In this document: positions 1 to 64,000 of the stretch, piece by piece | How positions within the stretch are numbered: position 1 is the first letter of the stretch | Layout: every line of letters begins with the position of its first letter | Origin: Savitreella phatthalungensis | Lineage: Eukaryota | DNA length: 64,000 nucleotides | Reading direction: 5' to 3' | Assembly (NCBI GenBank): GCA_051599415.1 | Contig: AP039698.1 | Span: 62,001 to 126,000 of the forward strand | Program-made: the position numbers and the translations under genes | Notes under the pieces: model-generated | Told to the model about the DNA's origin: nothing | Database searches by the model: none | The model's input: the letters and a program-made list of their open reading frames with translations, nothing else

Positions 1-2292
1 CGGCGCAAGTCTCTAATCATCTCCTCTCGGAATACGAGGTCACGTAATGACGTTATCAGAAGCTTCGATAGCTTAGTCGACGACAGACACGTCTCGGCCA
101 AGACGATTACACGACGGTATCTGAACCTTCGAAATGCTAGCGAAGTGACTGCTACGCTCGATTCACATGCGGCTCGACGGCTTGTTGGTCGGCTAATCTT
201 CGAGAAGCAGTTTTCGATCTTGGTCGAATTCTTGCTGGAGCTGAGCCTTGGAGAATCCGTCGAGCTGGTCGAGCAATCTTTGAATGGGCTACATGAGTCT
301 CAGAGACGGGATGCCATTCTGCGCATCGCGACTGTCTTTCGGAGGCTCAATCTTGCGAGTTTGACGAAACAAATGCTCGGGCAACTCGGCTTACCAACAC
401 CGATGCGCTTCACTCTTGAGCAGCTATCGAGAATGCTCGTCATGCTTGACGAGCTGCCCGCGCATCAGGTGGAGAAGCACGCAGAGTTTATCCTTCGGGC
501 TTCCGCTGCTTGGACAGGCGAGAACAAGTTGGACGAGTTTTCCCTGCTCACCCTCGTCCAGCGTGCGAATGACCTGGACATGCATGAATTTACCCAACAG
601 CTTGTTCGTGATCAAGGATCTCCACCGGAAGCACTTAAAATCCTGCTTACTGGACTGCCGGCGGAAGAAGCGGCTGTTGTCCTTCTTGAGGCAAGGGACG
701 ACAAGCATGCTGAGCCTTCGTGGACCATAGACTCTCTATGGTGTAGCGTCATTGATCGCACTGAGTCCTTCACGATGCTGGAGAAGTTGATGGCTCATGC
801 ACCGAAACATGACCGCGTGCTGGGACATATTGCCACTCAGGCCTTAAAATTTGGTGCTTCAGGCCAAAACTTAGCTGTGCTGCTTTGTCACAGCCTTTCG
901 GCTCGTCGTGCGCTTGCGGTTGTTCTACGAAGCATGGATACGAGCTCGCCGGGAGATCACAAAGCAATTCTGGAGAAACTACTGGGGCGAAATCCTGAGA
1001 TTGCCGAAGATGTCCTCGGTCACTTCTGCCGCTCTGTTGCATACGTGACACAAGGAGTCGATCAGCGCTATCCAATCGACCGTATTATAGCCGTGGTGTC
1101 GGCGATACAGTACCCAATCTCGGATCAGCTCGACTACAAGTTGACTCGTATCATGATGCATCGCTCAGCAGATGAGACACTGGCTTACATCCAGCTGCCC
1201 ACAGCGCCGCTGAAATCTATTGCTGCATTGCTAGCACAACACTTACGAATCAGGCGGCTCACTAATGCAGGTGAGTCGAATACGATTCGCGACCTGCTTA
1301 TTTCCACGGAAGAACAAGACAAGCTCGAACGAGGGGAAATTATTCTCGAGCATACCGAGCTGATGCCAGATAGCTTCTTCGTGGCGGTTTCAGAAGTGCT
1401 CGAACATCGCGGTATGAAAGGAGAGACTGCCACGACGGATTCTTCTTCTATTGTTGCAGCCTTCAAGATTCGAGACAACATGCTACTCGATTTAGCCCGC
1501 CTGCAGCCACCTATCGCAGCAGGTCTGATCCTTGAGCGCATCCGGTCACTGAGCAAGGAGACGGCTGCCGCGATAGTAAGATTACTCTCTCGCGGACACG
1601 CCGATATTCTAGCGTATCGCACACTGGAACGATTCGTTGGCGATGACTACGACGCATGCGCGCGTTTCGCCACGCGGATGGCTGCTGTGGATGGTGAGGT
1701 TTCAATGCGTTGCGTGGCGATGATGCGAGCTCGCGGTATTCCACCACGACGGCATCTGCTTCAGAGCCTCGTGCGAACACTGCAGTCGCCAGACCACGTG
1801 TGGGAATGCTGTATGCTCGCGGCCGAGCTGGGGATTCGACACGACAAGATCCTAGCCGCGGCACTGCTTCGCGATACGGTGCTTCGCCAGGGCCGCAATA
1901 CACCTATCGATCACTTGGCGGCTGTTCTGTCTGCTGCAGAGGGTCACCGCTCGTATACTGAGATCGCAAGCGCACTCGCGGCCTGGCAGCGATACGAAAG
2001 ACCGTACTCAAAAGCCCCTCGCTCTTTGCAAGCGCTCGTGCAGGTGATGCTCCAGCGACAGAGTTTCAAGTCACGTCAGGCGTATGCGAAAGCCGCAAAA
2101 GAAGCGGCGGAGCAATACTTAGAGGTGATTGAGGACACAGAATTGGCTAAGAGCCATTTATCCGAGGAGCAAGTGGCTGCCGACATTTCAAGCATTCAAG
2201 TTTCTGATGCTGTAAAGGGGGACAGAGAAAGCAACGATGACGGTAACGACAGACGTGATGAAGATACAGAAAAGGTATCTATGCGATCGTAG
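1..2292 (+). CDS. Helical-repeat (degenerate PPR-like) hypothetical protein, 5' end outside window
   Basis: Frame is open from base 1 to TAG 2290-2292; the ORF-track start at 145 is a GTG. Leu/Ala-rich helical sequence with PPR-like segments (RCVAMMRARGIPPRRHLLQSLV; MLAAELGIRHDKILAAALL). Product is tentative. Confidence 0.55.
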   Translation, partial: RRKSLIISSRNTRSRNDVIRSFDSLVDDRHVSAKTITRRYLNLRNASEVTATLDSHAARRLVGRLIFEKQFSILVEFLLELSLGESVELVEQSLNGLHESQRRDAILRIATVFRRLNLASLTKQMLGQLGLPTPMRFTLEQLSRMLVMLDELPAHQVEKHAEFILRASAAWTGENKLDEFSLLTLVQRANDLDMHEFTQQLVRDQGSPPEALKILLTGLPAEEAAVVLLEARDDKHAEPSWTIDSLWCSVIDRTESFTMLEKLMAHAPKHDRVLGHIATQALKFGASGQNLAVLLCHSLSARRALAVVLRSMDTSSPGDHKAILEKLLGRNPEIAEDVLGHFCRSVAYVTQGVDQRYPIDRIIAVVSAIQYPISDQLDYKLTRIMMHRSADETLAYIQLPTAPLKSIAALLAQHLRIRRLTNAGESNTIRDLLISTEEQDKLERGEIILEHTELMPDSFFVAVSEVLEHRGMKGETATTDSSSIVAAFKIRDNMLLDLARLQPPIAAGLILERIRSLSKETAAAIVRLLSRGHADILAYRTLERFVGDDYDACARFATRMAAVDGEVSMRCVAMMRARGIPPRRHLLQSLVRTLQSPDHVWECCMLAAELGIRHDKILAAALLRDTVLRQGRNTPIDHLAAVLSAAEGHRSYTEIASALAAWQRYERPYSKAPRSLQALVQVMLQRQSFKSRQAYAKAAKEAAEQYLEVIEDTELAKSHLSEEQVAADISSIQVSDAVKGDRESNDDGNDRRDEDTEKVSMRS

Positions 2293-2935
2293 ACAGAATT
2301 GTCTGAATTGTACGAGAGTCTTCCCGAGTTTTCGAATGATTGCCGCAAGTGCCCACGAGCCCTACAAATTCACAGCATATGGGCTTCGAGATCCTGTTCA
2401 TGCGGCTGCCCATATGTGGCCAGAACTAGTGTTCCACGTGCAAGGACGTATGCACATATAGTATGGCTCATATACACCACAATTGCTTTTTCGAATGCAT
2501 GACAAGTAAGTACAAAATGTCAATTGCCTATTGTCATAGAACATGATCACTATATACAGCTTACCACACATGCTGCAGGAAGGAAAAGTTGAACTTGATT
2601 TCAATCCCTATGATATATATCCCTGATATCGAAGCAACAGAATTGCGCACATGATCGATCATGATCATGCATCGAATCGTCGGATATAAATTTACAAATA
2701 TTCACAGTACTGTACTATAGTACGTACTGTATGTAATTCATATAGAAATTGAATTTATATACGTACGTAGGTACTTAATTACGTGCAAAGCTGGCTGGCT
2801 GGTCGATGCATATATGACGTAGATACGTATTTTGATCATATGTAAGGCCTGCATGAGCTCAAATCGAAATCATAATTTGAAAATTGGAGCAATCAAATGG
2901 CGTGCCTGTGACACGCACAAACTTCATAATAATCA

Positions 2936-2967
2936 ATATCCATATCCATATCCATATCCATATCCAT
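2936..2967. repeat. (CCATAT)n hexamer microsatellite in OSH upstream region
   Basis: atatccatatccatatccatatccatatccat seen directly. Confidence 0.9.
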
Positions 2968-3453
2968 GCCCATCGATCAATCAACATTGGCAGGCAGGCC
3001 AGCAAACAGCACGACGGAGCGACTACCGCACTACCCGTCAGCACACACATACACACACAACCGGCTGCATGGTGTGTATGGCTCATACCCTCCAATGACT
3101 ATAGACAGATAAAAGCATGATGTTTTAATTAGAAGGCATTACAGGAGTGAACAACCTTTGAGGAGACAAGCCTCACTACCAACCAAGGATCGACTAAAGC
3201 ATTCCGTACTGTCAGATCATCTTGCCGCCATCCCTGGTGTGGTTGGAAGCCGAACTATCTGTCACGTCCGAGGGATATCGACTGTCCAACCAGAGCTTTC
3301 GAGCTGCGAAGACATCAATTCTACCACGATTAGCGTCGCAGGTCAATTAACTCTCAAGGCCTCCTCAAGCCAGATCTGCACTCTACGACAAGAACCAAAG
3401 AGAGCTCCAGAAGACAATAAAGGACAAAGATCCGCGAGGAATCTTCAACGAGA

Positions 3454-5115
3454 ATGAGTGCTGAAGCTGCAAGCGATGCCGAAAAAGGGCGTGCTGCAGA
3501 TGCCGTCGCCGCTAATGAGGAAGCTGCTTCTCAGGGAGAATCAGGCAAAATCAAGATGATCATGTCCATCCTCCGCCAGTTCATCGGTGTTAAGGATATG
3601 GCCGCTGTGCGATTCTCACTTCCGTCTCAGCTTCTAGAGCCAGTTCCAAATCTCGAATACTGGAACTATCTCGACAGGCCCGAATACTTCGTGAGTATAT
3701 CGGAACCAGAAGAAGAGCTTGAGCGCATGCTGGCTGTCATCCGGTGGCTCTTCACAAAGGACGTCAAGCTGATCAACGGAAAGGTGTGCAAGCCTTACAA
3801 TTCTGTGCTGGGTGAGTTCTTCAGGTGTCATTGGGACATCGACGCTTTGCCAAGTCTCGGTGTCTCGGCTGCGCAGCTGCTGCCGACGGACAGCGCAGAG
3901 ACCGTACAAGCAGAACAAAAGTCCTCGCGTTTCAAGCCTTCCTTCAGCCGGAAGAGCACTGCCGCATCCGTTGCGTCGACTCGTTCAGCTTCGCCAACAG
4001 GCTCAATCGAGAGCACCGGAGGATCCGCTGGGGATAGTAGCAGCGCACGTGGCGAACCCCAGCTTACACGACTCGATAAACCCGTACGGTGCGGTTTTAT
4101 CTGTGAACAGACTTCGCATCATCCTCCTATTTCAGCATTCATGTACTCCTGTCCAGAGAAAGGAATTACAGCTTACGGCATGGATCAGCTCGCAGCAAAA
4201 TTCACTGGCACAAGTGTCAAGGTACAAAGCGGTGAGTTCAACCACGGCATCTTCGTCAATCTTGCTGAGCGAGGCGATGAGGAATATCAGTGCAAACATC
4301 CCTCTGCTTCTGTTTCTGGCTTCCTCCGTGGTGCGCTATATGCCGCCATCCAGGATGATGCCGTCATCACGTGTCCCAAAACAAAACTCAAGGCCATCAT
4401 TGCTTACAAGGATGATCCGTGGATCGGCAAGCCCAAATTCGCTGTGGAAGGTGCTATCTTTCGGTACGAGCCAGGCAAACCGTCGCCACGCCATTTGAAG
4501 GATGTAGCCGAGTCCGACATTTTGGCACGTATCGATGGTTGCTACAAGAAGCGCATCTATGTGACGCCAGCACGAACTTCTCGCAGCACGGGTGAGCAGA
4601 AATACCTCCTGGTCGATCTGTCAGACATGTCACCGGTGCAGAAAAAAGTGCCTGCAGCAGCTGAGCAGCAAGCGAACGAGTCACGGCAGGTCTGGGCGCG
4701 GGTGACTGACGCGATGTCTCGGAAGGAGTTCACACGTGCCACGCGGGAGAAGAACGTGGTCGAAGACGAGCAGCGAGCGCTTGCAAAACAGCGCAAAGTC
4801 GATGGCCGGCGGCATCAGGCGGTCCTGTTTGACGGTGTCGATCAAGCTGGTAACGTACACGACGTCGACTATGATCCCAAGGTGGACGAACTACCTGGGG
4901 AGGACGCTTCTGACGCCGTCAATGGTGATGCCAACCCGAATGCTGACACTGCAAGCATCGCAGCATCTTCGAGAGCCTCGTTCCAGTCTGCTAGATCGCG
5001 CGCTTCCGCAACAGGTACCCAACGCCTCCAGCAAATATCCGCTCGCGAGTTCGACGGCAGGCCTCGTCTAACAGCCGCCGGTCAGCGGATGCTTCAATCG
5101 CAACTCGATGCCTGA
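3454..5115 (+). CDS. OSH6: Oxysterol-binding protein, Osh6/Osh7 subfamily
   Basis: RFSLPSQLLEP..NLEYWNYLDRP, KPYNSVLGEFF and OSBP signature EQTSHHPPISA. OSH6 and OSH7 cannot be distinguished. Confidence 0.92.
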   Translation: MSAEAASDAEKGRAADAVAANEEAASQGESGKIKMIMSILRQFIGVKDMAAVRFSLPSQLLEPVPNLEYWNYLDRPEYFVSISEPEEELERMLAVIRWLFTKDVKLINGKVCKPYNSVLGEFFRCHWDIDALPSLGVSAAQLLPTDSAETVQAEQKSSRFKPSFSRKSTAASVASTRSASPTGSIESTGGSAGDSSSARGEPQLTRLDKPVRCGFICEQTSHHPPISAFMYSCPEKGITAYGMDQLAAKFTGTSVKVQSGEFNHGIFVNLAERGDEEYQCKHPSASVSGFLRGALYAAIQDDAVITCPKTKLKAIIAYKDDPWIGKPKFAVEGAIFRYEPGKPSPRHLKDVAESDILARIDGCYKKRIYVTPARTSRSTGEQKYLLVDLSDMSPVQKKVPAAAEQQANESRQVWARVTDAMSRKEFTRATREKNVVEDEQRALAKQRKVDGRRHQAVLFDGVDQAGNVHDVDYDPKVDELPGEDASDAVNGDANPNADTASIAASSRASFQSARSRASATGTQRLQQISAREFDGRPRLTAAGQRMLQSQLDA

Positions 5116-5358
5116 CCACTCTGCATGATCAATGGAGATTGAGAACTCGATGGCTAGGACAACGACGGGACGAGCTAAACACTCGTTCGGCCTAGATTGT
5201 CTGGGGGGATTTGGAGGCGAACATTCGGAAGGCACTACTTTATACAGCTTTAACGTCATTGAATCCGTGTAGGTGTACGTATACGTGAGAATGGAAGTCT
5301 ACAATGAGAAGGCAGTTTGATCACGCGCTTCCGAAGTCATCGTGAGAGACGATTTCGC

Positions 5359-5556
5359 CTAGTCTAAGGCGACCTTGCCCTTCGCCCCCTTATGAGCCTT
5401 ACCGCGGCCGCCTGAGCCGCGAGAAGCTTTCTGCGAACGCTTGGTGCTCGCCCTATCCGAACCACTGGAAGGACCAGAGGAGCCTGCAGAAGTCGCTGTC
5501 ATGGGACGTGACGATACAGTGTCTGTCTCTGCTGCTGAGCTAAATTGATCATCGTC

Positions 5557-5587
<31 letters not shown>

Positions 5588-7287
5588 AGAGCTCGACCGG
5601 TAGGGGAATCGATCTCCGGTTCTGTGAGGGCGGTGGCTGTTGTCATGTCGTCAGAAGAATCAAAATCGACATCATCTTCGCCCGCGGCACTACTGGAAGC
5701 AGCAGACACTGGTCCATCGGCAGCAAGACCGGTGACTGAAGGCGGATTCCTAATAAGGTGCGACGGCTTCCTGGTCACGCGACCATTGTGGCGTGCATGT
5801 TGCGATGAGGGTGATGGGAGTGCGCTGGCACCGAGGGGGCGTGATCCGCCGGCTCCATTGAAACGGTCAACCGACCGACGGGTGGTGATAGATACCGAGG
5901 CAATGCTGCTCTGCCGTGACAACGTTCCAAGTCCGGGGGATGGACCGTCAAGCTCATAATCGCTTTCGCCGCCACTGGCAGTCGAGCCAGTTGTGCTAGC
6001 GCGGCCAACCCTGCTGGACTGTCCAGCCAGGACTTTGCCTCTCCGCGCGGATTGCTGCTGCCGCCGCGAGGAGCCGATGCGCTGTTCATCGTCAAGATTG
6101 AGCGCATCAAGGTCGTCGCTACTCTCCTCTTCACCGATATCGAAATCGTCCAATTCGACCGCGGCAGAGTCATTAAAGTGAGCCCAGCCATCAGCATCGT
6201 CTCCTTCCATATCGACAGGGTCATACTGGCCGTCGCTCCGAATCCTGCTTGCCCAGTCGCCCGACGGATCTCCCAAGGTGACGGTCTCATACTCGAATCG
6301 AGTGAGCTTGGTGGGATCGACGCGAGGTAGGAAGTATCTGCGCGCAACATAATAGCATCCGGCTGCGAGCATAGAGCCACCGATGAGATCAACGAAGTAG
6401 TGGTGCGTCAAATACATGGTCGACCACCAAATCCACAGGACGTATGCAAAGAAGTAGCGACGGAAGCGAGGGAAGCAATGGGCGAGGAATAACGCCTCGA
6501 TCGTTGCTGAACCAGAGTGCAGAGACGGGAATGCACCAAATACCATCGGAGAAGCCGTGAATGTACTCGTGTACGTCGATGTGCCGAACAACTGGTCTAT
6601 GCGGGCCAGACCTCCTGGAGAGCCCGGCATGCCATAATTGGCTGGAGCTAGGCCGTAGAGATTTTCATACCACGGTGGTGAGCATGGGAAGAGAATCTGG
6701 ATAATCACGCCGATGATGTTCATATAGCCAAAGCTGATGGCAAAGATTGGCACCGTGAGTGGCGGTCCGAAGATGAACATGACAGCGCTGCACGCGAATG
6801 GCGCCCCGAAGTGGATCACACCGTATGGGAGCCAACCGAGGACATCCAGCACGGGATTTGTGTGCTTTGCCAGGATGTTGGAGATGTTGGCACCGTACAG
6901 GATGTTCTCTAATGCTGGGAGGACACGCACTGAGATCGGCGGTCTGTAGTCTGCAGGGATGAAGCGTGCAGAGAAGAAGAAGATAAGCCAAGTGGCGACT
7001 GGCAGGAAAGGAAGGAAAAATTGTGAAAGGATGGGCACAAGCAAGAGTGTGCCAAGAAATGCAGCGAACGCGAGCTTGAATAGGACTGGCGCCTGTGCAA
7101 TGCAGAATGCGAAGAATAGCAGGAATGCGAGGAAGGCATAATGCAGATCGAGCTTTCGCCACTGATGCCGCCGCAGTCGTTCAATCGAAAGTTTTGGGTC
7201 GAAGCTGAAGTCGATCTTGGAGAGATCAGTCTTCGGCATCTGGTCGAACCGCGCTATTGCGCGTCTCAAGGAAGTCGTGATCGCCAT
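5359..7287 (-). CDS. AUR1: Inositol phosphorylceramide synthase catalytic subunit (aureobasidin A target) with long low-complexity C-tail
   Basis: RPPISVRVLPALENILYG, PPWYENLYGLAPANY.MPGSPGGLARID, FGAFPSLHSG, STMYLTHHYFVDLIGG. Confidence 0.96.
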
Positions 7288-8717
7288 TTCGTCTGTATTT
7301 CAGGATCGAGGTGGATGATGCTGACGGCCGTGCCGAGGAGGAAGCTGTGGAAATGCGGATCTCGAGCACGGACAGCCTTCGCAGAATTTCACCAGATGGT
7401 CTATGAGCTGCGCACTGGCCGTGATCGTTGCAGCGCGAGGATGATGGCTGGGCGCACGAGAACTGATCTACCCGATCATCTGCAGATGCCAAGCTGGCGA
7501 TTAGGGCTTGCGGATGCGGTGACTCGGACCTGACTCGGCCGTGCTAAAACGTGACAAGCCGTGGGTCCAGTCGACGGCTGATGACGAGAGAGCTTGAAGT
7601 TCTGTGGAAGAGTCTGTGCGGATTCTAAGTTTGTATAGTGCGAGATGGGAATCTGTAGAAGTCCGTGGTCAATGTCCCTTGCTGCTTGGTACTGGCGATA
7701 GCTCGACACTGTAAACCACACGCCCACACCCACACACAACTGTGCATACATACAAGGCATTTCATGCTTGACTTGAGAGTGGATGCATACTTTGGTCTGT
7801 TGTTTGTTCCTACAATAAACCCAACTAACTTCTTCAAACTGTTTTGAGATGGAGTCAAGGGGAAAAGGGAGAAATTATCAAACTAGCTTCACACCTCGTC
7901 TAGATAAGATTTGTCTGGGACTACTTTTTGACTGATTCTGAATTGGCTCACTTCGTGTTCTACTCTACCAATCTATGGCTCGTCTATGGCTCGTCTATCC
8001 TGTTCTCCATGATCAGATTAAGAATAGAGAGAAATTCAAACGCGCGTGACTTATTGATTTTCCCTCGGCTAGCAGATACACATGGCTAATGACTTGATGC
8101 GCAACCTGACAGAGGTCAGTTTTTGAATTTCCAATGCTGCCTGTTCAGGACCAGCATTAACCCGGACCTCGCTAAGAAGAAATGAAAATATATCGGGCCG
8201 GCGAGTGGACAAGACAGATGCCGACTCTGATCCAAATTAGATTGAGGATGTCGAAACAATTCTGACGCTCATTAGATCCAAGGCACGCCAGGGTGTCTGC
8301 GGGTTTGTCCGTGACAGGTCGGCTTTATCCGCACACTTCTCAGTCTGTGTTGATTGGTCTTCGGCGTTCTCGGACTCTTGCTAACTTCCGTTCATGACCT
8401 GTACTAAGTTTCAACCTTCGTCAATGGACATTTTGAACGATTCTTTCTGGTTGATGCATGAAGAATGAAGTCATCGGACCGTTTTCCCACCAATTTTACT
8501 TTCCGGGCAATGCCACCAAAATATTGAGACCGAGTTTCTTCGCACCGAGGAGAGCTGATCAAACAGAATGGTCAGGCTTGATTACTGGCGACTGTGCGTA
8601 TGGACAGACAGATAGATAAATTCTTCGTGCATTTCCCCCGTCATTGAGCTGCGATTCAAGAAGTACCTTACTCCATTAAACCAGCTCTGCGCGACTGTCT
8701 CTTGATCTACCCAAACT

Positions 8718-8724
8718 TTAGTAA
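8718..8724 (+). promoter_or_regulatory. Candidate Yap1/Pap1 response element upstream of TRR1
   Basis: TTAGTAA about 0.9 kb upstream of TRR1, a known Yap1/Pap1 target in yeasts. A single 7-mer could be chance. Confidence 0.3.
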
Positions 8725-9623
8725 GACGCTACAACTGTGAAAGGCACGGGCGTTACGGACAATGGATCCAGTCCAGCTGAACTGAGTCAATGTGATGATG
8801 TTGATTGTAGTAATGGTGCAAAACGTGTATGCGTGGTTGTCCTTGCGATCGGCCATCATTCATTCCAGTTGTCAAGATCACGCGACCAGAACACTCGAGA
8901 TCTGTCATCAGATGCATGGATGGCGTGCATCTTTGATTGTGATTAATTGATTGCCGTCGATCGAAGTAATTGCAAATCAGACTTTTTCATGCATCGATCA
9001 GATGGAAGGATTGGAAATTCCAGGTCATGACAATTCCGATGGATTCTGGACTCAGATTTAGGAACGGAATTTTCTTATTTGAATTAAAAATTTGATTATG
9101 GTTTTGATTTCCAGGAATATATCTTCTATTCCGCTATTGATGCATGTTCTATAGTCTCTTCAAAACCACAACCATCAAACATATCCGCACAGCCGCGACC
9201 GCCAGTAGCTTGAAGCACGCAGGCCAGCCAAGCATCTCTATTCACATATGTCCACATTCACATTCACACCCATATCCACATCCACCCGCCCACGGCCGTG
9301 ACAAACTTAAAGCACATGATCGAACGTACGTACAAACAGTACATGTGCTTAACTACATACTGAGGCAAATCACCCAAGATCTATTTCTGCAAAGCTCATC
9401 TTCTTTCGACCACACAACGTTCGTGAGTCTTTAGTTTTGAAAGGCTGCTGCCAACGATAGATCTCTCATCACGCTCTCTCGAACCTCCCACACACTGGCA
9501 GGACGTATCACATCCCTAAAGAGACTTACTGCCGTCTCATCAGTCCTCTCAGCTACAGCTCATACTCGTCAGAATAGCAGTAGTACTTCCGCTTCAGCAA
9601 GCGCTTCAGCTACTTCTTTAAGC

Positions 9624-10679
9624 ATGGCAAAGCACACACCAGTCATCATCATCGGCAGTGGACCGGCCGGTCACACTGCCGCAATCTACCTATCTCGCGC
9701 AGAGCTGAAGCCTCTGATGTTTGAAGGCATGCTAGCGAACGGGATTGCTGCAGGAGGTCAATTGACCACGACCACGGACGTAGAGAACTTCCCTGGATTT
9801 CCAAAGGGCATAGGAGGCACAGAGCTCATGGATGCCATGCGGGCGCAGTCGGAGCGATTTGGCACGACTATCGAGACAGAGACCATCGCAAAGGTAGATC
9901 TTTCCAAGCGTCCATTCAAATTGTGGCGTGAGGGCTTCGAAGACAAGGAAGACTCTCCTACAGATACATGCGATGCACTCATCATCGCCACAGGCGCCTC
10001 TGCCCGTAGGCTCCACTTGCCTGGAGAAGAGGAGTACTGGCAGAACGGCATCAGCGCTTGCGCCGTCTGCGATGGCGCCGTCCCAATCTTCCGCAACAAG
10101 CCACTTGCCGTCGTCGGAGGCGGTGACTCTGCTGCTGAGGAGGCTCTTTTCCTGACAAAGTATGGCTCAAAGGTGTACGTGCTCGTTAGGCGAGATGCCC
10201 TGCGTGCATCGGCAGTCATGTCAAAGCGCTTGCTAGCTCACCCAAAGGTCGAGGTCCTTTGGAACACCACCACAGAGTCCTGCCATGGCGACAAGGATTC
10301 CGGCCTGCTCACCCACTTGCGTATCAAGGATGTCAAGTCCGGCGAGTCCCGTGACCTCCAAGTGAACGGCCTGTTCTACGCCATCGGCCATGACCCAGCC
10401 ACCCAGCTCTTTGCAGAACAAGTCGATGTGGATGAGGACAAGTACATTCGTACGGTCGCCGGCACGACACAGACCTCTGTCGAAGGTGTCTTTGCCGCTG
10501 GAGATGTCCAGGACAAGAAGTACCGCCAGGCCATCACGTCCGCTGGCTCAGGCTGCATGGCTGCACTCGAGTGCGAGAAGTTCCTTGCAGACGAAGGTGA
10601 TGCGGCTCCAGCAATCGAGGAGCAGGCAGGCGACAAGGGAGGATCTTACTCAGAGAACCCCCTCGTCAAGGACACTTAG
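9624..10679 (+). CDS. TRR1: Thioredoxin reductase (low-MW type); possible non-AUG N-terminal extension from 9471
   Basis: [31 protein letters not shown], active site [18 protein letters not shown]. Confidence 0.98.
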
Positions 10680-10917
10680 GTCCTGCCACCTGGATTCCCA
10701 AGTTCCTATTTACAACCTATCACTCATACACAATATATCATGCATGGCGGGTCATTCATATATTGTGACTCCACATCCGTTCGTGGTGTAATGATCGGCC
10801 GGTCTAGTGCCATTCGTCCTTGTCTTTGTCATTAGATGTCGCGAGAGTACGAGTGTCATGACCAATGCAGCTGTCGCGTCTGTCAGAGGCAGGGAACTCA
10901 CTTTCCCGTGATCGTAT

Positions 10918-12955
10918 TCACAATTGTTCGTGTCCGTCCTCGGGACCTGCGTCCATGTCGAGTTTTGCGATTTCTCTCGCGAGATCAGCTTCACGATCCC
11001 TGACGATTGCCGAAGGCACCCTCGTTTCCGGGGACAACATGCCCGGCGGTCGATCTGGAGGGTTTCGGTCAGCATCATCATCCTGCGCTCCCTCGCGCTC
11101 GTCATCATGGCCGCTCGGCACGAGCTTGTCTGCCAAGTCAGCAGGCACACTTGCCGCAGACAGCTCAACAAGCCCGGCGTCTACAGGATCCAGGTAATTT
11201 GAAGGCTGCGGGGTCGACGGCCGGGATGAAACGGGCGTGGTCGATGGCAGGAGCAGCGAATTTGGAGAAGACGACGGAGGTTTCGGGGCCGGTGGTCGAA
11301 GGGCGCGGCCGCGTGAGCTGGCATTGACCGGTGGCGCAAGCCGAACGCTCGGAGCTGAGCTGGTCGTCGATGTCGGTGACGAGGCCCCCGATTCGGTCTC
11401 GCGTGATGATGTCGCTGGGCCCACTGCTACGCCATGGCGTGACTTTGGTGCAGGTGGAGCCGGCAAACGTGACGTCGTCGACGTCACCGCCGCATCAGCT
11501 GGAACACCTTCAAGCACTGTAGATAGCTCCTTCAGGGCTACCGCCGATGCAGACGTCTTGCAGCCAGGCTTGAGCCCGCCAACCGGTGGAGGTGGTGGAG
11601 GCGGTGGTTTTGATCTAGCCACAGAGCTGATCGAGTCAAACGACCTGATCGAAGCTTGAGAAGTGGAATCGACCTGGCCGAGACTGATTCCGAGGAGAGA
11701 TGCTTTGGATTTTGCTTCTTTTGCAGCACTACTATTGCTGCCAGATGACGTAAATGAAGGACGAGGGATTTTTAGTCGGCGCTTCCGCGGAGGCAATAGC
11801 CAGGGTACCGTGAGACATCTTGCAAGCAGCCGCACCGTCGTCGCACCGACCGGGCCAAAGTGAGAACATTCCTTGTTCAACGAGTTCAGCAGTTTCACAA
11901 GCTCGGCAGCCTTGTAGTGTGGCGAATTGCGCAGCTGTGTATTGGTGAGCAAAGGATGAAGGACGCGCAGATAAGTATGTCGGAGAGATTCATGCTCTTG
12001 AGGTAAGTCGTAAAGCTCCCGTATGAAGACGTCCACAAGGACATGCAAATCATTCGTGAAGAAGTACTCGTGCGTCGTCGGATTTGTGAAGATTAGAAAG
12101 AGCTGTTTGAGAATTAACAGCTGCAGTATCGGATCGCGCTCCCTGTTGAGCATTCGAATAACGTTCTCGCCGAACGCTTTGAACCGCGATCCATGATCGG
12201 ATAAGACTTTAACAATGGCATTATCGACTGCTGTTGCACCGCGCTGCTGCTCGAGGGCTGGTCGTTGATCGGTGCTCTGACGAGAAAAAGGCTCCTGTGA
12301 ACCTGATGGCAGAGCTGCGACCATGTACTGCTCGTTGAGCGCGAGCATGAGTTTGATGGTGATGTATGAGAATGGATCGGATTCGTCACGCGCAAGCTCG
12401 ACGTTGCGTAGCAGAAACCAACTGAACTCTGTGTCAAAGCAAAGCAGGTCGTCACGCGATATCTTCTGGGCCCGGCAGAGCTCATAAAGGCTGACAAGGA
12501 TGAGCCGGGTGAAGCGATAGGCATCCGCAGCATTGTCTTTGGCCGCGGCCACCAGATTCTCTACCACGCCAGCGCGGCTCATTAAGCGAAATGTCCGAGC
12601 GTGCTTGCGACCATCAAGCAGCAGCATGTACAGCACTATGTAGCCACGAGCACCAGTACCATCTTCAGCCTCGAAAGTGATAAGAAGCTGACGATAAGCG
12701 TCTGTATATTGTGCGTAGTGTTCACTGTCGAGCACCATACGACAGCAGCGCTCGACATCGCTGTCCTTGTCCAGGTGATCAGGGCCATATGTCGAGGCGA
12801 AGGAAAGGAAGCGCTCAAGCTTGGGCTCGACTGTTGATTCATCGTCGTCTGGTCTTGGAGCTGTTATCTCGCTCAGGCCTGTAAAGATTAGCCAAGCTCC
12901 AATGCACGCGGTCAGCCATCTTACCCGTCCAGAAGAGCCCTTGCGTGTGATCCAT
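10918..12955 (-). CDS. LDB17: Ldb17/Dip1 (WISH/DIP/SPIN90 family) Arp2/3 activator; exons 12955-12925 and 12878-10918
   Basis: LNEQYM, FGENVIRMLNRE, EYFFTNDLHVLVDVFIRELYDLP, LRHTYLRVLHPLL and a Pro-rich tail. Splicing a 46-nt intron restores MDHTQGLFWTGLSEI... in frame. Confidence 0.88.
12879..12924 (-). other. Spliceosomal intron in LDB17 (46 nt)
   Basis: GTAAGA donor, GCTAAT branch site, TTTACAG acceptor; frame-restoring. Confidence 0.88.
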
Positions 12956-13298
12956 TGGCGCTCACTATGTGCGTTGCATTAGGGAGGAGGACATGCGCAT
13001 CATCTAACCTCCCGCTGCGCGCCAGCGTTTACCACGACGTTGATCACGTTGAGCGCTCGCGAAGCTCTTCCTGGCTGATGACCACGATGACAGTGCTGAT
13101 ATTGGTATTGATGATTACAGTGACCGGCTGCATAAATTCCACGGGATCGATCTTGAGCAATGCATCTAGCTGCAAACAGTTTTTGGACGATATGATAGGA
13201 CGTGCAGACTGGCTGACACGCATACCGGAGAAGGAGAAGAAGAAACAGACCGAAGCTCATCAGACGCGAAGGCTTCCGCATAGCGCGCGAAGGCCACC

Positions 13299-14054
13299 AT
13301 GAATCAGCGCAGGAAGACGAAACGTGCGATCAGCTTCTCCTCCTCCTCAGGCTCATCCGACGGAGAAATCACGACAGGCAACGCTTCCGTGAGTACACCG
13401 AAGAAGGCCAAAAAGGCCGTGACAGCTGCCTCAACGCCGGGCAATCAGTCAGATTCTGATCTGAGTGAAGCCGTGTCAGAAGAGCTGGAGCTAAGCAGCG
13501 AGAATGAAGGGCCAGCGGTTGATGAAGACGACGCCGATGACAATGACGGATTCGGCGATCCTGACGAGGACGAAGAGGATATCATCAATGACATGATGCG
13601 ACCTCTGGTTGATGGCTCAAAGAAGACCGCACGACAGCGGGGTGTGCTCGGGGAAGGAGATGACAGTGGCCTGCTATCACTGCCTAATGAGACGTTGAGT
13701 AAAAGCAAGCTGGCTGAAAAAGAGCTGACTGCTGAAGAGCTTGCTCTGAAGCGATCAGAGAACGCACGCAGACGGAAAAACCTGACTGAAAAGAAGCTGG
13801 ATGAAGAGAAGCAGGAGGTCATTGACAGATTGTTACACAAGCAGGCACACAAGACAAAGACGGATCTCGGTGAAGATGGTGGCGATGGAAGCGCCGGCAC
13901 TGGCGGATCAAGAGTCGGCCCTAGGAAGCAAAGGCCTTTACCGAAGGGTATGATTCGGTGGACGAGCACAAGGTCCGGTAATGCTGTAGGCTTTCCTGTC
14001 GAAGTCATGCACCATCGATCTCTACAGCCACTGCTCGGATCTGCGAAGCAGTAG
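13299..14054 (+). CDS. IES2: INO80 complex subunit Ies2 (PAPA-1 domain)
   Basis: KKTARQR..LLSLP, LTAEELALKRSENARRRKNLTEKKLDEEKQEVIDRLLHKQ, MIRWTS. Confidence 0.88.
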   Translation: MNQRRKTKRAISFSSSSGSSDGEITTGNASVSTPKKAKKAVTAASTPGNQSDSDLSEAVSEELELSSENEGPAVDEDDADDNDGFGDPDEDEEDIINDMMRPLVDGSKKTARQRGVLGEGDDSGLLSLPNETLSKSKLAEKELTAEELALKRSENARRRKNLTEKKLDEEKQEVIDRLLHKQAHKTKTDLGEDGGDGSAGTGGSRVGPRKQRPLPKGMIRWTSTRSGNAVGFPVEVMHHRSLQPLLGSAKQ

Positions 14055-14646
14055 AACATAGCACAGACGAGATGACTCTAATGAACCATATGAAGCCCAC
14101 ATACGTACATATGTACATGCTCATTGACTCTTTGACATACAGTTGCCTGTACATAGATATTGGTCGAACTCGTGCATCGATAGTACTACGTAGATGTTAA
14201 CATGTACACGCACGTGTGTACAGACTGGATTGATGAAGATTAAATCCTCAATCCATGGTGCGCCTTGCAATTCAATGTTGAGGCCTAGCTATGTTGGATA
14301 GAAGTGGAAGAGTGGATGGTAATTGTGGGGATGCTAAAAAGGTCGTTTGATCAAATTTATGTCCGTGCTACTTGTATATTGCATGTAGAGTGAAACTTGT
14401 ATTCAACCGTCCGCAGTCGAAGGCTAGATTTAAGAGCTTCGAGAGTATAGTGAGTCCACTGTGCATCACATACGGCTAGCAGATCGTGGCGGCAATGACG
14501 GAAAATGGACCACTGAGATCTTCACTTAGTCGAGATCAATGACATAGATAGGACGATTGGTCCATTAACACAGCTGGTTGGCATAACGTATCGACGACGT
14601 TTCTTGACAAATACACACGACATTCTTCCACCTCCATCATTGCATC

Positions 14647-15282
14647 ATGTCTGCAAGCTGCATATTCTGCCGAATCATCAAGGGTGAAATCCCGTCTTTC
14701 AAGCTGATCGAGACGGCAAAGTCTTATGCTTTCCTCGACGTCGGCCCTCTCGCCAAGGGGCATGCATTGATCATTCCGAAGGAACATGCGGAGCAAATGC
14801 ATCAGCTGTCGGACGAGTCACTTGCCGATATTCTGCCCGTGGCAAAGAAGGTTGCCAAGGCCGTCGGCGCAGAAAACTACAACATCCTCCAGAACAACGG
14901 CAAAGAAGCTCACCAGGTTGTGATGCACGTACATTTCCACGTAATTCCTAAAAAGGCTATGTCCGACGTATGTCATCCATCTCTGGGATGTCGAGTGTTA
15001 GTACTGATCTATCACAGGAGTCCTCTGGACTTGTCATCGGCTGGCCTGCACAAGAAGGTAAGCTCCAGATCCACCTTGGTGGTTTTACCCCGGAAAGCCC
15101 AGACTCAAGGGATTCTCCAGAACTCGATCTGTCCTTGTTTATACCTGGACGAGCTGTGGCATCTCAAGTCAATCCGGGCGCCTTCACTCCCGGAAAACTT
15201 CAAACGATCATGAACTAACACTCCAACAGCTGACAAGGACGAGCTCAAGAAGTATGCGGAAGAGCTCAAGAGCAAGATGTAG
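14647..15282 (+). CDS. HNT1: HIT-family adenosine monophosphoramidase; exons 14647-14967, 15018-15057, 15230-15282
   Basis: CIFCRIIKGEIPS and HIT motif HVHFHVIP. The spliced C-terminus reads ESSGLVIGWPAQEADKDELKKYAEELKSKM*. Confidence 0.93.
14968..15017 (+). other. HNT1 intron 1 (50 nt)
   Basis: GTATGT...ACTGAT...CACAG; frame-restoring. Confidence 0.9.
15058..15229 (+). other. HNT1 intron 2 (172 nt, unusually long)
   Basis: GTAAGC...ACTAAC...CAACAG; frame-restoring. Confidence 0.88.
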
Positions 15283-15527
15283 TTTCGTTGTCTACACAGA
15301 ACGTATTCGTGACTAAATCTGCCGAAAGACTCGACATGTGAGATCATCTGACCGAGCCATTCAACCGCTTGACATATTATAAGGTGCGTGAGCATATCCG
15401 CGAATAATTTGTTTGGAGTGAACGATACGAGAAAGATTGATCTCGGCCTCGTCCGAAGCAATCTTGTATCCGCCACTACAAAGGCGCTTGCTCGGTTGGG
15501 GTCACGTACGGTGTCGTCAGAAGCATC

Positions 15528-16895
15528 ATGATGAATGGAGATCTGGCTGAAGATGTAAGGCCGCGGAAGCTGCTATTTCGTGGCCGTATCTGCCACTCTC
15601 TTGGGCCACAAGAGCTCGAGATCATCCCAGATGGCCTCCTTGGCGTTCGAGATGGATCGATTGCATTTCTCTACGAGGCAACGAGCATTGAGGCTCTAGA
15701 GGACTTCTTACTGGCAGAGGACTTTGCGGACGCGGAACGGATAGAGCTTCATCAACAACAGTTTCTCTTTCCCGGCATGTTCGATACACATATTCACGCT
15801 CCTCAGTACCCGAATGCGGGCTTTGGCCTAGATATGCCATTGCTGGATTGGCTGGAGCGGTATACCTTCCCAACCGAGTCATCGATGCGCGACCCAGAGC
15901 TTGCGAAAAACGTGTACGACCGCGTTGTTCGCCAGACTCTTCGACAAGGTACCACCTTTGCGTGCTACTACTCGTCGATTCATGTCGCCGCCACAGAGAT
16001 TCTTGCGCAGACTTGCTTGAGGTATGGACAGCGTGCATTCGTCGGCAAATGTAACATGGACAAGCTCTCGCCGGCCCACTACAGGGAGACATGCGAAGAC
16101 AGCCTGGTCGCCACACGAGAATGCATCGACATTTGTCACAGGCTTGACCCTTCACGACAATTGCTAGAATACTGTATAACGCCACGCTTTGCCCCCAGTT
16201 GCTCATCTGAGCTCATGTCGAGCCTTGGACAGCTTGCTCGTGAGCTCAATCTGCCAGTCCAAACTCACATCTCGGAGAACAAAGCAGAGCTTGCGATGGT
16301 AAAAGAAATGTTCCCTGAGCACATCGACTACACTGATGTGTACGAGAAGCACGGACTCGTTGGTCGACGCACTATTCTCGCTCATGCGATTTACCTGTCC
16401 GACGACGAGCTTCGTAGGATCCAGGAATCTGACGCTGCTATTTCACACTGTCCCGCCAGTAACACTGGAATCAGTTCAGGCGAGGCACCGATCCGCGAAA
16501 TGCTGGATCGCGACATGAACGTCGGTCTAGGAACTGACGTTTCTGGCGGGTACACGGCGTCAATCTTGGACAGCGCGAAGCTCGCTTGTCTAGTATCGCG
16601 CCACCGCGCCATCCACACAGGCAACAATCGGCTTGCAATCGATGTCGCAGAGGCATTGTATCTTGCAACATTGGGTGGAGCCCGCGTCTGCAAGGCGCAG
16701 GATCGGTTGGGCAACTTCGTCGCCGGAAAAGACTTCGACGCCCTGCTGATCGACCTTTCTCAGCAGCGCAACGGAAGAGTCGACGTCTTCGAGGGCGAAG
16801 AGGACCTCAAGATTGTTGAGAAGTGGATGTGGAATGGCGACGACCGCAATATTGCCAGAGTGTACGTTAGAGGCCAGGTGGTCTTAGAATCCTAG
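15528..16895 (+). CDS. GUD1: Guanine deaminase
   Basis: PGMFDTHIHAPQY, LLDWLERYTFP, ITPRFAPSC, QTHISEN, GLGTDVSGG, GDDRNI. Confidence 0.95.
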   Translation: MMNGDLAEDVRPRKLLFRGRICHSLGPQELEIIPDGLLGVRDGSIAFLYEATSIEALEDFLLAEDFADAERIELHQQQFLFPGMFDTHIHAPQYPNAGFGLDMPLLDWLERYTFPTESSMRDPELAKNVYDRVVRQTLRQGTTFACYYSSIHVAATEILAQTCLRYGQRAFVGKCNMDKLSPAHYRETCEDSLVATRECIDICHRLDPSRQLLEYCITPRFAPSCSSELMSSLGQLARELNLPVQTHISENKAELAMVKEMFPEHIDYTDVYEKHGLVGRRTILAHAIYLSDDELRRIQESDAAISHCPASNTGISSGEAPIREMLDRDMNVGLGTDVSGGYTASILDSAKLACLVSRHRAIHTGNNRLAIDVAEALYLATLGGARVCKAQDRLGNFVAGKDFDALLIDLSQQRNGRVDVFEGEEDLKIVEKWMWNGDDRNIARVYVRGQVVLES

Positions 16896-17081
16896 CCTAT
16901 ACAGAAACCGCTGCTCTGCGCACATCTAGAAGATGATGCCAAAGCCTTGCCGTATGCCTATCAAAATCACGTGTTCAATAATTTGAAAGATATCTGCTCA
17001 GGGGAGAAAACCAAGATTGAGATCGAGCCAGGGCAAAGTGTCAATTAAGGCCCAACGACTTGCTTACGCACCGAGTCCAGC

Positions 17082-18701
17082 ATGAGTGACGTCGAGGAGA
17101 CTGCCGTAATCGGTATCAGCTTTGGCAATACTACCTCCGCAATCTCTTATACAAACCGCGAGGGTAAGGCAGAGTGCATTGCCAACGAGGAGGGGAACCG
17201 CTCGATCCCAAGCGCCCTCTCGTACGTCGGTGGCGACGAATATCATGGCGATCAGGCATATGCACAGCTGATTCGTAACCCTCGGCATACTGTGACATGC
17301 TTTCGTGACTTCCTCGGCAAGAAGTTTGCCGACATCGACCCATCGATCTGCCAACACGCTGCACACCCGATCGAACACGATGGCAAGGTTGCCTTCAAGG
17401 TCCCAATTGCACAATCGCCTGAGGATGAGAATCCGGTCGACAAAGTCTTCACGGTCGAGGAGATTACCACACGTCATCTGGCAAAGCTGCGCGACTCTGC
17501 CCAGGATTTCCTTGGCAAGCAGGTTTCCGGCGCGGTTGTGACCGTACCTACAGATTTCACGCAGGCGCAACGCAAAGTGCTCGAAGACGCGGCACAAGCA
17601 GCAGGGCTTCAGGTATTGCAGATCATCCACGAACCAGTGGCCTCAGCATTGGCTTACGCTGCTCTCGATGCAGCCCGCGGTGAGCTCCCACCCGCGAGCA
17701 AAAACATTGTTGTATGCGATGTTGGCGCCAACCGTACAGATGTGACAGTCGTCGCCGCTCGCTCGGGTCTTTACACGATTCTCTCGACTGTACATGACTA
17801 CGAGCTCGGTGGAAAGCAGCTGGATGATGTGCTCGTGGACTGGTTCTCCAAGGAGTTCACAAAGAAGACCAAGGTCGACATCGTTGGCAACGTTCGTGCA
17901 ACTGCAAAGATGTCTGCACAATGCGAAACGACAAAGAAGACCCTTTCTGCATCGCAATCTGCCACAGTCTCTGTTGAGTCTGTCGCTGAAGGTCTTGACT
18001 TCCACTCCAGCATCAACCGTATTCGATATGAAATGCTTGCACGCAAAGTCATCTCACAGGTATGCGATGTCATCGAGAAGGCTGTGGGCAAGGCCAGTCT
18101 GGAGACCTTGGACATCGACGAGGTCATCCTTGCAGGTGGATCGTCGCACACACCGAAGCTCGCTCAGTCTGTGGCGTACTTGTTCCCGGAATCGACCCAC
18201 GTGCGTGCAGCTGCGACGACCACATCGACACCTCTCAACCCATCCGAGTTGGCATGCCTGGGTGCAGCCGTTCAGGCCTCGCTTGTGGCCGACATCGACC
18301 GGGAGGACATTGTCGAGAACACACAAGCTGTGATCACATCGATTCCTCACCTCGCAGCACCACTTGGCGTCAAGGCAGCTGATGGCACCTTCGTCACCGT
18401 GCTCGATGCACACACGCCGTTGCCTTCCCGGCGATCTGTCGATGTGGAAGTCTCAGGCGGCGCGGTAGAGGTATACGAGGGTAAGCCGGAGATTGAGGTG
18501 ACCGAGCTGCCGAAGCCGGAGCGTGATCCAGAGGATTCTGAGGACGACGATGATGAGGAGGATGAGCCTCAAACCGAGAAGAAGCGCGTCATCCGGCCTG
18601 CTACAAAGCTGACTGAGGTCAAGGTCAGCGCCACCAAAGTGAGCGTGACGATTCAAGTCGATGCAGACAGCAAGGTGACCGTCCAAGTCCGGTCTGCATA
18701 G
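17082..18701 (+). CDS. SSZ1: Atypical Hsp70 of the ribosome-associated complex
   Basis: VIGISFGNTTSAI, IANEEGNRSIPSALSY, AQLIRNP; truncated C-terminus without lid, acidic patch. Confidence 0.93.
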   Translation: MSDVEETAVIGISFGNTTSAISYTNREGKAECIANEEGNRSIPSALSYVGGDEYHGDQAYAQLIRNPRHTVTCFRDFLGKKFADIDPSICQHAAHPIEHDGKVAFKVPIAQSPEDENPVDKVFTVEEITTRHLAKLRDSAQDFLGKQVSGAVVTVPTDFTQAQRKVLEDAAQAAGLQVLQIIHEPVASALAYAALDAARGELPPASKNIVVCDVGANRTDVTVVAARSGLYTILSTVHDYELGGKQLDDVLVDWFSKEFTKKTKVDIVGNVRATAKMSAQCETTKKTLSASQSATVSVESVAEGLDFHSSINRIRYEMLARKVISQVCDVIEKAVGKASLETLDIDEVILAGGSSHTPKLAQSVAYLFPESTHVRAAATTTSTPLNPSELACLGAAVQASLVADIDREDIVENTQAVITSIPHLAAPLGVKAADGTFVTVLDAHTPLPSRRSVDVEVSGGAVEVYEGKPEIEVTELPKPERDPEDSEDDDDEEDEPQTEKKRVIRPATKLTEVKVSATKVSVTIQVDADSKVTVQVRSA

Positions 18702-19535
18702 ATCCACCACGAGAGTCAAAAGTTCAGACAGTATTCGAACTGAAGCTAATACACCGAGCCAGGCACTATGCTACTCCGAGTTGGCTAGCTAGTCATCGTA
18801 GTTGCACGTGAGCCGTACAAATAGATTTGCTCGAGCCACTACAGCAGTGCATACCCTTCCGTATCCTGTACATTGCTCTAGCTCTACGGCTGGGTATCAA
18901 TCGATGGAAGTTCTCTCACATGGATCTCATGCTTCATACGAACGGCACTCAATCCATCTAGCTTGAATGCATTTGCAGGACACCTCACTACATGTCATTG
19001 ACGTCCACTACCTGTATAAATATTGAGACAATATATGGACTGAAATGACATTGATCTCACATGTGATGTTCGTTGAGAGTTTACTAGTGCCAGCTTACTG
19101 TTTCTAATGAAGGGGCGCGCATTCGGCACATCGTCCTTCTGGTTTTTCCTTTTGGACCCCGCAAATTCGGAAGGGATATTTTGTGCTGAATTGACTGACA
19201 TCGTGTACGTGTTTCTGGATTCTGGTGAAATCATTCGATAATTCGGTGCATGATTCATCCAGCTCCGATCATTTGCACCTTGACCAGATCCAATTCTTAG
19301 ATATTCCACTTCTGCTGACTCTTGCTAGTGAGAGCAACGGGGTATACGCTTCGGTCGATCGGCAGAGCAACCAGGCAAACCACACACTCTGTAGGAACCA
19401 TTGTAGGTACAGCATTGCAGCTGACTATTGCCACTTCCTGCAGTCAAACACAGTCTCCTCGCCAGAGTGCATTCACCCACTGGCAAAGAGATTTATCAGA
19501 AGGTTTCCAGGCCGACAGAAATACACTCAAAAACG

Positions 19536-20801
19536 ATGCTGCGAACCACAGTGACCAGGACTCAGGTCAGTGCACTTCGCCTGAGATGTGCATCTACTTG
19601 GGCAAACGTCAAGATGGGACCTCCGGATCCGATTCTCGGCGTCAGCGAGGCTTTCAAGGCAGACAGCAACCCAAAGAAGATCAACCTGGGTGTCGGTGCA
19701 TACCGTGACGACAAGGGCAAGCCATATGTTCTTCCCTCCGTTCTTCAGGCTGAGGAGAAGATCATGAAGCAGAACCTGGACAAGGAGTACGCCGGTATCA
19801 CAGGTGTTCCTGCATTCACCAAGCTGGCTGCTCAGCTTGCATACGGTGCTGATTCTGCAGCGGTGAAGGAGGGCAGACTCGCTGTTGCACAGAGCATTTC
19901 CGGAACGGGTGCGCTGCGATTCGGCGGACAGTTCCTCGCCCGTTGGTACCCACATGGCAAGACCATCTACCTGCCAACTCCATCGTGGGGAAACCACACA
20001 CCGATCTTCAAGGACTCTGGCCTGGAGGTCAAGAACTACCGCTACTACGACCCAAAGAACATCGCGCTCGATATCGAGGCCATGCTCGAGGACATCGAGG
20101 CAATGCCGGACAAGTCGATCGTCCTCCTTCATGCATGTGCCCACAACCCGACAGGTGTTGACCCGACAAAGGATGAGTGGCACCGAATCGCCGAAGTGAT
20201 CAAGCGTAAGGGTCACTTCAGCTTCTTCGACATGGCCTACCAGGGCTTCGCTTCTGGCGACACGGTCAAGGACGCGTACGCTCTCCGGTACTTTGTTGAG
20301 CAGGGCCACTCGCTCTGTCTTTCACAGTCCTTTGCCAAGAACATGGGTCTCTACGGCGAGCGTATCGGCGCCTTCTCCATTCTCTGCGCGGATAAGGAGG
20401 AGCAGAAGCGTGTAGAGTCTCAGCTCAAGATTGTCATCCGTCCTATGATCTCCAACCCGCCAATTCACGGCGCACGGATCGTGTCTGAGGTGCTCGGAGA
20501 TGCTCAGCTGAACGAGCAGTGGTTGGGTGAGGTCAAGGGCATGGCCGAGCGCATTATTGCCATGCGTCAGCAGCTCGTCGACGGCCTTAAGGCTGCAGGC
20601 TCTACGCGCGACTGGTCATCGATTGTCAAGCAGATCGGCATGTTCTCCTTCACAGGTCTGACTGCTGCTCAGGTCGAGTACCTTGCCAAGAACTACTCAA
20701 TCTACATGACCAAGGACGGACGTATCTCTATGGCTGGTTTGAACTCGAGCAACATCGAGTACTTTGCCAAGGGTGTGGCAGAGGCCGTCGAGAAGGCTTG
20801 A
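19536..20801 (+). CDS. AAT1: Aspartate aminotransferase, mitochondrial
   Basis: ATG 19536 gives presequence [61 protein letters not shown]. Confidence 0.95.
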
Positions 20802-22171
20802 GTCGAGTCCTGGGACAAGATGCACCTCTATCATCAACATCAGTACCATCTTCGTTTGATGCCTTTTAGCTCTTCACGCAAGGCCAATCATTCAGGCTGG
20901 TTGTCATAGACCTCTCTCTACTATCGTACGATATACAAGAAGGAAATCATGAAGCATTCGTGAATCTGAGTAGGTGCGCATCAGTCTGTACGTCGTTGAA
21001 GGCTGACTGGCTGCCTCTCCGGAGGGGGAGGATCATACAGACAGAGATCGTGGAATTGGTCGTTGTGGCATTGGTGTAGGATCTACTGATCGCTTTTTCA
21101 CCTCTCGATTTCGCTGCTTGTGTATGGACGTAGAATGAGCTAGAGATTCGATGCCAAACGAGGATGCAGCTCTCGACTGTGAGGATAGCTGGAACGAGTC
21201 AGAAATCAAATCGTACTCACTTCACTTGACTCAAGCGTACATAGAGCAGTTATGACCATGTAAATTATACTAAGGAGAACGCCAGACAGACGCAGGCTGC
21301 AATGGGGTCCAATTCGCGGCTGAGTTTCGACTTTCAATTTACAAATTAAATTTAATTCCCGTCGTCTAATCTTGGTCGGCCACACACACGATTTGTATAT
21401 ATGATTCCGATCGATATAATTAATTCTGCCAGAATGAATCGAAGCTTGAAAAAGTAAATCAAATCCTTCTTCCAATTTTATTAATTTCAGGCGACTTCAA
21501 GACCACTAGTTGACCTTGTTCGACGTCCAAAGGGCAGTTCGTCCGCGATATGGTTGAGACCACAACTAGAAGGACAAAAGCAGAATTTCAATCTAGCTCC
21601 TGGTGAGTGCGCGTCTCTACCGCGATTTTGACTGCAGGATCTCGATAAGGAAAAGGTGTAAACTGGCCTGGTATTCAAATTGGAAGCGCTTGAAAGCATT
21701 CAACCACACTCGCAATCATCCTCGAAGGAAGTGAAGCAAGCAAGTCGTAGCCTGAAGCATTTGACTTCAGATTCGACTACCACTCTATCCTGCCAACCAC
21801 GCATTCGTTCGAGCTGCAAGACGCGTAGGTGCAGAACTATTTATTCCATCGTAACCTCTTCTAAAAGCACAGCAACAGAAGCAGTCGACGACTTTTCCAC
21901 TCCGAAGATTCAAGTCTTCGAATATTGACCAAAGCTAAGGTGGTTGTGCATCTCGACGCGTCAAATCTTTATAAACTATAGCTTTTGCTATCGAGTACGT
22001 GCAACACAACTTCCAACTCAAAACTCCAGACTCATCAGGTCAAAGAAGCTAGGAATAGCAAAATCTACCTCGTGGTTCAAAACTTCCGTCATCCTCCAAC
22101 ATCCTTTCGACGTACTGCACTGCACTGCACTGCAATAGAACGCATCCGGTCAGGAGCAACAAAATAACTCC

Positions 22172-22183
22172 ATGTCAGATCAA

Positions 22184-22215
<32 letters not shown>

Positions 22216-24625
22216 GCCATCATCAACACAGGCCGCAACAACGCAACCACCACAAGCTGCAAAACAAGCTCCAACACAAGCAACCACAGCAATAAATGCA
22301 TCTGTAGGAACAAATCAGCAATCAACCACCAAAGTCACAACAGACACCAATACAGATCTAAGCCTAGGCAATGCGGACGATAAGACTGCACAAGCGCCAG
22401 CATCTCCGGAGAGCTCCACCTCCTCGAGGAAAAGGAAACGTGGTTCAGATGCATCGGCACAAGACGCTCCCGTCAGCGCAGACCTGCCACCCTCTAGTAG
22501 CACACCTGCCGCCGCTCCTCCTCTCAAAACAACTCCCACGCCGACTGCAGCAGCTCCTGTTAATGCCACAGCTGCGATCACCTCATCAACTCCAGCTTCC
22601 GCTGTCAGAAAGCCTGGAGCGCCTGCGTCATCCAGACCCGTACGTCGTCAGACAAAGCCAAGACATCTTCCGGTCATCATTGACATGCTCGAGGCGGACC
22701 AGGGCGAGCTCGCCAACTTGGTGCTTGCGCAGATATTGCCCGGAAGTCCGGAAAACATCCGTGCTCGGCTTCTAGCTGGGGAGCCACAGAGCTATCGCCA
22801 ACTCGAGTCCCTGCTCCTGCGAGGCGCTGCATCACTGCATGAGTCCAAGCAGAAAAGGAAGGCTCTAGCCTCCGAGCACGAAATTATGACATTCAGTCAA
22901 TATGCCTCGAAACTCGTCTCTCGCGAGCGCCAGATTCATGCTGCAGCCGTCGACGACTCTGTCACAGCGCCAGGTCCCACAACTATCGGTGACGATTACG
23001 ACAATGTCGTTCCCACACAAGATGTGACAACGAAGCATGTGCTATTTGCAAACACCTCTATGGGTCCGCTTTTCTCCTCTGCAACGGACGCTCTCACACC
23101 AGCCGACGTACCCGAAGAGTTGACGTTGTTGCGGCTCATGCCTTCTGCGCCAGCCAGTACAGGTCTTTTCGCCTCTCTTGTGCCACCCGTCAGGCACTCT
23201 GCAGCGCGTAAGCCCGATGCGCTTGAAGCAGGCATGACTCCACAAAAAGTAACAGCATACATCGCAGATCCCTCCAGCGCTGTGTTCGGTATCGCTGCCG
23301 ACTCGACCGACGGCACAGCCGACGCGCAGGCCACAGCATTCGCCGTTAGTGAAGTCATTAGTGCCCGGAGAGCCAAGTCGACGTCCGGCAAGAACACAAC
23401 TCAGCAAGATGCTTCAGCAGACGCCGTTATGCAGGATGCTCATTCGGACATTGTTGATCCGTTGGCAGACATCGACGAAGATCTGATCAACTCATTCAGC
23501 GGCGAGGATGATTCGATTGCCAAAGATGCCGAGGCCTCTGACATGCTCATAGCACTTGAAAGGCTGCAGCGGCAGCGCTTTGAGGGTGCATACAATACTC
23601 CTCCGAGCAAAGAGGAACAGCAGCTGGCTGCTCGACTTCAGGCTGCGTTGTCCAAGCAGATCCGGACGAGTGGCATAAAACCTGCCGACCTGCTTGACGG
23701 AAAGGGTGTCCGTGGTGATTACACTTTCCTGTCTCTGCATTCATCTCACTACGGCACCTTGCCAGCGACACTCAACCAAGCTGTCCTGGCTACTCAACAG
23801 CCGGTCATTCGGCTGCCAAAGACCAGTCCGCTGTCAAAATCAGGTGCCAAAATCAACCAGCTACCGGCGACGCTACTGGAACACTACGGCAACGATGGTC
23901 CCCCTCAACTGCCTCCGCATGCTCAGACGCTGATCCCGTCGGCCTTGACGATGATCGACAGCATTGGTACCGGCGCGCCGAAAGGTATCGTTGCACAGCT
24001 GATCGGTCCAATGGTGGCTGCTGCGTCAGCCGCCAAGTATCCCCAGCCCGCACCGGCACCGCAAGGTCCACCCCTCCCACGAGCTCCGCTACCGCCGGCT
24101 ACACCCTACAGCGCCACCCCGGCTAGGCCGCCTGCGGCTTACGGAAACGGCGCGCCTGCTTCCGCAGCCCCTGCTGGCTACAGCTACTCCGCCGCTGGAC
24201 CTGCAAGCGCGCCTGCAAAGCCAGGATACTATCCCTCGACACCGGGCGGCCCTGCTCGGCCGTACGGAAATGGGACGCCGCACACGCCGAGCGCGTCTGA
24301 GAGCGCGCTCGCGCAGGCCCGACGAGCGAACTCAGTCTACCAGCCTACAAAGCGCGGTCCGTACAAGACGAAGAACAACCCACTCGGTCTACCGAACCAC
24401 CAACGAGCTATCCAAAAAGTTGGTCCAGGCGGCACACCCATCAGCGGTGGTAGCGTAGGCTCGTCGACCCCTGCAGGTGCCGCTTCGCCAGCCTCTTCCA
24501 ACGGCAGCACGACGCCGCATCAGAGCGGCGGCGGTGGCAGCAGCGGCAGTGGGCCAACACCCGCAGTGCTCGGGCCTGATGGTCAACCACTGAAGCGTGG
24601 TCCAGGCCGACCACGCAAAGTTTAA
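22172..24625 (+). CDS. Probable Rsc58/BRD7-9-related chromatin-remodeller subunit with C-terminal AT-hook
   Basis: DMLIALERLQRQRF...PSKEEQQLAARLQAALS...KPADLL resembles the BRD7/9 C-terminal helices as I recall them; terminal KRGPGRPRK AT-hook; N-terminal polyQ. Confidence 0.55.
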
Positions 24626-24719
24626 CGTACCGCTTACTTTAGAGACTCGGGGCAATAGAGAATGGAAAATGTCATTAATGTTGTAAGATCATTAGGATCG
24701 GCCAGGGAGACTTACATCT

Positions 24720-25172
24720 CTATGAGCCGCGGTAAGTAGAGTAGCTATACGGTCCCAGCAGCAAAGGGATGTGAAATTTGAGTGTGCCATCGGTCTTTCG
24801 ATCTGCCGCAGAAGGGTCAAATGTGACTGAAATCAACGGCCAGAACGCTCTGCCAGTCTTGACTTGCGCACCAGCCTCGCTCGACGTCGTCCCGATCCCG
24901 CGTAAGTACTCTGCAGTGTAGAAATCGATCGTGTACAGCACATCCCCCCGATCCTTCGCAGCGCCATCATTCTCGTGCAAGTTGAATACACAGCGGCCGT
25001 CGGCATTCGTCGTAGCTCGACTTATCTCATGCGAGCCATTTACAGTACCGGCCAAACGCTGCTGCTGCTGACATCGGAGGACGCAGGCAACCCCAGACGC
25101 AGGTCGTCCTAGGCAGGTATCGAGAATGTGACATGATATACCATCCACACCATCCTTCCGCTGCTCACTCAT
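24720..25172 (-). CDS. 5-hydroxyisourate hydrolase (transthyretin-like)
   Basis: ISCHILDTCLGRPA, TNADGRC, FHIPLLLGPYSYSTYRGS*. First ATG at 25172. Confidence 0.93.
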   Translation of the reverse strand: MSEQRKDGVDGISCHILDTCLGRPASGVACVLRCQQQQRLAGTVNGSHEISRATTNADGRCVFNLHENDGAAKDRGDVLYTIDFYTAEYLRGIGTTSSEAGAQVKTGRAFWPLISVTFDPSAADRKTDGTLKFHIPLLLGPYSYSTYRGS

Positions 25173-25473
25173 CACAGCAAAGTCGAGTACTCGATAAGAG
25201 CAAGAGGACTTTACGAAAGGGAATATACGATCGATGAACGAGATTTAGGTCTACGTCTTATGTTGTCAAGAGATTATTTATCCATTGATCTTATCTCGGC
25301 TTCGACCGAACAAACTCGATTCTACAGATCATGCGTGACAAGCAGAGACACAGACGTATGCATCACTTGACATTCGATCACGTTTGGGTGAACCATGTTA
25401 TTTCCCAATGGCACGACTGGTCGCACTCATGTGACTATCGAGTGACTAGACATTTTGTCATTTTATACTCTTT

Positions 25474-25941
25474 TTAAAGGATCAGGGAGTTGACCTGTTG
25501 TCCTGCCTTGACGAACAAGGTCAAGAGGTTGATGATACCAAAGAGCCAAGTGAGCGATCGGAGTCCAGACTTCTTGATGTCGGTCGTGTTAATGTAGAGC
25601 AGGTTGAAGACAACTCGGGAGGCGAGGTAGAGTCCAGCACAGGTGTTGACGGTCGAAGCTGGGACGCGAGCGACGCTAGCAATACCAACGGCAGCGGCGA
25701 AAAGCGGAAGACCGTCAAAGCCGTTTGCTTGGGCGGCCTCTGCACGCTGGAAGCGGCCAAACTGCTCGGCAGACAGCTTCGTCTTGACAAAGTCAGCCTG
25801 GTTGCGAGGGTTGGTGTTGTCAAAGCCTCCTGGAACACCGTTCTTGCTCAGCAGCCGGATCGCGTACCAGTGTGGCAGCATGGCAAGCGTCCATGCGACG
25901 GGCACAGAGTAAAGGCCATAGTTCGTTGTTAGCTGAGACAT
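25474..25941 (-). CDS. MAPEG-family membrane protein
   Basis: FDNTNPR, RAEAAQANGFDGLPLFAAAV, YLASRVVFNLLYI, LRSLTW; four hydrophobic segments. Confidence 0.85.
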   Translation of the reverse strand: MSQLTTNYGLYSVPVAWTLAMLPHWYAIRLLSKNGVPGGFDNTNPRNQADFVKTKLSAEQFGRFQRAEAAQANGFDGLPLFAAAVGIASVARVPASTVNTCAGLYLASRVVFNLLYINTTDIKKSGLRSLTWLFGIINLLTLFVKAGQQVNSLIL

Positions 25942-26879
25942 CGTTGATAAGAGCTAATGATTTGTGGAGTTTAGGAGATGTGGTATGAGTTATATTTATG
26001 AGTGTCTGTATGGACGGACAAGAGTGAGGTATGTGATTGACGCGGAATGCCTGGAAACACGTATGAGAGAAGACTATGATGTCTCTGGTCATCGCAGGCG
26101 ATTGACACAATGAGAGACACAATGAGAGAAGCAGGGACGATCGCTGGGTGAATTTGGGGAATCCAATTTGTGGGGGCGCAAATCGTTCGTAGCCAGATAG
26201 TTCAAGACTAGAAGGTGGCCACTGCTGTAGGCTACTACTGCTACTACCGGTTTTACCGTTCAGTTTCAGTGTTGATAGAGTGGCGCAATCAGCAGCCTTC
26301 GTAGTACTCCTATAGTAGATTGCAGGAACTGATTCATTCCTGAATTTAAAGCCATTGGTTGCTCCATAATGACGCAATCCGGACCACGCGCATATTATGG
26401 AAAGCAGAGCAAAGCTAAGCAAATCGAATCAGATCGAATTAGTTGAAGGAGTATTGGCGGTCTTGATGGAACTTAACATTATTCGATGAGCAAGAGGTTC
26501 AGTTCAATCTGGGTGAAATGACATCCAATAAACTTTGATGCTACTAGCTTGAATGAATGATCATGATTTGCAGGCGATACTTTGTACGTGTACTGGAAGG
26601 ATATCAGACCGAACTGTAGAGGCACAAATTCATTTTCATCTAGCTGTATACATCTTCCGGGGAGAATTCCGAATTCATGAATTTTCACATGCGTTTTCCT
26701 TAGTGAGAGAGACTTCTGACTCGAGATCTATAGGAAAATATGGCCAAGATGACTGACTACACGTGTACCAGCTTGTCAGATGCACAACTAGACATTGAAT
26801 ACACTCCACCGTCATCCTGAAGATTCACGTACCTTGAGCTGTCCTTAGCTCAGGCACGCGTCAGCAGAGATCTCGTCCG

Positions 26880-28694
26880 ATGCCGTCGGACGAGATCAGT
26901 TTGACTGTCGAAGAGACCAACGCCCTGCGTGCAAAGCTTGGTCTCAAGCCACTCCGTATAGGACCATCTGAATCAGCATCCGGATCTGCCCCAGCTTCCT
27001 CTCTCTCGGTCGAGCAGCAGGATACCAGAGCGGTCGAGAATCTGCGCCAGCGTCGCGAGCAGCAGTCTAAGGTTGCGCGTGATGACGCTGCACGCGAGCG
27101 ACTGTTCAAAGCTAAACAGCGCATCGAACGAGACCGTATTCTTCAAGGACCATCTCTTGGCGATAAAGACCAAGCTGAAGGAGGCGATGAAGGTGAAAGT
27201 ACTCTAGCCTGGATCAAACGCACGAGAAAGGCGCCGAAGATTATACAGCCGCAAGACGAGCCAGCCAAGCCTGCCAAAAGCTACACCGAGGAAAACTTGC
27301 AAGGCTTGAAAGTCGCGCACGAGCTCGACAATATACATGCCGGCACTGATATCGTCATGACCTTGCAAGATGCCGATGTTTTGGACGAGACTGATGATCA
27401 TCTTATCAATGCCGACCTTGTAGCACAGGAAAAACGAGAGCGCGATGCACAGCAAAAGAGCAAGAATCGTACTCTCAATGGTTACGATCAAGGAACAGGT
27501 AGTCTGCTCAGCAAGTACGATGAGGAGATCGAGGGACAGAGAAAGTCATCAGGCTTTGTTATCTCACGCACTCCACGGTCGGACACGGACAAGCTGGTGC
27601 AGGCGCAGCGAAAGCAGGATGATCGAAGAGGTGTCCGCACAACGATCTATGATGACGATGACGACGAGAATGACTTTATGAATACTACTGACGACAACGA
27701 CATGGTCAGCTCCAAGCGGAAACTCCAGAGCTTCGAGATGCCGGAAAGGCCGATCAAGTTGAAGAAGCGCGGCAAGAAGAAACCTGAAGCAGCAGCTTTA
27801 GCACACCGGAGAATGAAGGCTCTGGACGAGGAAAAACCCGTATCGAAAGCCACATCTGCACCGCTGAGATTTGACGATGAGAGTCGTTCTTCAGACGTCA
27901 CGATTACTCGGACAAAGACTGCAGAAGAGATCGCCAAGGAGGTTCGTTCGCGCACATCGCAAGAGAGTCTTGAGAACGACGATCGGACCGCCGGCTTAGT
28001 GCTGGACAATGTCACATCATTTGCCGCAGGGTTGCAACACAAAGCAAGAGTCGCTCAGCAAGCGCAACCAGTGTCGACAGACCTTGAGGACCCCATGTCG
28101 ATCGACGAATCTGTAAGGCAGCCTCAGATCTCTACAAGTGAGGTCACATCGACCATCGTCCAGACGCCGTCTGTGGTCAATGCAAGTGCCTCTTCGACAG
28201 GTCTCGAGGATGAAAAGACGCTAGACCGTGGGCTCGGCGTAGCCATGAGCCTCCTGAAGCAGAAAGGCGCTCTCGAAGATGTCCAGGAAGCGGAGAGCGC
28301 TGAAGATCGGCGCGAGCGCGAGGCATGGCTCGCCAAGGACCGTAAGGCTCGCCTTGACCTGGAGCTTGAGCGAAGCAAGATCAAGGAGATGTTCAAATCA
28401 GACCCAAAGGTCAAATCCATGACCAATCGACAGCGAGAGGAATGGCTGCAGCGTGAGACTCGTCGAATCGATCAGCTGGAAGCCAAGGCTGCTCAGGAGC
28501 GTTTCCGCGACTACAAACCGAAGGTGGATTTGACATATGTCGATGAGTTTGGACGCAAGCTTGACACAAAACAAGCTTGGAAGCATATGAGTCAACAGTT
28601 CCACGGAAAGTTCTCCGGCGCAGCGAAGACTGCTAAGAAGCTAGAGCGAATTGACAAGGAGCGCGAACGCGAGCGGCAGCATATATTCAAGTAG
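26880..28694 (+). CDS. SNU66: U4/U6.U5 tri-snRNP protein Snu66/SART-1
   Basis: HIND motif SLTVEETNALRAKLGLKPL, GLKVAH, LLSKYDEEI, YKPKVDLTYVDEFGR, SQQFHGK. Confidence 0.94.
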   Translation: MPSDEISLTVEETNALRAKLGLKPLRIGPSESASGSAPASSLSVEQQDTRAVENLRQRREQQSKVARDDAARERLFKAKQRIERDRILQGPSLGDKDQAEGGDEGESTLAWIKRTRKAPKIIQPQDEPAKPAKSYTEENLQGLKVAHELDNIHAGTDIVMTLQDADVLDETDDHLINADLVAQEKRERDAQQKSKNRTLNGYDQGTGSLLSKYDEEIEGQRKSSGFVISRTPRSDTDKLVQAQRKQDDRRGVRTTIYDDDDDENDFMNTTDDNDMVSSKRKLQSFEMPERPIKLKKRGKKKPEAAALAHRRMKALDEEKPVSKATSAPLRFDDESRSSDVTITRTKTAEEIAKEVRSRTSQESLENDDRTAGLVLDNVTSFAAGLQHKARVAQQAQPVSTDLEDPMSIDESVRQPQISTSEVTSTIVQTPSVVNASASSTGLEDEKTLDRGLGVAMSLLKQKGALEDVQEAESAEDRREREAWLAKDRKARLDLELERSKIKEMFKSDPKVKSMTNRQREEWLQRETRRIDQLEAKAAQERFRDYKPKVDLTYVDEFGRKLDTKQAWKHMSQQFHGKFSGAAKTAKKLERIDKERERERQHIFK

Positions 28695-28951
28695 CGTTTT
28701 AACAGGTATGTCGAATATGTGTGACTCTATCTTGCAGATATTGGTTGATTGCACGTGTATTTCTTTCATGCGCTGAGGCGTCGTGTGAGCGAATCTCCGG
28801 TCCACGCGAGCACAATAGGTCATCCACTGACACAATGGCATGAGCACGCCTACAGAGACTGCAAGATCCACTCTGACTTGTGCCATCCTGTTGGTCAAGC
28901 TTGAGACGACAGTGGTCAGCCGATATAGAGCTAAATCACCAGGACAACGTC

Positions 28952-30556
28952 ATGGGAAATGCCAACGACTCAACGACCAATGGGCTACGTAAGTCCAGCA
29001 GATTTCGTCCGCATAGACAGGAAGTGTCAGAGCGAGTCGGAGAAGCATATGAAGGCGAGAGGAGAGCAAGCTCGCGTCAACAAAGTCAGCACGACCCCGA
29101 ACGCAGCCGAGTGATGCATGAGAACGACTTAAGGGACAGACGACAACAGAGGGAATGCGAACGGAACAGGTATGCTAATATATGGACGCGCTTCGCAGCT
29201 GACAATATCGTTCGTAAGCGAGCGGCTCAGCAAGTTGACAGCGCTGACGTCGGACAAAACAAACGCCTTCAGTCAGAAAGATCGCCGGTTGAGGACTCAA
29301 GCCATGCTAATCCTAACGCGGAAAGGGCTTGTGAGAATCGAACGACTGGAAATATTGAGCGACCCCCAACGGACCTTCACAGCGACTATGTTTTACAGAT
29401 TCTGCAGCTCACTCGCGACAACGCTACACTCAACTCGAGGGTTGTGCGTCTTGAGCGACAGATGCTCGCATTAAGTGGATTAGCCGGTTTGCGCGAGCGT
29501 TCAGTCAGCGAGTTCGAGCTCATTCGTCGGTCTCGGCTGTCCACGGACTCAGGTCTTGGGGAGGATCACACGATTGATTTGTCGGCGGTCACTCCTAGGC
29601 AGCAGGACCGCGAGCCACAAAGGCGCATCGTGATTGAGCCCGATTCGCCGCAAACCGGACCACCTGTAACGTCGAAGAGGACTCCCGAAAGCCCGCACAA
29701 GTCGCGCAGCCAGACAGAGCAGCTGGTCAATGCTGGATCGACTCGGACTGATAATCAGACTTCCGAAGCAGACCAACCAGTCTGGCCGCCACAGCTATCC
29801 TCGGTTCCGGCAGAACCACTAGACTTAAAGCCACTGGAGAACGCAATTCAACATTGTGCAGCGGCTTTATTACATGACAAGAGTGCGGTGGAACGATTCT
29901 TGTGTGCTAGGATGCCTCAGCTACATCGCCACCTGCACCGTCATCGATCTGGCAGAGTACCTTTGAGCGTGGCTCGCGTTCAAATCCCAAAACATATGCT
30001 TATGACGCTCAAGAAGTTCATCGAGAAGGTCGACTTCGTTGCCAACGTGGCGCTCGAGATTGAGGCGCTCGATCCCGATGAAGGAGTTACGGCAAGTATC
30101 GCGGTTCAGCTGGCTAGCATTTCTGCGCTCGATCGAGCCGGAGATGCCTGGCATAAGTTTTTCCTTGTCAATGAGAAAGTGACGACGGCGGACATCAGCG
30201 AATACATCCTGCTATGGCATCGAGATCCAGAAATTGATGTTCTACTGATGGAACATTGCCCGAATATATTCGTGGCAGAGTGCTCACCGCATATGCGGCC
30301 CACAGATCACCCGCGGGCAGCGATAATCAAAGCGCACAACATCATGCGTGCTCTCATTTGTATCAAACAGCATAACGCGAGCGCTCCAGCGAGCAAACGT
30401 GCAGTCCATTGTAATTTCTGGCAAAAAGTGGACGACACTGCCGAACGACCCTCGAGTGAGCAGAGCCCATCTCGGTCCGAGCAGCTCTCAAACGACAACA
30501 AGCAGAGAGGAAATCACTCACGACTGCGGCTCTTACCAGCTCCGTCAGCATCATGA
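28952..30556 (+). CDS. Hypothetical protein (coiled-coil plus unassigned globular C-terminal region)
   Basis: 534 aa from ATG 28952 (track start is GTG); heptad segment ILQLTRDNATLNSRVVRLERQML. No family recognised. Confidence 0.65.
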   Translation: MGNANDSTTNGLRKSSRFRPHRQEVSERVGEAYEGERRASSRQQSQHDPERSRVMHENDLRDRRQQRECERNRYANIWTRFAADNIVRKRAAQQVDSADVGQNKRLQSERSPVEDSSHANPNAERACENRTTGNIERPPTDLHSDYVLQILQLTRDNATLNSRVVRLERQMLALSGLAGLRERSVSEFELIRRSRLSTDSGLGEDHTIDLSAVTPRQQDREPQRRIVIEPDSPQTGPPVTSKRTPESPHKSRSQTEQLVNAGSTRTDNQTSEADQPVWPPQLSSVPAEPLDLKPLENAIQHCAAALLHDKSAVERFLCARMPQLHRHLHRHRSGRVPLSVARVQIPKHMLMTLKKFIEKVDFVANVALEIEALDPDEGVTASIAVQLASISALDRAGDAWHKFFLVNEKVTTADISEYILLWHRDPEIDVLLMEHCPNIFVAECSPHMRPTDHPRAAIIKAHNIMRALICIKQHNASAPASKRAVHCNFWQKVDDTAERPSSEQSPSRSEQLSNDNKQRGNHSRLRLLPAPSAS

Positions 30557-31176
30557 GCATGTCTATTGAACATAGTGAACCAGGGAATCTATTCGCGTTG
30601 GGGTCTCGACTGTAATCATCCACTCTCTCGATGTCACTCTGCTCTGTGCCTCACTTCGAGGTCGGAGCTGAAGATTCCGACTTTCCCTCATTCATCTCAA
30701 TGTACTCAAGATTTTGTGAATCCCGTGCTTGATCGCCTAATTAGTGCAATGAATGGCAGTGATTTGTTTACTTTTAGATCGGTTGCCTTTGTTTTGGCTA
30801 ATCTAATGCAGGTGAAAAGCTTATTCCCGATGCCGGTTCAGATTGTCGGAACCCGCAGCGGTGCAACGGTCGGATGAGCTTCTCTACGGGCCTAGAGGGG
30901 CACCCTAACCCGGGGTGACCTGTTTATTGACCTAGCTCCTGTTGCTGCGTCGCTGACACTTGCCAACCTCCATACCGACACTACCAGCCCACCACCAAGA
31001 TCGTCCTCACCACCCCCTTACCAAGGTCTCAGATCCCTGACAGTCAGCCACCAGCCTGCAGCGGAGGTGACACAATCGGCTGTCAAAAGAATCTAAGAGT
31101 CGACGTCGTCGAGATCTGTCAGAATCGACCTTTCGACCTTGAGCTTCCGCTACGCCAAGCCCTTTTCTCGAACACT

Positions 31177-33534
31177 ATGATGCCTATGGCTGGAACTGCC
31201 GCAGCCCCTGTGGCAGGCTATAGCATGTTCGCGGCCAATATGCCAACAGCACACCATCAGCAACAGCAACAAAGCCGTGCTCAACAGCAGCAAGTGGCCT
31301 ACTCAGCCCTTCAGCAGCAGTATGGCGATCAATCAAGCCAAGCTGCCTCATACGCTGTGACAGCCTACCAGTTGCAACAGCAACAGCAGCAGCAGCAGCA
31401 CATGCTGGCTGCGTACATGGCTCAACAGCAACAGCAGCAACAACAACAACATCATCATCAAACACAGCAGCAGAGACCATCTGCTGTCTCCAACCGGTCA
31501 CAAGCACAAGCGGTCGGAACTCTAGCCAATGCAGCGACGGCGTATAATTATGCTGCAGCGATGTCAGCAGCAGCTGTTGCTGGGAACTACGTACCATCAG
31601 CCGAGGATATCTACCCGGCCACACTACCGAGCCCGCCAACGTCTCCACAACCACAATTTTCATGGCAAGTGACGATGGTTGATGAGCACAACCCGACAGA
31701 GACCCATACCTACCACGACATGGGCGGCAGCAGCATGCACAGAGAATTGTCAGCTTCGTCTCTCGGACCAGCGTCAAGCGCTGCTGCCGCTGCGTCTACT
31801 GCACTTGCTGCAACCAAGGCTCGACGGACTCAGATTCCCGCAGAGACGATGGCAAACTTGATCCGCGGCCCTGACCCGGTTGACAATAAATACGTCTGCC
31901 TGTACGGCGGATGCATGCGACGATTTGGACGCAAGTATAACATCCAGTCCCACATCCAGACTCACTTGTCCGATCGGCCTTTCCGATGTGGTGTGTGCTC
32001 TGCAGGATTCGTGCGCCGTCATGACCTCGTCAGACACGCACGCATCCACGCCGACGGGAAAGAGTTCATGTGTGCGTGTGGAAAAGGGTTCTCGCGTACC
32101 GATGCCCTGAATCGGCACAAGCAGCGGCAGATCTGCGAAGGCGGCAGAATCGAAGCTGCTGCCATGGCCGTCGCTCGTGCAAATGCAGCAGTCGCCAGCA
32201 AGGTCGTTCAACAGCACCAGCAGACTGAGCGAGCGACGCAAAAGACGGCAGCGACGAAGAAGTCTTCGAAGGGTGGCCGTGTGGATAAGGGCGAAGCAAT
32301 GTCTCGTGACGCCTCTGCGCAATCTACGGGAACCGATGACTCATCTCACTCGAGCTCTGCAGCCTCTGCGGCATCTGTCCTCGATGCATATACCCGTCAG
32401 CGCCAGCAGCATACTGCCCAGATGCACATGGCAGCGCACGTGACCGCCGCCTTGGCGTATGGCGTCCCTCCACCGGACGACCTCGACGACGTGCACGGCC
32501 AAGCGAGCGGTGGCGTTGTAGGAGGGCTTCCTTCAGAGGCGAGAGCCATGGATCCAAGGTCGTTGCAGATGCAGCGTGGTCCATCATCGTCCTCAGCGTC
32601 CAGCCGTCGAGCGGCTGCTGCAGCCGCCGCAGCTGTCTCTCTCTCACGAGCGGCCTCACCAGCAGACTTCTACACAGCGCCATCTTCACAGACACTGCAT
32701 CACAGCGGCAACTACCACCACACCCAGCACATCCCACCATCTCTGATCTCGCCAACAGACACGCTCCATCCGGCAGAATTCGATATCGATGCGCAGATGC
32801 GGGCGATGGCAGAGGTACCTGCAGTCCATGTGTCGCTGACTCGACCGCCATCGTCGTCTGATGCGACGCGCGGTGCCGGACGGAAAGGGCGGGGTGGCAA
32901 GGCTGTGGGCGGACAGCGAACTGCAGTGTCCATGTCACCGTCGCTCGCGTACGTGTCGCCGCCGCTGGCTGCGACGGAAGCCGGTCCAGCGTGCACGGAC
33001 GACCCGGCCACAGGCTGGATGACCGACCTGCACACGGCCGCCGCCTCCATGGGTATGCTCCGCACCACCACCGCCACCACCGCAATCTCGAACGACCACG
33101 AGGACGATGATGGACCAAACGGTCCACTCATGGCCAACAGCTTTGCTGAAGCACTCGCAGAGTACCACGGTGCCGGCACAACGCACGATGACGAAAATGA
33201 CAGTGATGAGGACGACGACCACGTCGGGATTTCGCCGCCGTTTGTCACGGCAACCGGAACAGTGAGCACGCTGCGCTCGCGCGACAGAGTTGTGGGTGAT
33301 GATGAGGTTGTGGTTGGAGGTGATGATGGCGAATTGTCTGAGGAAGAGCGTCACAGGGTCGCCGTCATGCGCGCACTGTCGGAATCGCCTAGGCGAGCGA
33401 CGTCCAGGATGGGAGGTCTGTTAGGGGTAGGCGTGGTGGCCGCTGGGGGAAAACGCGCTGGCGGCATAGCCAAAGGCGCAGGAGGCAAAGGCCGGAGAGG
33501 GTACGCGGCTGCAGGTGTAGCAGCTCGCGTATGA
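31177..33534 (+). CDS. C2H2 zinc-finger transcription factor, Ace2/Swi5-like
   Basis: GPDPVDNKYVCLYGGCMRRFGRKYNIQSHIQTHLSDRPFRC..C...FVRRHDLVRHARIH...C.CGKGFSRTDAL.RH....ICEGG; polyQ N-terminus. Confidence 0.88.
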   Translation: MMPMAGTAAAPVAGYSMFAANMPTAHHQQQQQSRAQQQQVAYSALQQQYGDQSSQAASYAVTAYQLQQQQQQQQHMLAAYMAQQQQQQQQQHHHQTQQQRPSAVSNRSQAQAVGTLANAATAYNYAAAMSAAAVAGNYVPSAEDIYPATLPSPPTSPQPQFSWQVTMVDEHNPTETHTYHDMGGSSMHRELSASSLGPASSAAAAASTALAATKARRTQIPAETMANLIRGPDPVDNKYVCLYGGCMRRFGRKYNIQSHIQTHLSDRPFRCGVCSAGFVRRHDLVRHARIHADGKEFMCACGKGFSRTDALNRHKQRQICEGGRIEAAAMAVARANAAVASKVVQQHQQTERATQKTAATKKSSKGGRVDKGEAMSRDASAQSTGTDDSSHSSSAASAASVLDAYTRQRQQHTAQMHMAAHVTAALAYGVPPPDDLDDVHGQASGGVVGGLPSEARAMDPRSLQMQRGPSSSSASSRRAAAAAAAAVSLSRAASPADFYTAPSSQTLHHSGNYHHTQHIPPSLISPTDTLHPAEFDIDAQMRAMAEVPAVHVSLTRPPSSSDATRGAGRKGRGGKAVGGQRTAVSMSPSLAYVSPPLAATEAGPACTDDPATGWMTDLHTAAASMGMLRTTTATTAISNDHEDDDGPNGPLMANSFAEALAEYHGAGTTHDDENDSDEDDDHVGISPPFVTATGTVSTLRSRDRVVGDDEVVVGGDDGELSEEERHRVAVMRALSESPRRATSRMGGLLGVGVVAAGGKRAGGIAKGAGGKGRRGYAAAGVAARV

Positions 33535-33719
33535 ACCCTCTGACAACCTTGCCAGATTTTCAAATCTTTCATTCTTTGTACACACTTGTGCAGCAACACA
33601 CATTACATGACATTTTCGCTTACTGCTCAAGACAGGCTAATATCATAATATGCATATCAGTCGGTGGTGGCCATGTGCTTTTGCCTTGATACGCTTGCCG
33701 TGTGATTGTATGTGCTGGA

Positions 33720-35747
33720 TTAGTGCCGACGTGTATTTCGCGGCGTCTTCACTTTGCTTCCATGCTTCTTTGCAGCTCGACTGTAGCGAGCGGCTTTCTT
33801 AGTCGTCGGTGAGGCGTCGTGGAAACCAGGCTTGCGTGACACGTCACGCTCAAGTGTCAGTGGACGTGAGCCCGGTACGATTTTCCCTCTGGAACCAGGC
33901 AGAACCCGCGGCGGGTACAGCAGATTCAGAGCGTCCACGATGTGCGGCTTTTCGAGCTGAATAGCTTTGGTGAAGAGACACTTCAGAACGGATCGTGGGG
34001 GAATTGCATTTGCGCCATTGATCGCAGACCCGTGAGCTGGGTCGTCGTACAACTCAAATAGAACTTGCACTGCGTCATCTAGCCGATCAAGACGCGCCAG
34101 TGCTTCGATATACCGTGCATGAGTCTGAATATCAGGCGATGTGCCATCACCTGGTATCGCTGCGAGACACGACGATGGCCCAGCGTGCTCTACGTGCGCA
34201 CGGTAAGCATGCCACGCTGTGTTGAGTAGATCGAGATCGCGCGCATCGTAAGCAGCTAAGAGCGCAGTGCGGTAGGTGAAGGGTGACTGCGCCAAGCCAA
34301 GCCTCGCAAAGAGATTCGATGGTCCAAAGCATGCATCCCGCAAAGCGTTGGTGGCTTTGCGTTGGTGCAGGACTCCAATGTACGCATCTAGAAGCTGTGT
34401 GTCAACGGTGTCAGCATCGTGCTCAGCGAGGTAGCGGAGTACACGCTGGGCTTCGTGTGCGGTCTCAGTGGTTGTAAGAACGTCCTTGTCGAGTAGAAGC
34501 CCGCCGGACGATGATTGCGGCAACGGAAGTGCATTCGCAGGATCGAAAACATGATCGACCGGTGTCTTGTCGTACGGCGCCCTGCCGCTCGCGTAGGCAC
34601 GCATTAGCAGCTGCCACATCGTTCGGTCGATTTTCCAGGCCTCATTGACCTCTCCATCGATGACAGCGGCGCGGCTTAGCAGCTCCTTGACTAACTTGCG
34701 CGCGCGGATGAGATCTTGTGCAGTAACACATGCCGCAAGGAGCGCATAGTACGTGATCTTATCGAGCTCGACGCCGTCGCGCTGCATTTGATCGGCGACC
34801 TGCCAAGCTTCAACGAAATACGTCGAACGCGAGGCAAAGACGCGGATCAGAGTGTTGTATGTATATCTGTTAGGCTTGTGTCCTTTTTCTTGCATCTCTG
34901 TGAACAGGTCCTGAGCGCGCTCAGCCGACTTCTCCGGTGATTTTAGACAAGCGTGGATCAGCAGTGAATAGGTGGTGACATCGGGAGCGTACCGTGTAGA
35001 CCTATATTTGAGGGTGTCGAAGATGTCAAAGGCACGCTCAGTTGCACCTGTGCGCACGCAGCATGCCATAAGGGACGTGCTCACGATAAGATCTTGCTCG
35101 ATTCCTGCAACCTCCATCTGGTTGTAGAGTGCCAGGGCCTTGTCGAGGTCGCGAGCCCGAGCGAATGCGCCCATGAGATGGCCGTACGTGTAGCCAGTTG
35201 CGGCGAGCCCTCGATTCTGCATTTCTGCAAAACACGCAATCGCAGTGTCAGCGTTGCCCAGCGTGCTGTGTGCCGCAAGCAACAAATCGTAAGTATGGGC
35301 GTGAGGATTGGTGTGCTGAAGGAGTCGAGTGCCTTGGGTGATCCTACTGGCTGGTCGCATTGCGGCCAGCATCGCATTCGCATCGTTCGTGGAGATTGGA
35401 ACACCTCTTGAGATGATGCGGTCGACGGCAGACGTCCAATCGACATCGTCGCGCGTAATGTCTTTCACTCCAATCGCCTTGGCCAATGAATTATATGGTG
35501 AAGCTCTCCGCGGAGAGGGCAGAACGATCGGCTTTTCTGCAAAGGACAGCGCCGTAGTCACAGCGTCGATGTCCCTCTTGAGGCTGCGCCTGGGAGGCTG
35601 TGGAATAAAGTCGTCCGTTACATCATCGTCATACTGTACTGCCGTTGCGATGCTGCTTGCGGAGCGTGAGGGAGCGACTAGACGCGGAGCGCTTCGCAAT
35701 AGAGCTGTACGTGTCCATGAGGGACACAAAAATGCGAGCGCTCGCAT
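33720..35747 (-). CDS. Mitochondrial pentatricopeptide-repeat protein (Ccm1-like architecture)
   Basis: Arg/Ser-rich presequence; tandem 35-aa PPRs (e.g. PDVTTYSLLIHACLK, KPNRYTYNTLIRVFAS, DKITYYALLAAC). Confidence 0.88.
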   Translation of the reverse strand: MRALAFLCPSWTRTALLRSAPRLVAPSRSASSIATAVQYDDDVTDDFIPQPPRRSLKRDIDAVTTALSFAEKPIVLPSPRRASPYNSLAKAIGVKDITRDDVDWTSAVDRIISRGVPISTNDANAMLAAMRPASRITQGTRLLQHTNPHAHTYDLLLAAHSTLGNADTAIACFAEMQNRGLAATGYTYGHLMGAFARARDLDKALALYNQMEVAGIEQDLIVSTSLMACCVRTGATERAFDIFDTLKYRSTRYAPDVTTYSLLIHACLKSPEKSAERAQDLFTEMQEKGHKPNRYTYNTLIRVFASRSTYFVEAWQVADQMQRDGVELDKITYYALLAACVTAQDLIRARKLVKELLSRAAVIDGEVNEAWKIDRTMWQLLMRAYASGRAPYDKTPVDHVFDPANALPLPQSSSGGLLLDKDVLTTTETAHEAQRVLRYLAEHDADTVDTQLLDAYIGVLHQRKATNALRDACFGPSNLFARLGLAQSPFTYRTALLAAYDARDLDLLNTAWHAYRAHVEHAGPSSCLAAIPGDGTSPDIQTHARYIEALARLDRLDDAVQVLFELYDDPAHGSAINGANAIPPRSVLKCLFTKAIQLEKPHIVDALNLLYPPRVLPGSRGKIVPGSRPLTLERDVSRKPGFHDASPTTKKAARYSRAAKKHGSKVKTPRNTRRH

Positions 35748-36169
35748 GAACCCGCGATCTCAGACAGCGTCTCGGTCCTTGGATTACAGTGCTCTTACGT
35801 ATCTATGTCCCGTATGTAGACTGTTTTGACGTCGTGTGCCTGTCAGATGCTGCACGTGAACATCTAAGATTGATCTGGTGTTTGGAAATGTGGCACTCGA
35901 TTGGAGCAATTGTGGCTGGAGGATGCTCTGATCAAATTCTCACGGATGCTTCGAAATCCCTGAATTATTGCTACATGCTGGCGGAGGAACACTTCGCCTG
36001 TTTGCCTAGTGTACTGCGCTGTAGGGATCCTGTCTCGGATGTGCCACTTGGCACGCACGCAGGCACACTCGCAGGCACACGCGGGAAGCTTCTACACAAA
36101 AGACAGACCGTCACTCAAAAAGTCTTCATTGACCTTGAGGACACGATTTTGAATCGAGAGAAGTCGATC

Positions 36170-36625
36170 ATGCAGCTCTTTGTCCGTGGGGACAACACTT
36201 TCACCGTCGACGTTCCGGCGTCGGCGTCCGTTCGCGACCTCCAGGTCGCTGTCGCCTCGAAGGCTGGCTTTGCCGTCGAGGAGCAGCGCCTGGTGTTTGC
36301 CGGCCAGCAGCTCGAGGAGGCTTCCTCGCTCGCTGAGTACGGCGTCACTTCGGCCTCGACCATCAATCTCGTCTTCCGCCTTTGCGGTGGTGCGAAGAAG
36401 CGCAAGAAGAAGGTCTACACCACCCCAAAGAAGATCAAGCACAAGCGCAAGAAAGTCAAGATGGCAGTGATCAAGTACTACAAGGTCGAGGGCGATGGCA
36501 AGATCCAGCGTCTTCGCCGTGAGTGCCCTGCTCCTTCGTGCGGTGCCGGTGTCTTCATGGCCAACCACAAGGACCGCCAGTACTGCGGCAAGTGCGGTCT
36601 GACCTACATGGTCCAGAAGTCGTAA
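36170..36625 (+). CDS. RPS31: 40S ribosomal protein eS31 (S27a) fused to a divergent 74-aa ubiquitin-like domain
   Basis: ATG 36170; UBL ends LVFRLCGG, followed by canonical [18 protein letters not shown]...[22 protein letters not shown]. Strongly C/G-ending codons. Confidence 0.95.
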
Positions 36626-36732
36626 ATATAGTTCTTCGGAATTCTATGTCCGCGACCGAAATTGGAGACTGTGTGTGATGAACAAGGTGTTTTGACGTGA
36701 GCAGTGTGCACTCTGCGTGACAGCGGTGAGCT

Positions 36733-36764
36733 CTATCTGATATGCAAGCTATCTGATATGCAAG
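36733..36764. repeat. Perfect 16-bp tandem duplication
   Basis: CTATCTGATATGCAAG x2. Confidence 0.9.
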
Positions 36765-37668
36765 TTGACCGGTTGACTCGAACTCCTGTGCGGCAGAATG
36801 ATATCCGTCCGTGCTAGACGATGCGCTACAGACATAGTTCCGATGAGCCAGCGATGGAAATGTGGTCACCTTTGTGGACTACACTGCAGTCCATAGGTTG
36901 CACTGGGTGCGCTGGAGCGGCCGGACAAAGCTTTCTGAGGACACACATACACACGAAGGTCACCTCTATCGTCAAAATGCTGATTCGATCAAGGAGGAGA
37001 GAGCATTGTAACAGAATGATGATGCCAGCAACGATGGTGACTCCCGTGTGTAAGACTGCAATGACTAGTTCTATGTACAGTATACCGGATTGCCATGCAT
37101 CTGGAGAATGTCCACGTGCAGTAAAAGTTCTACGATCATTGTGCATACTCATCAAAAGATTGGTTACCTACGGATAAAATCTCTGAGTGGCTCGACTATT
37201 GAGATCTGGAAATAATGACAATGATGAATGATCACTTTCAGAGTCAAAAACGGAAGCGGAAAGGGAAGAAGAAGAAGATTGATGCACCTTGGCTTTCTCT
37301 GCTTGATCAGAATGACGCGAACATCGAATCGGCTTATTGACTGTTCAGACTAGATGCTCGGGAAGCCATCCATTCAGAATTATATCTCACCTGGAATACA
37401 CTCGAAAGCCATTTTGAGAATAGGGCAAGTGTACACATATTTACGAACAATCTATGTACTGATTGATTCATTTTAACCCTGTTCAAGTGAAGTCAGAAGC
37501 ATCACCATAGCGGTTATACACGCACACATACACACGTACAGATATACATACACAGATATACACACGCGGGGTGATGAAGATAATCACAGCCAGGTTAGGC
37601 GAGGAGGATCAATCTATAGTAAGTGATAGCAGATACTGATACATCCTGATAAGCCTTAACCACATCAG

Positions 37669-37710
37669 GAGTCCACAAGAGTCATAAGAGTCACAAGAGT
37701 GACGAGAGTC
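37669..37710. repeat. Degenerate ~9-bp tandem array (GAGTCAcaa)
   Basis: GAGT(C/G) at 37669, 37679, 37688, 37697, 37706. Confidence 0.75.
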
Positions 37711-37956
37711 GATAGGAAACCGTCAGTTCAGTAGACCACGCGAAAGGTCGCCAATAGCCCTTGTCATTGAGTTGTAGACTCCATTTCACTATTGCGCGCA
37801 CTCCCTCCGTTCTGTACGCCAAAGCGCATCCACCAAACGCACTCTATCTTGCGCCTCCCAACACCAGCGCAATCGCTCTCAAACCCAGAAGTCTCTCGCG
37901 CGCGCGTGGACGATCACACTCCATCACAGTATCACTCATCTCAAGAACGACCAACC

Positions 37957-38589
37957 ATGGCTGACGAGTACTTCTCTTCACGCGCGAGGCCTATCACGAT
38001 TGGCTCCTCTCACATCTCTGCCGCTTCACCATCTACATCGTCGTCGGCGGTACAGATGCCTAGGACTGCGCCTGTGACGGGTGGTGTGAGCGTTGACAGT
38101 CTACCTGGGAAGCATTCTCGAATGACGGATGTGGGTGGCGGGCTGGGTTTGAGCCATGGCAAGTCACCTGCTATCGCTTCACCGACCACGACGACATATG
38201 CGACCTCGCCCGGGATGAGATACCTCAGCTCGTCCATCAGATCGAACGACAGTTACGCGGTGTACGAGCTCGGTAGCCACCATCGCCCACGCTGGGCAGG
38301 AGTTCCATCGAGCAGCAGCAGCAGTAGTACTGGTAGTGCGGATGATTACCACCAACAGCACTATCTCCGACCTGCACCACTCATCGTCTCGTCGAGTGTG
38401 CAGGGGTTTGAGTGGTCAAAGGACGTTTTCATAAGCCGGTATGGTCAGGAACGATACTTCTCTCACGAGACGAACGCTTCTGCCGCCAATGCAACAGGCG
38501 TGGCTGACGCCGACGGCACACACAACTCACATATCCAGGCAATCGACATCTACCTCGATGACGATGATCGTCTATTTGACGACCTATGA
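37957..38589 (+). CDS. Small Ser/Pro-rich hypothetical protein with C-terminal SQGFEW..D.F and IDIYLDDD motifs
   Basis: ATG 37957 in good context (caaccATGG); 210 aa. Confidence 0.75.
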   Translation: MADEYFSSRARPITIGSSHISAASPSTSSSAVQMPRTAPVTGGVSVDSLPGKHSRMTDVGGGLGLSHGKSPAIASPTTTTYATSPGMRYLSSSIRSNDSYAVYELGSHHRPRWAGVPSSSSSSSTGSADDYHQQHYLRPAPLIVSSSVQGFEWSKDVFISRYGQERYFSHETNASAANATGVADADGTHNSHIQAIDIYLDDDDRLFDDL

Positions 38590-38695
38590 TCCTAGCAACC
38601 TCCAATCCTCAAACGCCAACAGCCTAAATGACAATGCAATGATATCAGATGAAATTGACCTCGACCAACCAGTCAAATACGTGTGAGGTGAACGT

Positions 38696-40924
38696 TCAAG
38701 TGGCGACTCGTACCAGCCTGGCTTTCTTCGTCGTTGTGTTGTCATCTTGCGCCTGGTTTTGCTGCTGCTGTTGTTGATGTTGTTTGGGAGTAGGGCCGGA
38801 GTTTGATTTGGCTGAGAGTCCTGCTTTCTTGCCACGATCGCTAGTCACTCCTGTCGGCGGTGAACGCCATTGCGACCCAACAGAAGTACTACCGCCGCCG
38901 CGACCGCTCCCGGAAGCTGGCATGACCACGAAAGGGAACGCATGTGTTCCTGTCCTCTTCGTCATTGTTGCCTTCGGTGCCGATGACGACGACTGTACAA
39001 AGTCGGTCGATTGGGGGTAGGTCGGAGCCAGGGTCGTGTACGTCGGTGGTATCCAAGCTTGTGCAGCTCGAATGTGTACGTCGTCTAACGAGGTCTGATC
39101 GGAATTCTGCAACGCCGTCGACAAGTCGTTGGAAATGGTGATGACTGGTGACTGCGCCGCCGCCAGCGTGCCGTTCGTCGTGAAAGAGGCGTGTCTGGTT
39201 TTTGGCGACGCAAAGATTCCACGGTTCAAACGCGCGGCGGAAGTTCTTCGTCCAGCAGCAGCTTTATCATCGCCCTCGTCATCGTCGTCATCAGCGATCG
39301 CTGAGTCGTCATTAAGTGAGACTTCACCATTGAGGCCTCCTGAACCTGGCGCTGCATGTGCGATCGTCCAAGCGCCACTGCCATCATGAAGATGCCCTTC
39401 GGCGGAAGTGTCCTCGCGAACGAGCGTTGACGGACGCAAACTGTCTGGCATGGACATTGGATCGACTGCCGCTGATTCCGGCGTTGACGCAGGCGACTCC
39501 GTCAAGTCAAGTGGTGGCAGATTGGCTGCGAGATCAGGCACGGGCAGGCCCAGGGCGAGCTCTCGGCGCATGACGGTGATGGTATGTTTGCGCCAGTCGA
39601 CATACCTAAGAGTAAGCGGCTTCGTGTCTGCTGCGTTCGTCGATCCCGACTCAATTCCGGGAATGAGGAAACGGCCCAACCAGCGGTCACGCACACCGTC
39701 GTCCCAAACTAGGCCGGCCATGGCATTACCGAGCGGCACGTGGGTCAGCAGCAGCTCAGATAGGACGAGCTCAAGTCGATCGGCGAGTCGATGATGTAGT
39801 GCCGATTGTGCTGCAGAGGACATGAGCGGTGGAGGCGCATCGGGTAAGGCGACCGTACCGATAGGCGGTGACGACGTCGTGCTAGCATTGCCGCTATTCC
39901 CGGACAAGGTAACGTGGGACAGCGCATCGAGGGCGGTCAGGTGAAGCGCATTGAGATACAGTTTTCGAACTTCACCTCGGGTGGGTGCATGGTAAGGTTT
40001 GGAAGTAGCTGGTAACTTGTCGTCGTCTTCGTCCCCGTCGTCTGGTAGGCAAGCCAACCAAGCGGCTATTTCAGGAAGTGGTGGCATATTCGCCAGACAA
40101 GCTTGACGGTTAGGCTGTGCGGACGACGCCGATGTATCACCATTGGTGAGGCCGGTTGCGACCGCTGTGAGTGGCAGAGATCTGCCTGCACGCCAGGCTG
40201 CACATAGCTTTTGCCAGTTCGGCAATCGAGCGAGCTCATCGTAGACCGCGGAGGGACGTACACCGGGCGGGTGCTGCATCAGTCGGTTCGTTGCATCTGC
40301 TGGACACCAATATGATCCGTGCGATCTCGTGGAGTTTTGAGCTGAAGGATAGGCGTGGGAGTCTACGTGGACGAGGGTCCGAGCTAAAACGATGAGTCTA
40401 CAGCGGCGCTCGAGCATGCAGAGCTCGCAATCAGGTCGGCGATCGAGTCGAACGATGAGTGGTTGCCTTCTGAGCAAGGCCACCGCTGCAGCCTGCCGGC
40501 TCTGTGAGGTGACTGGTCGCCGAGCTGTCCCGCGCTGGACGACAGTGTCTGTCGAGCTGGGATTGCTGGAAGCTGCAGCCACATTATCGAGTACCATGCT
40601 GTCATGTCGCGGCGTCGATACTGTGTCATCGTGCGTATGTCTGTGACGGTCGAATTGTGCTGCATTGCGAAGAAGTCCTTCGGCCAGACTGGGGAGTGGG
40701 GTGGTGTGCGCGACAAAGTCAGCAGCTGTCTTCTGCTGCAGCAGTGACGTGGCTGCTCGGCGCGTGTCGCCGAGAAGGGAGTGACCCGCAGTGTAGAGCA
40801 GATAGTCGACAATGCGAGAATTCGTCGAGGTGCAACGTCGACGCTTGGAAGGTCGTATCTCAGTTGTTACGTTACTCATGAGAACGTCCTGGCCATTGGA
40901 AGGAAGAGGGTCGCGAATGCTCAC
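38696..40924 (-). CDS. Hypothetical protein, 742 aa
   Basis: Long ATG-started ORF; NLS-like RPSKRRR, one CxxC (PDCELC), disordered C-terminus. No family recognised. Confidence 0.7.
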   Translation of the reverse strand: MSIRDPLPSNGQDVLMSNVTTEIRPSKRRRCTSTNSRIVDYLLYTAGHSLLGDTRRAATSLLQQKTAADFVAHTTPLPSLAEGLLRNAAQFDRHRHTHDDTVSTPRHDSMVLDNVAAASSNPSSTDTVVQRGTARRPVTSQSRQAAAVALLRRQPLIVRLDRRPDCELCMLERRCRLIVLARTLVHVDSHAYPSAQNSTRSHGSYWCPADATNRLMQHPPGVRPSAVYDELARLPNWQKLCAAWRAGRSLPLTAVATGLTNGDTSASSAQPNRQACLANMPPLPEIAAWLACLPDDGDEDDDKLPATSKPYHAPTRGEVRKLYLNALHLTALDALSHVTLSGNSGNASTTSSPPIGTVALPDAPPPLMSSAAQSALHHRLADRLELVLSELLLTHVPLGNAMAGLVWDDGVRDRWLGRFLIPGIESGSTNAADTKPLTLRYVDWRKHTITVMRRELALGLPVPDLAANLPPLDLTESPASTPESAAVDPMSMPDSLRPSTLVREDTSAEGHLHDGSGAWTIAHAAPGSGGLNGEVSLNDDSAIADDDDDEGDDKAAAGRRTSAARLNRGIFASPKTRHASFTTNGTLAAAQSPVITISNDLSTALQNSDQTSLDDVHIRAAQAWIPPTYTTLAPTYPQSTDFVQSSSSAPKATMTKRTGTHAFPFVVMPASGSGRGGGSTSVGSQWRSPPTGVTSDRGKKAGLSAKSNSGPTPKQHQQQQQQNQAQDDNTTTKKARLVRVAT

Positions 40925-42025
40925 TTATGGGAGTTGATGCTTGCAGTATGATCTGGCCAAGGGAGAATGTTGACACAGCGTCAAGACGACTATTGCTTCA
41001 GAACAACGTTTATGGTTTGAGACCCGGTGGGCTGATGTGTGTGTGTGGGTGTGTGGAGAGTCCCCGCCGCGGACTTCTGTCAGAAAAGTATCGTCATGGA
41101 GACTTGTGGTCGGGAGAAAGTTAGGACGAATGAGGGATCATGGATGGCATGGAAGGGAAGCGCGTTCGGAAGAGCCGATGTTGAAGTGGATAGACACAAA
41201 GTGCGTGAATGTATGAGTGTGTGAGAGCGCGCGGGTGTGGACAGAGACGGGAAAAGTGGTGGAGCAGCTAGCCAGATAGATCAATCAGTCTGAAAGGCAG
41301 TTTCTGCGGGGGAGATCTGTGCGTGTGGATGCGGGTCAACGAGCAGTCTATCACAGTGGCTAGCTTGGAGAGTTGGTTAGGATCCGATTCGGGGATCCGC
41401 TATCTTTTGAGTGAGTATGATATGATGAGATCACCGGACTTCCGACGTAAGGGATAGGCCGTAGACCGACCGGTAGCTGTACGGAGAGTTGGTTGAACGA
41501 TTGATTGGCGTGAGTGGTGGAGTATCAACTTGGTTGAAAGATAAGCGACAAGATAAGATAGCGTACAGACGTTCGTAAATGAATACTGTATCTCCAGATC
41601 AATTGTTTTGGTTTGATTGTAGCCACTCTGATAATTTGATCGATCTTTTCAATTCAAATCCTATTTTAGATCGAGTGTGATTGATGATCGATTCTGTCTT
41701 CAGGTAAATCAAATTCATATTTGCACGTATATATTTTATGTGAACGTATGATATACATTTATCAAATATGGTCAAGATCAAATGAAATCAAATCTCCGCA
41801 ATTCCCCGGACTTTTTCCAGATCGCTTTTGCATTGATACATTCGATCATGATCGATCGACACTGATGATAAGCATATACTTTTGTCCGGTCGCTCTAGAT
41901 GCACAACATGTTTGAACACGTGTGATGATGCATGGATGGGATTGCTCATACACGTGTGGTGACTGGATTCAATTAACTTAAGCTATCCTATGCACCCGTG
42001 GTAGACAATCAGACCGAGTTCTAAC

Positions 42026-44509
42026 TTAGAACGGACTATTGACGATACTGCTGCGGTTCAGTCGTTGCTTGATCGGCGTCGATAGACTTTGCCTCGTTGG
42101 CGGCTTGAATGATTTCTTGTCGACCATAGACACGTCATTTGGTAGGGCGACAATCACGTTCTTGTCACTGCCGAAGCGGAAGTTATCTGCCTTGACCTCG
42201 TCCTCGTATTTGCGAATGCGGTATTTTGGTTTCGTCGCTGCTGCTGAAGAACCGATTCCCGCACTGCTTGCACGAGCGCCTGCAATCACACGATCGAGCG
42301 ACCATGTGATCACGTACGGTCCCGTACTCGTTACAATACTCTTCTCTTTCGTGTCTGGTCCTGCGTTGAACTTGGCGGGTGTGAAGGCGAGCTTACCCTG
42401 CATCAGGGCGACGTGTTCTGGCGAGAGTTGAAGGATGTGCGGTCGAGGCTTTGAGTCTTTACCAAACGACTTCTTGAACCCGAGCTCGCCTGCATTCTTG
42501 CCCTCGCTGATCTTCGCATCGATCAGTAGCAGGTATGTCTTTGTGGTGGCGAGCACCCAGCGCCCATCGGCACTGACGTCGACGCCGATGATTGGTGCCG
42601 ACATCGGTGGCAACGCGGTCTTTGCGTTGATGCCCAAGCGGTCGTACAAGCGGATGTCGCCCTTGTTGGAGGCAACCGCGATATAGCCAGCTTCTGTGGT
42701 AGCCGCGGCTGTAAAGTCATTCTGAGATTTATACTGCTTGAACATCGAGTCAACCAGTTTGTTGCCGCTCAATCGCGGATCGATCTTGTAGAGACTGTTC
42801 TTCGACAGTCCGACGAGCGTCTGCTCGCCCGTCATCCCCGCGAATTTGGAAGAAGGCGCAAACGATACGACCGGCACGTCATCGTGCACTTTCCATTCGT
42901 CCACAACCTTGCCGTACTCGAGGTCCATATTGTATAGGCGAGATGGATCGTCAGGATTCTGCATCACCAGATTACCATCCTCGTTGTGGAGCATGACCTT
43001 GGATGGCTGGAAGCGTGCTCCCTTGATCGTCTGAATTTTGTTGATAGCCGTAGCGAACTCGAGACCGTTGTCCTTTGTATGTCTGAAGACGCCAATTTTG
43101 TCGCCACGGACAACAAACGAGCGGTCGTGCTTGTAGCCGACTGCAAGTTGTGAGTTCTCGCCCTCACCGGACATTCGTTGCTCCTCATCGTCCGATGAAT
43201 CATAGGCGTCAGCGGGAACGGGTACATCCTGTTCCTCTTCGCTCTCATACTCCTCCACATCCTCTTCTCGCTCGTCCTCACTCTCGGCCATTTCAACATC
43301 CTCGTTGATCGCCATGAGGTATTCTCTGTCCTCATCTGATTGCTTTATCCAGCGCTGTTCGTTCAGCTTCTCCCAGAGCGCTCGCATGACACCTTCCTGG
43401 AAGGCCTCCGTTGCCGCATGGTCCTTGAAGCGCAAGAGCCAGGAATACGCATTGTCCTCGTCGTCATAGTAGTTCCAAATAAAGCAGAGCTGCTCGTAGT
43501 TAAAGACCGGGTTCATCTCAGCCTCCATGAGCTGGCCAAGGATGAGCTCGCCTGTGTTGTCCCTGACACTCAGGTAGTACTGCCATTTACCGATTTCTCC
43601 AACGCTCGCGTGCACAGCATCGCTCTGCAACTCGAACACTCCAGAGTCTCCATCGAAGAGATGTAACTCTGCCTGAGCTTCTGCCAAACTGTCGACAACA
43701 GGCACTTCAGAAGACGGTGCTGCGGGCTGTCGGGATGCGCTTGCCGTTGCCGTTTTCGGTGTCTGCTGCTGCTGTTGCGGCTTCTTTGCTGGGGTCGTCA
43801 GAGATTTGAATGTCCTTGAAGTCTCTGCGGGTGTCTGTGGCATGCTTGCGCCAGGACTGACGGCGCGCAAGCTCTCGAGGTCTTGCTCTGTGGCTTCTGC
43901 ATAAGACCTGCGGTGCTTGCGCTCGTACATGCATTGCAGACATGCGACTTCGAATGTAGCGATATCGCCCGGTCGCGTGGCAGGATCACAAACAAACGTG
44001 TAGGAATCGCCATCTTCCCCACCGGCATCTCGCCACTGGAAGATCGCACACCCTTCTCTCTCGCTCCGTCTAAATTTGACGCTCTCGTCCAGCAACCAGG
44101 TCTTGATATCACCTCCATCATCATGCTCGTGCTGTGAAGCAAACAGGCTGCGACGAGACTGCTCGATGGACGCCCTGACTTTAGCATCTGCAAGGCCGTC
44201 GCCACTTCCCCCACCGCCGTCCTCATCGCCTTCATCGTCCTCCAGATCGGATTCGCCTTCCTCGTACGCGCGCTCGATGCAGAGCAGGTATTGGTACTGC
44301 TGTCCTGTGCGTCGGACGCTGGCTTGCGCGTCCTTGAAGATGCACTCACTCAGGCCTTTGATGCCGGATGGCCGGAGGAGGTACAACTGACCTTGAGGGA
44401 TCGAACAAAGTTCCAGCTTGTCGCTCCCTTCGCCATCACCTCCACCGCCGTCAGAGCCACGTCCGTCATTCCCAAAGATCGCCCGACCCAGCGACTTTAT
44501 GGCGAACAT
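42026..44509 (-). CDS. VID27: Vacuolar import and degradation protein 27
   Basis: IPQGQLYLLRP...SECIFKDA, YSWLLRF, NSQLAVGYKHDRSFVVRG, MDLEYGKVVDEWKV, NAKTALP. Confidence 0.95.
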   Translation of the reverse strand: MFAIKSLGRAIFGNDGRGSDGGGGDGEGSDKLELCSIPQGQLYLLRPSGIKGLSECIFKDAQASVRRTGQQYQYLLCIERAYEEGESDLEDDEGDEDGGGGSGDGLADAKVRASIEQSRRSLFASQHEHDDGGDIKTWLLDESVKFRRSEREGCAIFQWRDAGGEDGDSYTFVCDPATRPGDIATFEVACLQCMYERKHRRSYAEATEQDLESLRAVSPGASMPQTPAETSRTFKSLTTPAKKPQQQQQTPKTATASASRQPAAPSSEVPVVDSLAEAQAELHLFDGDSGVFELQSDAVHASVGEIGKWQYYLSVRDNTGELILGQLMEAEMNPVFNYEQLCFIWNYYDDEDNAYSWLLRFKDHAATEAFQEGVMRALWEKLNEQRWIKQSDEDREYLMAINEDVEMAESEDEREEDVEEYESEEEQDVPVPADAYDSSDDEEQRMSGEGENSQLAVGYKHDRSFVVRGDKIGVFRHTKDNGLEFATAINKIQTIKGARFQPSKVMLHNEDGNLVMQNPDDPSRLYNMDLEYGKVVDEWKVHDDVPVVSFAPSSKFAGMTGEQTLVGLSKNSLYKIDPRLSGNKLVDSMFKQYKSQNDFTAAATTEAGYIAVASNKGDIRLYDRLGINAKTALPPMSAPIIGVDVSADGRWVLATTKTYLLLIDAKISEGKNAGELGFKKSFGKDSKPRPHILQLSPEHVALMQGKLAFTPAKFNAGPDTKEKSIVTSTGPYVITWSLDRVIAGARASSAGIGSSAAATKPKYRIRKYEDEVKADNFRFGSDKNVIVALPNDVSMVDKKSFKPPTRQSLSTPIKQRLNRSSIVNSPF

Positions 44510-45830
44510 GCTGCCACGCGGGATCGATGAATCCTAAGGTTGCAGAGCGCTGGCTTGCACGTGTGTTGTATGAGGATAGAAGACGGAGACGACGCGACTC
44601 GATCGACTGATTTTCGCTTTCAGGATTGGTAAAGTGAGTGGTAGAGTCAAAGACCACCTACGTGTCAACTAAGGGCTCGCGCGCAATCAGGGCCGTATAT
44701 GGCGTTGTGTATACGTAGCTGTAGACGTTGGTGGCATGTGTATATATTGGTATTGGGGTGTTATGAACATTGCAACTGTAATTGATCGATCGATTGGCTA
44801 GCTCCAGTAGGTCAGCCCTGGTCGGTATCGTGCATAGCTTGAATTCTTAAATTAAACTCAGGACACAATGGGGATCCTATTTGAAGTTTGCCATGGTGTA
44901 CAGGTAATTTCTATTGCATCTATGAATCATTCGAGTATTCACATATAAATCCAGTTATTGTTAACTACGCATCAGGGACAATTTACCGCGGAGTTGGGTG
45001 AAAAGCGATCGATGCAATAGATCGGGTCAACTCAGATATCACTAGCTCCGGTGGCACTGGAGTATCCGAATGACTTCATCGAACATATCTTCATACCATA
45101 CCGATCGTAATTCAAGCTCACCAGGATCGTCTGCACCGGTCAATAACCACGCATACACACGGTCAGTTCTATATGGGTTCATCAGTACACGAGAAACAAG
45201 CGTGAAAGTGAATAGCGGAAAATGCAAATGCCTTGAACTACAGCCATCGATGCCTCACATATATCGATAGAATGATTGTTGTTGTTGCTTAAATTGCTGT
45301 TGGTTTCGCACTCACTCCTCTGTTCGTCCTCGCCTCCTCTCATTAATGTTCCAGTGACCTCGTATGCTCTCATGATTCTGTTGCCGATCACAAAAAGAAG
45401 AAATATCGGAAGTAAGTATGTGCTCAACGAGTGAGCTTTCAGAAGCAGCAGCAGCAGCTGGAGTTGACCTGTAGACACTGCAACTTGCCTTAAATCCGAG
45501 AACTTTCTCGTGCTCGACTTCTGACACCCTTGGCCTAGCTCTTCGAAAGAATCCAGGTCGGTTTGCCAGCTATTTTCTTTTCTTTTCTGTATCCTCATTA
45601 GTCCTCGCTCCCTCGTAACCTCACTTATGTATCCGTTGCCTCGCATGTTCGTATCCTCGCCGGGATTTATCGTTGATCCCTTGTCCTCGTCCTCGTGTGT
45701 TGTGTTATTGATAATGTGTAAGAAAATCGTCCTCGCCATGATAAGAGTGCTGATGTCAGCCGTTTGTCATTTTTGGGCAATACAAAGATCGATGCCCTGC
45801 AAATTTGGCCGTCTCATATGACTCTTGTCG

Positions 45831-45873
45831 TATCCTCATATCCTCGTATCCTCGCATCCTCGCATCCTCGCAT
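45831..45873. repeat. 8-bp tandem repeat (ATCCTCGY)x5
   Basis: tatcctcatatcctcgtatcctcgcatcctcgcatcctcgcat. Confidence 0.88.
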
Positions 45874-46153
45874 TAAATTTCTCTGACGTGGCTGACGCCA
45901 TACTCGTCTCGAGCTTGGCGTGTGCGTGTGACTGAAGTGTCACCTGGGTACCACCAATATAGGCAGCGTATATCAATACGGCGAAACCTATTGGTGGTCG
46001 AATGCAGCCGTGTTTGGCCATGACATCCATGAATCTCATGTCAAATCGACGCACAGCCAATAGAAAGTCCTCGCCAGCCTCTCCTTCTCATCCTCGCTGT
46101 TACAATCCTGAAGGACTCCTCACCTGCCTAACCTTCCTCTGTTCCATGGTCGC

Positions 46154-47161
46154 TCAAGCGTAGTGCTGCACTCCTGAAATAGGTCCCTGGTCTTGCTGGT
46201 CGATGACACGCTGCTCGGGCATCATGTGACCATCCGGAATAAACTTATCAGGATTCGGGACTTGGTGGCTCGTGCTTGATTGTGAGGAGAGATGGGAAGA
46301 CTCGTTGGACAGTTGACCATGCGGGGCTCGTGGCTGCCTTGGCTGTGAGAAATCCAGTCGTACAGGTCGTCCGCAGACAGTAACTCCGCCGACAATGCCG
46401 CCGCCAGCGCCGATCATCGGAGGGTTCTGTTCCGTCGGCTCCTTCGGCCTGCCCATCTCGACGCAACGTGCTGCAGACTCAACGTCCTCGAACTCGACAT
46501 ACGCATATCCTTTCATCTTGCCGGTGTCGTGGTACCGGGGCAGACGAACGGCGCGAATCGTTCCACAGCCTGAAAAGCTTGCAAATAGATCACGCTCCGA
46601 GGCAGCAAACGACAAGTTCCCCACAAACACTGTATTGCTCGGTTCCGATGGAGGTCGAAGGACGGGCTGACTGAAATTGGAGCCTGTGCTGGTACTCGAG
46701 TTCTGATGGATCAGGTTCGGAGGGGCTTGGTGGATGTGCCCAATGTTCCCACTCGAGCCAGACTTGTCCTGTGACAAAGGTGGTCGGCTGGAATGTTGTC
46801 CTCGGAACTGTTGTGATTGCGATGCCGAGGACGAGGACGAGCCTGCAGCATAAAGCGTTGGAGGGGCACCGCCTGCGGGGGCACGAGGTTGACTGAGATC
46901 TACGTTAATGGCAAAGCCCTCGATCTCAGTCCCGTGCATACTCAAGGCGGCGCGCGCTTCGTCATGATTAGCAAATTCGACGTAACCGAAGCCCTTTGAT
47001 CTACCCGTCATGCGGTCTCGGATAATCTTGGTTGACTGGATTGCCCCGAATCGTGCAAATTCATTAGCAAGTCTAGCTTCGTCGAGTGACCAAGCTAGTC
47101 TGCCGACGAAAATCGTCGTCTGCGCATCCTGTTGCTGCGGGTGTTGCGGCTGCTGCGACAT
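46154..47161 (-). CDS. Two-RRM RNA-binding protein related to Nsr1/Gar2 RRMs
   Basis: RRM1 IFVGRLAW...TGRSKGFGYVEF...INVDLS; RRM2 PSNTVFVGNLSF...VRLP...KGYAYVEF...GRPVRLDFS. Confidence 0.85.
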   Translation of the reverse strand: MSQQPQHPQQQDAQTTIFVGRLAWSLDEARLANEFARFGAIQSTKIIRDRMTGRSKGFGYVEFANHDEARAALSMHGTEIEGFAINVDLSQPRAPAGGAPPTLYAAGSSSSSASQSQQFRGQHSSRPPLSQDKSGSSGNIGHIHQAPPNLIHQNSSTSTGSNFSQPVLRPPSEPSNTVFVGNLSFAASERDLFASFSGCGTIRAVRLPRYHDTGKMKGYAYVEFEDVESAARCVEMGRPKEPTEQNPPMIGAGGGIVGGVTVCGRPVRLDFSQPRQPRAPHGQLSNESSHLSSQSSTSHQVPNPDKFIPDGHMMPEQRVIDQQDQGPISGVQHYA

Positions 47162-49404
47162 GACGGACGGCTGTGAGCCCCTCTTAAGCGATGTGATTTG
47201 CTGGCAGTTACTTGGCCAGCCTTGTAATTCCAGGGGACAGCGTGCAGGTGCACAGAGAAGTCGATGTCAGAACAAAGTACGGAGGATCGCTGCCGAGGGT
47301 CTGGACGCCAAGCGAAAAGAGAGAAGAGAGAGAAGAAAGGCGGAAGCACTGGACCACAAAGCTGCAGTTGTATGGGCTGTCGCGCGTGTGAGCTGCTCTC
47401 TAATATTTGTTTGTAAGAGATCGCACAAGAGAAATCGCTGTATCAGAAGCTGTCAATACACGATTAAATAGTTCTCCAGACGCAAAAAATCTTGTGAGCT
47501 TCGGAGCCTACTATGGTGTCCTCGTAGGTCAAGTACTCGAGGACGATGTGCTCGATAATGTTGAGGGCAGACTGAACAGATCAGGGGTTGAGCAAGACAG
47601 AGCAGTGTACGGCCAGCCTAGAAACCTTTGCTGTGGGAGGCGATTTACTCAGGCTGAATGACGAGGACGATCCGATCGATCGCACTTTCTTTACACACGG
47701 GCTCGAAAATTCTGGTCAACTTACTCGGTAATAGTCAGGCCGCAAATATCCTTCTACGAGGCGGCCCGCGCGAAACCGCATAGCTAGAACCTGTCAAAAT
47801 TCGCTCCTGCTGTTGGTACGACCGGCCACCTTCTTGAAAAGTCGACACCGCGACAGGTGTAGAAAAGGCTTGAAAATGTGGATTGAATGTGGCACACTTA
47901 GATCCGTGAGATTTCGTTTATGGAGTACAGAAAAGCCGATGACAGTTCGAGGCCGAGTAACCTTGGGGAGATTGAAATACTGCGAGTAACTACCTACCGT
48001 ATGCTCGAAGAAGTAAGCAGCAGCTGGAAGCGAAGACAAGGATAGGGCTTGCAATGCGTTGACCGCAGAGCTGGTCAAGCACTTCATAGACAATGGGTGA
48101 ATAGACTATCTACAGAATGATCAAGTAATACTATCAAGTACTTGAGCTCAACAAAGGGCTTCGACTTCCATGCGCGCAGCCTCGAATCGAGAGTGCTGGC
48201 GAGAGCGCGAACATGGTGGCAGCGGTAAGAATTCGCCTCAATTGCGCCACCGCCGCTGTGTATATCCATGAACAGTCAAATGTCCATCGACAAGATTTGA
48301 AACAGATTCTGGCTGTTCTAGAATCGCAGCATCCCGGAATTTCAATCAGGAAACCTATATCACCTTGCGCGTTGTGTCACTTCTCCAATCCTACGCGGGT
48401 TGTAATCAAGCTGAAAATTCGACAAAGAAATCCTCATGATTGCGTCACACCGACTTCCACGTCTCACTGGAAACAACCTTGAATACGACCACCCCACATC
48501 TATGCATATCCTCACGAGCGACGATGGTGTGCTGTGTGTAGAAATGTCGTTGTAGTCCGGTATCGAGTTTGTTCAGGCGGGTCCTGCATGTACCGTGGTC
48601 AGGCATCCCGCACGATTTGTTGTTTGGCGATCATCATGCCAACGCATACTCACGTGTGAAAGATGCTCAGGAAAAGTTGATCCCCTCCTCTGGCTAGACC
48701 ACTCCATTTTTCGAGCCGAATGCACATCTCGTCGTGTGAGCACCGCTAGAAGGATGCCCACCCGGAGCGGTGTGCCGACTGCTTTTTCGGAACCTGTATC
48801 CGATAAATGCACCTTGATTGATATAGTCTCCGCGGGTCGATCACTTGTGACAGTTCACAGCGCGCCCCTCTGAATCAGAGGAGAGCACGTTGGTCAGGTT
48901 CTGTCTTGCGTGACCGAGAACCTATCGAGCGAATCGTTATGCAAGTATCGTCTTACGTGTTCAAGGGAATTGTCTAGACTGCTTCCTCGCTCGCTCGGGA
49001 TCGGCCGGGAGTGACTGCTGCATCTAGCGCGACGGTTCGGCCACGATCCCCTGCCCGTGTTAAGAAGCCTCTTTGCACGAGAATCAGCAAGATTGAGCAC
49101 GAGAATTGGCGAGATCGAGCGGATTGCCGTTCTCGCTCGTAGGTACACTTGACCCGTGATCATCCTCGGATCACTCGGAAAAGGGATGCGCGGAGAGTGA
49201 TTCCTTATACCTGCCGCAAGTTCTCGGTGATACTCTAAATGACCTGCACCAATTGAGGTCGCGCTTGTCGGGGTAGAATAGATTAGTACATATGTCAACA
49301 TTAGATACAGTGTTCGGGCTAGTCAGTGTATCAGTCGGTGATAGAGCTAGCATTGCCCTCGCTATTAGAGATTCGATTTTCCTTGGAAGGACCTACGGCC
49401 ATTG

Positions 49405-50517
49405 TCATGCAGCACTCGGGCCATCACCAAAGTCGAGCTTTTGAGCAGGCCTGCTGGGAGATGGCATGAAGTCGTAGGTCAGTTTTGTGGGCGAGACTTT
49501 GAAGGCCGTGCCAGTGTGACCAGAGGTGTCTGGCCGGCCTCCTCGGAGAGCGCTACCTGGATGGTGCGGATTTGTCAAGGCGTTTGCGTGAGCAATCGCC
49601 TGAGAAGGACTCGGTGTGAAATTAAGAAATTCCGAAAGGTTGAAGGCCTGGCCGATCGGCGTGTTGACCTGTGAAGATCCGCGCATCGGTGGTGGAGAAG
49701 AGAACGCCTCAAGTGCACGTGCACTTGTCCGTTTGGGTCGTGCAGGCGATGGCGAGGTCGCCAAGAACAAAAGCAAGTCAGCACCTTCCTCTGTGTCCGG
49801 CTTGAAAGACGAGTGTGAGCGCGTGTGTGGCAATCCACGGCCTGCACTTAGTGGTGGCGGTGTGCTGGGTGCAAGTGGCGGGGTCATGTGTCTGGCGATC
49901 GGATGGCCGTGACCGACCCCGTGACCATGACCGTTGCTCGTCGCACTCGCGTGATATTTCAGCGGGGACGATCCCAATTCTGGCGAATCCGCCTCAAGAC
50001 TATCCGAACGATATCGTTTGAGAGGCGAGATCCGATGAGAGGGATGCCCTGAGGCGCTGCTGCCATTGGCTGCGGCTGCCGCACGAGCGATGGATTGCGA
50101 CATGACTGGTCTATTTGGTGCAGGTACGTGTATCGTCGGTTCGTTATGATTGTGCGGACGTGCGCGTACAGGCAGATCAGGAACGAGGAAGTCGCGGTCG
50201 CGAGAAAGCGGACGCTGCCTTGCACCAGCCGGGTCGCTCGTGATGCTTCCAGGTGCGCTCGTGGAAGCGCTAGATTCGCGTTCAGACTTCCGCGCCGCGT
50301 CTTCCGCCTCCCTTGCCATACGCGACTCGACTGCGTTCAAGGGTAGATTCTGCCATGACCGCGAGATCTTGTGCTGGGCGATCTCAAGACGATCTTTGAG
50401 CGCGCGAGTGATTTTGCCAATTTCAGCTCGCTTGAGGATCAGTTTTGAGAGCGGAGAGTCTGTTGACTCGCCATTTGATGTCTTATCAGACTCGCTGGAT
50501 CTCGAGCCCGGCGGCAT
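49405..50517 (-). CDS. Whi5/Nrm1-family G1/S transcription repressor
   Basis: GTB-like motif RALKDRLEIAQHKISRSWQNLPLNAVE; EEGADLLLFLATSPSP; many S/T-P sites. First ATG at 50517. Confidence 0.78.
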   Translation of the reverse strand: MPPGSRSSESDKTSNGESTDSPLSKLILKRAEIGKITRALKDRLEIAQHKISRSWQNLPLNAVESRMAREAEDAARKSERESSASTSAPGSITSDPAGARQRPLSRDRDFLVPDLPVRARPHNHNEPTIHVPAPNRPVMSQSIARAAAAANGSSASGHPSHRISPLKRYRSDSLEADSPELGSSPLKYHASATSNGHGHGVGHGHPIARHMTPPLAPSTPPPLSAGRGLPHTRSHSSFKPDTEEGADLLLFLATSPSPARPKRTSARALEAFSSPPPMRGSSQVNTPIGQAFNLSEFLNFTPSPSQAIAHANALTNPHHPGSALRGGRPDTSGHTGTAFKVSPTKLTYDFMPSPSRPAQKLDFGDGPSAA

Positions 50518-50605
50518 CGTCACGGACGTCGTCTGGACGCCGACAGTGATGCTGCCCGGCGTCGTGTGTGGTGGTGCGGCGAGAATGATGGCTGAGAGGT
50601 GCTTC

Positions 50606-50641
50606 CTGGTAGAGTAGGAAAGTCAGTCTGCGCTGACTGAC
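50606..50641 (-). other. Candidate 36-nt 5'-UTR intron of the Whi5/Nrm1-like gene
   Basis: GTCAGT donor, ACTGAC branch, pyrimidine tract, CCAG acceptor; no upstream in-frame ATG. Confidence 0.45.
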
Positions 50642-50673
50642 CTCGCCGATTGTTGCGCCGATTTGAGGGAACG

Positions 50674-51149
50674 AATCGCGTTAGAAGAGCTTCAGGCCGC
50701 CCTAAACTTTCGATACCCGAGTTCGATGAAGCCTTCGAGCGCGTCTCACAAAGCGCGTCAGCGTGCGTCAATTGCGCGATCGAGACAGAAGTCGTCTACT
50801 CACGAGTCTGTTGCGTGTCGCTGAAAATGGACCAGGTCTTCAGGTATGCTGGATACGCGATGCGGCGCGCGCTCCACGATAGCTTTCGTCCAAGTGTCCC
50901 GGGACTAACTTACTGAAGAGCGAATTAGCATGCCTGGTTACCGCTTCTACCGCAGATGGGTTCTATCATTCGGAAGCCGCAATTAGCGAAAGATTTTTAA
51001 TTACAATATTCAGAGATGGCTGGCTGGCTTTTAGAATCTATGAAGGAAAAGAATGAAAAATTCCGCTCTCCAATAATCTGAACTGGGTCAATCGCGAAAA
51101 ACTTTTTCATTCTGCATCCTTCCTTTCTAAATTACATTCAAAGACGCGT
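50674..51149 (-). promoter_or_regulatory. MCB/SCB-like CGCG element cluster
   Basis: ACGCGT 51144-51149, CGCGAAA 51093-51099, several ACGCG/CGCGT cores at 50674-50870. Confidence 0.5.
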
Positions 51150-51213
51150 CTGTAATCAACGACTCACCTCACGTTAATTCCCCACCTGCTCACCTCTGTG
51201 CATTTTTTCTCCA

Positions 51214-51277
51214 TCTCTCTCTCTCACTCTCTCTCTTTCTCTCTCTCACTCTCTCTCTTTCTCTCTCTCACTCTCTC
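51214..51277. repeat. CT-rich compound microsatellite (~22-nt unit x3)
   Basis: (CTCTCTCTCACTCTCTCTCTTT)n. Confidence 0.9.
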
Positions 51278-51629
51278 TGAACTCCAGACAGGGAGTCCAA
51301 GCCATATATCCCATCAGGGCTAGGTGAAATGGCTCCGGAAGCATATGTGCCACGATGCCTCATAATTGGATCATGTGCACGGAGCAAAGTGGGCTTTCAT
51401 CAATCATCAATCGTCAGATGTATGCAGCTGATCTACACATGCCAAACTCGGCATTCATGCCAGTGACCATGCATATCGTAACCCACACCCTTCACCTGCA
51501 CCACCCCCGCTGTATCCCGGCAGAGTGGGTCAGTTTGGATGGCAGATCTGAATATAGAAACAGGCCATACTATATTGCCCATGATCGGGTGCATGCTCTA
51601 TTGCCTATACAAGCTTACGACCGGATCAC

Positions 51630-53345
51630 TCATTGTTCAGAATTGTACTTCTCCGTCAGCTCAGCCTGAACCTTGAGTGCTCGTGGCGCGTCCTTCTTAG
51701 GCATCACCACCTCCACAAGCTGAATCACTTCTGCTCGCTGGAAAGTCTCATCTGCCAACAGCTCGTCCAATTGTTGTCGTGTCTCAACCTTGTATGATCG
51801 CTGATTGCTCTCTGCTGCACCAAAGAATCGCAGGAGATTCTGGTACTGCCAGGCATTGTTGATGTCGTTGTAGGCCGCGTCCATTCCGTGGATCAATCGC
51901 TCGATTGTATACCCATCGTTATTGATGACGAAGATGATGGGTGTCAGACCATGCCTGATCATCGTAGAGATCTCTTGCACGGTCAACTGCAGTGAGCCGT
52001 CACCGACCCAAAGCATCGATCGTCGGCCTTTCTCTTTCGCCGCCACGGCAGCACCGAGCAAAGCACCCACACTATATCCAATCGAGCCCCACAGGACTTG
52101 AGACACTGCCACCACATCCGATGGGAATTTCGTGTCGAGGATACCAAAGTTGCTTGTGCCCGTCTCCGTCACAACAACATCACCCTTGCGAAGCAGCTTC
52201 TTTCCGATAGTCGGCCACAACCATGCATGCGTGATGGTGTCTTCAGGGAATTCCTCGTTTGACTCCTGCATTTTGTTCTCGAAGCTCGGCGCTTCTGCCT
52301 TCGAGGTCGCGCTGCTTTTCAGCTTGCCCGCGTCGAGCTCGTCAATCAGTCTCCGCAATAAAGGCTTCATGCCGATATCAGGGTAGACCGCATACTTGAC
52401 CTGCGTTCGATCACTATGGAACTCGATCGTGCTCGCCCGAGAGATATGGTAGGAAAAGCTGCCAGAGTTGAAATCAGACTTGAGGGCACCAATGGACAGA
52501 ACCAGATCGGAGTCTTCGACGACTTTCTTGATGTGCGGCTGCGTGACATCACCAATATATACGCCACCATAGCGAGCATGAGTCTCGTCGATGGCAGATT
52601 TGCCCATCGGCGTACTGAATCCGGGGATATTGGTCTTGTTCATGAGCTCCTGAACCTCGTCCACAACGCGATGCCGAATAGCGCATGCATCTGCGAGAAT
52701 GATCGGCCGCTCTGCCTTGTGCAATAGGTCGAGCACTTCCTTGACCACGAAGTCTTCGGTCTCTTTGTCGTTCTGGGGAATGCTAAGATCGATCGGTGTC
52801 TTGAGTGGCGTTCCGTCCGTCTCGCTGTAGGCGACATCGGTCGGCAGACCAATATAAACGGGACGTGCCGTGATGTAGCAATCCCGTAGTACACGGTCGA
52901 TCTCTCTAGCAGCCTGACCGTCAGGCAGGAGAAGCGCCTTGGAGTGAACGACACCGGAAGCCATCTGGGAGAAAATAGTGAAGTCTCCGTTTCCCAGAGT
53001 GTGATGAAGCAGAGCGCCAGACGACTGCGCCTTCGTCGATGGCGTGCCAACGATGTGCACAACGCCGACATGCTCGCTGTAAGACCCAGCTACGCCATTC
53101 ATCGCAGACAATTCACCGACTCCGAAGGTTGTGATCATGGCGGCAATTCCATTCTTGACGCGGGCGTAACCGTCAGCCGCATACGCTCCGTTGAGCTCGT
53201 TCGCATTACCAAGCCATTCGATGCCATCGACGCGGTCAAACTCGTCGAGGAAAGCGAGATTGAAGTCGCCGGGAACGCCGAAAACCTTTGCAACGCCTAG
53301 CTGCTGCAGACGGGTGAGCAGATAGTTCGCAACGGTAACAGACAT
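51630..53345 (-). CDS. PDC1: Pyruvate decarboxylase
   Basis: VFGVPGDFNL, NELNGAYAADGYAR, TTFGVGELSA, LLHHTLGNGDF, TPP motif GDGSLQLTVQE...NNDGYTIE. Confidence 0.96.
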   Translation of the reverse strand: MSVTVANYLLTRLQQLGVAKVFGVPGDFNLAFLDEFDRVDGIEWLGNANELNGAYAADGYARVKNGIAAMITTFGVGELSAMNGVAGSYSEHVGVVHIVGTPSTKAQSSGALLHHTLGNGDFTIFSQMASGVVHSKALLLPDGQAAREIDRVLRDCYITARPVYIGLPTDVAYSETDGTPLKTPIDLSIPQNDKETEDFVVKEVLDLLHKAERPIILADACAIRHRVVDEVQELMNKTNIPGFSTPMGKSAIDETHARYGGVYIGDVTQPHIKKVVEDSDLVLSIGALKSDFNSGSFSYHISRASTIEFHSDRTQVKYAVYPDIGMKPLLRRLIDELDAGKLKSSATSKAEAPSFENKMQESNEEFPEDTITHAWLWPTIGKKLLRKGDVVVTETGTSNFGILDTKFPSDVVAVSQVLWGSIGYSVGALLGAAVAAKEKGRRSMLWVGDGSLQLTVQEISTMIRHGLTPIIFVINNDGYTIERLIHGMDAAYNDINNAWQYQNLLRFFGAAESNQRSYKVETRQQLDELLADETFQRAEVIQLVEVVMPKKDAPRALKVQAELTEKYNSEQ

Positions 53346-53876
53346 GATCGAGATCCTTTCGTCTTATGACAGCAGCCTCAAAGATCCGAACTTGCTTTGA
53401 TACTGATGCCCGGCGGGTCTCACGGAACGATTTGCTGTAAACTGAATCTTCATGTGTTCGATCTTGATTAGTACTTATGACGTAGATGGTGAACAAAAAA
53501 AATTAGAGCAACATGAAAATACGGGCAAAAGCAAGCGAGCTGGGATGAAAGTGATCATGACACTTCGTTCGACAGGCCAGGCTGTACTCGTGACTTCATG
53601 GTGAATAGCGTAATATGAAGAGATGACGCGATGTCGCTAAATCCGTGACCCTCAGAGTCACTCGTCTGCTCGGCGGGTGAGGCGGACGAGGAGTTGCGGA
53701 ACAGTTGTCAATCGGTGTGCATTTGTGTTCACCCATGATGTTTCCGGTGATATTTTCGGAGGCACGTGCTCTTTTACCTCTTTGGCCAACACAGACAGAC
53801 TAAGTGGACAGCGTGGCTTAAAGAGGAGCCCAGCTCAAAACTCTGTGACGCCGCTTGTCATCGCGCCGCTATCAAG

Positions 53877-55445
53877 ATGCGGTTAGCGACATTGTCAGCT
53901 CTGCTGTCCGTCGTGTCAAATGCATATGCTCAGGAAGAACTCCAGCCAGTCTCAGCTCTTTTGGCAAAGGCAGACAGGCTGCTTGCCGTTGGCAAATCTG
54001 CTGATGCGCTGACGCTCTTCAGCGAGGCCATTGAGCGTGGAGAACGCGATAACTACCTCACATTCTTTAAGCGTGCGACAGCTTATCTGTCCGTTCATCG
54101 ACATGCACAGGCACTGGCTGATCTTACGGCGGCTCTTGAACTCAAGCCTGACTTCGCTGCTGCCCGCACGCAGCGTGCCAAGACTTATGCTGCCACAGCT
54201 CAGTGGGACGAGGCGCTCAGAGACAGCACCGGATTGACTGTTGTCGAGATCAAAGCAGCTCGAAAGGCTCAGCAGGCGGCAGAGGCAGCAGAAGCCAAAA
54301 ATGATTCGCACAAGTGCGTCCACGAGGCGACCCAGGCGATTAATGTGGCTTCCAGCTCGCATACACTTAGGCTTCTCCGAGCACGCTGTCAGCTGCGCTT
54401 AGGCTTTGCCGATGAGGCGATCGGCGATCTGATTCAGGCGACAAAGTTGCAGCCCACCGACAGACAGGCGCAGGTCCTCGCTGCAGCCACCTTCTTCTAT
54501 GCTCTCGACGATCCTGAACGTGCCACACAGACAATTAAGACGTGTCTACACTACGATCCGGATGACAAATTGTGTAAGCGCACATTCCGGACACATCGAC
54601 GGCTCGCGAAGCTGGTCGCAAAAGTCCAAGCCGGCGTTGATGGCCGGACATTCTCTGGAGCAAAGCGAGCGCTACGTGGTCACGGCGATGGCGAAGACAG
54701 AGAAGAAGGCGTTCTCGAGCTAGTGTATGCTGAGCGAGACAACCTGATTGCAGACAATGTCTTTTCGAGAACTTCTCATCTCGCACTGCTCCATCGTCTT
54801 GACGTGTATGCATGCGAGACATTTGCAGAAACCAAGGATTCAGGCGCGAAAGAGTACTGCGACCGAGCACTGACGACTGATCCCGACGCTGTTGGAGCCT
54901 TACGCGGTCGAGGTGTGCTTCTCATGCGGGAGGAATTGTGGGAAGAGGCGGTGAGCACACTTTCACAGGCAAACGACAAAGCCGGTGGTGGAGATCGACG
55001 TGTGCAAGAACTATTGCAGAAGGCGCAACGCCTGCTCAAGCAGTCGAAGCAGAAGGACTACTACAAAATCTTGGGCGTACCAAGAGACGCCGATGCCAAG
55101 CAGATCAAGAAGCAGTATCGCCAGCTCACTAAACTCTATCACCCGGACAAATACCGCGGTAACGACATGACGCCGGACCAAGTTGCTCGGAAGATCGAAT
55201 CCATCAACGAGGCTTACGAAGTGCTCACGGATCCAGAGCTCAAAGCGCGTTTCGACAATGGCGACGATCCGAATGCTCCACCGAACCAGAACCCCTTCGC
55301 AAACCATGGATTCGCACAGGGCTCCCCATTCGGTGGTGCTGGCGGTGCACAATTCTTCCAGCAGGCATTCGGTGGAGGCTTCCCGGGAGGTGGTTTCCAG
55401 GGTGGCGGTGGTGGACAACACTTCAAGTTCCACTTCCAACAGTAG
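53877..55445 (+). CDS. ER-lumenal TPR + J-domain co-chaperone (Jem1/DNAJC3-like)
   Basis: Signal peptide MRLATLSALLSVVSNAYA from ATG 53877; TPR repeats; KDYYKILGV...HPDK; G/F tail ending HFKFHF. Confidence 0.9.
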   Translation: MRLATLSALLSVVSNAYAQEELQPVSALLAKADRLLAVGKSADALTLFSEAIERGERDNYLTFFKRATAYLSVHRHAQALADLTAALELKPDFAAARTQRAKTYAATAQWDEALRDSTGLTVVEIKAARKAQQAAEAAEAKNDSHKCVHEATQAINVASSSHTLRLLRARCQLRLGFADEAIGDLIQATKLQPTDRQAQVLAAATFFYALDDPERATQTIKTCLHYDPDDKLCKRTFRTHRRLAKLVAKVQAGVDGRTFSGAKRALRGHGDGEDREEGVLELVYAERDNLIADNVFSRTSHLALLHRLDVYACETFAETKDSGAKEYCDRALTTDPDAVGALRGRGVLLMREELWEEAVSTLSQANDKAGGGDRRVQELLQKAQRLLKQSKQKDYYKILGVPRDADAKQIKKQYRQLTKLYHPDKYRGNDMTPDQVARKIESINEAYEVLTDPELKARFDNGDDPNAPPNQNPFANHGFAQGSPFGGAGGAQFFQQAFGGGFPGGGFQGGGGGQHFKFHFQQ

Positions 55446-56032
55446 TCTCTCTACCTCTAGACTTCAGCATATGCAAATTCATGACCATGACTCCACTGGA
55501 TCGGTCCGTTCTGACAGCCTTCCTTGTAGTGTCCTCTGTGTATCTGGTACAACTCTACCAGCCAATACGGTTCCCAATTTGTGCATTCAGGTATAGTCGT
55601 CGAGCATATCGCCACTTGCGCCATTGATTCAAACACCGCGACCGTGCGCAGCTACATCCAAAATGCATTATCAATCGGAATTAAGAATGGGAAGGATGAT
55701 AATTGAGATCAGATGAATATTATCGAAATTATATAGGTCTTTGTTAGAAATCATTCGAGCAACAAATCCAAACGCCGGTCCAGAGAACAAAGCCCGAGGT
55801 GGCACAATCGGGTGTCAGTTTCAATGAATTACAGTCGGTCGATCAATCGGCGTCATCGGTTACGCCTTCCACGGATCCTAACTATCCACATCACTCCATA
55901 CACCCTCCCTACGAACACCACAATCACATCCTAGAAACTCCGTCTATCACATATCATTACCCTAGAAGACATACAGTCTGTCCAACTGCAATCATAGGCT
56001 CTTTTACTTCAAAAACAAGTGATCCAGCGCAA

Positions 56033-56347
56033 ATGGCAGCCGTCAAGCAAATCGTCGACAAGGCCATCAGCGAGAACGCTGTTGCAGTGTTCTCCAAGTC
56101 GTACTGCCCGTACTGCAAGGCTGCGAAGGAGACTCTGAACCGAGCGGTGTCTGACGGCAAGTACTACGTGATCGAGCTCGACCACGAGAGCGACGGATCG
56201 GACATTCAGCGATACCTCGCAGAGAAGACTGGCCAGTCGACCGTGCCGAACATCTTCATCAACCACAAGCACATCGGCGGCAACTCGGACCTCCAATCGC
56301 TCTCGAACTCCGGAAAGCTCAAGACTCTGCTCGAGCAGGCAGCGTAA
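56033..56347 (+). CDS. GRX1: Dithiol glutaredoxin (CPYC); candidate alternative N- and C-termini
   Basis: VFSKSYCPYC, TGQSTVPNIFI, HIGGNSDL; first in-frame ATG at 56033. Confidence 0.95.
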   Translation: MAAVKQIVDKAISENAVAVFSKSYCPYCKAAKETLNRAVSDGKYYVIELDHESDGSDIQRYLAEKTGQSTVPNIFINHKHIGGNSDLQSLSNSGKLKTLLEQAA

Positions 56348-56443
56348 GTAGATTCAGGTCACGTCGCAATCACAACAATCCCCTAGAAGTGTATAGCGAT
56401 CTTGGTACCATCAATCCGATGTGCTTAGCTGACGATCGACTAG
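56344..56443 (+). other. Candidate alternative intron overlapping the glutaredoxin stop codon (100 nt)
   Basis: GTAAGT at 56344, GCTGAC at 56428-56433, TAG at 56441-56443; splicing gives GCT CGC TTG TGA (-ARL*). Confidence 0.72.
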
Positions 56444-56533
56444 TCGCTTGTGAGTCCATTTTCCAGGAAGATGGAGCACACTCAGGATGGTAGAGAAATC
56501 ATAAGGTCATATTGATGGGAGTAAACATGTGAT

Positions 56534-58561
56534 CTAGGTGGCTGCATGTGCTTGTGATCTCCGACCTAAATTACGTCGGACATGAAGCACAGATCGACCC
56601 TGGCCTTTGCCTGTGCTCGAGTCGACGTATGGCGCGTTTGTGGTGAGCGCTGTGTTTGACGGCCGATCGAGAATCATGCACGCAGGCATTTCGATCTTGC
56701 CTGTATGTAGCCAGAGTTCCTGCTTGGCGCCTCGCAACTCCAGCCGATCGTATTGGACGGGCGAGATTAGCGAGACGATGCAGGCAGTCCGATCTGCTGC
56801 TGGCACATCATCGCTCGCGGCACAGCGTTTGAAGGTGAAGCCCTTGACAATGCACAACCCGAGCATTAGCTCACGCACATTCGTCGCTTGTTGGTCGTAG
56901 GTAGTGCGCCTGCGGATCTTAAGAGCACTGCATTTCGGATGTGACGTTTCCTCGTAGCCTGTCTTGAGCGACATATCATCCGCAGACTCTTCTTCGGAAT
57001 ATGTCAAGACCATCGCGCAGATGGTCCCATTGACAGCGCTAAGCAGGTCAGCAGGCGCGAGCTCGGTATCTCCGATATCAAAACCACAGACGTTGAAAGC
57101 ACCAGTGCGCTGCGCATTCTGAACGCACGTGGCGTCCAGCAGCACCTGCCATTCTGGTTGCTCGATCAGTGGCGCTGCATTGGCTGAGGATCGGTGGAAG
57201 TATTCGATCATACAGATCTGTCGCAAAATGGCGGCGGTCACGTCTGTCGGACGAGCGGCCGCAGGTCTGTCGGGCGCTAAGTCCCATACTTTGATTTCGT
57301 CCTGAGAAATGTCGTCGGCGCGACCAACGTAGAAACGATCGAGGATATCCACCTCAGTCATTTTCACGAGCTCGAGTGACCCAGTGGCGCTCAGTATGAG
57401 GCTGAGCTGTACGAGCAGATCAAGTCCTGAGCCAGTGATCCAGCCCGGCGTGTTCACAATAATGATCGGTCGTCGATGGCCAGCTTGCGACGTCGGCCGT
57501 CTGAGTTGCTCTAGCACGAGCTCCACTAGAGCCTCGCACTTGTCGAGGTACGCTGTCGTGTCGTCTTTCGGCGTTGTGCTGCCGTACCACTGCTGCAATG
57601 TTGGAGCATCGTTGTCGGGCATCGGGTCTGACAGAGCAGATCTAGCATACCGCGTGGTTTTGATGGGACAAGCTGCAAGCACGCCCGGTGGTGCGAGATC
57701 CGACTGTCCGGGATCCAAATCGACAAGGAAGCCGGTATGCTCGTCTTCGTGGAAGCGCATTCGCTGGCATATCATCCGACACAATGTCGTTTTGCCTGAA
57801 TTCTTGCCACCTACGACGAGCAAGATCCGCAGTTGTTCTCCGACAGCTTCGCTCCCAGCCTCGCGATCAGCAAGACAGTCGTCGATGAGCGCTTGCCAGC
57901 CTACAGGCGTCTGCAGAGATCGCTCGTTACCATGTGGCTCGATTAGGAAGCTTTTAAGTCCGCCCGCGTCCGCATCTCGAGGGCGTTTCCCATCGGTCAG
58001 GGCCAAAACGGCATCGATATCGGGATGATAACAAGTCTTCAGCAAGCCGTATCGATGCAGAGTCTTGAAGGCTGGAGTGGATGCGGACTCAAGCGATATG
58101 GGAACTTTGTCGTGTTCAGGTAGATCGTCCCTCGCTTTGAAAGTTACGAAGCCGTGGACTCTCGAGGAGTTGACGAAGAGGCAGTCACGAGTATTCGTAC
58201 TTCTGCAGGGCGGATGCGAGCCATCAAGCAGCACTCTGTGATCAACAGGTAGGTGTATGGAGCAAATGCCATGCACAGTGAAGCTCTGTCCCGGCTTCAG
58301 CAGAATGCGAGTAGCTCCCTCCTCTTCATGCGTCTCGAGCAACTCTATTGGTACACTTCGCTGAATGACGTCTTGCTCGGCAGCTTCAATAAATTCCACA
58401 TCGTCAGTCTTGGCAGGTGACGGTGGCACATCGACAGGATCCTGTGTCTCGCCGTCACTATTCCCGACCTCGTCTTCTTGAACAACCTCAACTGCGGCCT
58501 GCGCAGCTAGCCTGCGAGCAGCAAATGCGCTGACTGTAGGCTGTGACCTCTTTCTCTTCAT
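56534..58561 (-). CDS. GRC3: Polynucleotide 5'-hydroxyl kinase Grc3/Nol9
   Basis: P-loop GGKNSGKTT, LVDLDPGQSDLAPPG, WYGSTTP, IIVNTPGWITGSG, C-terminal VRRNLGR. Confidence 0.9.
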   Translation of the reverse strand: MKRKRSQPTVSAFAARRLAAQAAVEVVQEDEVGNSDGETQDPVDVPPSPAKTDDVEFIEAAEQDVIQRSVPIELLETHEEEGATRILLKPGQSFTVHGICSIHLPVDHRVLLDGSHPPCRSTNTRDCLFVNSSRVHGFVTFKARDDLPEHDKVPISLESASTPAFKTLHRYGLLKTCYHPDIDAVLALTDGKRPRDADAGGLKSFLIEPHGNERSLQTPVGWQALIDDCLADREAGSEAVGEQLRILLVVGGKNSGKTTLCRMICQRMRFHEDEHTGFLVDLDPGQSDLAPPGVLAACPIKTTRYARSALSDPMPDNDAPTLQQWYGSTTPKDDTTAYLDKCEALVELVLEQLRRPTSQAGHRRPIIIVNTPGWITGSGLDLLVQLSLILSATGSLELVKMTEVDILDRFYVGRADDISQDEIKVWDLAPDRPAAARPTDVTAAILRQICMIEYFHRSSANAAPLIEQPEWQVLLDATCVQNAQRTGAFNVCGFDIGDTELAPADLLSAVNGTICAMVLTYSEEESADDMSLKTGYEETSHPKCSALKIRRRTTYDQQATNVRELMLGLCIVKGFTFKRCAASDDVPAADRTACIVSLISPVQYDRLELRGAKQELWLHTGKIEMPACMILDRPSNTALTTNAPYVDSSTGKGQGRSVLHVRRNLGRRSQAHAAT

Positions 58562-58874
58562 CTATTTACGGCATCATCATCGTCATTTGCTAACGAATGA
58601 TCATCATGGTAGAGAAGAATGCCTGCTGGAGCATCTTCAAGGCGCCCTTCGTGCCTCCCGGTATCCTGTTCTGGACGTGAAAGGACGGTTGACTTTTGAG
58701 GCTTGTGATCGTAACCCTGTGGCTGTGACCTGGCAACCAAAAATTTATGATCAGCTTGTCCTTGTGCGAGTTTCCTCTTTCAGCATATACAAACACAGAG
58801 CATCCTCATAAATCATTCCTCACCCTTGCTTCATCTGGTTAGGCCAATCGCCATCAACTCACGCACAGGCGCTC

Positions 58875-60845
58875 ATGGCCAGCGACTCTGAAGATGACTT
58901 CTACTCTGAAGCTGCCGCGCGGCGCAAGGGAAAGACCCCGTTGAGCGTGCGACGCAAATCGCCGACCAAGACTCGTCCAGTATTTGTCCCGCAGACGCCA
59001 TCCGCGGCTGCCAAGTTGTCCAGGAAAGGCGAGGCTTGGCGACAGACTATCTTTGGCGGCTCGGATGATGAATCAGAGCTGCCTGAGCTGCCGCTTAGAT
59101 CTGTCAGAAGAGCCGGCATTCATAAGACACCTGCGTCATCTCGCCGAGTGTCCACAGCCGCTGTGGTCGATACAACTCCACCACCGTTCTTGAAACAACT
59201 GTTCCCTCCAGCGGTGTCACAATTCGACATTTCCCTGGCCTCTTACACGATCGAGTCATCGCCAGAGAGCGGCAAGCCTGTGGCTGTGGCGCAGATCGAT
59301 GAGCCCTTGGATGAGCTCGTGGACGCACCGCCTCCTGATGATCAGGAGGACGTCGATCGGTCTCAATCGGACTCAGGGATGGAAGAATCGATGGTCACAA
59401 GCCAGGTCCTTAATTCTACTGTGACAGAGCCATTGAACGCTTCAGACGGTACAGATTCAGACGACGAGGAGTTCCATTCGTGTCTGTCAATTCCTCCAGG
59501 CGAGCTCATCGAGATTGCAGATGAGATCGTTGATGACTCTGAGTCAAACACAGATACGACACAAATCCAAAAGTTGTATCCAGAGATCCTGGAGCAGCCA
59601 ATCTTTGAAGCAATCGATGACGAGGAAGTTGCCATTTTGGATGATGAAGACATCCCGAGGCGTACTCGACGTCGCACCACACGCATTGTCCTGGCCGACT
59701 CAGAGGATGAAGATGATGAGGACGATGATGAGTGCTCGCAGAGTTCCGACGACAGCTCATACGCCGAATCCGGTGAGGATCTTTCGAACGGTTCTGACAG
59801 CGATGAGATGGATGGATTCATAGTGTACACACCGCCGCGAAAGGTGAAGCCTCGCATCGGAGCGCCACCCACAACACCTCGCGGGATACCGAAGACTCTC
59901 GTGCGCGACCACACGACGCCACGAGTGTACGTTGATGAGGCATGCCGAGAGAAGGACAAGAAAGAGCAAGAGAAGGCACGGAAGGCAGCGCTGAAAGCGT
60001 TTGCTGGCGTTCGCGAAACGCTAGCGATCTCGACCCTCAACGAGTATCTCCATGGGCTGGCCGAAGACATCGAAGAAAGTCCCAAGGTCACAAAGTCCGA
60101 CACCGCTGCGCTCGAAAACGTGACGATCGTGTGGACGCCGCTTCTGTTAACGACGGCCGGACGCGCGACCTACAGCCGGTCTGCGGACGTGCGTGCAAAG
60201 ATCGAGTTGTCGTTGAAGGTGCTGACAGATCGAGGGCGGCTTCGCAACACGCTCGCTCACGAGCTCTGCCACCTGCTCGCGTGGTGCGTCGATGCGGACA
60301 CTGCAGGTGCGCCGCATGGCGGGACGTTCAAGCGGTGGGCCTCTATCCTGGAAAAGCGGTTTGGAGATGTGCAAGTTGGGACAACACACGCGTACACGGT
60401 CGAGGCCAAGTACATGTGGCGGTGCAGCGGATGCGCACGCACGTATGCGCGCCACTCCAAGAGCATCGATCCGACGCGCGTCGTGTGCGGTGCGAATGCG
60501 TGCGGTGGCAAGCTTCTCCAGGAGCGTCCACCGCCACGTCAGACTCCCGGTCCACGTGCCGCAGGAGATGGATCGACGGCCAGGAGACCTCTGGGAGATG
60601 CGCTGCTGACGCCGAACAAGCCTGCAACGCCCTCGGGCCTGGACAAGTTTGCAGCCTACCGCAACAAACACATTCCTGAGCTGAGGGCACAGCACCCGAC
60701 AAAGACATACCGGGAGCTCATCAAGCTGGTATCTGTACAGTACGCTGCAGACAAGGCGAGTACAGCTGTTTTGGGAGGGGAGAACGTGGGCAAGGAGGAA
60801 GAGGATGAGATGCTTGTCGCACAGGTGGCAACGTTACACGTGTAG
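58875..60845 (+). CDS. GCNA/ACRC-type SprT metalloprotease
   Basis: Acidic disordered N-half; LLTTAGRA, IELSLKVL, TLAHELCHL (HExxH), HGGTFKRW, C..C...Y.RHSKS...C....C.G.L; HMG-box-like C-terminus. Confidence 0.88.
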   Translation: MASDSEDDFYSEAAARRKGKTPLSVRRKSPTKTRPVFVPQTPSAAAKLSRKGEAWRQTIFGGSDDESELPELPLRSVRRAGIHKTPASSRRVSTAAVVDTTPPPFLKQLFPPAVSQFDISLASYTIESSPESGKPVAVAQIDEPLDELVDAPPPDDQEDVDRSQSDSGMEESMVTSQVLNSTVTEPLNASDGTDSDDEEFHSCLSIPPGELIEIADEIVDDSESNTDTTQIQKLYPEILEQPIFEAIDDEEVAILDDEDIPRRTRRRTTRIVLADSEDEDDEDDDECSQSSDDSSYAESGEDLSNGSDSDEMDGFIVYTPPRKVKPRIGAPPTTPRGIPKTLVRDHTTPRVYVDEACREKDKKEQEKARKAALKAFAGVRETLAISTLNEYLHGLAEDIEESPKVTKSDTAALENVTIVWTPLLLTTAGRATYSRSADVRAKIELSLKVLTDRGRLRNTLAHELCHLLAWCVDADTAGAPHGGTFKRWASILEKRFGDVQVGTTHAYTVEAKYMWRCSGCARTYARHSKSIDPTRVVCGANACGGKLLQERPPPRQTPGPRAAGDGSTARRPLGDALLTPNKPATPSGLDKFAAYRNKHIPELRAQHPTKTYRELIKLVSVQYAADKASTAVLGGENVGKEEEDEMLVAQVATLHV

Positions 60846-60974
60846 CTCTTATTTTGCAAGACAGAGGGAAAGAGAGAGAGAGAGAGAGAAACCTTGCAAC
60901 CGTGTAATGAAAGCATGAAACGACCGTGTAATTGAATGATATCATTTAGATTCTTCCATTGAGATGGTCGTCAA

Positions 60975-61333
60975 TTAGATCTTTCGCTTGAGCTCCTCAG
61001 CTTTGTCCTGAGCTACACCGGCGGCTTGCTTTGCCTTGCCTACGAGCTCGTCCTTCTTGCCATCGATCTTTGACTCTGCGCCTGCTCCGACGGTGGCTGA
61101 CTTGACAGCTTCAGCGGCAGCGTCAACAGCCTCTACGCCGCTCAACGCAGCTTTTCCAGCAGCCTTGTTCAGGTTCTCGAGAGTTTCCTTTGCTGCATCA
61201 GGCAGACTCTTTCGAGTAAGGCGAGTCTGTCACGTGAATCACTTGTCAGCATGGGATCTTTCAAGAGTCTATAGTATACTGGTGTATGGAGACTCACAGT
61301 AGAGAAGGCACGGGTGATGGACGTCCGGAACAT
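60975..61333 (-). CDS. Small mitochondrial LEA-like/hydrophilin protein (95 aa); exons 61333-61298 and 61226-60975
   Basis: Intron 61297-61227 (GTGAGT/GCTGAC/CAG). Product MFRTSITRAFSTTRLTRKSLPDAAKETLENLNKAAG...KAKQAAGVAQDKAEELKRKI. Confidence 0.82.
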
Positions 61334-62314
61334 GATGAATGAGAACTCAAGGGCTTGTCTGTAGGAAGAGTGGTGATGAATTTTAGGATTGAACGGGTCG
61401 ATTGCTATACGGATGAAACTTGCTACAGACCTTGGTCCACCTTCGCGTCGTGTAGGCGTGGAGGTGTGACGAACGGGTTGTGGAGTGGTAGCGGGTTGGG
61501 TAGAATGAGAATGGGTACAGAATGCAATGTGATTGACAGTATCGAATGAGCTAGACTGTTTGGCCGGCCTCAATTGAAGCACAGGTACTAAAATTCATGC
61601 AATCTAATTCTGTCCTGGCTGTAGCACTGCAACTCGAGCCTGGGGCTTAGTGTGCTAGCTCTAGTCCAGCCAGTCAGTCAGTTAGTCAGTGGGATGAAGT
61701 TTATTCTGGTGAGGTGGCCCAATGTGAGTGAGTGTGAGTACTCCAAACTCAGAGAGATCTGGGAGTGATACTATTGGAATTGAAGGATTGTAGGGGTGAA
61801 GACGATCATCACGTGAAAATAGCGCAATACGCCACTTGCGTCATTTCCATTGGAATCACCATTTCAAATACATCAGTACGGAAGATCACACATACATTCT
61901 ACATAACCCAGATCTACACACTCAGACGAGAACGCAAGAGATAATGAGCCTGAACAGTATCTTGACCAAATCAAGCCCAAGGAAGACACAAGACACTGGA
62001 GCTCGGTAATGATGATCGAAACAAGCTGGAGAAGTATGTGACCATGGAACAGTAGATTAACCCATCCAACTCTATTCCCCCACATCCGGTCAATAATTAG
62101 TCCATCTCGCAACACCGCCAAACCAGCTCGCCTTCCAACCTCTTCTCTTGCCTTTCCCCCTCCCTTCCAATCAAGGCTCACATGTCATGCCGTTTACATG
62201 GACCAGCCTCACTTTGCTAAAGAATCAGCTCACTCACTCACTCACTTGTTCGCTCACTCCACAGTCCATGGTCTTCCACTGAGCCATGACAATCCAGATT
62301 CATCATCTGTGGTC

Positions 62315-62322
62315 TATATAAA
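62315..62322 (+). promoter_or_regulatory. TATA box of HSP12
   Basis: TATATAAA about 95 nt upstream of ATG 62411. Confidence 0.65.
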
Positions 62323-62410
62323 CCTCATCGATCCCTCAAACCTGGACCCCACACAAACACATACCCTACCTCCACCCCTTCTCACAACCTATCACATCAC
62401 ACAATCAACC

Positions 62411-62602
62411 ATGTCTGACGCAGGACGCAAGGATTTCTCTACCAAGGCTCAGGAGAAGCTGACACCTGACTCTTCCAAGTCGCTCGTCGACAAGGCAAAG
62501 GAGGCCATCACCGGTGCTTCTGACAAGGTCGCTCGCGAGGGTCAGAGTGACAAGGACAAGGGTTTCCTCCAGTCCACCGCAGACAAGATCTCCAGGTCGT
62601 AG
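62411..62602 (+). CDS. HSP12: Heat shock protein 9/12 family (63 aa)
   Basis: MSDAGRKDFSTKAQEKLTPDSSKS signature; context caaccATG. Confidence 0.92.
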   Translation: MSDAGRKDFSTKAQEKLTPDSSKSLVDKAKEAITGASDKVAREGQSDKDKGFLQSTADKISRS

Positions 62603-62920
62603 AGACACATGATTCTCTCTGCTAGGTAGCCTTTCCAGGTCTCTGATTAATCCTATATCATACTGCATGGAACACTTGGAACTCCGCGTGATCCACAAGC
62701 TCTCTTTGAAATGACGTCAATCGTGTCAATCGTGTCAATCATACGCAGTGAATCCCCTTCTCTCCTGATATTCATTCGGTCGGCAACACTTGCTTCCTGG
62801 TATTCCCTCGATAAAACTCACTCAATCATGTTGCATTCTCTAGCTAGATGGCTACCGGGAAAGTAGCCTAGAGCTCTCCATCGGACCGAACGCGACATCT
62901 CGCCCTGGCCTTCACATTCC

Positions 62921-64000
62921 TTAAGCAGTCACCTCGCCGAGAGCCTTCTGGAGACCGGTGATGACAAGACGGTATCGGACATTGTCGTTCTCGTACACTC
63001 TGCGAACAGCGTCTCCGAGCGCCTCTTCGGAAGCAGGAATCTCCTCGACGATCGACTTGATCTTGCCCTCGCTTGCAAGTCGCAGCAACTCATTCATACT
63101 CGTCTTGGGTCCCAGGTGGGAGGCGGCAATCTTGATCGACTTGCCTGCAAGCGCCTGCGCGGTCACAGTGATGCCGTCGTCTGGCAGGCCGACTGTGTGC
63201 CAGGTCGCACCGACCGTCAACGTGGTCGCATAGGTCTCGAGATCGATCGCCTTGGCGTTGTCGATCGTCGACAGCAGGAAGTCGAACTTGAGCTCCAGCT
63301 CCTTCTCCCAGCCCTTCTTCGACGTGTCGTGGAAGTAGTCAGCACCGAGCTCCTTTGCATCCTTCTCCTTGTCTGCCGTGTGCGAGAGCACGTGCGTCTC
63401 CGCACCAAGAGCCTTGGCAAACTGCACGACATAGTGGCCCAGGCCACCCATACCTGCGACCGCAACCACGAAACCCTTGCCGACGCCCTCGATGCCGTTC
63501 TTCTCCACATCCCAAGGCTCACCACGCAGCTTGCGCAGGTCCAGCAAGGCCTCACGCATCGGCGACGTCGAGGTGATACCAGCACACATGATCGGCGCCG
63601 CCTGTGTGTCTGACAGGTTGTCCGGGATCTTGAACACAAACTGCTGGTGCGTACGGATCATGTTTGAGAAACCTCCCATCGTCTTCTCGCCGTTCCACGC
63701 GAGTTCCTCGGCATGGGGCCACGACTTGTCCGGGTAGTTGGCGCCGTACGTGTCTACGCACAGGATTGGACAGGACGTCTCGAACCCGCTGCTGCATCCT
63801 GGACACTTCTTGTTGTCCGGGTTGTTGCCAAGGCACGCCGCGATCTGTGCCCCCACACCAACTCGGTCGCCAACCTTGAACTCGTCCACCTTCGAACCGA
63901 CCTCAATCGCCTTGCCCACAATCTCATGGCCAACGCAAAGCGGCACAGGCACCTCGCTCGACCACCCACCAGTGATAGTATGCAGATCGGATGCACATAT
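62921..64000 (-). CDS. Zn/NADP-dependent alcohol dehydrogenase (Adh6/cinnamyl-ADH type), 5' end outside window
   Basis: Open to the window edge: ICASDLHT...GHEIVG, GDRVGVG, APIMCAGIT, GMGGLGH, VRYRLVI. Confidence 0.92.
   Translation of the reverse strand: MCASDLHTITGGWSSEVPVPLCVGHEIVGKAIEVGSKVDEFKVGDRVGVGAQIAACLGNNPDNKKCPGCSSGFETSCPILCVDTYGANYPDKSWPHAEELAWNGEKTMGGFSNMIRTHQQFVFKIPDNLSDTQAAPIMCAGITSTSPMREALLDLRKLRGEPWDVEKNGIEGVGKGFVVAVAGMGGLGHYVVQFAKALGAETHVLSHTADKEKDAKELGADYFHDTSKKGWEKELELKFDFLLSTIDNAKAIDLETYATTLTVGATWHTVGLPDDGITVTAQALAGKSIKIAASHLGPKTSMNELLRLASEGKIKSIVEEIPASEEALGDAVRRVYENDNVRYRLVITGLQKALGEVTA

What the first reader, a model, noticed from the sequence alone, without database searches (positions are those of the whole stretch)
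9471..9623. TRR1 carries a hidden ACG-initiated mitochondrial-type presequence
Seen: the frame is open from 9441 to the ATG at 9624 with no AUG. ACG at 9471 (ctcatcACGc, A at -3) gives (M)[51 protein letters not shown]. These 51 aa contain no acidic residue, have 5 R/K, are S/T/L/A-rich and include an R-x-x|S-S type cleavage region. Known: non-AUG (often ACG) initiation produces mitochondrial isoforms in fungi, and budding yeast instead uses a TRR2 paralogue. A possible 38-nt intron at 9423-9460 (GTGAGT...TAG) supplies no in-frame AUG. An alternative model splices the same-frame upstream ORF from ATG 9144 (MFYSLFKTTTIKHIRTAA...) at 9423 to CAG 9572.
Basis: partly seen in the sequence, partly recalled or inferred. 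Interest (0 to 1): 0.7.

Follow-up and report, generated by a model that had tools for sequence, protein, structure and literature searches.

The report
Hidden mitochondrial leader on thioredoxin reductase
This fungus has a single thioredoxin reductase gene, and it probably makes a second, mitochondrial form by starting translation at a non-AUG codon upstream of the usual start; this is a known trick, and many other fungi seem to use it at the same gene.

Summary
Observation confirmed. The frame is open and AUG-free from 9441 to ATG 9624; ACG 9471 opens 51 codons with no D/E and 5 R/K. The genome, Taphrinomycete-like, shows one thioredoxin reductase. Taphrina-like relatives carry a related presequence started by a weak AUG; their profile matches window 9519-9560 (E 0.003, probability only 10%; four controls E 0.23-0.73). 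Of 27 related loci read, 12 lack an upstream AUG but have CTG, GTG or ACG with A at -3 at the head of a similar leader; two share the window's CATCACGC; 7 have an upstream AUG; 8 are unclear. This genome's thioredoxin, glutathione reductase and AlaRS also have AUG-less leaders. Best reading: leaky scanning gives a minor mitochondrial and a major cytosolic form. There are no RNA, ribosome or import data. Known kind: S. cerevisiae Trr1 is already listed among such proteins (PMC6582344), and this scan noted the same in another fungus (e1-7709892). A 2025 preprint still says Neurospora seems to lack a mitochondrial reductase.

The parts
9441..9623 (+). AUG-free open frame (61 codons) in front of the thioredoxin reductase ATG; holds the candidate presequence
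9471..9473 (+). ACG, favoured near-cognate start (C-4, A-3, C-1); gives a 51-residue extension
   Evidence: the same octamer CATCACGC heads the leader in L010 and L024; initiation inferred
9495..9497 (+). CTG, rival or additional start (CACA-CTG-GC; A-3, G+4); gives a 43-residue extension
   Evidence: the Taphrina-like AUG aligns to codon 9504; CTG or GTG heads the leader in 10 related loci
9519..9560 (+). Block [14 protein letters not shown], which matches the AUG-led Taphrina-like presequence (KRLSLISSAILSS)
   Evidence: hhalign E 0.0032, probability 9.9%; controls E 0.23-0.73; pairwise BLASTP not significant, E 4.8
9567..9581 (+). R-Q-N-S-S, possible processing region, followed by an S/A/T-rich spacer
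   Evidence: sequence; no predictor was run; the residue before the proposed cut is not the usual F/Y/L (motif recalled)
9624..10679 (+). Low-molecular-weight thioredoxin reductase, 351 aa, uninterrupted ORF; ATG in strong context (AGC-ATG-G); cytosolic form
   Evidence: TIGR01292 379 bits, over the cut-off of 343; single copy
9423..9460 (+). Possible 38-nt leader intron (GTGAGT...TAG); unproven; supplies no AUG
   Evidence: no CTRAY; the ATGs that splicing would bring into frame (9316, 9343) stop at 9363
9144..9434 (+). Same-frame upstream ORF of 96 aa; probably not part of the gene
   Evidence: ATG has T at -3; no Pfam match; no match to the presequence profile

Best explanation
One mRNA gives two thioredoxin reductases by leaky scanning. 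A minority of ribosomes start at a near-cognate codon read as Met: most likely ACG 9471 (about 55% of this reading), otherwise CTG 9495 (about 30%), or both. They make a precursor with a basic, acid-free presequence that is imported into mitochondria and cleaved. Most ribosomes pass on to ATG 9624, which is in strong context, and make the cytosolic enzyme. The mitochondrial form would reduce a mitochondrial form of the genome's one classical thioredoxin, which has the same kind of AUG-less leader. Shown: sequence, copy number and the pattern in relatives. Inferred: transcription of the leader, initiation, import and cleavage.
For: One TRR in G000; the only other hit is glutathione reductase. 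Composition. Taphrina-like proteins begin MLRGSKRL, and L027 shows a real ATG with T at -3 followed by a strong ATG. The profile of 9 such leaders matches 9519-9560 but not four control stretches. 12 of 27 related loci read have no upstream ATG but ACG (L010, L024), CTG (L004, L020, L037, L041, L045, L047, L069, L079) or GTG (L042, L051) with A at -3 at the head of the leader. In the KLF/KVF group similarity starts at that codon. L042 and L079 have the same leader but GTG versus CTG. In G000, thioredoxin, glutathione reductase and the single AlaRS have AUG-less leaders, and GlyRS has a weak AUG then a strong AUG. Precedent: PMC7049704 section 20, PMC6582344 section 13.
Against: The similarity to the Taphrina leader is weak: BLASTP E 4.8, hhalign probability 9.9%, low-complexity S/T/A sequence, and only four controls. 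A homologue search on the extension found nothing at E 0.01 or better among 530 candidates. The 11 codons from 9471 to 9503 have no counterpart in Taphrina. The window's leader does not align with the KLF-type leaders. Open runs of this length occur in 2 of 19 other window ORFs. The transcription start is unknown, and upstream ATGs (9248, 9316, 9343 and others) would matter if it lies far upstream. No DNA could be read for the two closest relatives (P0004, P0005). No targeting predictor was available. In S. cerevisiae, Trr1 is also reported to reach the intermembrane space by an unconventional route.
Confidence: 0.8

Rival explanations
1. The leader is a relic. The ancestor had the weak AUG seen in Taphrina, this lineage lost it, and the stretch is now untranslated 5' leader; mitochondrial thioredoxin is served another way (glutathione system, or import without a presequence).
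For: Weak similarity; the Taphrina AUG position holds CGT; signal-independent import of yeast Trr1 has been reported (passages).
Against: The frame is still open and acid-free although the enzymes are only about 80% identical. Two near-cognates in good context are present. Near-cognate starts head the leader in 12 other loci. Glutathione reductase and thioredoxin show the same layout in this genome.
Confidence: 0.08
2. The leader is translated from a near-cognate codon, but the choice of isoform is made mainly by alternative transcription starts: a long mRNA for the mitochondrial form and a short one starting after 9497 for the cytosolic form.
For: PMC7049704 section 20 reports alternative starts backing up codon choice at some synthetase genes. 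The transcription start here is unknown.
Against: A near-cognate start is leaky in itself, so one mRNA suffices. Intron-free related contigs (L020, L037, L041, L045, L051; inferred to come from RNA) extend past the near-cognate codon.
Confidence: 0.06
3. An upstream exon supplies an AUG: ATG 9144 spliced from 9423 to CAG 9572 or AAG 9521, or from GTACGT 9326 to TAG 9460.
For: All three joins keep the frame (frame arithmetic). The first 25 residues from ATG 9144 are basic and acid-free. Introns probably interrupt the leader in some other loci (L017, L066).
Against: No CTRAY on the + strand in 9100-9630, whereas a probable leader intron in this genome's glutathione reductase has GT...CTAAT...CAG. 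The 9572 join deletes the conserved block. The products would carry 61-93 extra residues with a His/Pro tract that no relative shows.
Confidence: 0.04
4. ACG 9471 is an assembly error for ATG.
For: One base differs; raw reads could not be checked.
Against: An ATG in this strong context would capture most initiation. ACG stands in the same octamer in L010 and L024. The predicted proteins of the closest relatives (P0004, P0005) also start at the second Met.
Confidence: 0.02

Closest known systems
S. cerevisiae proteins with non-AUG mitochondria-targeting extensions (MT-NTE), Trr1 among them (Monteuuis 2019, PMC6582344; passages and section 13 read)
   Same: Same enzyme family, upstream near-cognate start, predicted presequence; Trr1 was among 18 candidates examined by fractionation and all were detected in mitochondria.
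   Different: S. cerevisiae also has a dedicated mitochondrial TRR2, whereas here the extension is the only visible route. The yeast codon and length are in a figure or supplement I could not see, and the passages read do not show the Trr1 extension itself tested by mutation.
DualNCC / DualAUG aminoacyl-tRNA synthetases of fungi (Wallace 2020, PMC7049704; passages and section 20 read)
   Same: Single-copy gene; weak AUG (U at -3) or near-cognate codon (ACG, AUU), then a presequence, then a strong AUG; switches between weak AUG and near-cognate across lineages, as between L027 and the window.
   Different: Described for synthetases; 'thioredoxin' does not occur in that paper's main text; those cases have ribosome profiling, this one has none.
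Non-AUG isoforms of yeast Gpx3 (PMC5368413) and fungal 6-phosphogluconate dehydrogenase (PMC7214817)
   Same: Redox enzymes given an organelle signal by a non-AUG extension (search listings; one passage of the second).
   Different: Targets are the intermembrane space and the peroxisome; the extension here is longer and looks like a matrix presequence.

Membership tests
Low-molecular-weight thioredoxin reductase (TIGR01292) | Whole-protein score over the curated cut-off; CxxC motif | tested here: met
   379.4 bits against 343.45; CAVC in the ORF
Near-cognate-initiated dual-localised gene (DualNCC) | Single gene copy for an activity needed in both compartments | tested here: met
   One TRR; second hit is glutathione reductase; completeness of the assembly is unknown
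Near-cognate-initiated dual-localised gene (DualNCC) | In-frame near-cognate codon in good context, no AUG, upstream of a strong AUG | tested here: met
   ACG 9471 and CTG 9495 with A at -3; ATG 9624 with A-3 and G+4
Near-cognate-initiated dual-localised gene (DualNCC) | Extension conserved in relatives | tested here: met
Near-cognate-initiated dual-localised gene (DualNCC) | Extension scores as a mitochondrial presequence | tested here: inconclusive
   Composition fits (0 D/E, 5 R/K); MitoFates and TargetP are not among the tools
Near-cognate-initiated dual-localised gene (DualNCC) | Transcript starts upstream of the codon and ribosomes translate the extension | not testable with these tools
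   No reads were available to lay on the locus
Near-cognate-initiated dual-localised gene (DualNCC) | Mitochondrial pool depends on the codon | not testable with these tools
   Needs a reporter or import assay

The most novel reading that the evidence does not exclude
Dual targeting of the single thioredoxin reductase by a leaky upstream start is an old, widespread and mostly unannotated feature of Dikarya, with the start switching among weak AUG, CUG, GUG and ACG. It would supply the mitochondrial reductase said to be missing in filamentous fungi. In this fungus the reductase, the thioredoxin and glutathione reductase would all reach mitochondria through non-AUG starts, tying mitochondrial thiol defence to the stringency of start-codon selection.
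Probability: 0.55. Interest if true: 0.62.

Novelty: new member of a known kind. Interest (0 to 1): 0.45.

Why it matters
It corrects the gene model and explains how a fungus with one thioredoxin reductase gene could serve a mitochondrial thioredoxin. The wider pattern touches a stated gap: a 2025 preprint (10.1101/2025.04.24.650474, passages) finds a predicted mitochondrial thioredoxin in Neurospora crassa but says the system 'seems to lack a mitochondrial TR'. The conserved AAA-CTG/GTG-TT start in Pezizomycotina-like loci gives a single codon to test. The mechanism itself is well known, so surprise is moderate.

Tried and rejected
RNA runs: none was listed for 8800-10800, so no reads were laid; this is no evidence either way. 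A homologue search on the extension alone gave no hit among 530 candidates. Pfam gave nothing for the extension or the upstream ORF. RNA structure downstream of ACG is no more stable than shuffles (z -0.20), so no hairpin-assisted initiation is claimed. CATCACGC is not rare in itself: 4 in the window against 4.2 expected, and in 11 of 82 loci; only its position at the head of the leader in L010 and L024 counts, and those two are related to each other. Splice models were rejected for lack of a branch site and loss of the conserved block. L012, L017 and L066 look AUG-less but were not counted: L017 and L066 show branch-plus-AG signals inside the leader, and L012 was unclear. The script machine failed after one script, so no genome-wide control or helical-moment calculation was made. 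Supplements could not be read; the yeast Trr1 codon may be listed there. Nine literature searches turned up no paper on a non-AUG mitochondrial thioredoxin reductase in Taphrinomycotina or filamentous fungi; I saw only the top 10-25 listings of each, and the library lacks most subscription journals. The K. marxianus preprint does not mention TRR1 in its main text. The Aspergillus PrxA paper showed no TrxR targeting statement in 12 of 13 passages shown.

Full report
Observation. Window 9624-10679 is an uninterrupted 351-aa thioredoxin reductase ORF (TIGR01292 379 bits, cut-off 343). The frame is open from 9441 with no ATG for 61 codons. It missed other in-frame near-cognates: ATC 9468 and ATC 9507 (C at -3) and CTG 9495 (CACA-CTG-GC). 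The length alone proves little: 2 of the other 19 window ORFs of 300 aa or more have 61 or more codons between stop and first ATG (counted by hand; upstream exons were not excluded for those two).

Organism and copy number. The genome has 12.7 Mb in 27 contigs. The closest named relatives are Protomyces lactucae-debilis (80%) and a cluster holding Taphrina deformans, so it is Taphrinomycete-like. The genome search gave two hits: this gene and, at 28%, glutathione reductase. No TRR2-like paralogue was found; completeness of the assembly is not given.

Closest relatives. Of the ten best hits (the first is this protein), P0002, P0003, P0006 and P0007 carry a leader beginning MLR(G/A)(S/T)KRL, as do 5 of 8 further members of the Taphrina cluster. 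P0004, P0005, P0008 and P0009 are predicted from the second Met, and P0010 starts inside the enzyme; I had no DNA for these. L027 (82% identical) shows the DNA: an ATG with T at -3, 37 codons of leader, then an ATG with A at -3. This is the weak-then-strong AUG layout of PMC7049704 (section 20). The leader aligns without gaps to window codons from 9519: 11 of 30 identical, BLASTP E 4.8, not significant. A profile of 9 such leaders matches 9519-9560 at E 0.0032, probability 9.9%. The AUG-less leaders of this genome's thioredoxin, glutathione reductase and AlaRS, and the upstream ORF, score E 0.59, 0.23, 0.73 and 0.49. The match is modest but specific and in the expected place. The Taphrina AUG falls on window codon 9504, 3 codons after CTG 9495 and 11 after ACG 9471.

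Wider fungi. One search returned 80 loci; I read the upstream frame of 27 that looked fungal, skipping bacterial-like ones, near-duplicates and short contigs. Seven have an in-frame upstream ATG (L011, L019, L021, L022, L023, L027, L082). Twelve have none, but a near-cognate with A at -3 at the head of a basic, acid-poor leader: ACG in L010 and L024; CTG in L004, L020, L037, L041, L045, L047, L069 and L079; GTG in L042 and L051. Eight are unclear: L026 (open, ATC-ATT), L012, L017, L066 (the last two probably with introns), L015 (contig edge), and L005, L014, L055 (frame broken just upstream). In the KLF/KVF group, Pezizomycotina-like by resemblance to named hits, similarity begins at AAA-(C/G)TG-TT and is absent before it. 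L042 and L079 have the same leader but GTG versus CTG, as expected if the codon is read as Met. L010 and L024 begin with CATCACGC, the same octamer as window 9467-9474; they are related to each other and count as one independent case. These loci are not independent samples, and their leaders do not align with the window's. They show that the layout is general, not that the sequence is shared.

Same genome. Twelve thioredoxin-domain matches were found; I read 8 of the 12 loci, and the other four are two-domain ORFs of 573 and 753 aa. Only L085 is a stand-alone 104-aa thioredoxin (TIGR01068 over cut-off). It has 56 AUG-free codons upstream, with ACG-ATA followed by CTCTCTCG, the eight bases that also follow ACG 9471, and then a basic, acid-free stretch. 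Glutathione reductase has 42 AUG-free codons with two CTG codons with A at -3 and ends in RAFSTASRR. The single AlaRS has 66 AUG-free codons. GlyRS has a weak ATG (T at -3), 24 codons, then a strong ATG. These genes were picked because I expected them to need both compartments, so they are not a blind sample.

Splicing. Joins 9423 to 9572, 9423 to 9521 and 9326 to 9460 keep the frame of ATG 9144 (arithmetic). No CTRAY lies on the + strand from 9100 to 9630, and the first join deletes the conserved block. The 38-nt intron 9423-9460 remains possible and brings no AUG.

Mechanism. Scanning ribosomes meet ACG 9471, then CTG 9495, then ATG 9624. A small share start at a near-cognate and make a precursor. 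L9, I13, L16, L19 and V22/L26 of the ACG form could build one helix face with R12, K17 and R18 beside it (read by eye). V-S-S-V-L fits the hydrophobic-x-x-hydrophobic-hydrophobic Tom20 motif (recalled) and is kept in Taphrina. Cleavage near R-Q-N-S-S is a guess. ACG is favoured because it comes first, gives a Leu-Ser-Arg start like the thioredoxin leader, and shares its octamer with L010 and L024. CTG is favoured by context, by nearness to the Taphrina AUG and by its use in most other loci. Initiation, import and cleavage are all inferred.

What is known. PMC7049704 (passages and section 20) describes ACG- and AUU-initiated synthetase isoforms and repeated switches between weak AUG and near-cognate codons. 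Preprint 10.1101/2025.04.24.650474 (passages) reports one N. crassa reductase without an N-terminal signal and says a mitochondrial one seems to be lacking; I did not read the N. crassa locus. Preprint 10.1101/2021.06.22.449413 (listing and two passages) reports unconventional import of yeast Trr1 into the intermembrane space. Nine searches (top listings only) found no report for Taphrinomycotina or filamentous fungi. This scan noted a GTG-initiated case in another fungus (e1-7709892), which I could not check and do not count as support.

Verdict. The feature is real and probably functional (0.8). It is a new member of a known kind. Its main value is the broad, testable pattern across fungal thioredoxin reductases. 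Interest 0.45.

Noticed in passing
L085:1318-1800 (G000:C27:304517-307801): The only stand-alone thioredoxin found has a 56-codon AUG-free upstream frame with ACG-ATA followed by the same eight bases as follow ACG 9471; a likely hidden mitochondrial isoform.
   Followed up: partly
L002:794-969 (G000:C3:552293-555766): Glutathione reductase has an AUG-less presequence-like leader with two CTG codons in good context, and a probable 5' leader intron (GT at 794, CTAAT, CAG at 848-850).
   Followed up: partly
L102:1255-1452 and L103 (minus strand, about 3501-3425): The single AlaRS has a 66-codon AUG-free leader; GlyRS has a weak ATG, a 24-codon basic leader and a strong ATG.
   Followed up: partly
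L037, L041, L042, L045, L047, L051, L069, L079: Pezizomycotina-like thioredoxin reductases keep AAA-CTG/GTG-TT at the head of an unannotated leader; L042 and L079 differ at this codon while the leader is the same.
   Followed up: yes
window 9326-9333 and 2720-2727: Palindrome GTACGTAC occurs twice in the window (0.24 expected; 3 of 100 shuffles reach 2); similar GTACGTAC text lies upstream of glutathione reductase. Possibly a promoter element.
   Followed up: no
window 12738-12978 (minus) and 30931-31177 (plus): Two other long ORFs have 80 and 82 ATG-free codons before their first ATG; upstream exon or non-AUG start not examined.
   Followed up: no
L095:1459-2139: A 1-Cys-type peroxiredoxin (label recalled) has only 9 open codons before its ATG and no visible presequence.
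   Followed up: no
window 5359-7287 (minus): Neighbouring gene looks like inositol phosphorylceramide synthase AUR1 (label recalled) with a long low-complexity C-terminal tail.
   Followed up: no

Follow-up and report, generated by a model that had tools for sequence, protein, structure and literature searches.

The ribosomal protein eS31 (S27a) of the 40S subunit is described as being made with ubiquitin fused in front of it, and for yeast Ubi3 it is reported that the fused ubiquitin acts as a cis-chaperone and that the uncleaved fusion is harmful (PMC8122580). In several lineages the ubiquitin moiety of this fusion (UbS27a) has changed. It is highly divergent in Caenorhabditis (Jones and Candido, 1993, as cited in PMC10457151) and in 12 further species, including nine protists of six phyla (Catic and Ploegh, 2005, via PMC10457151), and in Plasmodium falciparum 24 of its 76 residues match ubiquitin (Dalhuisen et al., 2023, PMC10457151); the same pattern is reported for Guillardia (PMC6332867). 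Many surface residues of yeast ubiquitin can reportedly be replaced with no growth defect (PMC10457151). In the Giardia variant the ubiquitin fold is kept, and a chaperone role only has been proposed for it (Catic et al., 2007, via PMC10457151); it is reported to stay uncleaved on the ribosome (PMC3684764, PMC11354881), with non-cleavage linked to G75A (PMC11354881).

A comparable arrangement is FUBI, the ubiquitin-like domain (UBL) fused to eS30 in the animal FAU protein. FUBI is 36% identical to ubiquitin, has a single lysine at the equivalent of K27, and is reported from holozoans only; its diglycine 73-74 is required for cleavage, and conjugation has been suggested for it (PMC8354635). It has a two-residue deletion around Leu8, and Leu72 replaces Arg74 of ubiquitin (PMC10611586). 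According to the same source, USP36 uses FUBI residues His11, Phe13, Pro47, Gly69 and Met71, the set of FUBI-specific residues for USP36/USP16 being these five and Leu72, and an analysis cited there holds that S30-fused ubiquitin became a UBL three independent times (PMC10611586).

Here we describe a gene for eS31 in which the fused moiety derives from ubiquitin and is no longer ubiquitin. The gene lies in a 64,000-nucleotide stretch of the Savitreella phatthalungensis genome (contig AP039698.1, positions 62,001 to 126,000 of the forward strand), which is referred to as the window. Like the Plasmodium, Caenorhabditis and protist genes, it combines a diverged moiety with a conserved S27a half, and a release from homogenisation, and from selection to supply ubiquitin, would be a common explanation for all of them. 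It differs from the Plasmodium gene, whose moiety keeps 76 residues, in having a 74-aa moiety with a deletion in the Leu8 loop, and its lineage, fungi of the Taphrinomycotina type, stands apart from the nematode and protist cases. Giardia lamblia UbS27a resembles it as a distant ubiquitin variant on S27a with the ubiquitin fold kept, but the Giardia junction carries G75A and is reported as uncleaved, whereas GG is intact in 11/11 members of the fungal clade described below. A literature search on Taphrinomycotina or Taphrina ubiquitin-S27a found no description of this clade's gene, although the 1993 and 2005 species lists may include fungi, and one on Cryptococcus S27a with a ubiquitin-like moiety found no paper whose title or abstract deals with the moiety.

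Gene Structure and Reading Frame

A single unspliced ORF of 151 aa at window positions 36170-36625 (+) encodes a UBL followed by canonical eS31/S27a. The features of the locus, with the evidence for each in brackets, are as follows:

36170, + strand: start codon ATG (ORF translation)
36170..36391, + strand: ubiquitin-like domain, 74 codons, ending in Gly73-Gly74 (translation, PF00240, alignment, AlphaFold2)
36392..36622, + strand: eS31/S27a moiety, opening with a basic extension (AKKRKKK...) and containing a Cys4 zinc ribbon (PF01599, alignment)
36623..36625, + strand: stop codon TAA (sequence)
36163..36661, + strand: transcribed span, unspliced, poly(A) tail following 36661 (contigs of run X2)
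35975..36169, + strand: in-frame upstream stretch within the public 216-aa model P0004, probably noncoding (starts of relatives, starts of contigs)

Residues 4-71 match the Pfam ubiquitin family PF00240 (E about 1.3e-16 to 6.2e-16; 60.6 bits against a cut-off of 25.4), and residues 100-145 match PF01599, Ribosomal_S27 (E 5.9e-26). The S27a half retains all four zinc-ribbon cysteines and is identical to the S27a of Ustilago trichophora (P0079) at 53 of 67 positions. It is canonical, as a preliminary description made from the DNA letters had stated, and translation of 36170-36391 gave exactly the 74-residue moiety quoted there. Both parts lie in one ORF, and their junction, GG/AKKRKKK, is the same as in canonical fusions; architecture, junction, basic extension and zinc ribbon are those of yeast Ubi3/RPS31 and human RPS27A. 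The strong codon bias that had been noted in both halves was borne out, ENC being 33 in the UBL half and 26 in the S27a half compared with 43-58 in the other ORFs of the window (n = 23), and GC3 being 0.78 and 0.83, respectively, compared with a mean of 0.59 in the same 23 ORFs.

The public model of this gene, P0004, starts from an upstream in-frame ATG at 35975. All ten relatives (10/10) begin with MQ(L/I/V)F, matching the start of the UBL and not the ATG of P0004. The lowest contig starts are at 36163 in run X2, 36146 in X3 and 36089 in X4, and none reaches 35975, which is a weak hint in the same direction; X2 has no cover over 35875-36162, and such a gap is not evidence of absence. The 216-aa model is probably about 65 residues too long at its 5′ end.

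The neighbouring genes are unrelated to the fusion and comprise a gene for a PPR protein upstream on the minus strand, genes for a C2H2 zinc-finger protein and VID27, and two further ORFs without a Pfam match.

Comparison of the Moiety with Ubiquitin and FUBI

Aligned with the ubiquitin moiety of the canonical fungal Ub-S27a P0079, the UBL was identical at 29/74 positions and different at 45/74, in agreement with the approximately 29 matches of an earlier hand alignment; in canonical Ub-eS31, by contrast, this moiety is true ubiquitin. HMMER alignment to PDB ubiquitin chains showed a 2-residue gap in the Leu8 loop and the substitutions I44V, K48Q, K63S, H68N and R74C, every one of which the preliminary description had listed, including the absence of K48 and K63. 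Its placement of the only lysine also held, since the sole lysine of the UBL, K31, lies opposite K33 of ubiquitin. Phe4, Arg42, Val70, Arg72, Leu73 and GG (ubiquitin numbering) are kept.

The significant PF00240 match and the predicted beta-grasp (below) place the moiety among ubiquitin-fold domains, and two better-defined assignments within that group were rejected. Ubiquitin proper, with its near-invariant 76 aa, is ruled out by the 29/74 identity, the 2-residue deletion, K48Q and K63S; K48 is essential in yeast ubiquitin. Given that the moiety is not ubiquitin, the gene cannot contribute ubiquitin to the cell, and annotation should leave it out of any count of ubiquitin genes. NEDD8/Rub1 has Ala at the position of ubiquitin Arg72 and is made as a stand-alone precursor. 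This assignment is excluded by Arg70 of the UBL, equivalent to ubiquitin Arg72 and present in 10/11 clade members, and by the fusion of the domain to S27a.

An AlphaFold2 run on a 21-sequence alignment predicted UBL residues 1-70 with a pLDDT of 85-93 per ten-residue block and the order beta-beta-alpha-beta-beta-3(10)-beta, which is the ubiquitin beta-grasp; the basic linker was predicted to be disordered and the zinc ribbon was of middling confidence. The top Foldseek matches of the model were all ubiquitin, with a target-normalised TM of about 0.9 and an rmsd of about 1.1 Å (for example 4wzp_G: TM 0.94, target-normalised, rmsd 1.1 Å, 38% identity). Ubiquitin fusions led a structural search with one chain per 40% cluster, among them 3vdz_B (Z 14.7, 73 residues, rmsd 1.1 Å, 38% identity), and FUBI bound to USP36, 8bs3_B, was matched with Z 12.7 over 73 residues (rmsd 1.7 Å, 36% identity), the alignment spanning model residues 1-74 on chain residues 1-73.

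The comparison with FUBI was made through the 8bs3_B structural alignment and the residues named in PMC10611586. Both proteins place a 74-aa UBL before a small basic 40S protein, and the two UBLs have in common the two-residue deletion in the Leu8 loop, a single lysine and the GG end. Arg74 is replaced in both, by Leu72 in FUBI and, in the fungal clade, by Leu in 8/11 members and by Cys in the window. The fusion partners differ, being eS30 for FUBI and eS31 here, and at the six FUBI recognition residues the window UBL has Phe11, Val13, Gln47, Phe69, Leu71 and Cys72, a match of 0/6; of the six, Leu72 alone recurs in the clade (8/11 members). The preliminary description had called the moiety FUBI-like, and this stands for the form, that is for the length of 74 aa, the loop deletion, the scarcity of lysines and the GG end, but not for the recognition residues. 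Membership of the FUBI family is ruled out by the S27a/eS31 partner and the 0/6 recognition residues, and we take convergence to be the best account of the resemblance.

Searches with the UBL alone, which the preliminary description had proposed, recovered fusions of the clade and no other copy of the UBL. Against proteins of 40-130 aa there were 2 candidates, neither of which scored. Against longer proteins there were 6 matches and no other copy, which is weak evidence, the word index being insensitive; five of the six were clade S27a fusions, one of them the window's own model, and the sixth was P0272. In this 352-aa ENA protein a start resembling a signal peptide precedes a near-canonical ubiquitin domain (MQLFVKTLTGK...), which closes with RLSGPP in place of RLRGG and is followed by a long unrelated tail. 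The ESM Atlas returned generic 77-aa ubiquitin-like clusters only.

Expression and Copy Number

Run X2 shares its sample with the likely source. It is labelled 'DNA?', but its poly(A) end and depth contrast lead us to take it for RNA. A 455-letter X2 contig spans 36231-36661 at a word depth of 20,714 and its loose end is a run of 24 A, and a 98-letter contig spans 36163-36260 at a word depth of 18,948. The flanking X2 contigs have depths of 139 and 557, which makes the gene about 37-150 times deeper, contig depth being a rough measure and contig ends a weak hint of transcript ends. The X2 contigs are collinear with the gene, without gaps or joints, and the poly(A) end lies 36 bases past the stop codon. 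Together, the poly(A) end and the depth contrast indicate an abundant unspliced mRNA, and this agrees with the strong codon bias of both halves; expression is as high as for a ribosomal-protein gene, in the window as in canonical Ub-eS31. The X2 contig of depth 557 is 24,988 letters long and starts at 36635, within the last bases of the eS31 mRNA, and a 272-codon Ser-rich open frame lies at 37771-38589 (+) in the stretch 36635-38700; this stretch may be an unannotated gene or the long UTR of a neighbour.

Copy number was assessed in the 12.7 Mb of contigs of run X1, which is likely the source DNA, with matching at a threshold of 80% nucleotide likeness. No second S27a copy was found in X1 at a likeness of at least 80%, and the source contig alone matched. 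Runs X3 and X4, from samples of other organisms, yielded short pieces of canonical Ub-S27a with unmatched ends (...STLHLVLRLRGG), which indicates that the method is able to detect such genes; no canonical Ub-S27a pieces were found in X1 or X2 at the same likeness of at least 80%. The eS31 gene is the only copy detected, which argues against a second similar gene, while a second copy diverged beyond the 80% threshold would be missed. The case that the preliminary description had named as refuting, in which this copy is silent or evolves neutrally while a canonical Ub-S27a stands behind it, was likewise not seen in the X1 contigs at a likeness of at least 80%. Near-identical contigs of the gene itself occur in X3 (36146-36534) and X4 (36089-36424). 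The 4 differences listed between them and the window (36190, 36328, 36349 and 36367) are all third-position synonymous and lie inside the UBL; the X3 contig has one further difference, which lies outside this list.

Relatives with the Same Short Form

A whole-protein search gave 2347 proteins at E ≤ 1e-5 among 2417 candidates, of which the best 120 were listed. Among these best 120 of 2347, ten relatives share the short UBL-S27a form, namely the proteins of Protomyces and Saitoella and eight ENA or Logan proteins, and the form is not special to this genome. The eight ENA or Logan proteins are the closest among the matches listed (70-85% identity); Protomyces lactucae-debilis P0011 is 73% and Saitoella complicata P0013 71% identical to the window protein. 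The moiety of the relatives has 74 aa (75 in P0005) with the same loop deletion, and its tail follows the pattern VF-R/T-L-L/C/R-GG. A quick UBL tree unites the 11 rows in a single clade (SH-aLRT 98) whose earliest branch is Saitoella. Over these 11 members the mean pairwise identity of the UBL is 68% (minimum 51%) and that of the first 67 residues of S27a is 91% (minimum 81%), the window S27a being identical to those of the ten relatives at 56-63 of 67 positions. Across the clade there are 25 invariant UBL columns, 11/11 members have a shortened Leu8 loop, and the Gly-Gly-Ala junction is kept in 11/11, with GG present in 21/21 rows of alignment A1. The distribution of individual UBL features over the clade (ubiquitin numbering) is as follows:

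GG, Leu73 and Arg42: 11/11 clade members
Arg72: 10/11 clade members
K27-equivalent: 10/11 clade members, lost in the window
K33-equivalent: 10/11 clade members
K48: 0/11 clade members
K63: 1/11 clade members
UBL net charge of -1 to -5: 11/11 clade members (ubiquitin 0)

The S27a part of the same 11 members has a net charge of +17 to +21. The description of the UBL as almost lysine-free is correct for this species, where the near-absence is extreme, but does not extend to its relatives, which hold 2-3 UBL lysines. Since the fold, the junction and a third of the columns have been kept since the split of Saitoella from the Taphrina-like fungi, we judge from the alignment that the UBL is under purifying selection, and that this selection is far weaker than that on ubiquitin. 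The earlier argument against decay of the gene also gains from the intact GG in 11/11 members, the 25 invariant columns and the high expression.

In five of the relatives (P0005, P0010, P0012, P0014 and P0016) the predicted protein stops at ...CGKW, where the window reads ...CGKCG. Such ends fit an intron inside the Cys codon, TG/GT being read through as TGG. This intron would be absent from the window gene and may have been lost here.

Two metagenome scans were made. No relative was among the 363 pattern matches to the UBL alignment. With the whole protein as query, 213 relatives were found and 80 of them retained; a GG-basic junction was identified in 70/80, every legible moiety being canonical ubiquitin, and none in the other 10. 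A representative whole-protein search showed no new divergent form among the 150 rows listed, which were mostly polyubiquitins and mispredicted canonical Ub-S27a.

Divergent Moieties in Other S27a Fusions

Among the matches listed, 81/111 proteins with a GG-basic junction have a 76-residue moiety that is identical to ubiquitin at 70/76 positions at least. Divergent moieties were found in two Cryptococcus species (42-43/76 identical), Tremella mesenterica (47/76) and Sporobolomyces blumeae (48/76), and the S27a-fused moiety of the nematode Trichuris has 59 residues identical to ubiquitin. Divergent S27a-fused ubiquitin is already on record as recurrent (PMC10457151), and the Cryptococcus, Tremella and Sporobolomyces proteins show it in fungi outside the clade.

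Three further 74-aa forms have the same loop deletion, P0119 from Trebouxia, P0055 and P0064, the moieties of the last two being identical to ubiquitin at 58 and 51 of 74 positions, respectively. P0119 comes from a green alga (Trebouxia sp.), and its moiety resembles those of the fungal clade in starting with MQLFVR and ending with RLLGG. The S27a half of P0119 does not look fungal, matching the window at 47/67 positions, and in the UBL tree the protein falls outside the clade. When the 14 short forms were held together in the tree of the S27a half (67 columns, poorly resolved), the AU test rejected the grouping at p 0.023, the group having been named after the UBL tree was seen. This rejection implies that the loop deletion arose more than once.

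The S27a halves of Tremella P0111 and Saitozyma P0059 are identical over 67 residues, while their moieties match ubiquitin at 47/76 and 76/76 positions, respectively. This contrast indicates that the two halves of the fusion uncouple freely, and on these comparisons the pair would represent a recent uncoupling within Tremellomycetes. Position 74 has changed repeatedly among divergent S27a-fused moieties in alignment A1: Arg74 has given way to Cys in the window, Saitoella, Sporobolomyces blumeae, Trichuris and two Cryptococcus species, and eight clade members and Trebouxia have Leu there.

Discussion

We consider it likely that the UBL serves as a cleavable cis-chaperone tag for eS31 that no longer feeds the ubiquitin pool. 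The parts of this reading that concern the gene, the fold, the expression and the clade are near certain, and the origin of the moiety from ubiquitin is likewise shown here; cleavage, a chaperone role and a lack of conjugation of the UBL we infer. The proposed course of events would begin in the ancestor of Saitoella and the Taphrina-like fungi, where the ubiquitin of RPS31 was presumably no longer kept identical to the other ubiquitin genes. The RPS31 moiety would then have diverged in place, by loss of two Leu8-loop residues and subsequent drift to a dedicated 74-aa UBL. In present-day cells the UBL-eS31 precursor would be translated as one chain, in which the acidic folded UBL may aid the synthesis and solubility of the very basic eS31, as ubiquitin does in yeast Ubi3. 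A ubiquitin-type protease would cut after Gly74, and eS31, now starting at Ala75, would enter the 40S subunit. The released UBL, without the Leu8 loop, K48 and K63 (in 10/11 members), would have no ubiquitin role and form none of the usual chains. Selection would hold the hydrophobic core, Phe4, Arg42, Val70, Arg72-Leu73 and the Gly-Gly-Ala junction, and these are the needs of a domain that has to fold, to serve a basic partner and to be cut off. Such a tag would be functionally parallel to FUBI in animal FUBI-eS30, by convergence. Judged from residue retention, some use by the ubiquitin machinery is possible, Arg42 and Arg72 being contacted by ubiquitin enzymes.

Three other accounts of the moiety were weighed against this one, and the fate of the junction bears on the first two. 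If the UBL were uncleaved, eS31 would carry it permanently at its N terminus in the mature 40S subunit, as in Giardia, where the S27a variant is reported to be uncleaved and a structural part of the ribosome (PMC3684764; PMC11354881, which names G75A); the Leu8 loop and Arg74, both contacts of many deubiquitinases, are indeed altered in the UBL. An uncleaved domain would have no need of an exact junction, yet Gly-Gly-Ala is found in 11/11 clade members and GG in 21/21 rows of A1, and Leu73 is invariant; uncleaved Ub-eS31 in yeast and FUBI-eS30 in humans are also reported to impair 40S maturation (PMC8122580, PMC8354635). We regard a permanent domain as quite unlikely. The same retention of GG, together with the equivalents of Arg72 (10/11) and Arg42 (11/11), would suit a freed UBL that acts as a new GG-terminated modifier, through the ubiquitin machinery or enzymes of its own; very high expression would supply a large free pool, and conjugation has been suggested for FUBI (PMC8354635). 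But GG and the tail are required for cleavage anyway, and surface residues vary, with UBL identity down to 51%, where dedicated partners would imply more conservation. There is no dedicated E1, E2 or protease gene beside the locus, and the UBL-alone searches, insensitive and hence weak as evidence, gave the S27a fusions of the clade and one unrelated 352-aa protein. The preliminary description had put forward such a modifier as one of its two interpretations; we found nothing in its support and think it unlikely.

The moiety might also still be ordinary ubiquitin, activated by E1 and tolerated as a variant, given that the fold, Phe4, Arg42, Val70, Arg72, Leu73 and GG are kept and that yeast is reported to tolerate many surface replacements (PMC10457151). 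Against this, 45/74 aligned residues differ, the Leu8 loop is short, K48 is gone in 11/11 members and K63 in 10/11, and if it joined the ubiquitin pool, a chain terminator made at ribosomal-protein levels would do harm. This makes ordinary ubiquitin very improbable and leaves the cleavable tag as our preferred reading.

A wider idea, which we think rather unlikely as a whole, is that ubiquitins fused to small, strongly basic 40S proteins repeatedly reach a FUBI-like design, are handled by a dedicated protease of ribosome biogenesis and, once freed, possibly act as modifiers. The design would consist of 74 aa through loss of two Leu8-loop residues, Leu or Cys in place of Arg74, loss of K48 and K63, and a net acidic charge, and it would have arisen independently in Taphrinomycotina, in the Trebouxia alga, in the lineage of P0055 and P0064, and in animal FUBI. 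If this were true, it would mean selection for a tag that is ignored by ordinary ubiquitin receptors and most deubiquitinases, and the repeated arrival at this design is perhaps the part worth following up.

The gene of S. phatthalungensis represents a further lineage of a phenomenon that is recurrent and already described, and its relatives are present in public sets under generic names. To that phenomenon it adds an old, clade-wide fungal case of an S27a-fused ubiquitin that has not been conserved, together with evidence of expression. The parallel with FUBI in loop deletion, tail change and lysine loss offers a natural replicate for the drift of ribosomal fusion partners to this design. Some of the carriers, among Saitoella, Protomyces and the Taphrina-like yeasts, can be cultured, and with such carriers the cleavage of the tag, the protease responsible and the role of the free domain become testable.

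What the first reader, a model, noticed from the sequence alone, without database searches (positions are those of the whole stretch)
56336..56453. Cryptic peroxisomal isoform of glutaredoxin: splice donor embedded in the stop codon yields -ARL
Seen: the CDS ends GCA GC|G TAA GT, so a perfect GTAAGT donor overlaps the stop. Downstream are a branch site GCTGAC (56428-33) and then the first AG after it (TAG 56441-43), followed by T CGC TTG TGA. Splicing changes ...LLEQAA* to ...LLEQAARL*. Known: ARL is a canonical PTS1, and alternative splicing creates cryptic PTS1 signals in fungal glycolytic enzymes. Inference: intron retention gives cytosolic Grx and splicing gives peroxisomal Grx. Four independent signals line up, so chance is unlikely. 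This isoform is invisible in the ORF track.
Basis: partly seen in the sequence, partly recalled or inferred. Interest (0 to 1): 0.8.

Follow-up and report, generated by a model that had tools for sequence, protein, structure and literature searches.

The report
Hidden peroxisomal form of fungal glutaredoxin
A small fungal redox enzyme gene has its stop codon built into a splice signal, so that splicing would add a two-residue tag sending the enzyme to peroxisomes, and the same trick turns up in the same gene of distant fungi.

Summary
A 104-aa CPYC glutaredoxin (56033-56347) ends GCG TAA GT. GTAAGT (56344-49) contains the stop. CTGAC (branch A at 56432) is followed by its first AG (56442-43). 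Joining 56343 to 56444 gives ...LLEQAARL*.

Within the window the signals alone are weak evidence:
- GTAAGT and intron-like triplets occur at chance frequency.
- Only the in-frame PTS1 is rare (0.003 given the donor).

The comparative data carry the case:
- Sordariomycete orthologues have the same stop-inside-donor layout at their terminal Ala codon. Colletotrichum-like L004 gives -PSKL and L021 gives -AARL.
- Fusarium genomes carry both 106-aa (...LKA) and 109-aa (...LKASKL or ...VKAAKL) gene models.
- Two other lineages (L003, L022) carry TGA CTA G read-through extensions ending -SKL.
- Two verified introns in a neighbouring gene match the putative intron in branch-to-AG spacing.

No splice junction was seen in contigs of four runs, but contigs cannot show absence.

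Eight literature searches found no peroxisomal glutaredoxin made this way.

Verdict: probably real (about 0.6). It is a new cargo of the known cryptic-PTS1 mechanism. Splicing and import in this organism are not shown.

The parts
56033..56343 (+). Glutaredoxin coding exon common to both forms (class I dithiol Grx, CPYC site)
   Evidence: ORF. PF00462 at E 2.5e-17. 77% identical to Protomyces Grx and 71% to Taphrina Grx.
56344..56349 (+). 5' splice site GTAAGT, which contains the TAA stop (56345-56347) of the unspliced reading
   Evidence: Same exon end ..GC|GTAAG as in L004 and L021.
56344..56443 (+). Putative 100-nt intron, retained in the 104-aa form
   Evidence: Its length lies between the two verified introns of the HIT gene (50 and 172 nt).
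56428..56433 (+). Branch-site match GCTGAC (branch A at 56432), 11 nt before the G of the acceptor AG
   Evidence: The verified introns have CTGAT and CTAAC at 10 and 11 nt.
56441..56443 (+). 3' splice site TAG, the first AG after the branch A
56444..56453 (+). Mini-exon T CGC TTG TGA. It completes Ala (GC+T) and adds Arg-Leu-stop, giving -AARL
   Evidence: Translation of the joined exons.
56534..58561 (-). Convergent neighbour gene (CLP1_P domain). Its stop lies 80 nt beyond the mini-exon stop, so the two 3' UTRs share 186 nt

Best explanation
The glutaredoxin gene ends in a real, probably partly used, 100-nt spliceosomal intron (56344-56443). Its 5' splice site G|TAAGT contains the stop codon.

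- mRNA that keeps the intron is translated to the 104-aa enzyme ending -EQAA, which stays in the cytosol.
- mRNA that loses the intron reads GC|T CGC TTG TGA. This gives a 106-aa enzyme ending -AARL, a type 1 peroxisomal targeting signal bound by PEX5. A fraction of the enzyme would thus enter the peroxisomal matrix and catalyse glutathione-dependent disulfide reduction and deglutathionylation there.

Shown:
- The sequence layout.
- Its fit to two verified introns of the same genome.
- The same layout, or a read-through equivalent, in orthologues of other fungal classes.

Inferred:
- That the intron is spliced in this organism.
- That both isoforms co-exist.
- That -AARL is imported.
For: (1) Layout as described.

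(2) Calibration against real introns. The HIT-family gene at 14647-15283 needs two introns: 14968-15017 (GTATGT..CTGAT..CAG) and 15058-15229 (GTAAGC..CTAAC..CAG). The joined product aligns with homologues through exons 2 and 3. Of 159 local alignments to 150 proteins, 101 reach residue 120 or beyond and 84 reach residue 130 or beyond. Their branch-to-AG distances are 10 and 11 nt. The Grx intron has 11.

(3) Given the donor, a PTS1 in frame arises in 0.00275 of shuffles.

(4) Among 62 unique Grx loci from metagenomes, 2 have a donor at position -1 of a TAA stop and a first-AG-after-branch acceptor that yields a PTS1. L004 has GC|GTAAGG, a 129-nt intron and -PSKL. L021 has GC|GTAAGA, a 119-nt intron with a pyrimidine tract, and -AARL. 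The null mean is 0.095, and 9 of 2000 simulations gave 2 or more. L004 is 96% identical to Colletotrichum Grx. L021 is 82% identical to Ustilaginoidea Grx.

(5) Annotated Fusarium proteins exist in both forms, identical but for the tail. P0383 is 106 aa ending ...ALKA and P0384 is 109 aa ending ...ALKASKL. P0139, P0147, P0385 and P0390 also end -SKL, and P0145, P0178 and P0399 end -AKL.

(6) Two further loci reach -SKL by read-through of TGA in the known leaky context TGA CTA G. L003 is 98% identical to Didymella Grx and L022 is 81% to Poronia Grx. The null mean is 0.187, and 28 of 2000 simulations gave 2 or more, without counting the context. The context is described in passages of PMC4207609.

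(7) L008 carries -AKL in its main ORF.
Against: - No splice junction appeared in the contigs of the 4 runs laid. The only contig that bridges the donor with 31 or more letters on each side (X11, 56022-56405) is collinear with the genome, and its kind (RNA or DNA) is unknown. Contigs drop rare variants, so this is not evidence of absence.
- The 6 nearest relatives' proteins (Protomyces, Taphrina and 4 unnamed) end -IEA, -MVE or -MLA without a PTS1. Their DNA could not be fetched, so conservation in the window's own class is untested.
- GTAAGT and whole intron-like triplets occur at chance frequency in the window.
- Loose criteria gave one chance hit in 48 other ORF ends.
- Only 4 of 62 unique loci show a cryptic canonical PTS1, so the trait is patchy.
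- The 109-aa Fusarium models may be ab initio predictions, not transcript-based.
- The tag adds only two residues to the C-terminal helix. Glu lies at -6 and there is no basic residue upstream, which by recalled rules for PTS1 context may make it weak.
Confidence: 0.62

Rival explanations
1. Chance alignment. The region after the stop is an ordinary 3' UTR, the motifs are never used as an intron, and the only product is the 104-aa cytosolic enzyme.
For: - GTAAGT occurs at chance frequency (14 against 14.29).
- Intron-like triplets occur at chance frequency (42 against 38.0).
- An evident chance 'splice-PTS1' was found at 1 of 48 other ORF ends.
- No joint appeared in the contigs of 4 runs.
- A scan of very many windows will meet such coincidences.
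Against: - The coincidence falls on the one gene whose orthologues elsewhere show the same layout or a read-through PTS1.
- P(PTS1 given the donor) is 0.00275.
- The branch-to-AG spacing equals that of verified introns.
Confidence: 0.22
2. Constitutive intron. The true gene model is the spliced 106-aa form, so this glutaredoxin is mainly peroxisomal, and the 104-aa ORF is only what an ORF finder sees.
For: - The donor is a perfect GTAAGT, at least as good as the donors of the two verified constitutive introns (GTATGT and GTAAGC).
- Several Fusarium annotations give only the spliced form.
Against: - A stop placed exactly inside the donor in three lineages (window, L004, L021) is hard to explain unless the unspliced reading matters.
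- The X11 contig is unspliced across the donor, although its kind is unknown.
- The exon end is ..GC| and not the preferred ..AG| (recalled consensus), which would weaken the site.
Confidence: 0.1
3. A 3' UTR intron that serves regulation of mRNA level or stability rather than targeting. The -ARL ending would be incidental.
For: None from any call. It is only that the intron would lie at the start of the 3' UTR of the short reading (inference).
Against: The endings produced in other lineages are all PTS1-type (-SKL, -AKL, -ARL), although the intron sequences are unrelated. Selection therefore appears to act on the tripeptide.
Confidence: 0.04

Closest known systems
Cryptic PTS1 by alternative splicing in fungal glycolytic enzymes (Ustilago maydis GAPDH, Aspergillus nidulans PGK; Freitag et al. 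2012). Seen only as cited in passages of PMC4207609 and PMC3798809. The paper itself is not held.
   Same: - One gene gives a cytosolic form and a C-terminally altered form that ends in a PTS1 made by splicing at the 3' end.
- Different fungi use splicing or read-through for the same enzyme.
   Different: - The cargo is a thiol-disulfide oxidoreductase, not a glycolytic enzyme.
- The stop codon is part of the 5' splice-site consensus itself.
- The added piece is only 2 residues.
- There is no experimental localisation.
Read-through PTS1 at UGA CU(A)(G) (Stiebler et al. 2014, PMC4207609, passages and 4 supplementary files read; mammalian LDHB, PMC4359377, search listing only)
   Same: Loci L003 and L022 of the orthologous Grx carry TGA CTA G followed by 9 and 12 codons ending -SKL.
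   Different: - The window itself has TAA GTA, which is not a leaky context, and would use splicing instead.
- Glutaredoxin is not mentioned in that paper's text or its 4 supplements.
Alternative splicing for peroxisomal Mdh in Yarrowia lipolytica and Gnd1 in Candida albicans (as cited in passages of PMC3798809)
   Same: A small splicing difference at the 3' end decides whether a PTS1 is present.
   Different: Those cases use alternative acceptor or donor choice within coding sequence. Here the choice is retention against removal of a terminal intron.
Peroxisomal enzymes with glutaredoxin-like activity: yeast Gto1 (passage of PMC12904895) and human GSTK1 (passages of PMC10295636)
   Same: They would supply glutathione-dependent thiol-disulfide exchange inside peroxisomes.
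   Different: - They are glutathione transferases with constitutive signals, not a classical CPYC glutaredoxin.
- PMC10295636 states that no peroxisomal glutaredoxins had been described to date.

Membership tests
Class I dithiol glutaredoxin (Pfam PF00462) | Match to the family profile above the curated cut-off | tested here: met
   63.2 bits against a cut-off of 22.9, residues 17-81.
Class I dithiol glutaredoxin (Pfam PF00462) | CPYC active site, with TVP and GG..D glutathione-binding motifs (motif names recalled) | tested here: met
   The protein reads ...FSKSYCPYCK......TVPNIFI... and ...IGGNSD.... These columns are invariant in the 7-sequence alignment A1.
Spliceosomal intron | GT...AG borders, 5' consensus, CTRAY branch, and the first AG after the branch | tested here: met
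   GTAAGT, CTGAC and TAG, with 11 nt from branch A to AG. This matches the two verified introns of the HIT gene.
Spliceosomal intron | Exon-exon junction present in RNA | tested here: inconclusive
   No joint in the contigs of 4 of 4 runs laid. Depth was 2.7-5.4 and RNA status is only a guess or unknown.
PTS1 (type 1 peroxisomal targeting signal) | Extreme C-terminal tripeptide [SAC][KRH][LM] | tested here: met
   The spliced reading ends A-R-L directly before TGA. This is in silico only.
PTS1 (type 1 peroxisomal targeting signal) | PEX5-dependent import into peroxisomes | not testable with these tools
   Needs localisation experiments.
Cryptic PTS1 through alternative splicing (Freitag type) | The main ORF lacks a PTS1 and a splice variant carries one | tested here: met
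   -QAA against -ARL. The variant is predicted, not observed.
Cryptic PTS1 through alternative splicing (Freitag type) | Conservation of the hidden signal in orthologues | tested here: met
   Met in other classes: L004 and L021, and Fusarium 109-aa models. The read-through type occurs in L003 and L022. It could not be tested in Taphrinomycete relatives because no DNA was accessible.
Cryptic PTS1 through alternative splicing (Freitag type) | Both isoforms are made in the cell | tested here: inconclusive
   Only an unspliced contig of unknown kind was seen.

The most novel reading that the evidence does not exclude
The housekeeping CPYC glutaredoxin of Ascomycota is a multi-compartment enzyme with a hidden peroxisomal isoform. 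That isoform has been kept for a very long time and is made by interchangeable devices:
- a stop codon embedded in a 5' splice site (Taphrinomycetes, Hypocreales, Glomerellales);
- UGA CUA G read-through (Pleosporales, Xylariales);
- a plain C-terminal PTS1 in some lineages.

This would be the first bona fide peroxisomal glutaredoxin. It would be the missing catalyst linking the peroxisomal glutathione pool to protein thiols.
Probability: 0.5. Interest if true: 0.78.

Novelty: new member of a known kind. Interest (0 to 1): 0.68.

Why it matters
Whether the peroxisomal matrix holds a thiol-disulfide oxidoreductase is stated as an open question:
- The abstract and passages of PMC10245115 say that no robust activity was found in rat liver peroxisomes and that no glutaredoxin has a targeting signal.
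- PMC10295636 says that no peroxisomal glutaredoxins had been described to date.

A hidden PTS1 on the main fungal glutaredoxin, recurring in several classes by two different recoding routes, would give a concrete, genetically tractable candidate. It would also show that standard ORF and gene-model annotation hides it: the same Fusarium gene is annotated with and without -SKL.

It extends the cryptic-PTS1 principle from carbon and redox-cofactor enzymes to thiol redox control.

Eight full-text searches found no paper describing this. Subscription journals are mostly outside that library, and Freitag et al. 2012 with its supplements could not be read.

Tried and rejected
- **Whole genome:** none is held, so there was no genome-wide count and no search for paralogues or PEX5.
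- **Reads:** no contig of the 4 runs covers 55800-55976 or 56406-56800. Contigs of X1, X2 and X3 end at 56247, 56354 and 56345. Missing cover and missing joints in low-depth contigs say nothing about absence. The X2 contig has only 11 letters beyond the donor, so it does not count as bridging.
- **Strain differences in the laid contigs:** 8 of 9 lie at third codon positions and 1 at a first position. The X11 contig has at most 1 difference in 56306-56405. This is too few data to claim constraint on the intron.
- **Introns by split Pfam domains:** 150 ORFs from the gaps between long ORFs gave no split domain. The only hits above cut-off were RRM_1 and HSP9_HSP12 in single ORFs. The gaps therefore look intergenic and the genome intron-poor. 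ORF-joining scans were too noisy to use.
- **Bacterial promoter/terminator scan:** irrelevant to a fungus.
- **Metagenome loci:** none is closer than 64% to the window's protein, so there is no Taphrinomycete DNA for comparison.
- **L073** has GTAAGA on its stop but no acceptor that gives a PTS1.
- **L031, L050, L056 and L070** have G|TAGGA on the stop, and the tested acceptors give no PTS1.
- **L001, L002 and L013:** read-through of TGA CTG gives a tail ending -TKL, which is not canonical and was not counted.
- **Earlier findings of the scan:** nothing.
- **Complex prediction and structure prediction:** not used. The spliced protein would be a joined sequence, and a PTS1-PEX5 pair would pass by likeness to solved structures.

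Full report
**What is there.** The window is fungal, with dense, long, mostly uninterrupted ORFs. At 56033-56347 on the + strand lies a 104-aa ORF. It matches Pfam Glutaredoxin PF00462 at E 2.5e-17 and carries a CPYC site. Its nearest named relatives are the glutaredoxins of Protomyces lactucae-debilis (77%) and Taphrina deformans (71%), so the organism is probably a Taphrinomycete. The upstream gene is a DnaJ/TPR protein. The downstream gene is convergent, has a CLP1_P domain, and stops at 56534.

- The CDS ends GCA GCG TAA GT.
- GTAAGT is at 56344-49 and GCTGAC at 56428-33.
- TAG at 56441-43 is the first AG after the branch A at 56432.
- Joining 56343 to 56444 reads ...LLEQAARL and then TGA at 56451-53.

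**How much is chance.**
- GTAAGT occurs 14 times in the window against 14.29 +/- 3.62 in shuffles.
- Complete donor-branch-YAG triplets number 42 against 38.0 +/- 6.7.
- The rare elements are the consensus donor placed on the stop and the in-frame PTS1. With the donor fixed and the 181 nt up to the neighbour's stop shuffled, a canonical [SAC][KRH][LM] ending arose in 55 of 20000 trials.
- As a control I ran the same loose procedure on the 49 non-overlapping ORF ends of the window. Two had a donor-like site with a testable acceptor, and both gave a 'PTS1'. One was the Grx. The other was a C2H2 zinc-finger ORF with a poor donor (GTATGA), a 195-nt 'intron' and a 20-residue extension that runs antisense into the next gene. 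Chance hits therefore exist at the per-cent level under loose rules. The window alone could not settle the matter.

**Calibration with real introns.** Attempts to find introns through ORF joining and through split Pfam domains in 150 gap ORFs failed, and the genome is intron-poor. The control run then exposed a HIT-family gene at 14647-15283 that needs two introns:
- 14968-15017: 50 nt, GTATGT, CTGAT, CAG.
- 15058-15229: 172 nt, GTAAGC, CTAAC, CAG.

The joined product aligns with homologues through both downstream exons. Of 159 local alignments to 150 proteins, 101 reach residue 120 or beyond and 84 reach residue 130 or beyond. One homologue ends ...GLGIGWPTKEADKGELSKLLEEIKSKM, very like the window's tail. 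In both introns the branch A lies 10-11 nt before the AG. The Grx candidate has 11 nt, a length of 100 nt and a better donor, so it looks like this genome's real introns.

**RNA evidence.** One search for runs and one laying of reads were allowed.
- Four runs (three guessed to be RNA, one of unknown kind; all kept as contigs at depth 2.7-5.4) each gave one near-identical contig over the gene. No joints were found.
- Only the X11 contig (56022-56405) bridges the donor with enough letters on both sides. It is collinear with the genome, that is, unspliced or DNA.
- Contigs drop rare variants, so this neither supports nor refutes splicing.

**Comparison with orthologues.** This changed my reading. 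No DNA of close relatives was accessible. The 6 nearest proteins end -IEA, -MVE or -MLA, which is uninformative because such models stop at the first stop codon. A scan of metagenome contigs gave 259 relatives, of which the best 80 loci were kept. A stop could be placed in 79 of them, and these collapse to 62 unique sequences.

Two of the 62 have exactly the window's layout, with a donor beginning at the last base of a terminal GCG (Ala) codon and containing a TAA stop:
- L004: ..GGC|GTAAGG, perfect CTAAC branch, first AG after it, 129-nt intron, product ...KEAGALKAPSKL.
- L021..GGC|GTAAGA, CTGAT branch, pyrimidine tract, CAG, 119-nt intron, product ...KEAGAIKAARL.

In simulations, 9 of 2000 gave two or more such loci (mean 0.095). 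L004 is 96% identical to Colletotrichum zoysiae Grx. L021 is 82% identical to Ustilaginoidea virens Grx.

Annotated proteins tell the same story:
- Of 232 listed homologues, 55 end in the Sordariomycete pattern A[LIV][KRTQ][AS].
- Four Fusarium models continue with a PTS1: P0139 and P0147 end ...ALKASKL, and P0145 and P0178 end ...AVKAAKL.
- Within single 90% clusters both forms occur. P0383 (106 aa, seen on 54 contigs) and P0384 (109 aa, 13 contigs) are identical but for the final SKL. Of 7 further cluster members fetched, 4 end -SKL or -AKL.
- These models may be ab initio predictions. What counts is that a PTS1-coding mini-exon is kept behind unrelated intron sequences in several families.

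Two more loci reach the same end by another route. L003 (98% to Didymella pomorum Grx) and L022 (81% to Poronia punctata Grx) have TGA CTA GAT GG after the last sense codon, followed by open extensions of 9 and 12 codons ending -SKL. In simulations, 28 of 2000 gave two or more read-through PTS1s, even ignoring the context. TGA CTA (G) is the leaky context shown to drive peroxisomal read-through isoforms (passages of PMC4207609). L008 carries -AKL in its main ORF.

The trait is patchy: 4 of 62 unique loci have a cryptic canonical PTS1. L073 has a donor on its stop but no PTS1.

**Mechanism proposed.**
- Retention of the terminal intron leaves the TAA of G|TAAGT in frame and gives the 104-aa cytosolic enzyme.
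- Removal gives a 106-aa enzyme ending -AARL, which PEX5 would import.
- The exon end ..GC| is shared by the window, L004 and L021. It departs from the preferred ..AG| (recalled) and may keep splicing partial.
- Splicing, the isoform ratio and import are inferred.

**Rivals** are pure chance (0.22), a constitutive intron with a mainly peroxisomal enzyme (0.10), and a regulatory 3' UTR intron (0.04).

**Relation to what is known.** The principle is that of Freitag et al. 2012, known to me here only through citing passages because the paper is not held, and of Stiebler et al. 2014. Glutaredoxin is absent from the text and 4 supplements of PMC4207609 and from the reviews PMC9549241 and PMC3798809. 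PMC10295636 states that no peroxisomal glutaredoxins had been described. PMC10245115 treats a matrix thiol-disulfide oxidoreductase as an open question. Eight searches found no description of this isoform. Supplements of Freitag et al. 2012, which I could not see, might list it.

**Verdict.** I file it as a new cargo of a known mechanism. It is of real interest for peroxisomal redox biology and is directly testable.

Noticed in passing
window 14647-15283 (+): HIT-family (Hnt1-like) gene with two introns (14968-15017 and 15058-15229). Its spliced product ends -SKM, a PTS1-type tripeptide. Homologues end -SKM, -AKM or -SKL (P0254, P0252, P0287, P0242), so this looks like a constitutively peroxisome-tagged HIT protein. 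An ORF finder shows it only as a stop-to-stop frame with a false 'read-through PTS1'.
   Followed up: partly
window 56450-56455 (+): A second donor-like hexamer, GTGAGT, overlaps the TGA stop of the mini-exon (CTT G|TGAGT), repeating the stop-in-donor motif. Using it would leave a 6-nt exon, so it is probably chance.
   Followed up: no
L003:879-911 and L022:1762-1803: Orthologous Grx genes of a Didymella-like and a Xylariales-like fungus share TGA CTA GAT GG after the last sense codon. Open extensions follow, ending -SKL. This is a candidate programmed read-through giving a peroxisomal isoform.
   Followed up: partly
L008:1501-1785; proteins P0013, P0063, P0078, P0101: Some Grx orthologues carry a PTS1-like end in the main ORF. 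L008 has -AKL. Four Mortierellaceae proteins have -AKI, which is non-canonical by the pattern used here.
   Followed up: no
proteins P0123, P0127, P0135, P0144, P0169, P0178 and others: Many Sordariomycete orthologues are annotated with a 16-19-residue N-terminal extension (MNFFRSFF... or MSFIFRRLF...). It looks like a mitochondrial presequence from an upstream start, so the gene may serve three compartments. In the window the frame is open for 95 codons upstream of the ATG but holds no in-frame ATG.
   Followed up: no
window 30931-33534 (+) and 33531-33785: C2H2 zinc-finger ORF ending -ARV. Under loose rules it gives a chance 'splice-PTS1' (donor GTATGA, 195 nt, ending -ARL). It is useful as a false-positive example.
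   Followed up: yes
window 56038-56305: Near-identical contigs in four runs labelled with four different organisms differ from the window at 9 places. Eight are third codon positions and one is a first position (56051, Ile to Val by my reading). The gene therefore exists in several close strains under purifying selection.
   Followed up: no
window 7299-9441, 47266-49405 and other gaps: Stretches of 1-2 kb without long ORFs gave no Pfam hit in any of their ORFs of 45 aa or more. They are long intergenic regions or genes without known domains.
   Followed up: no
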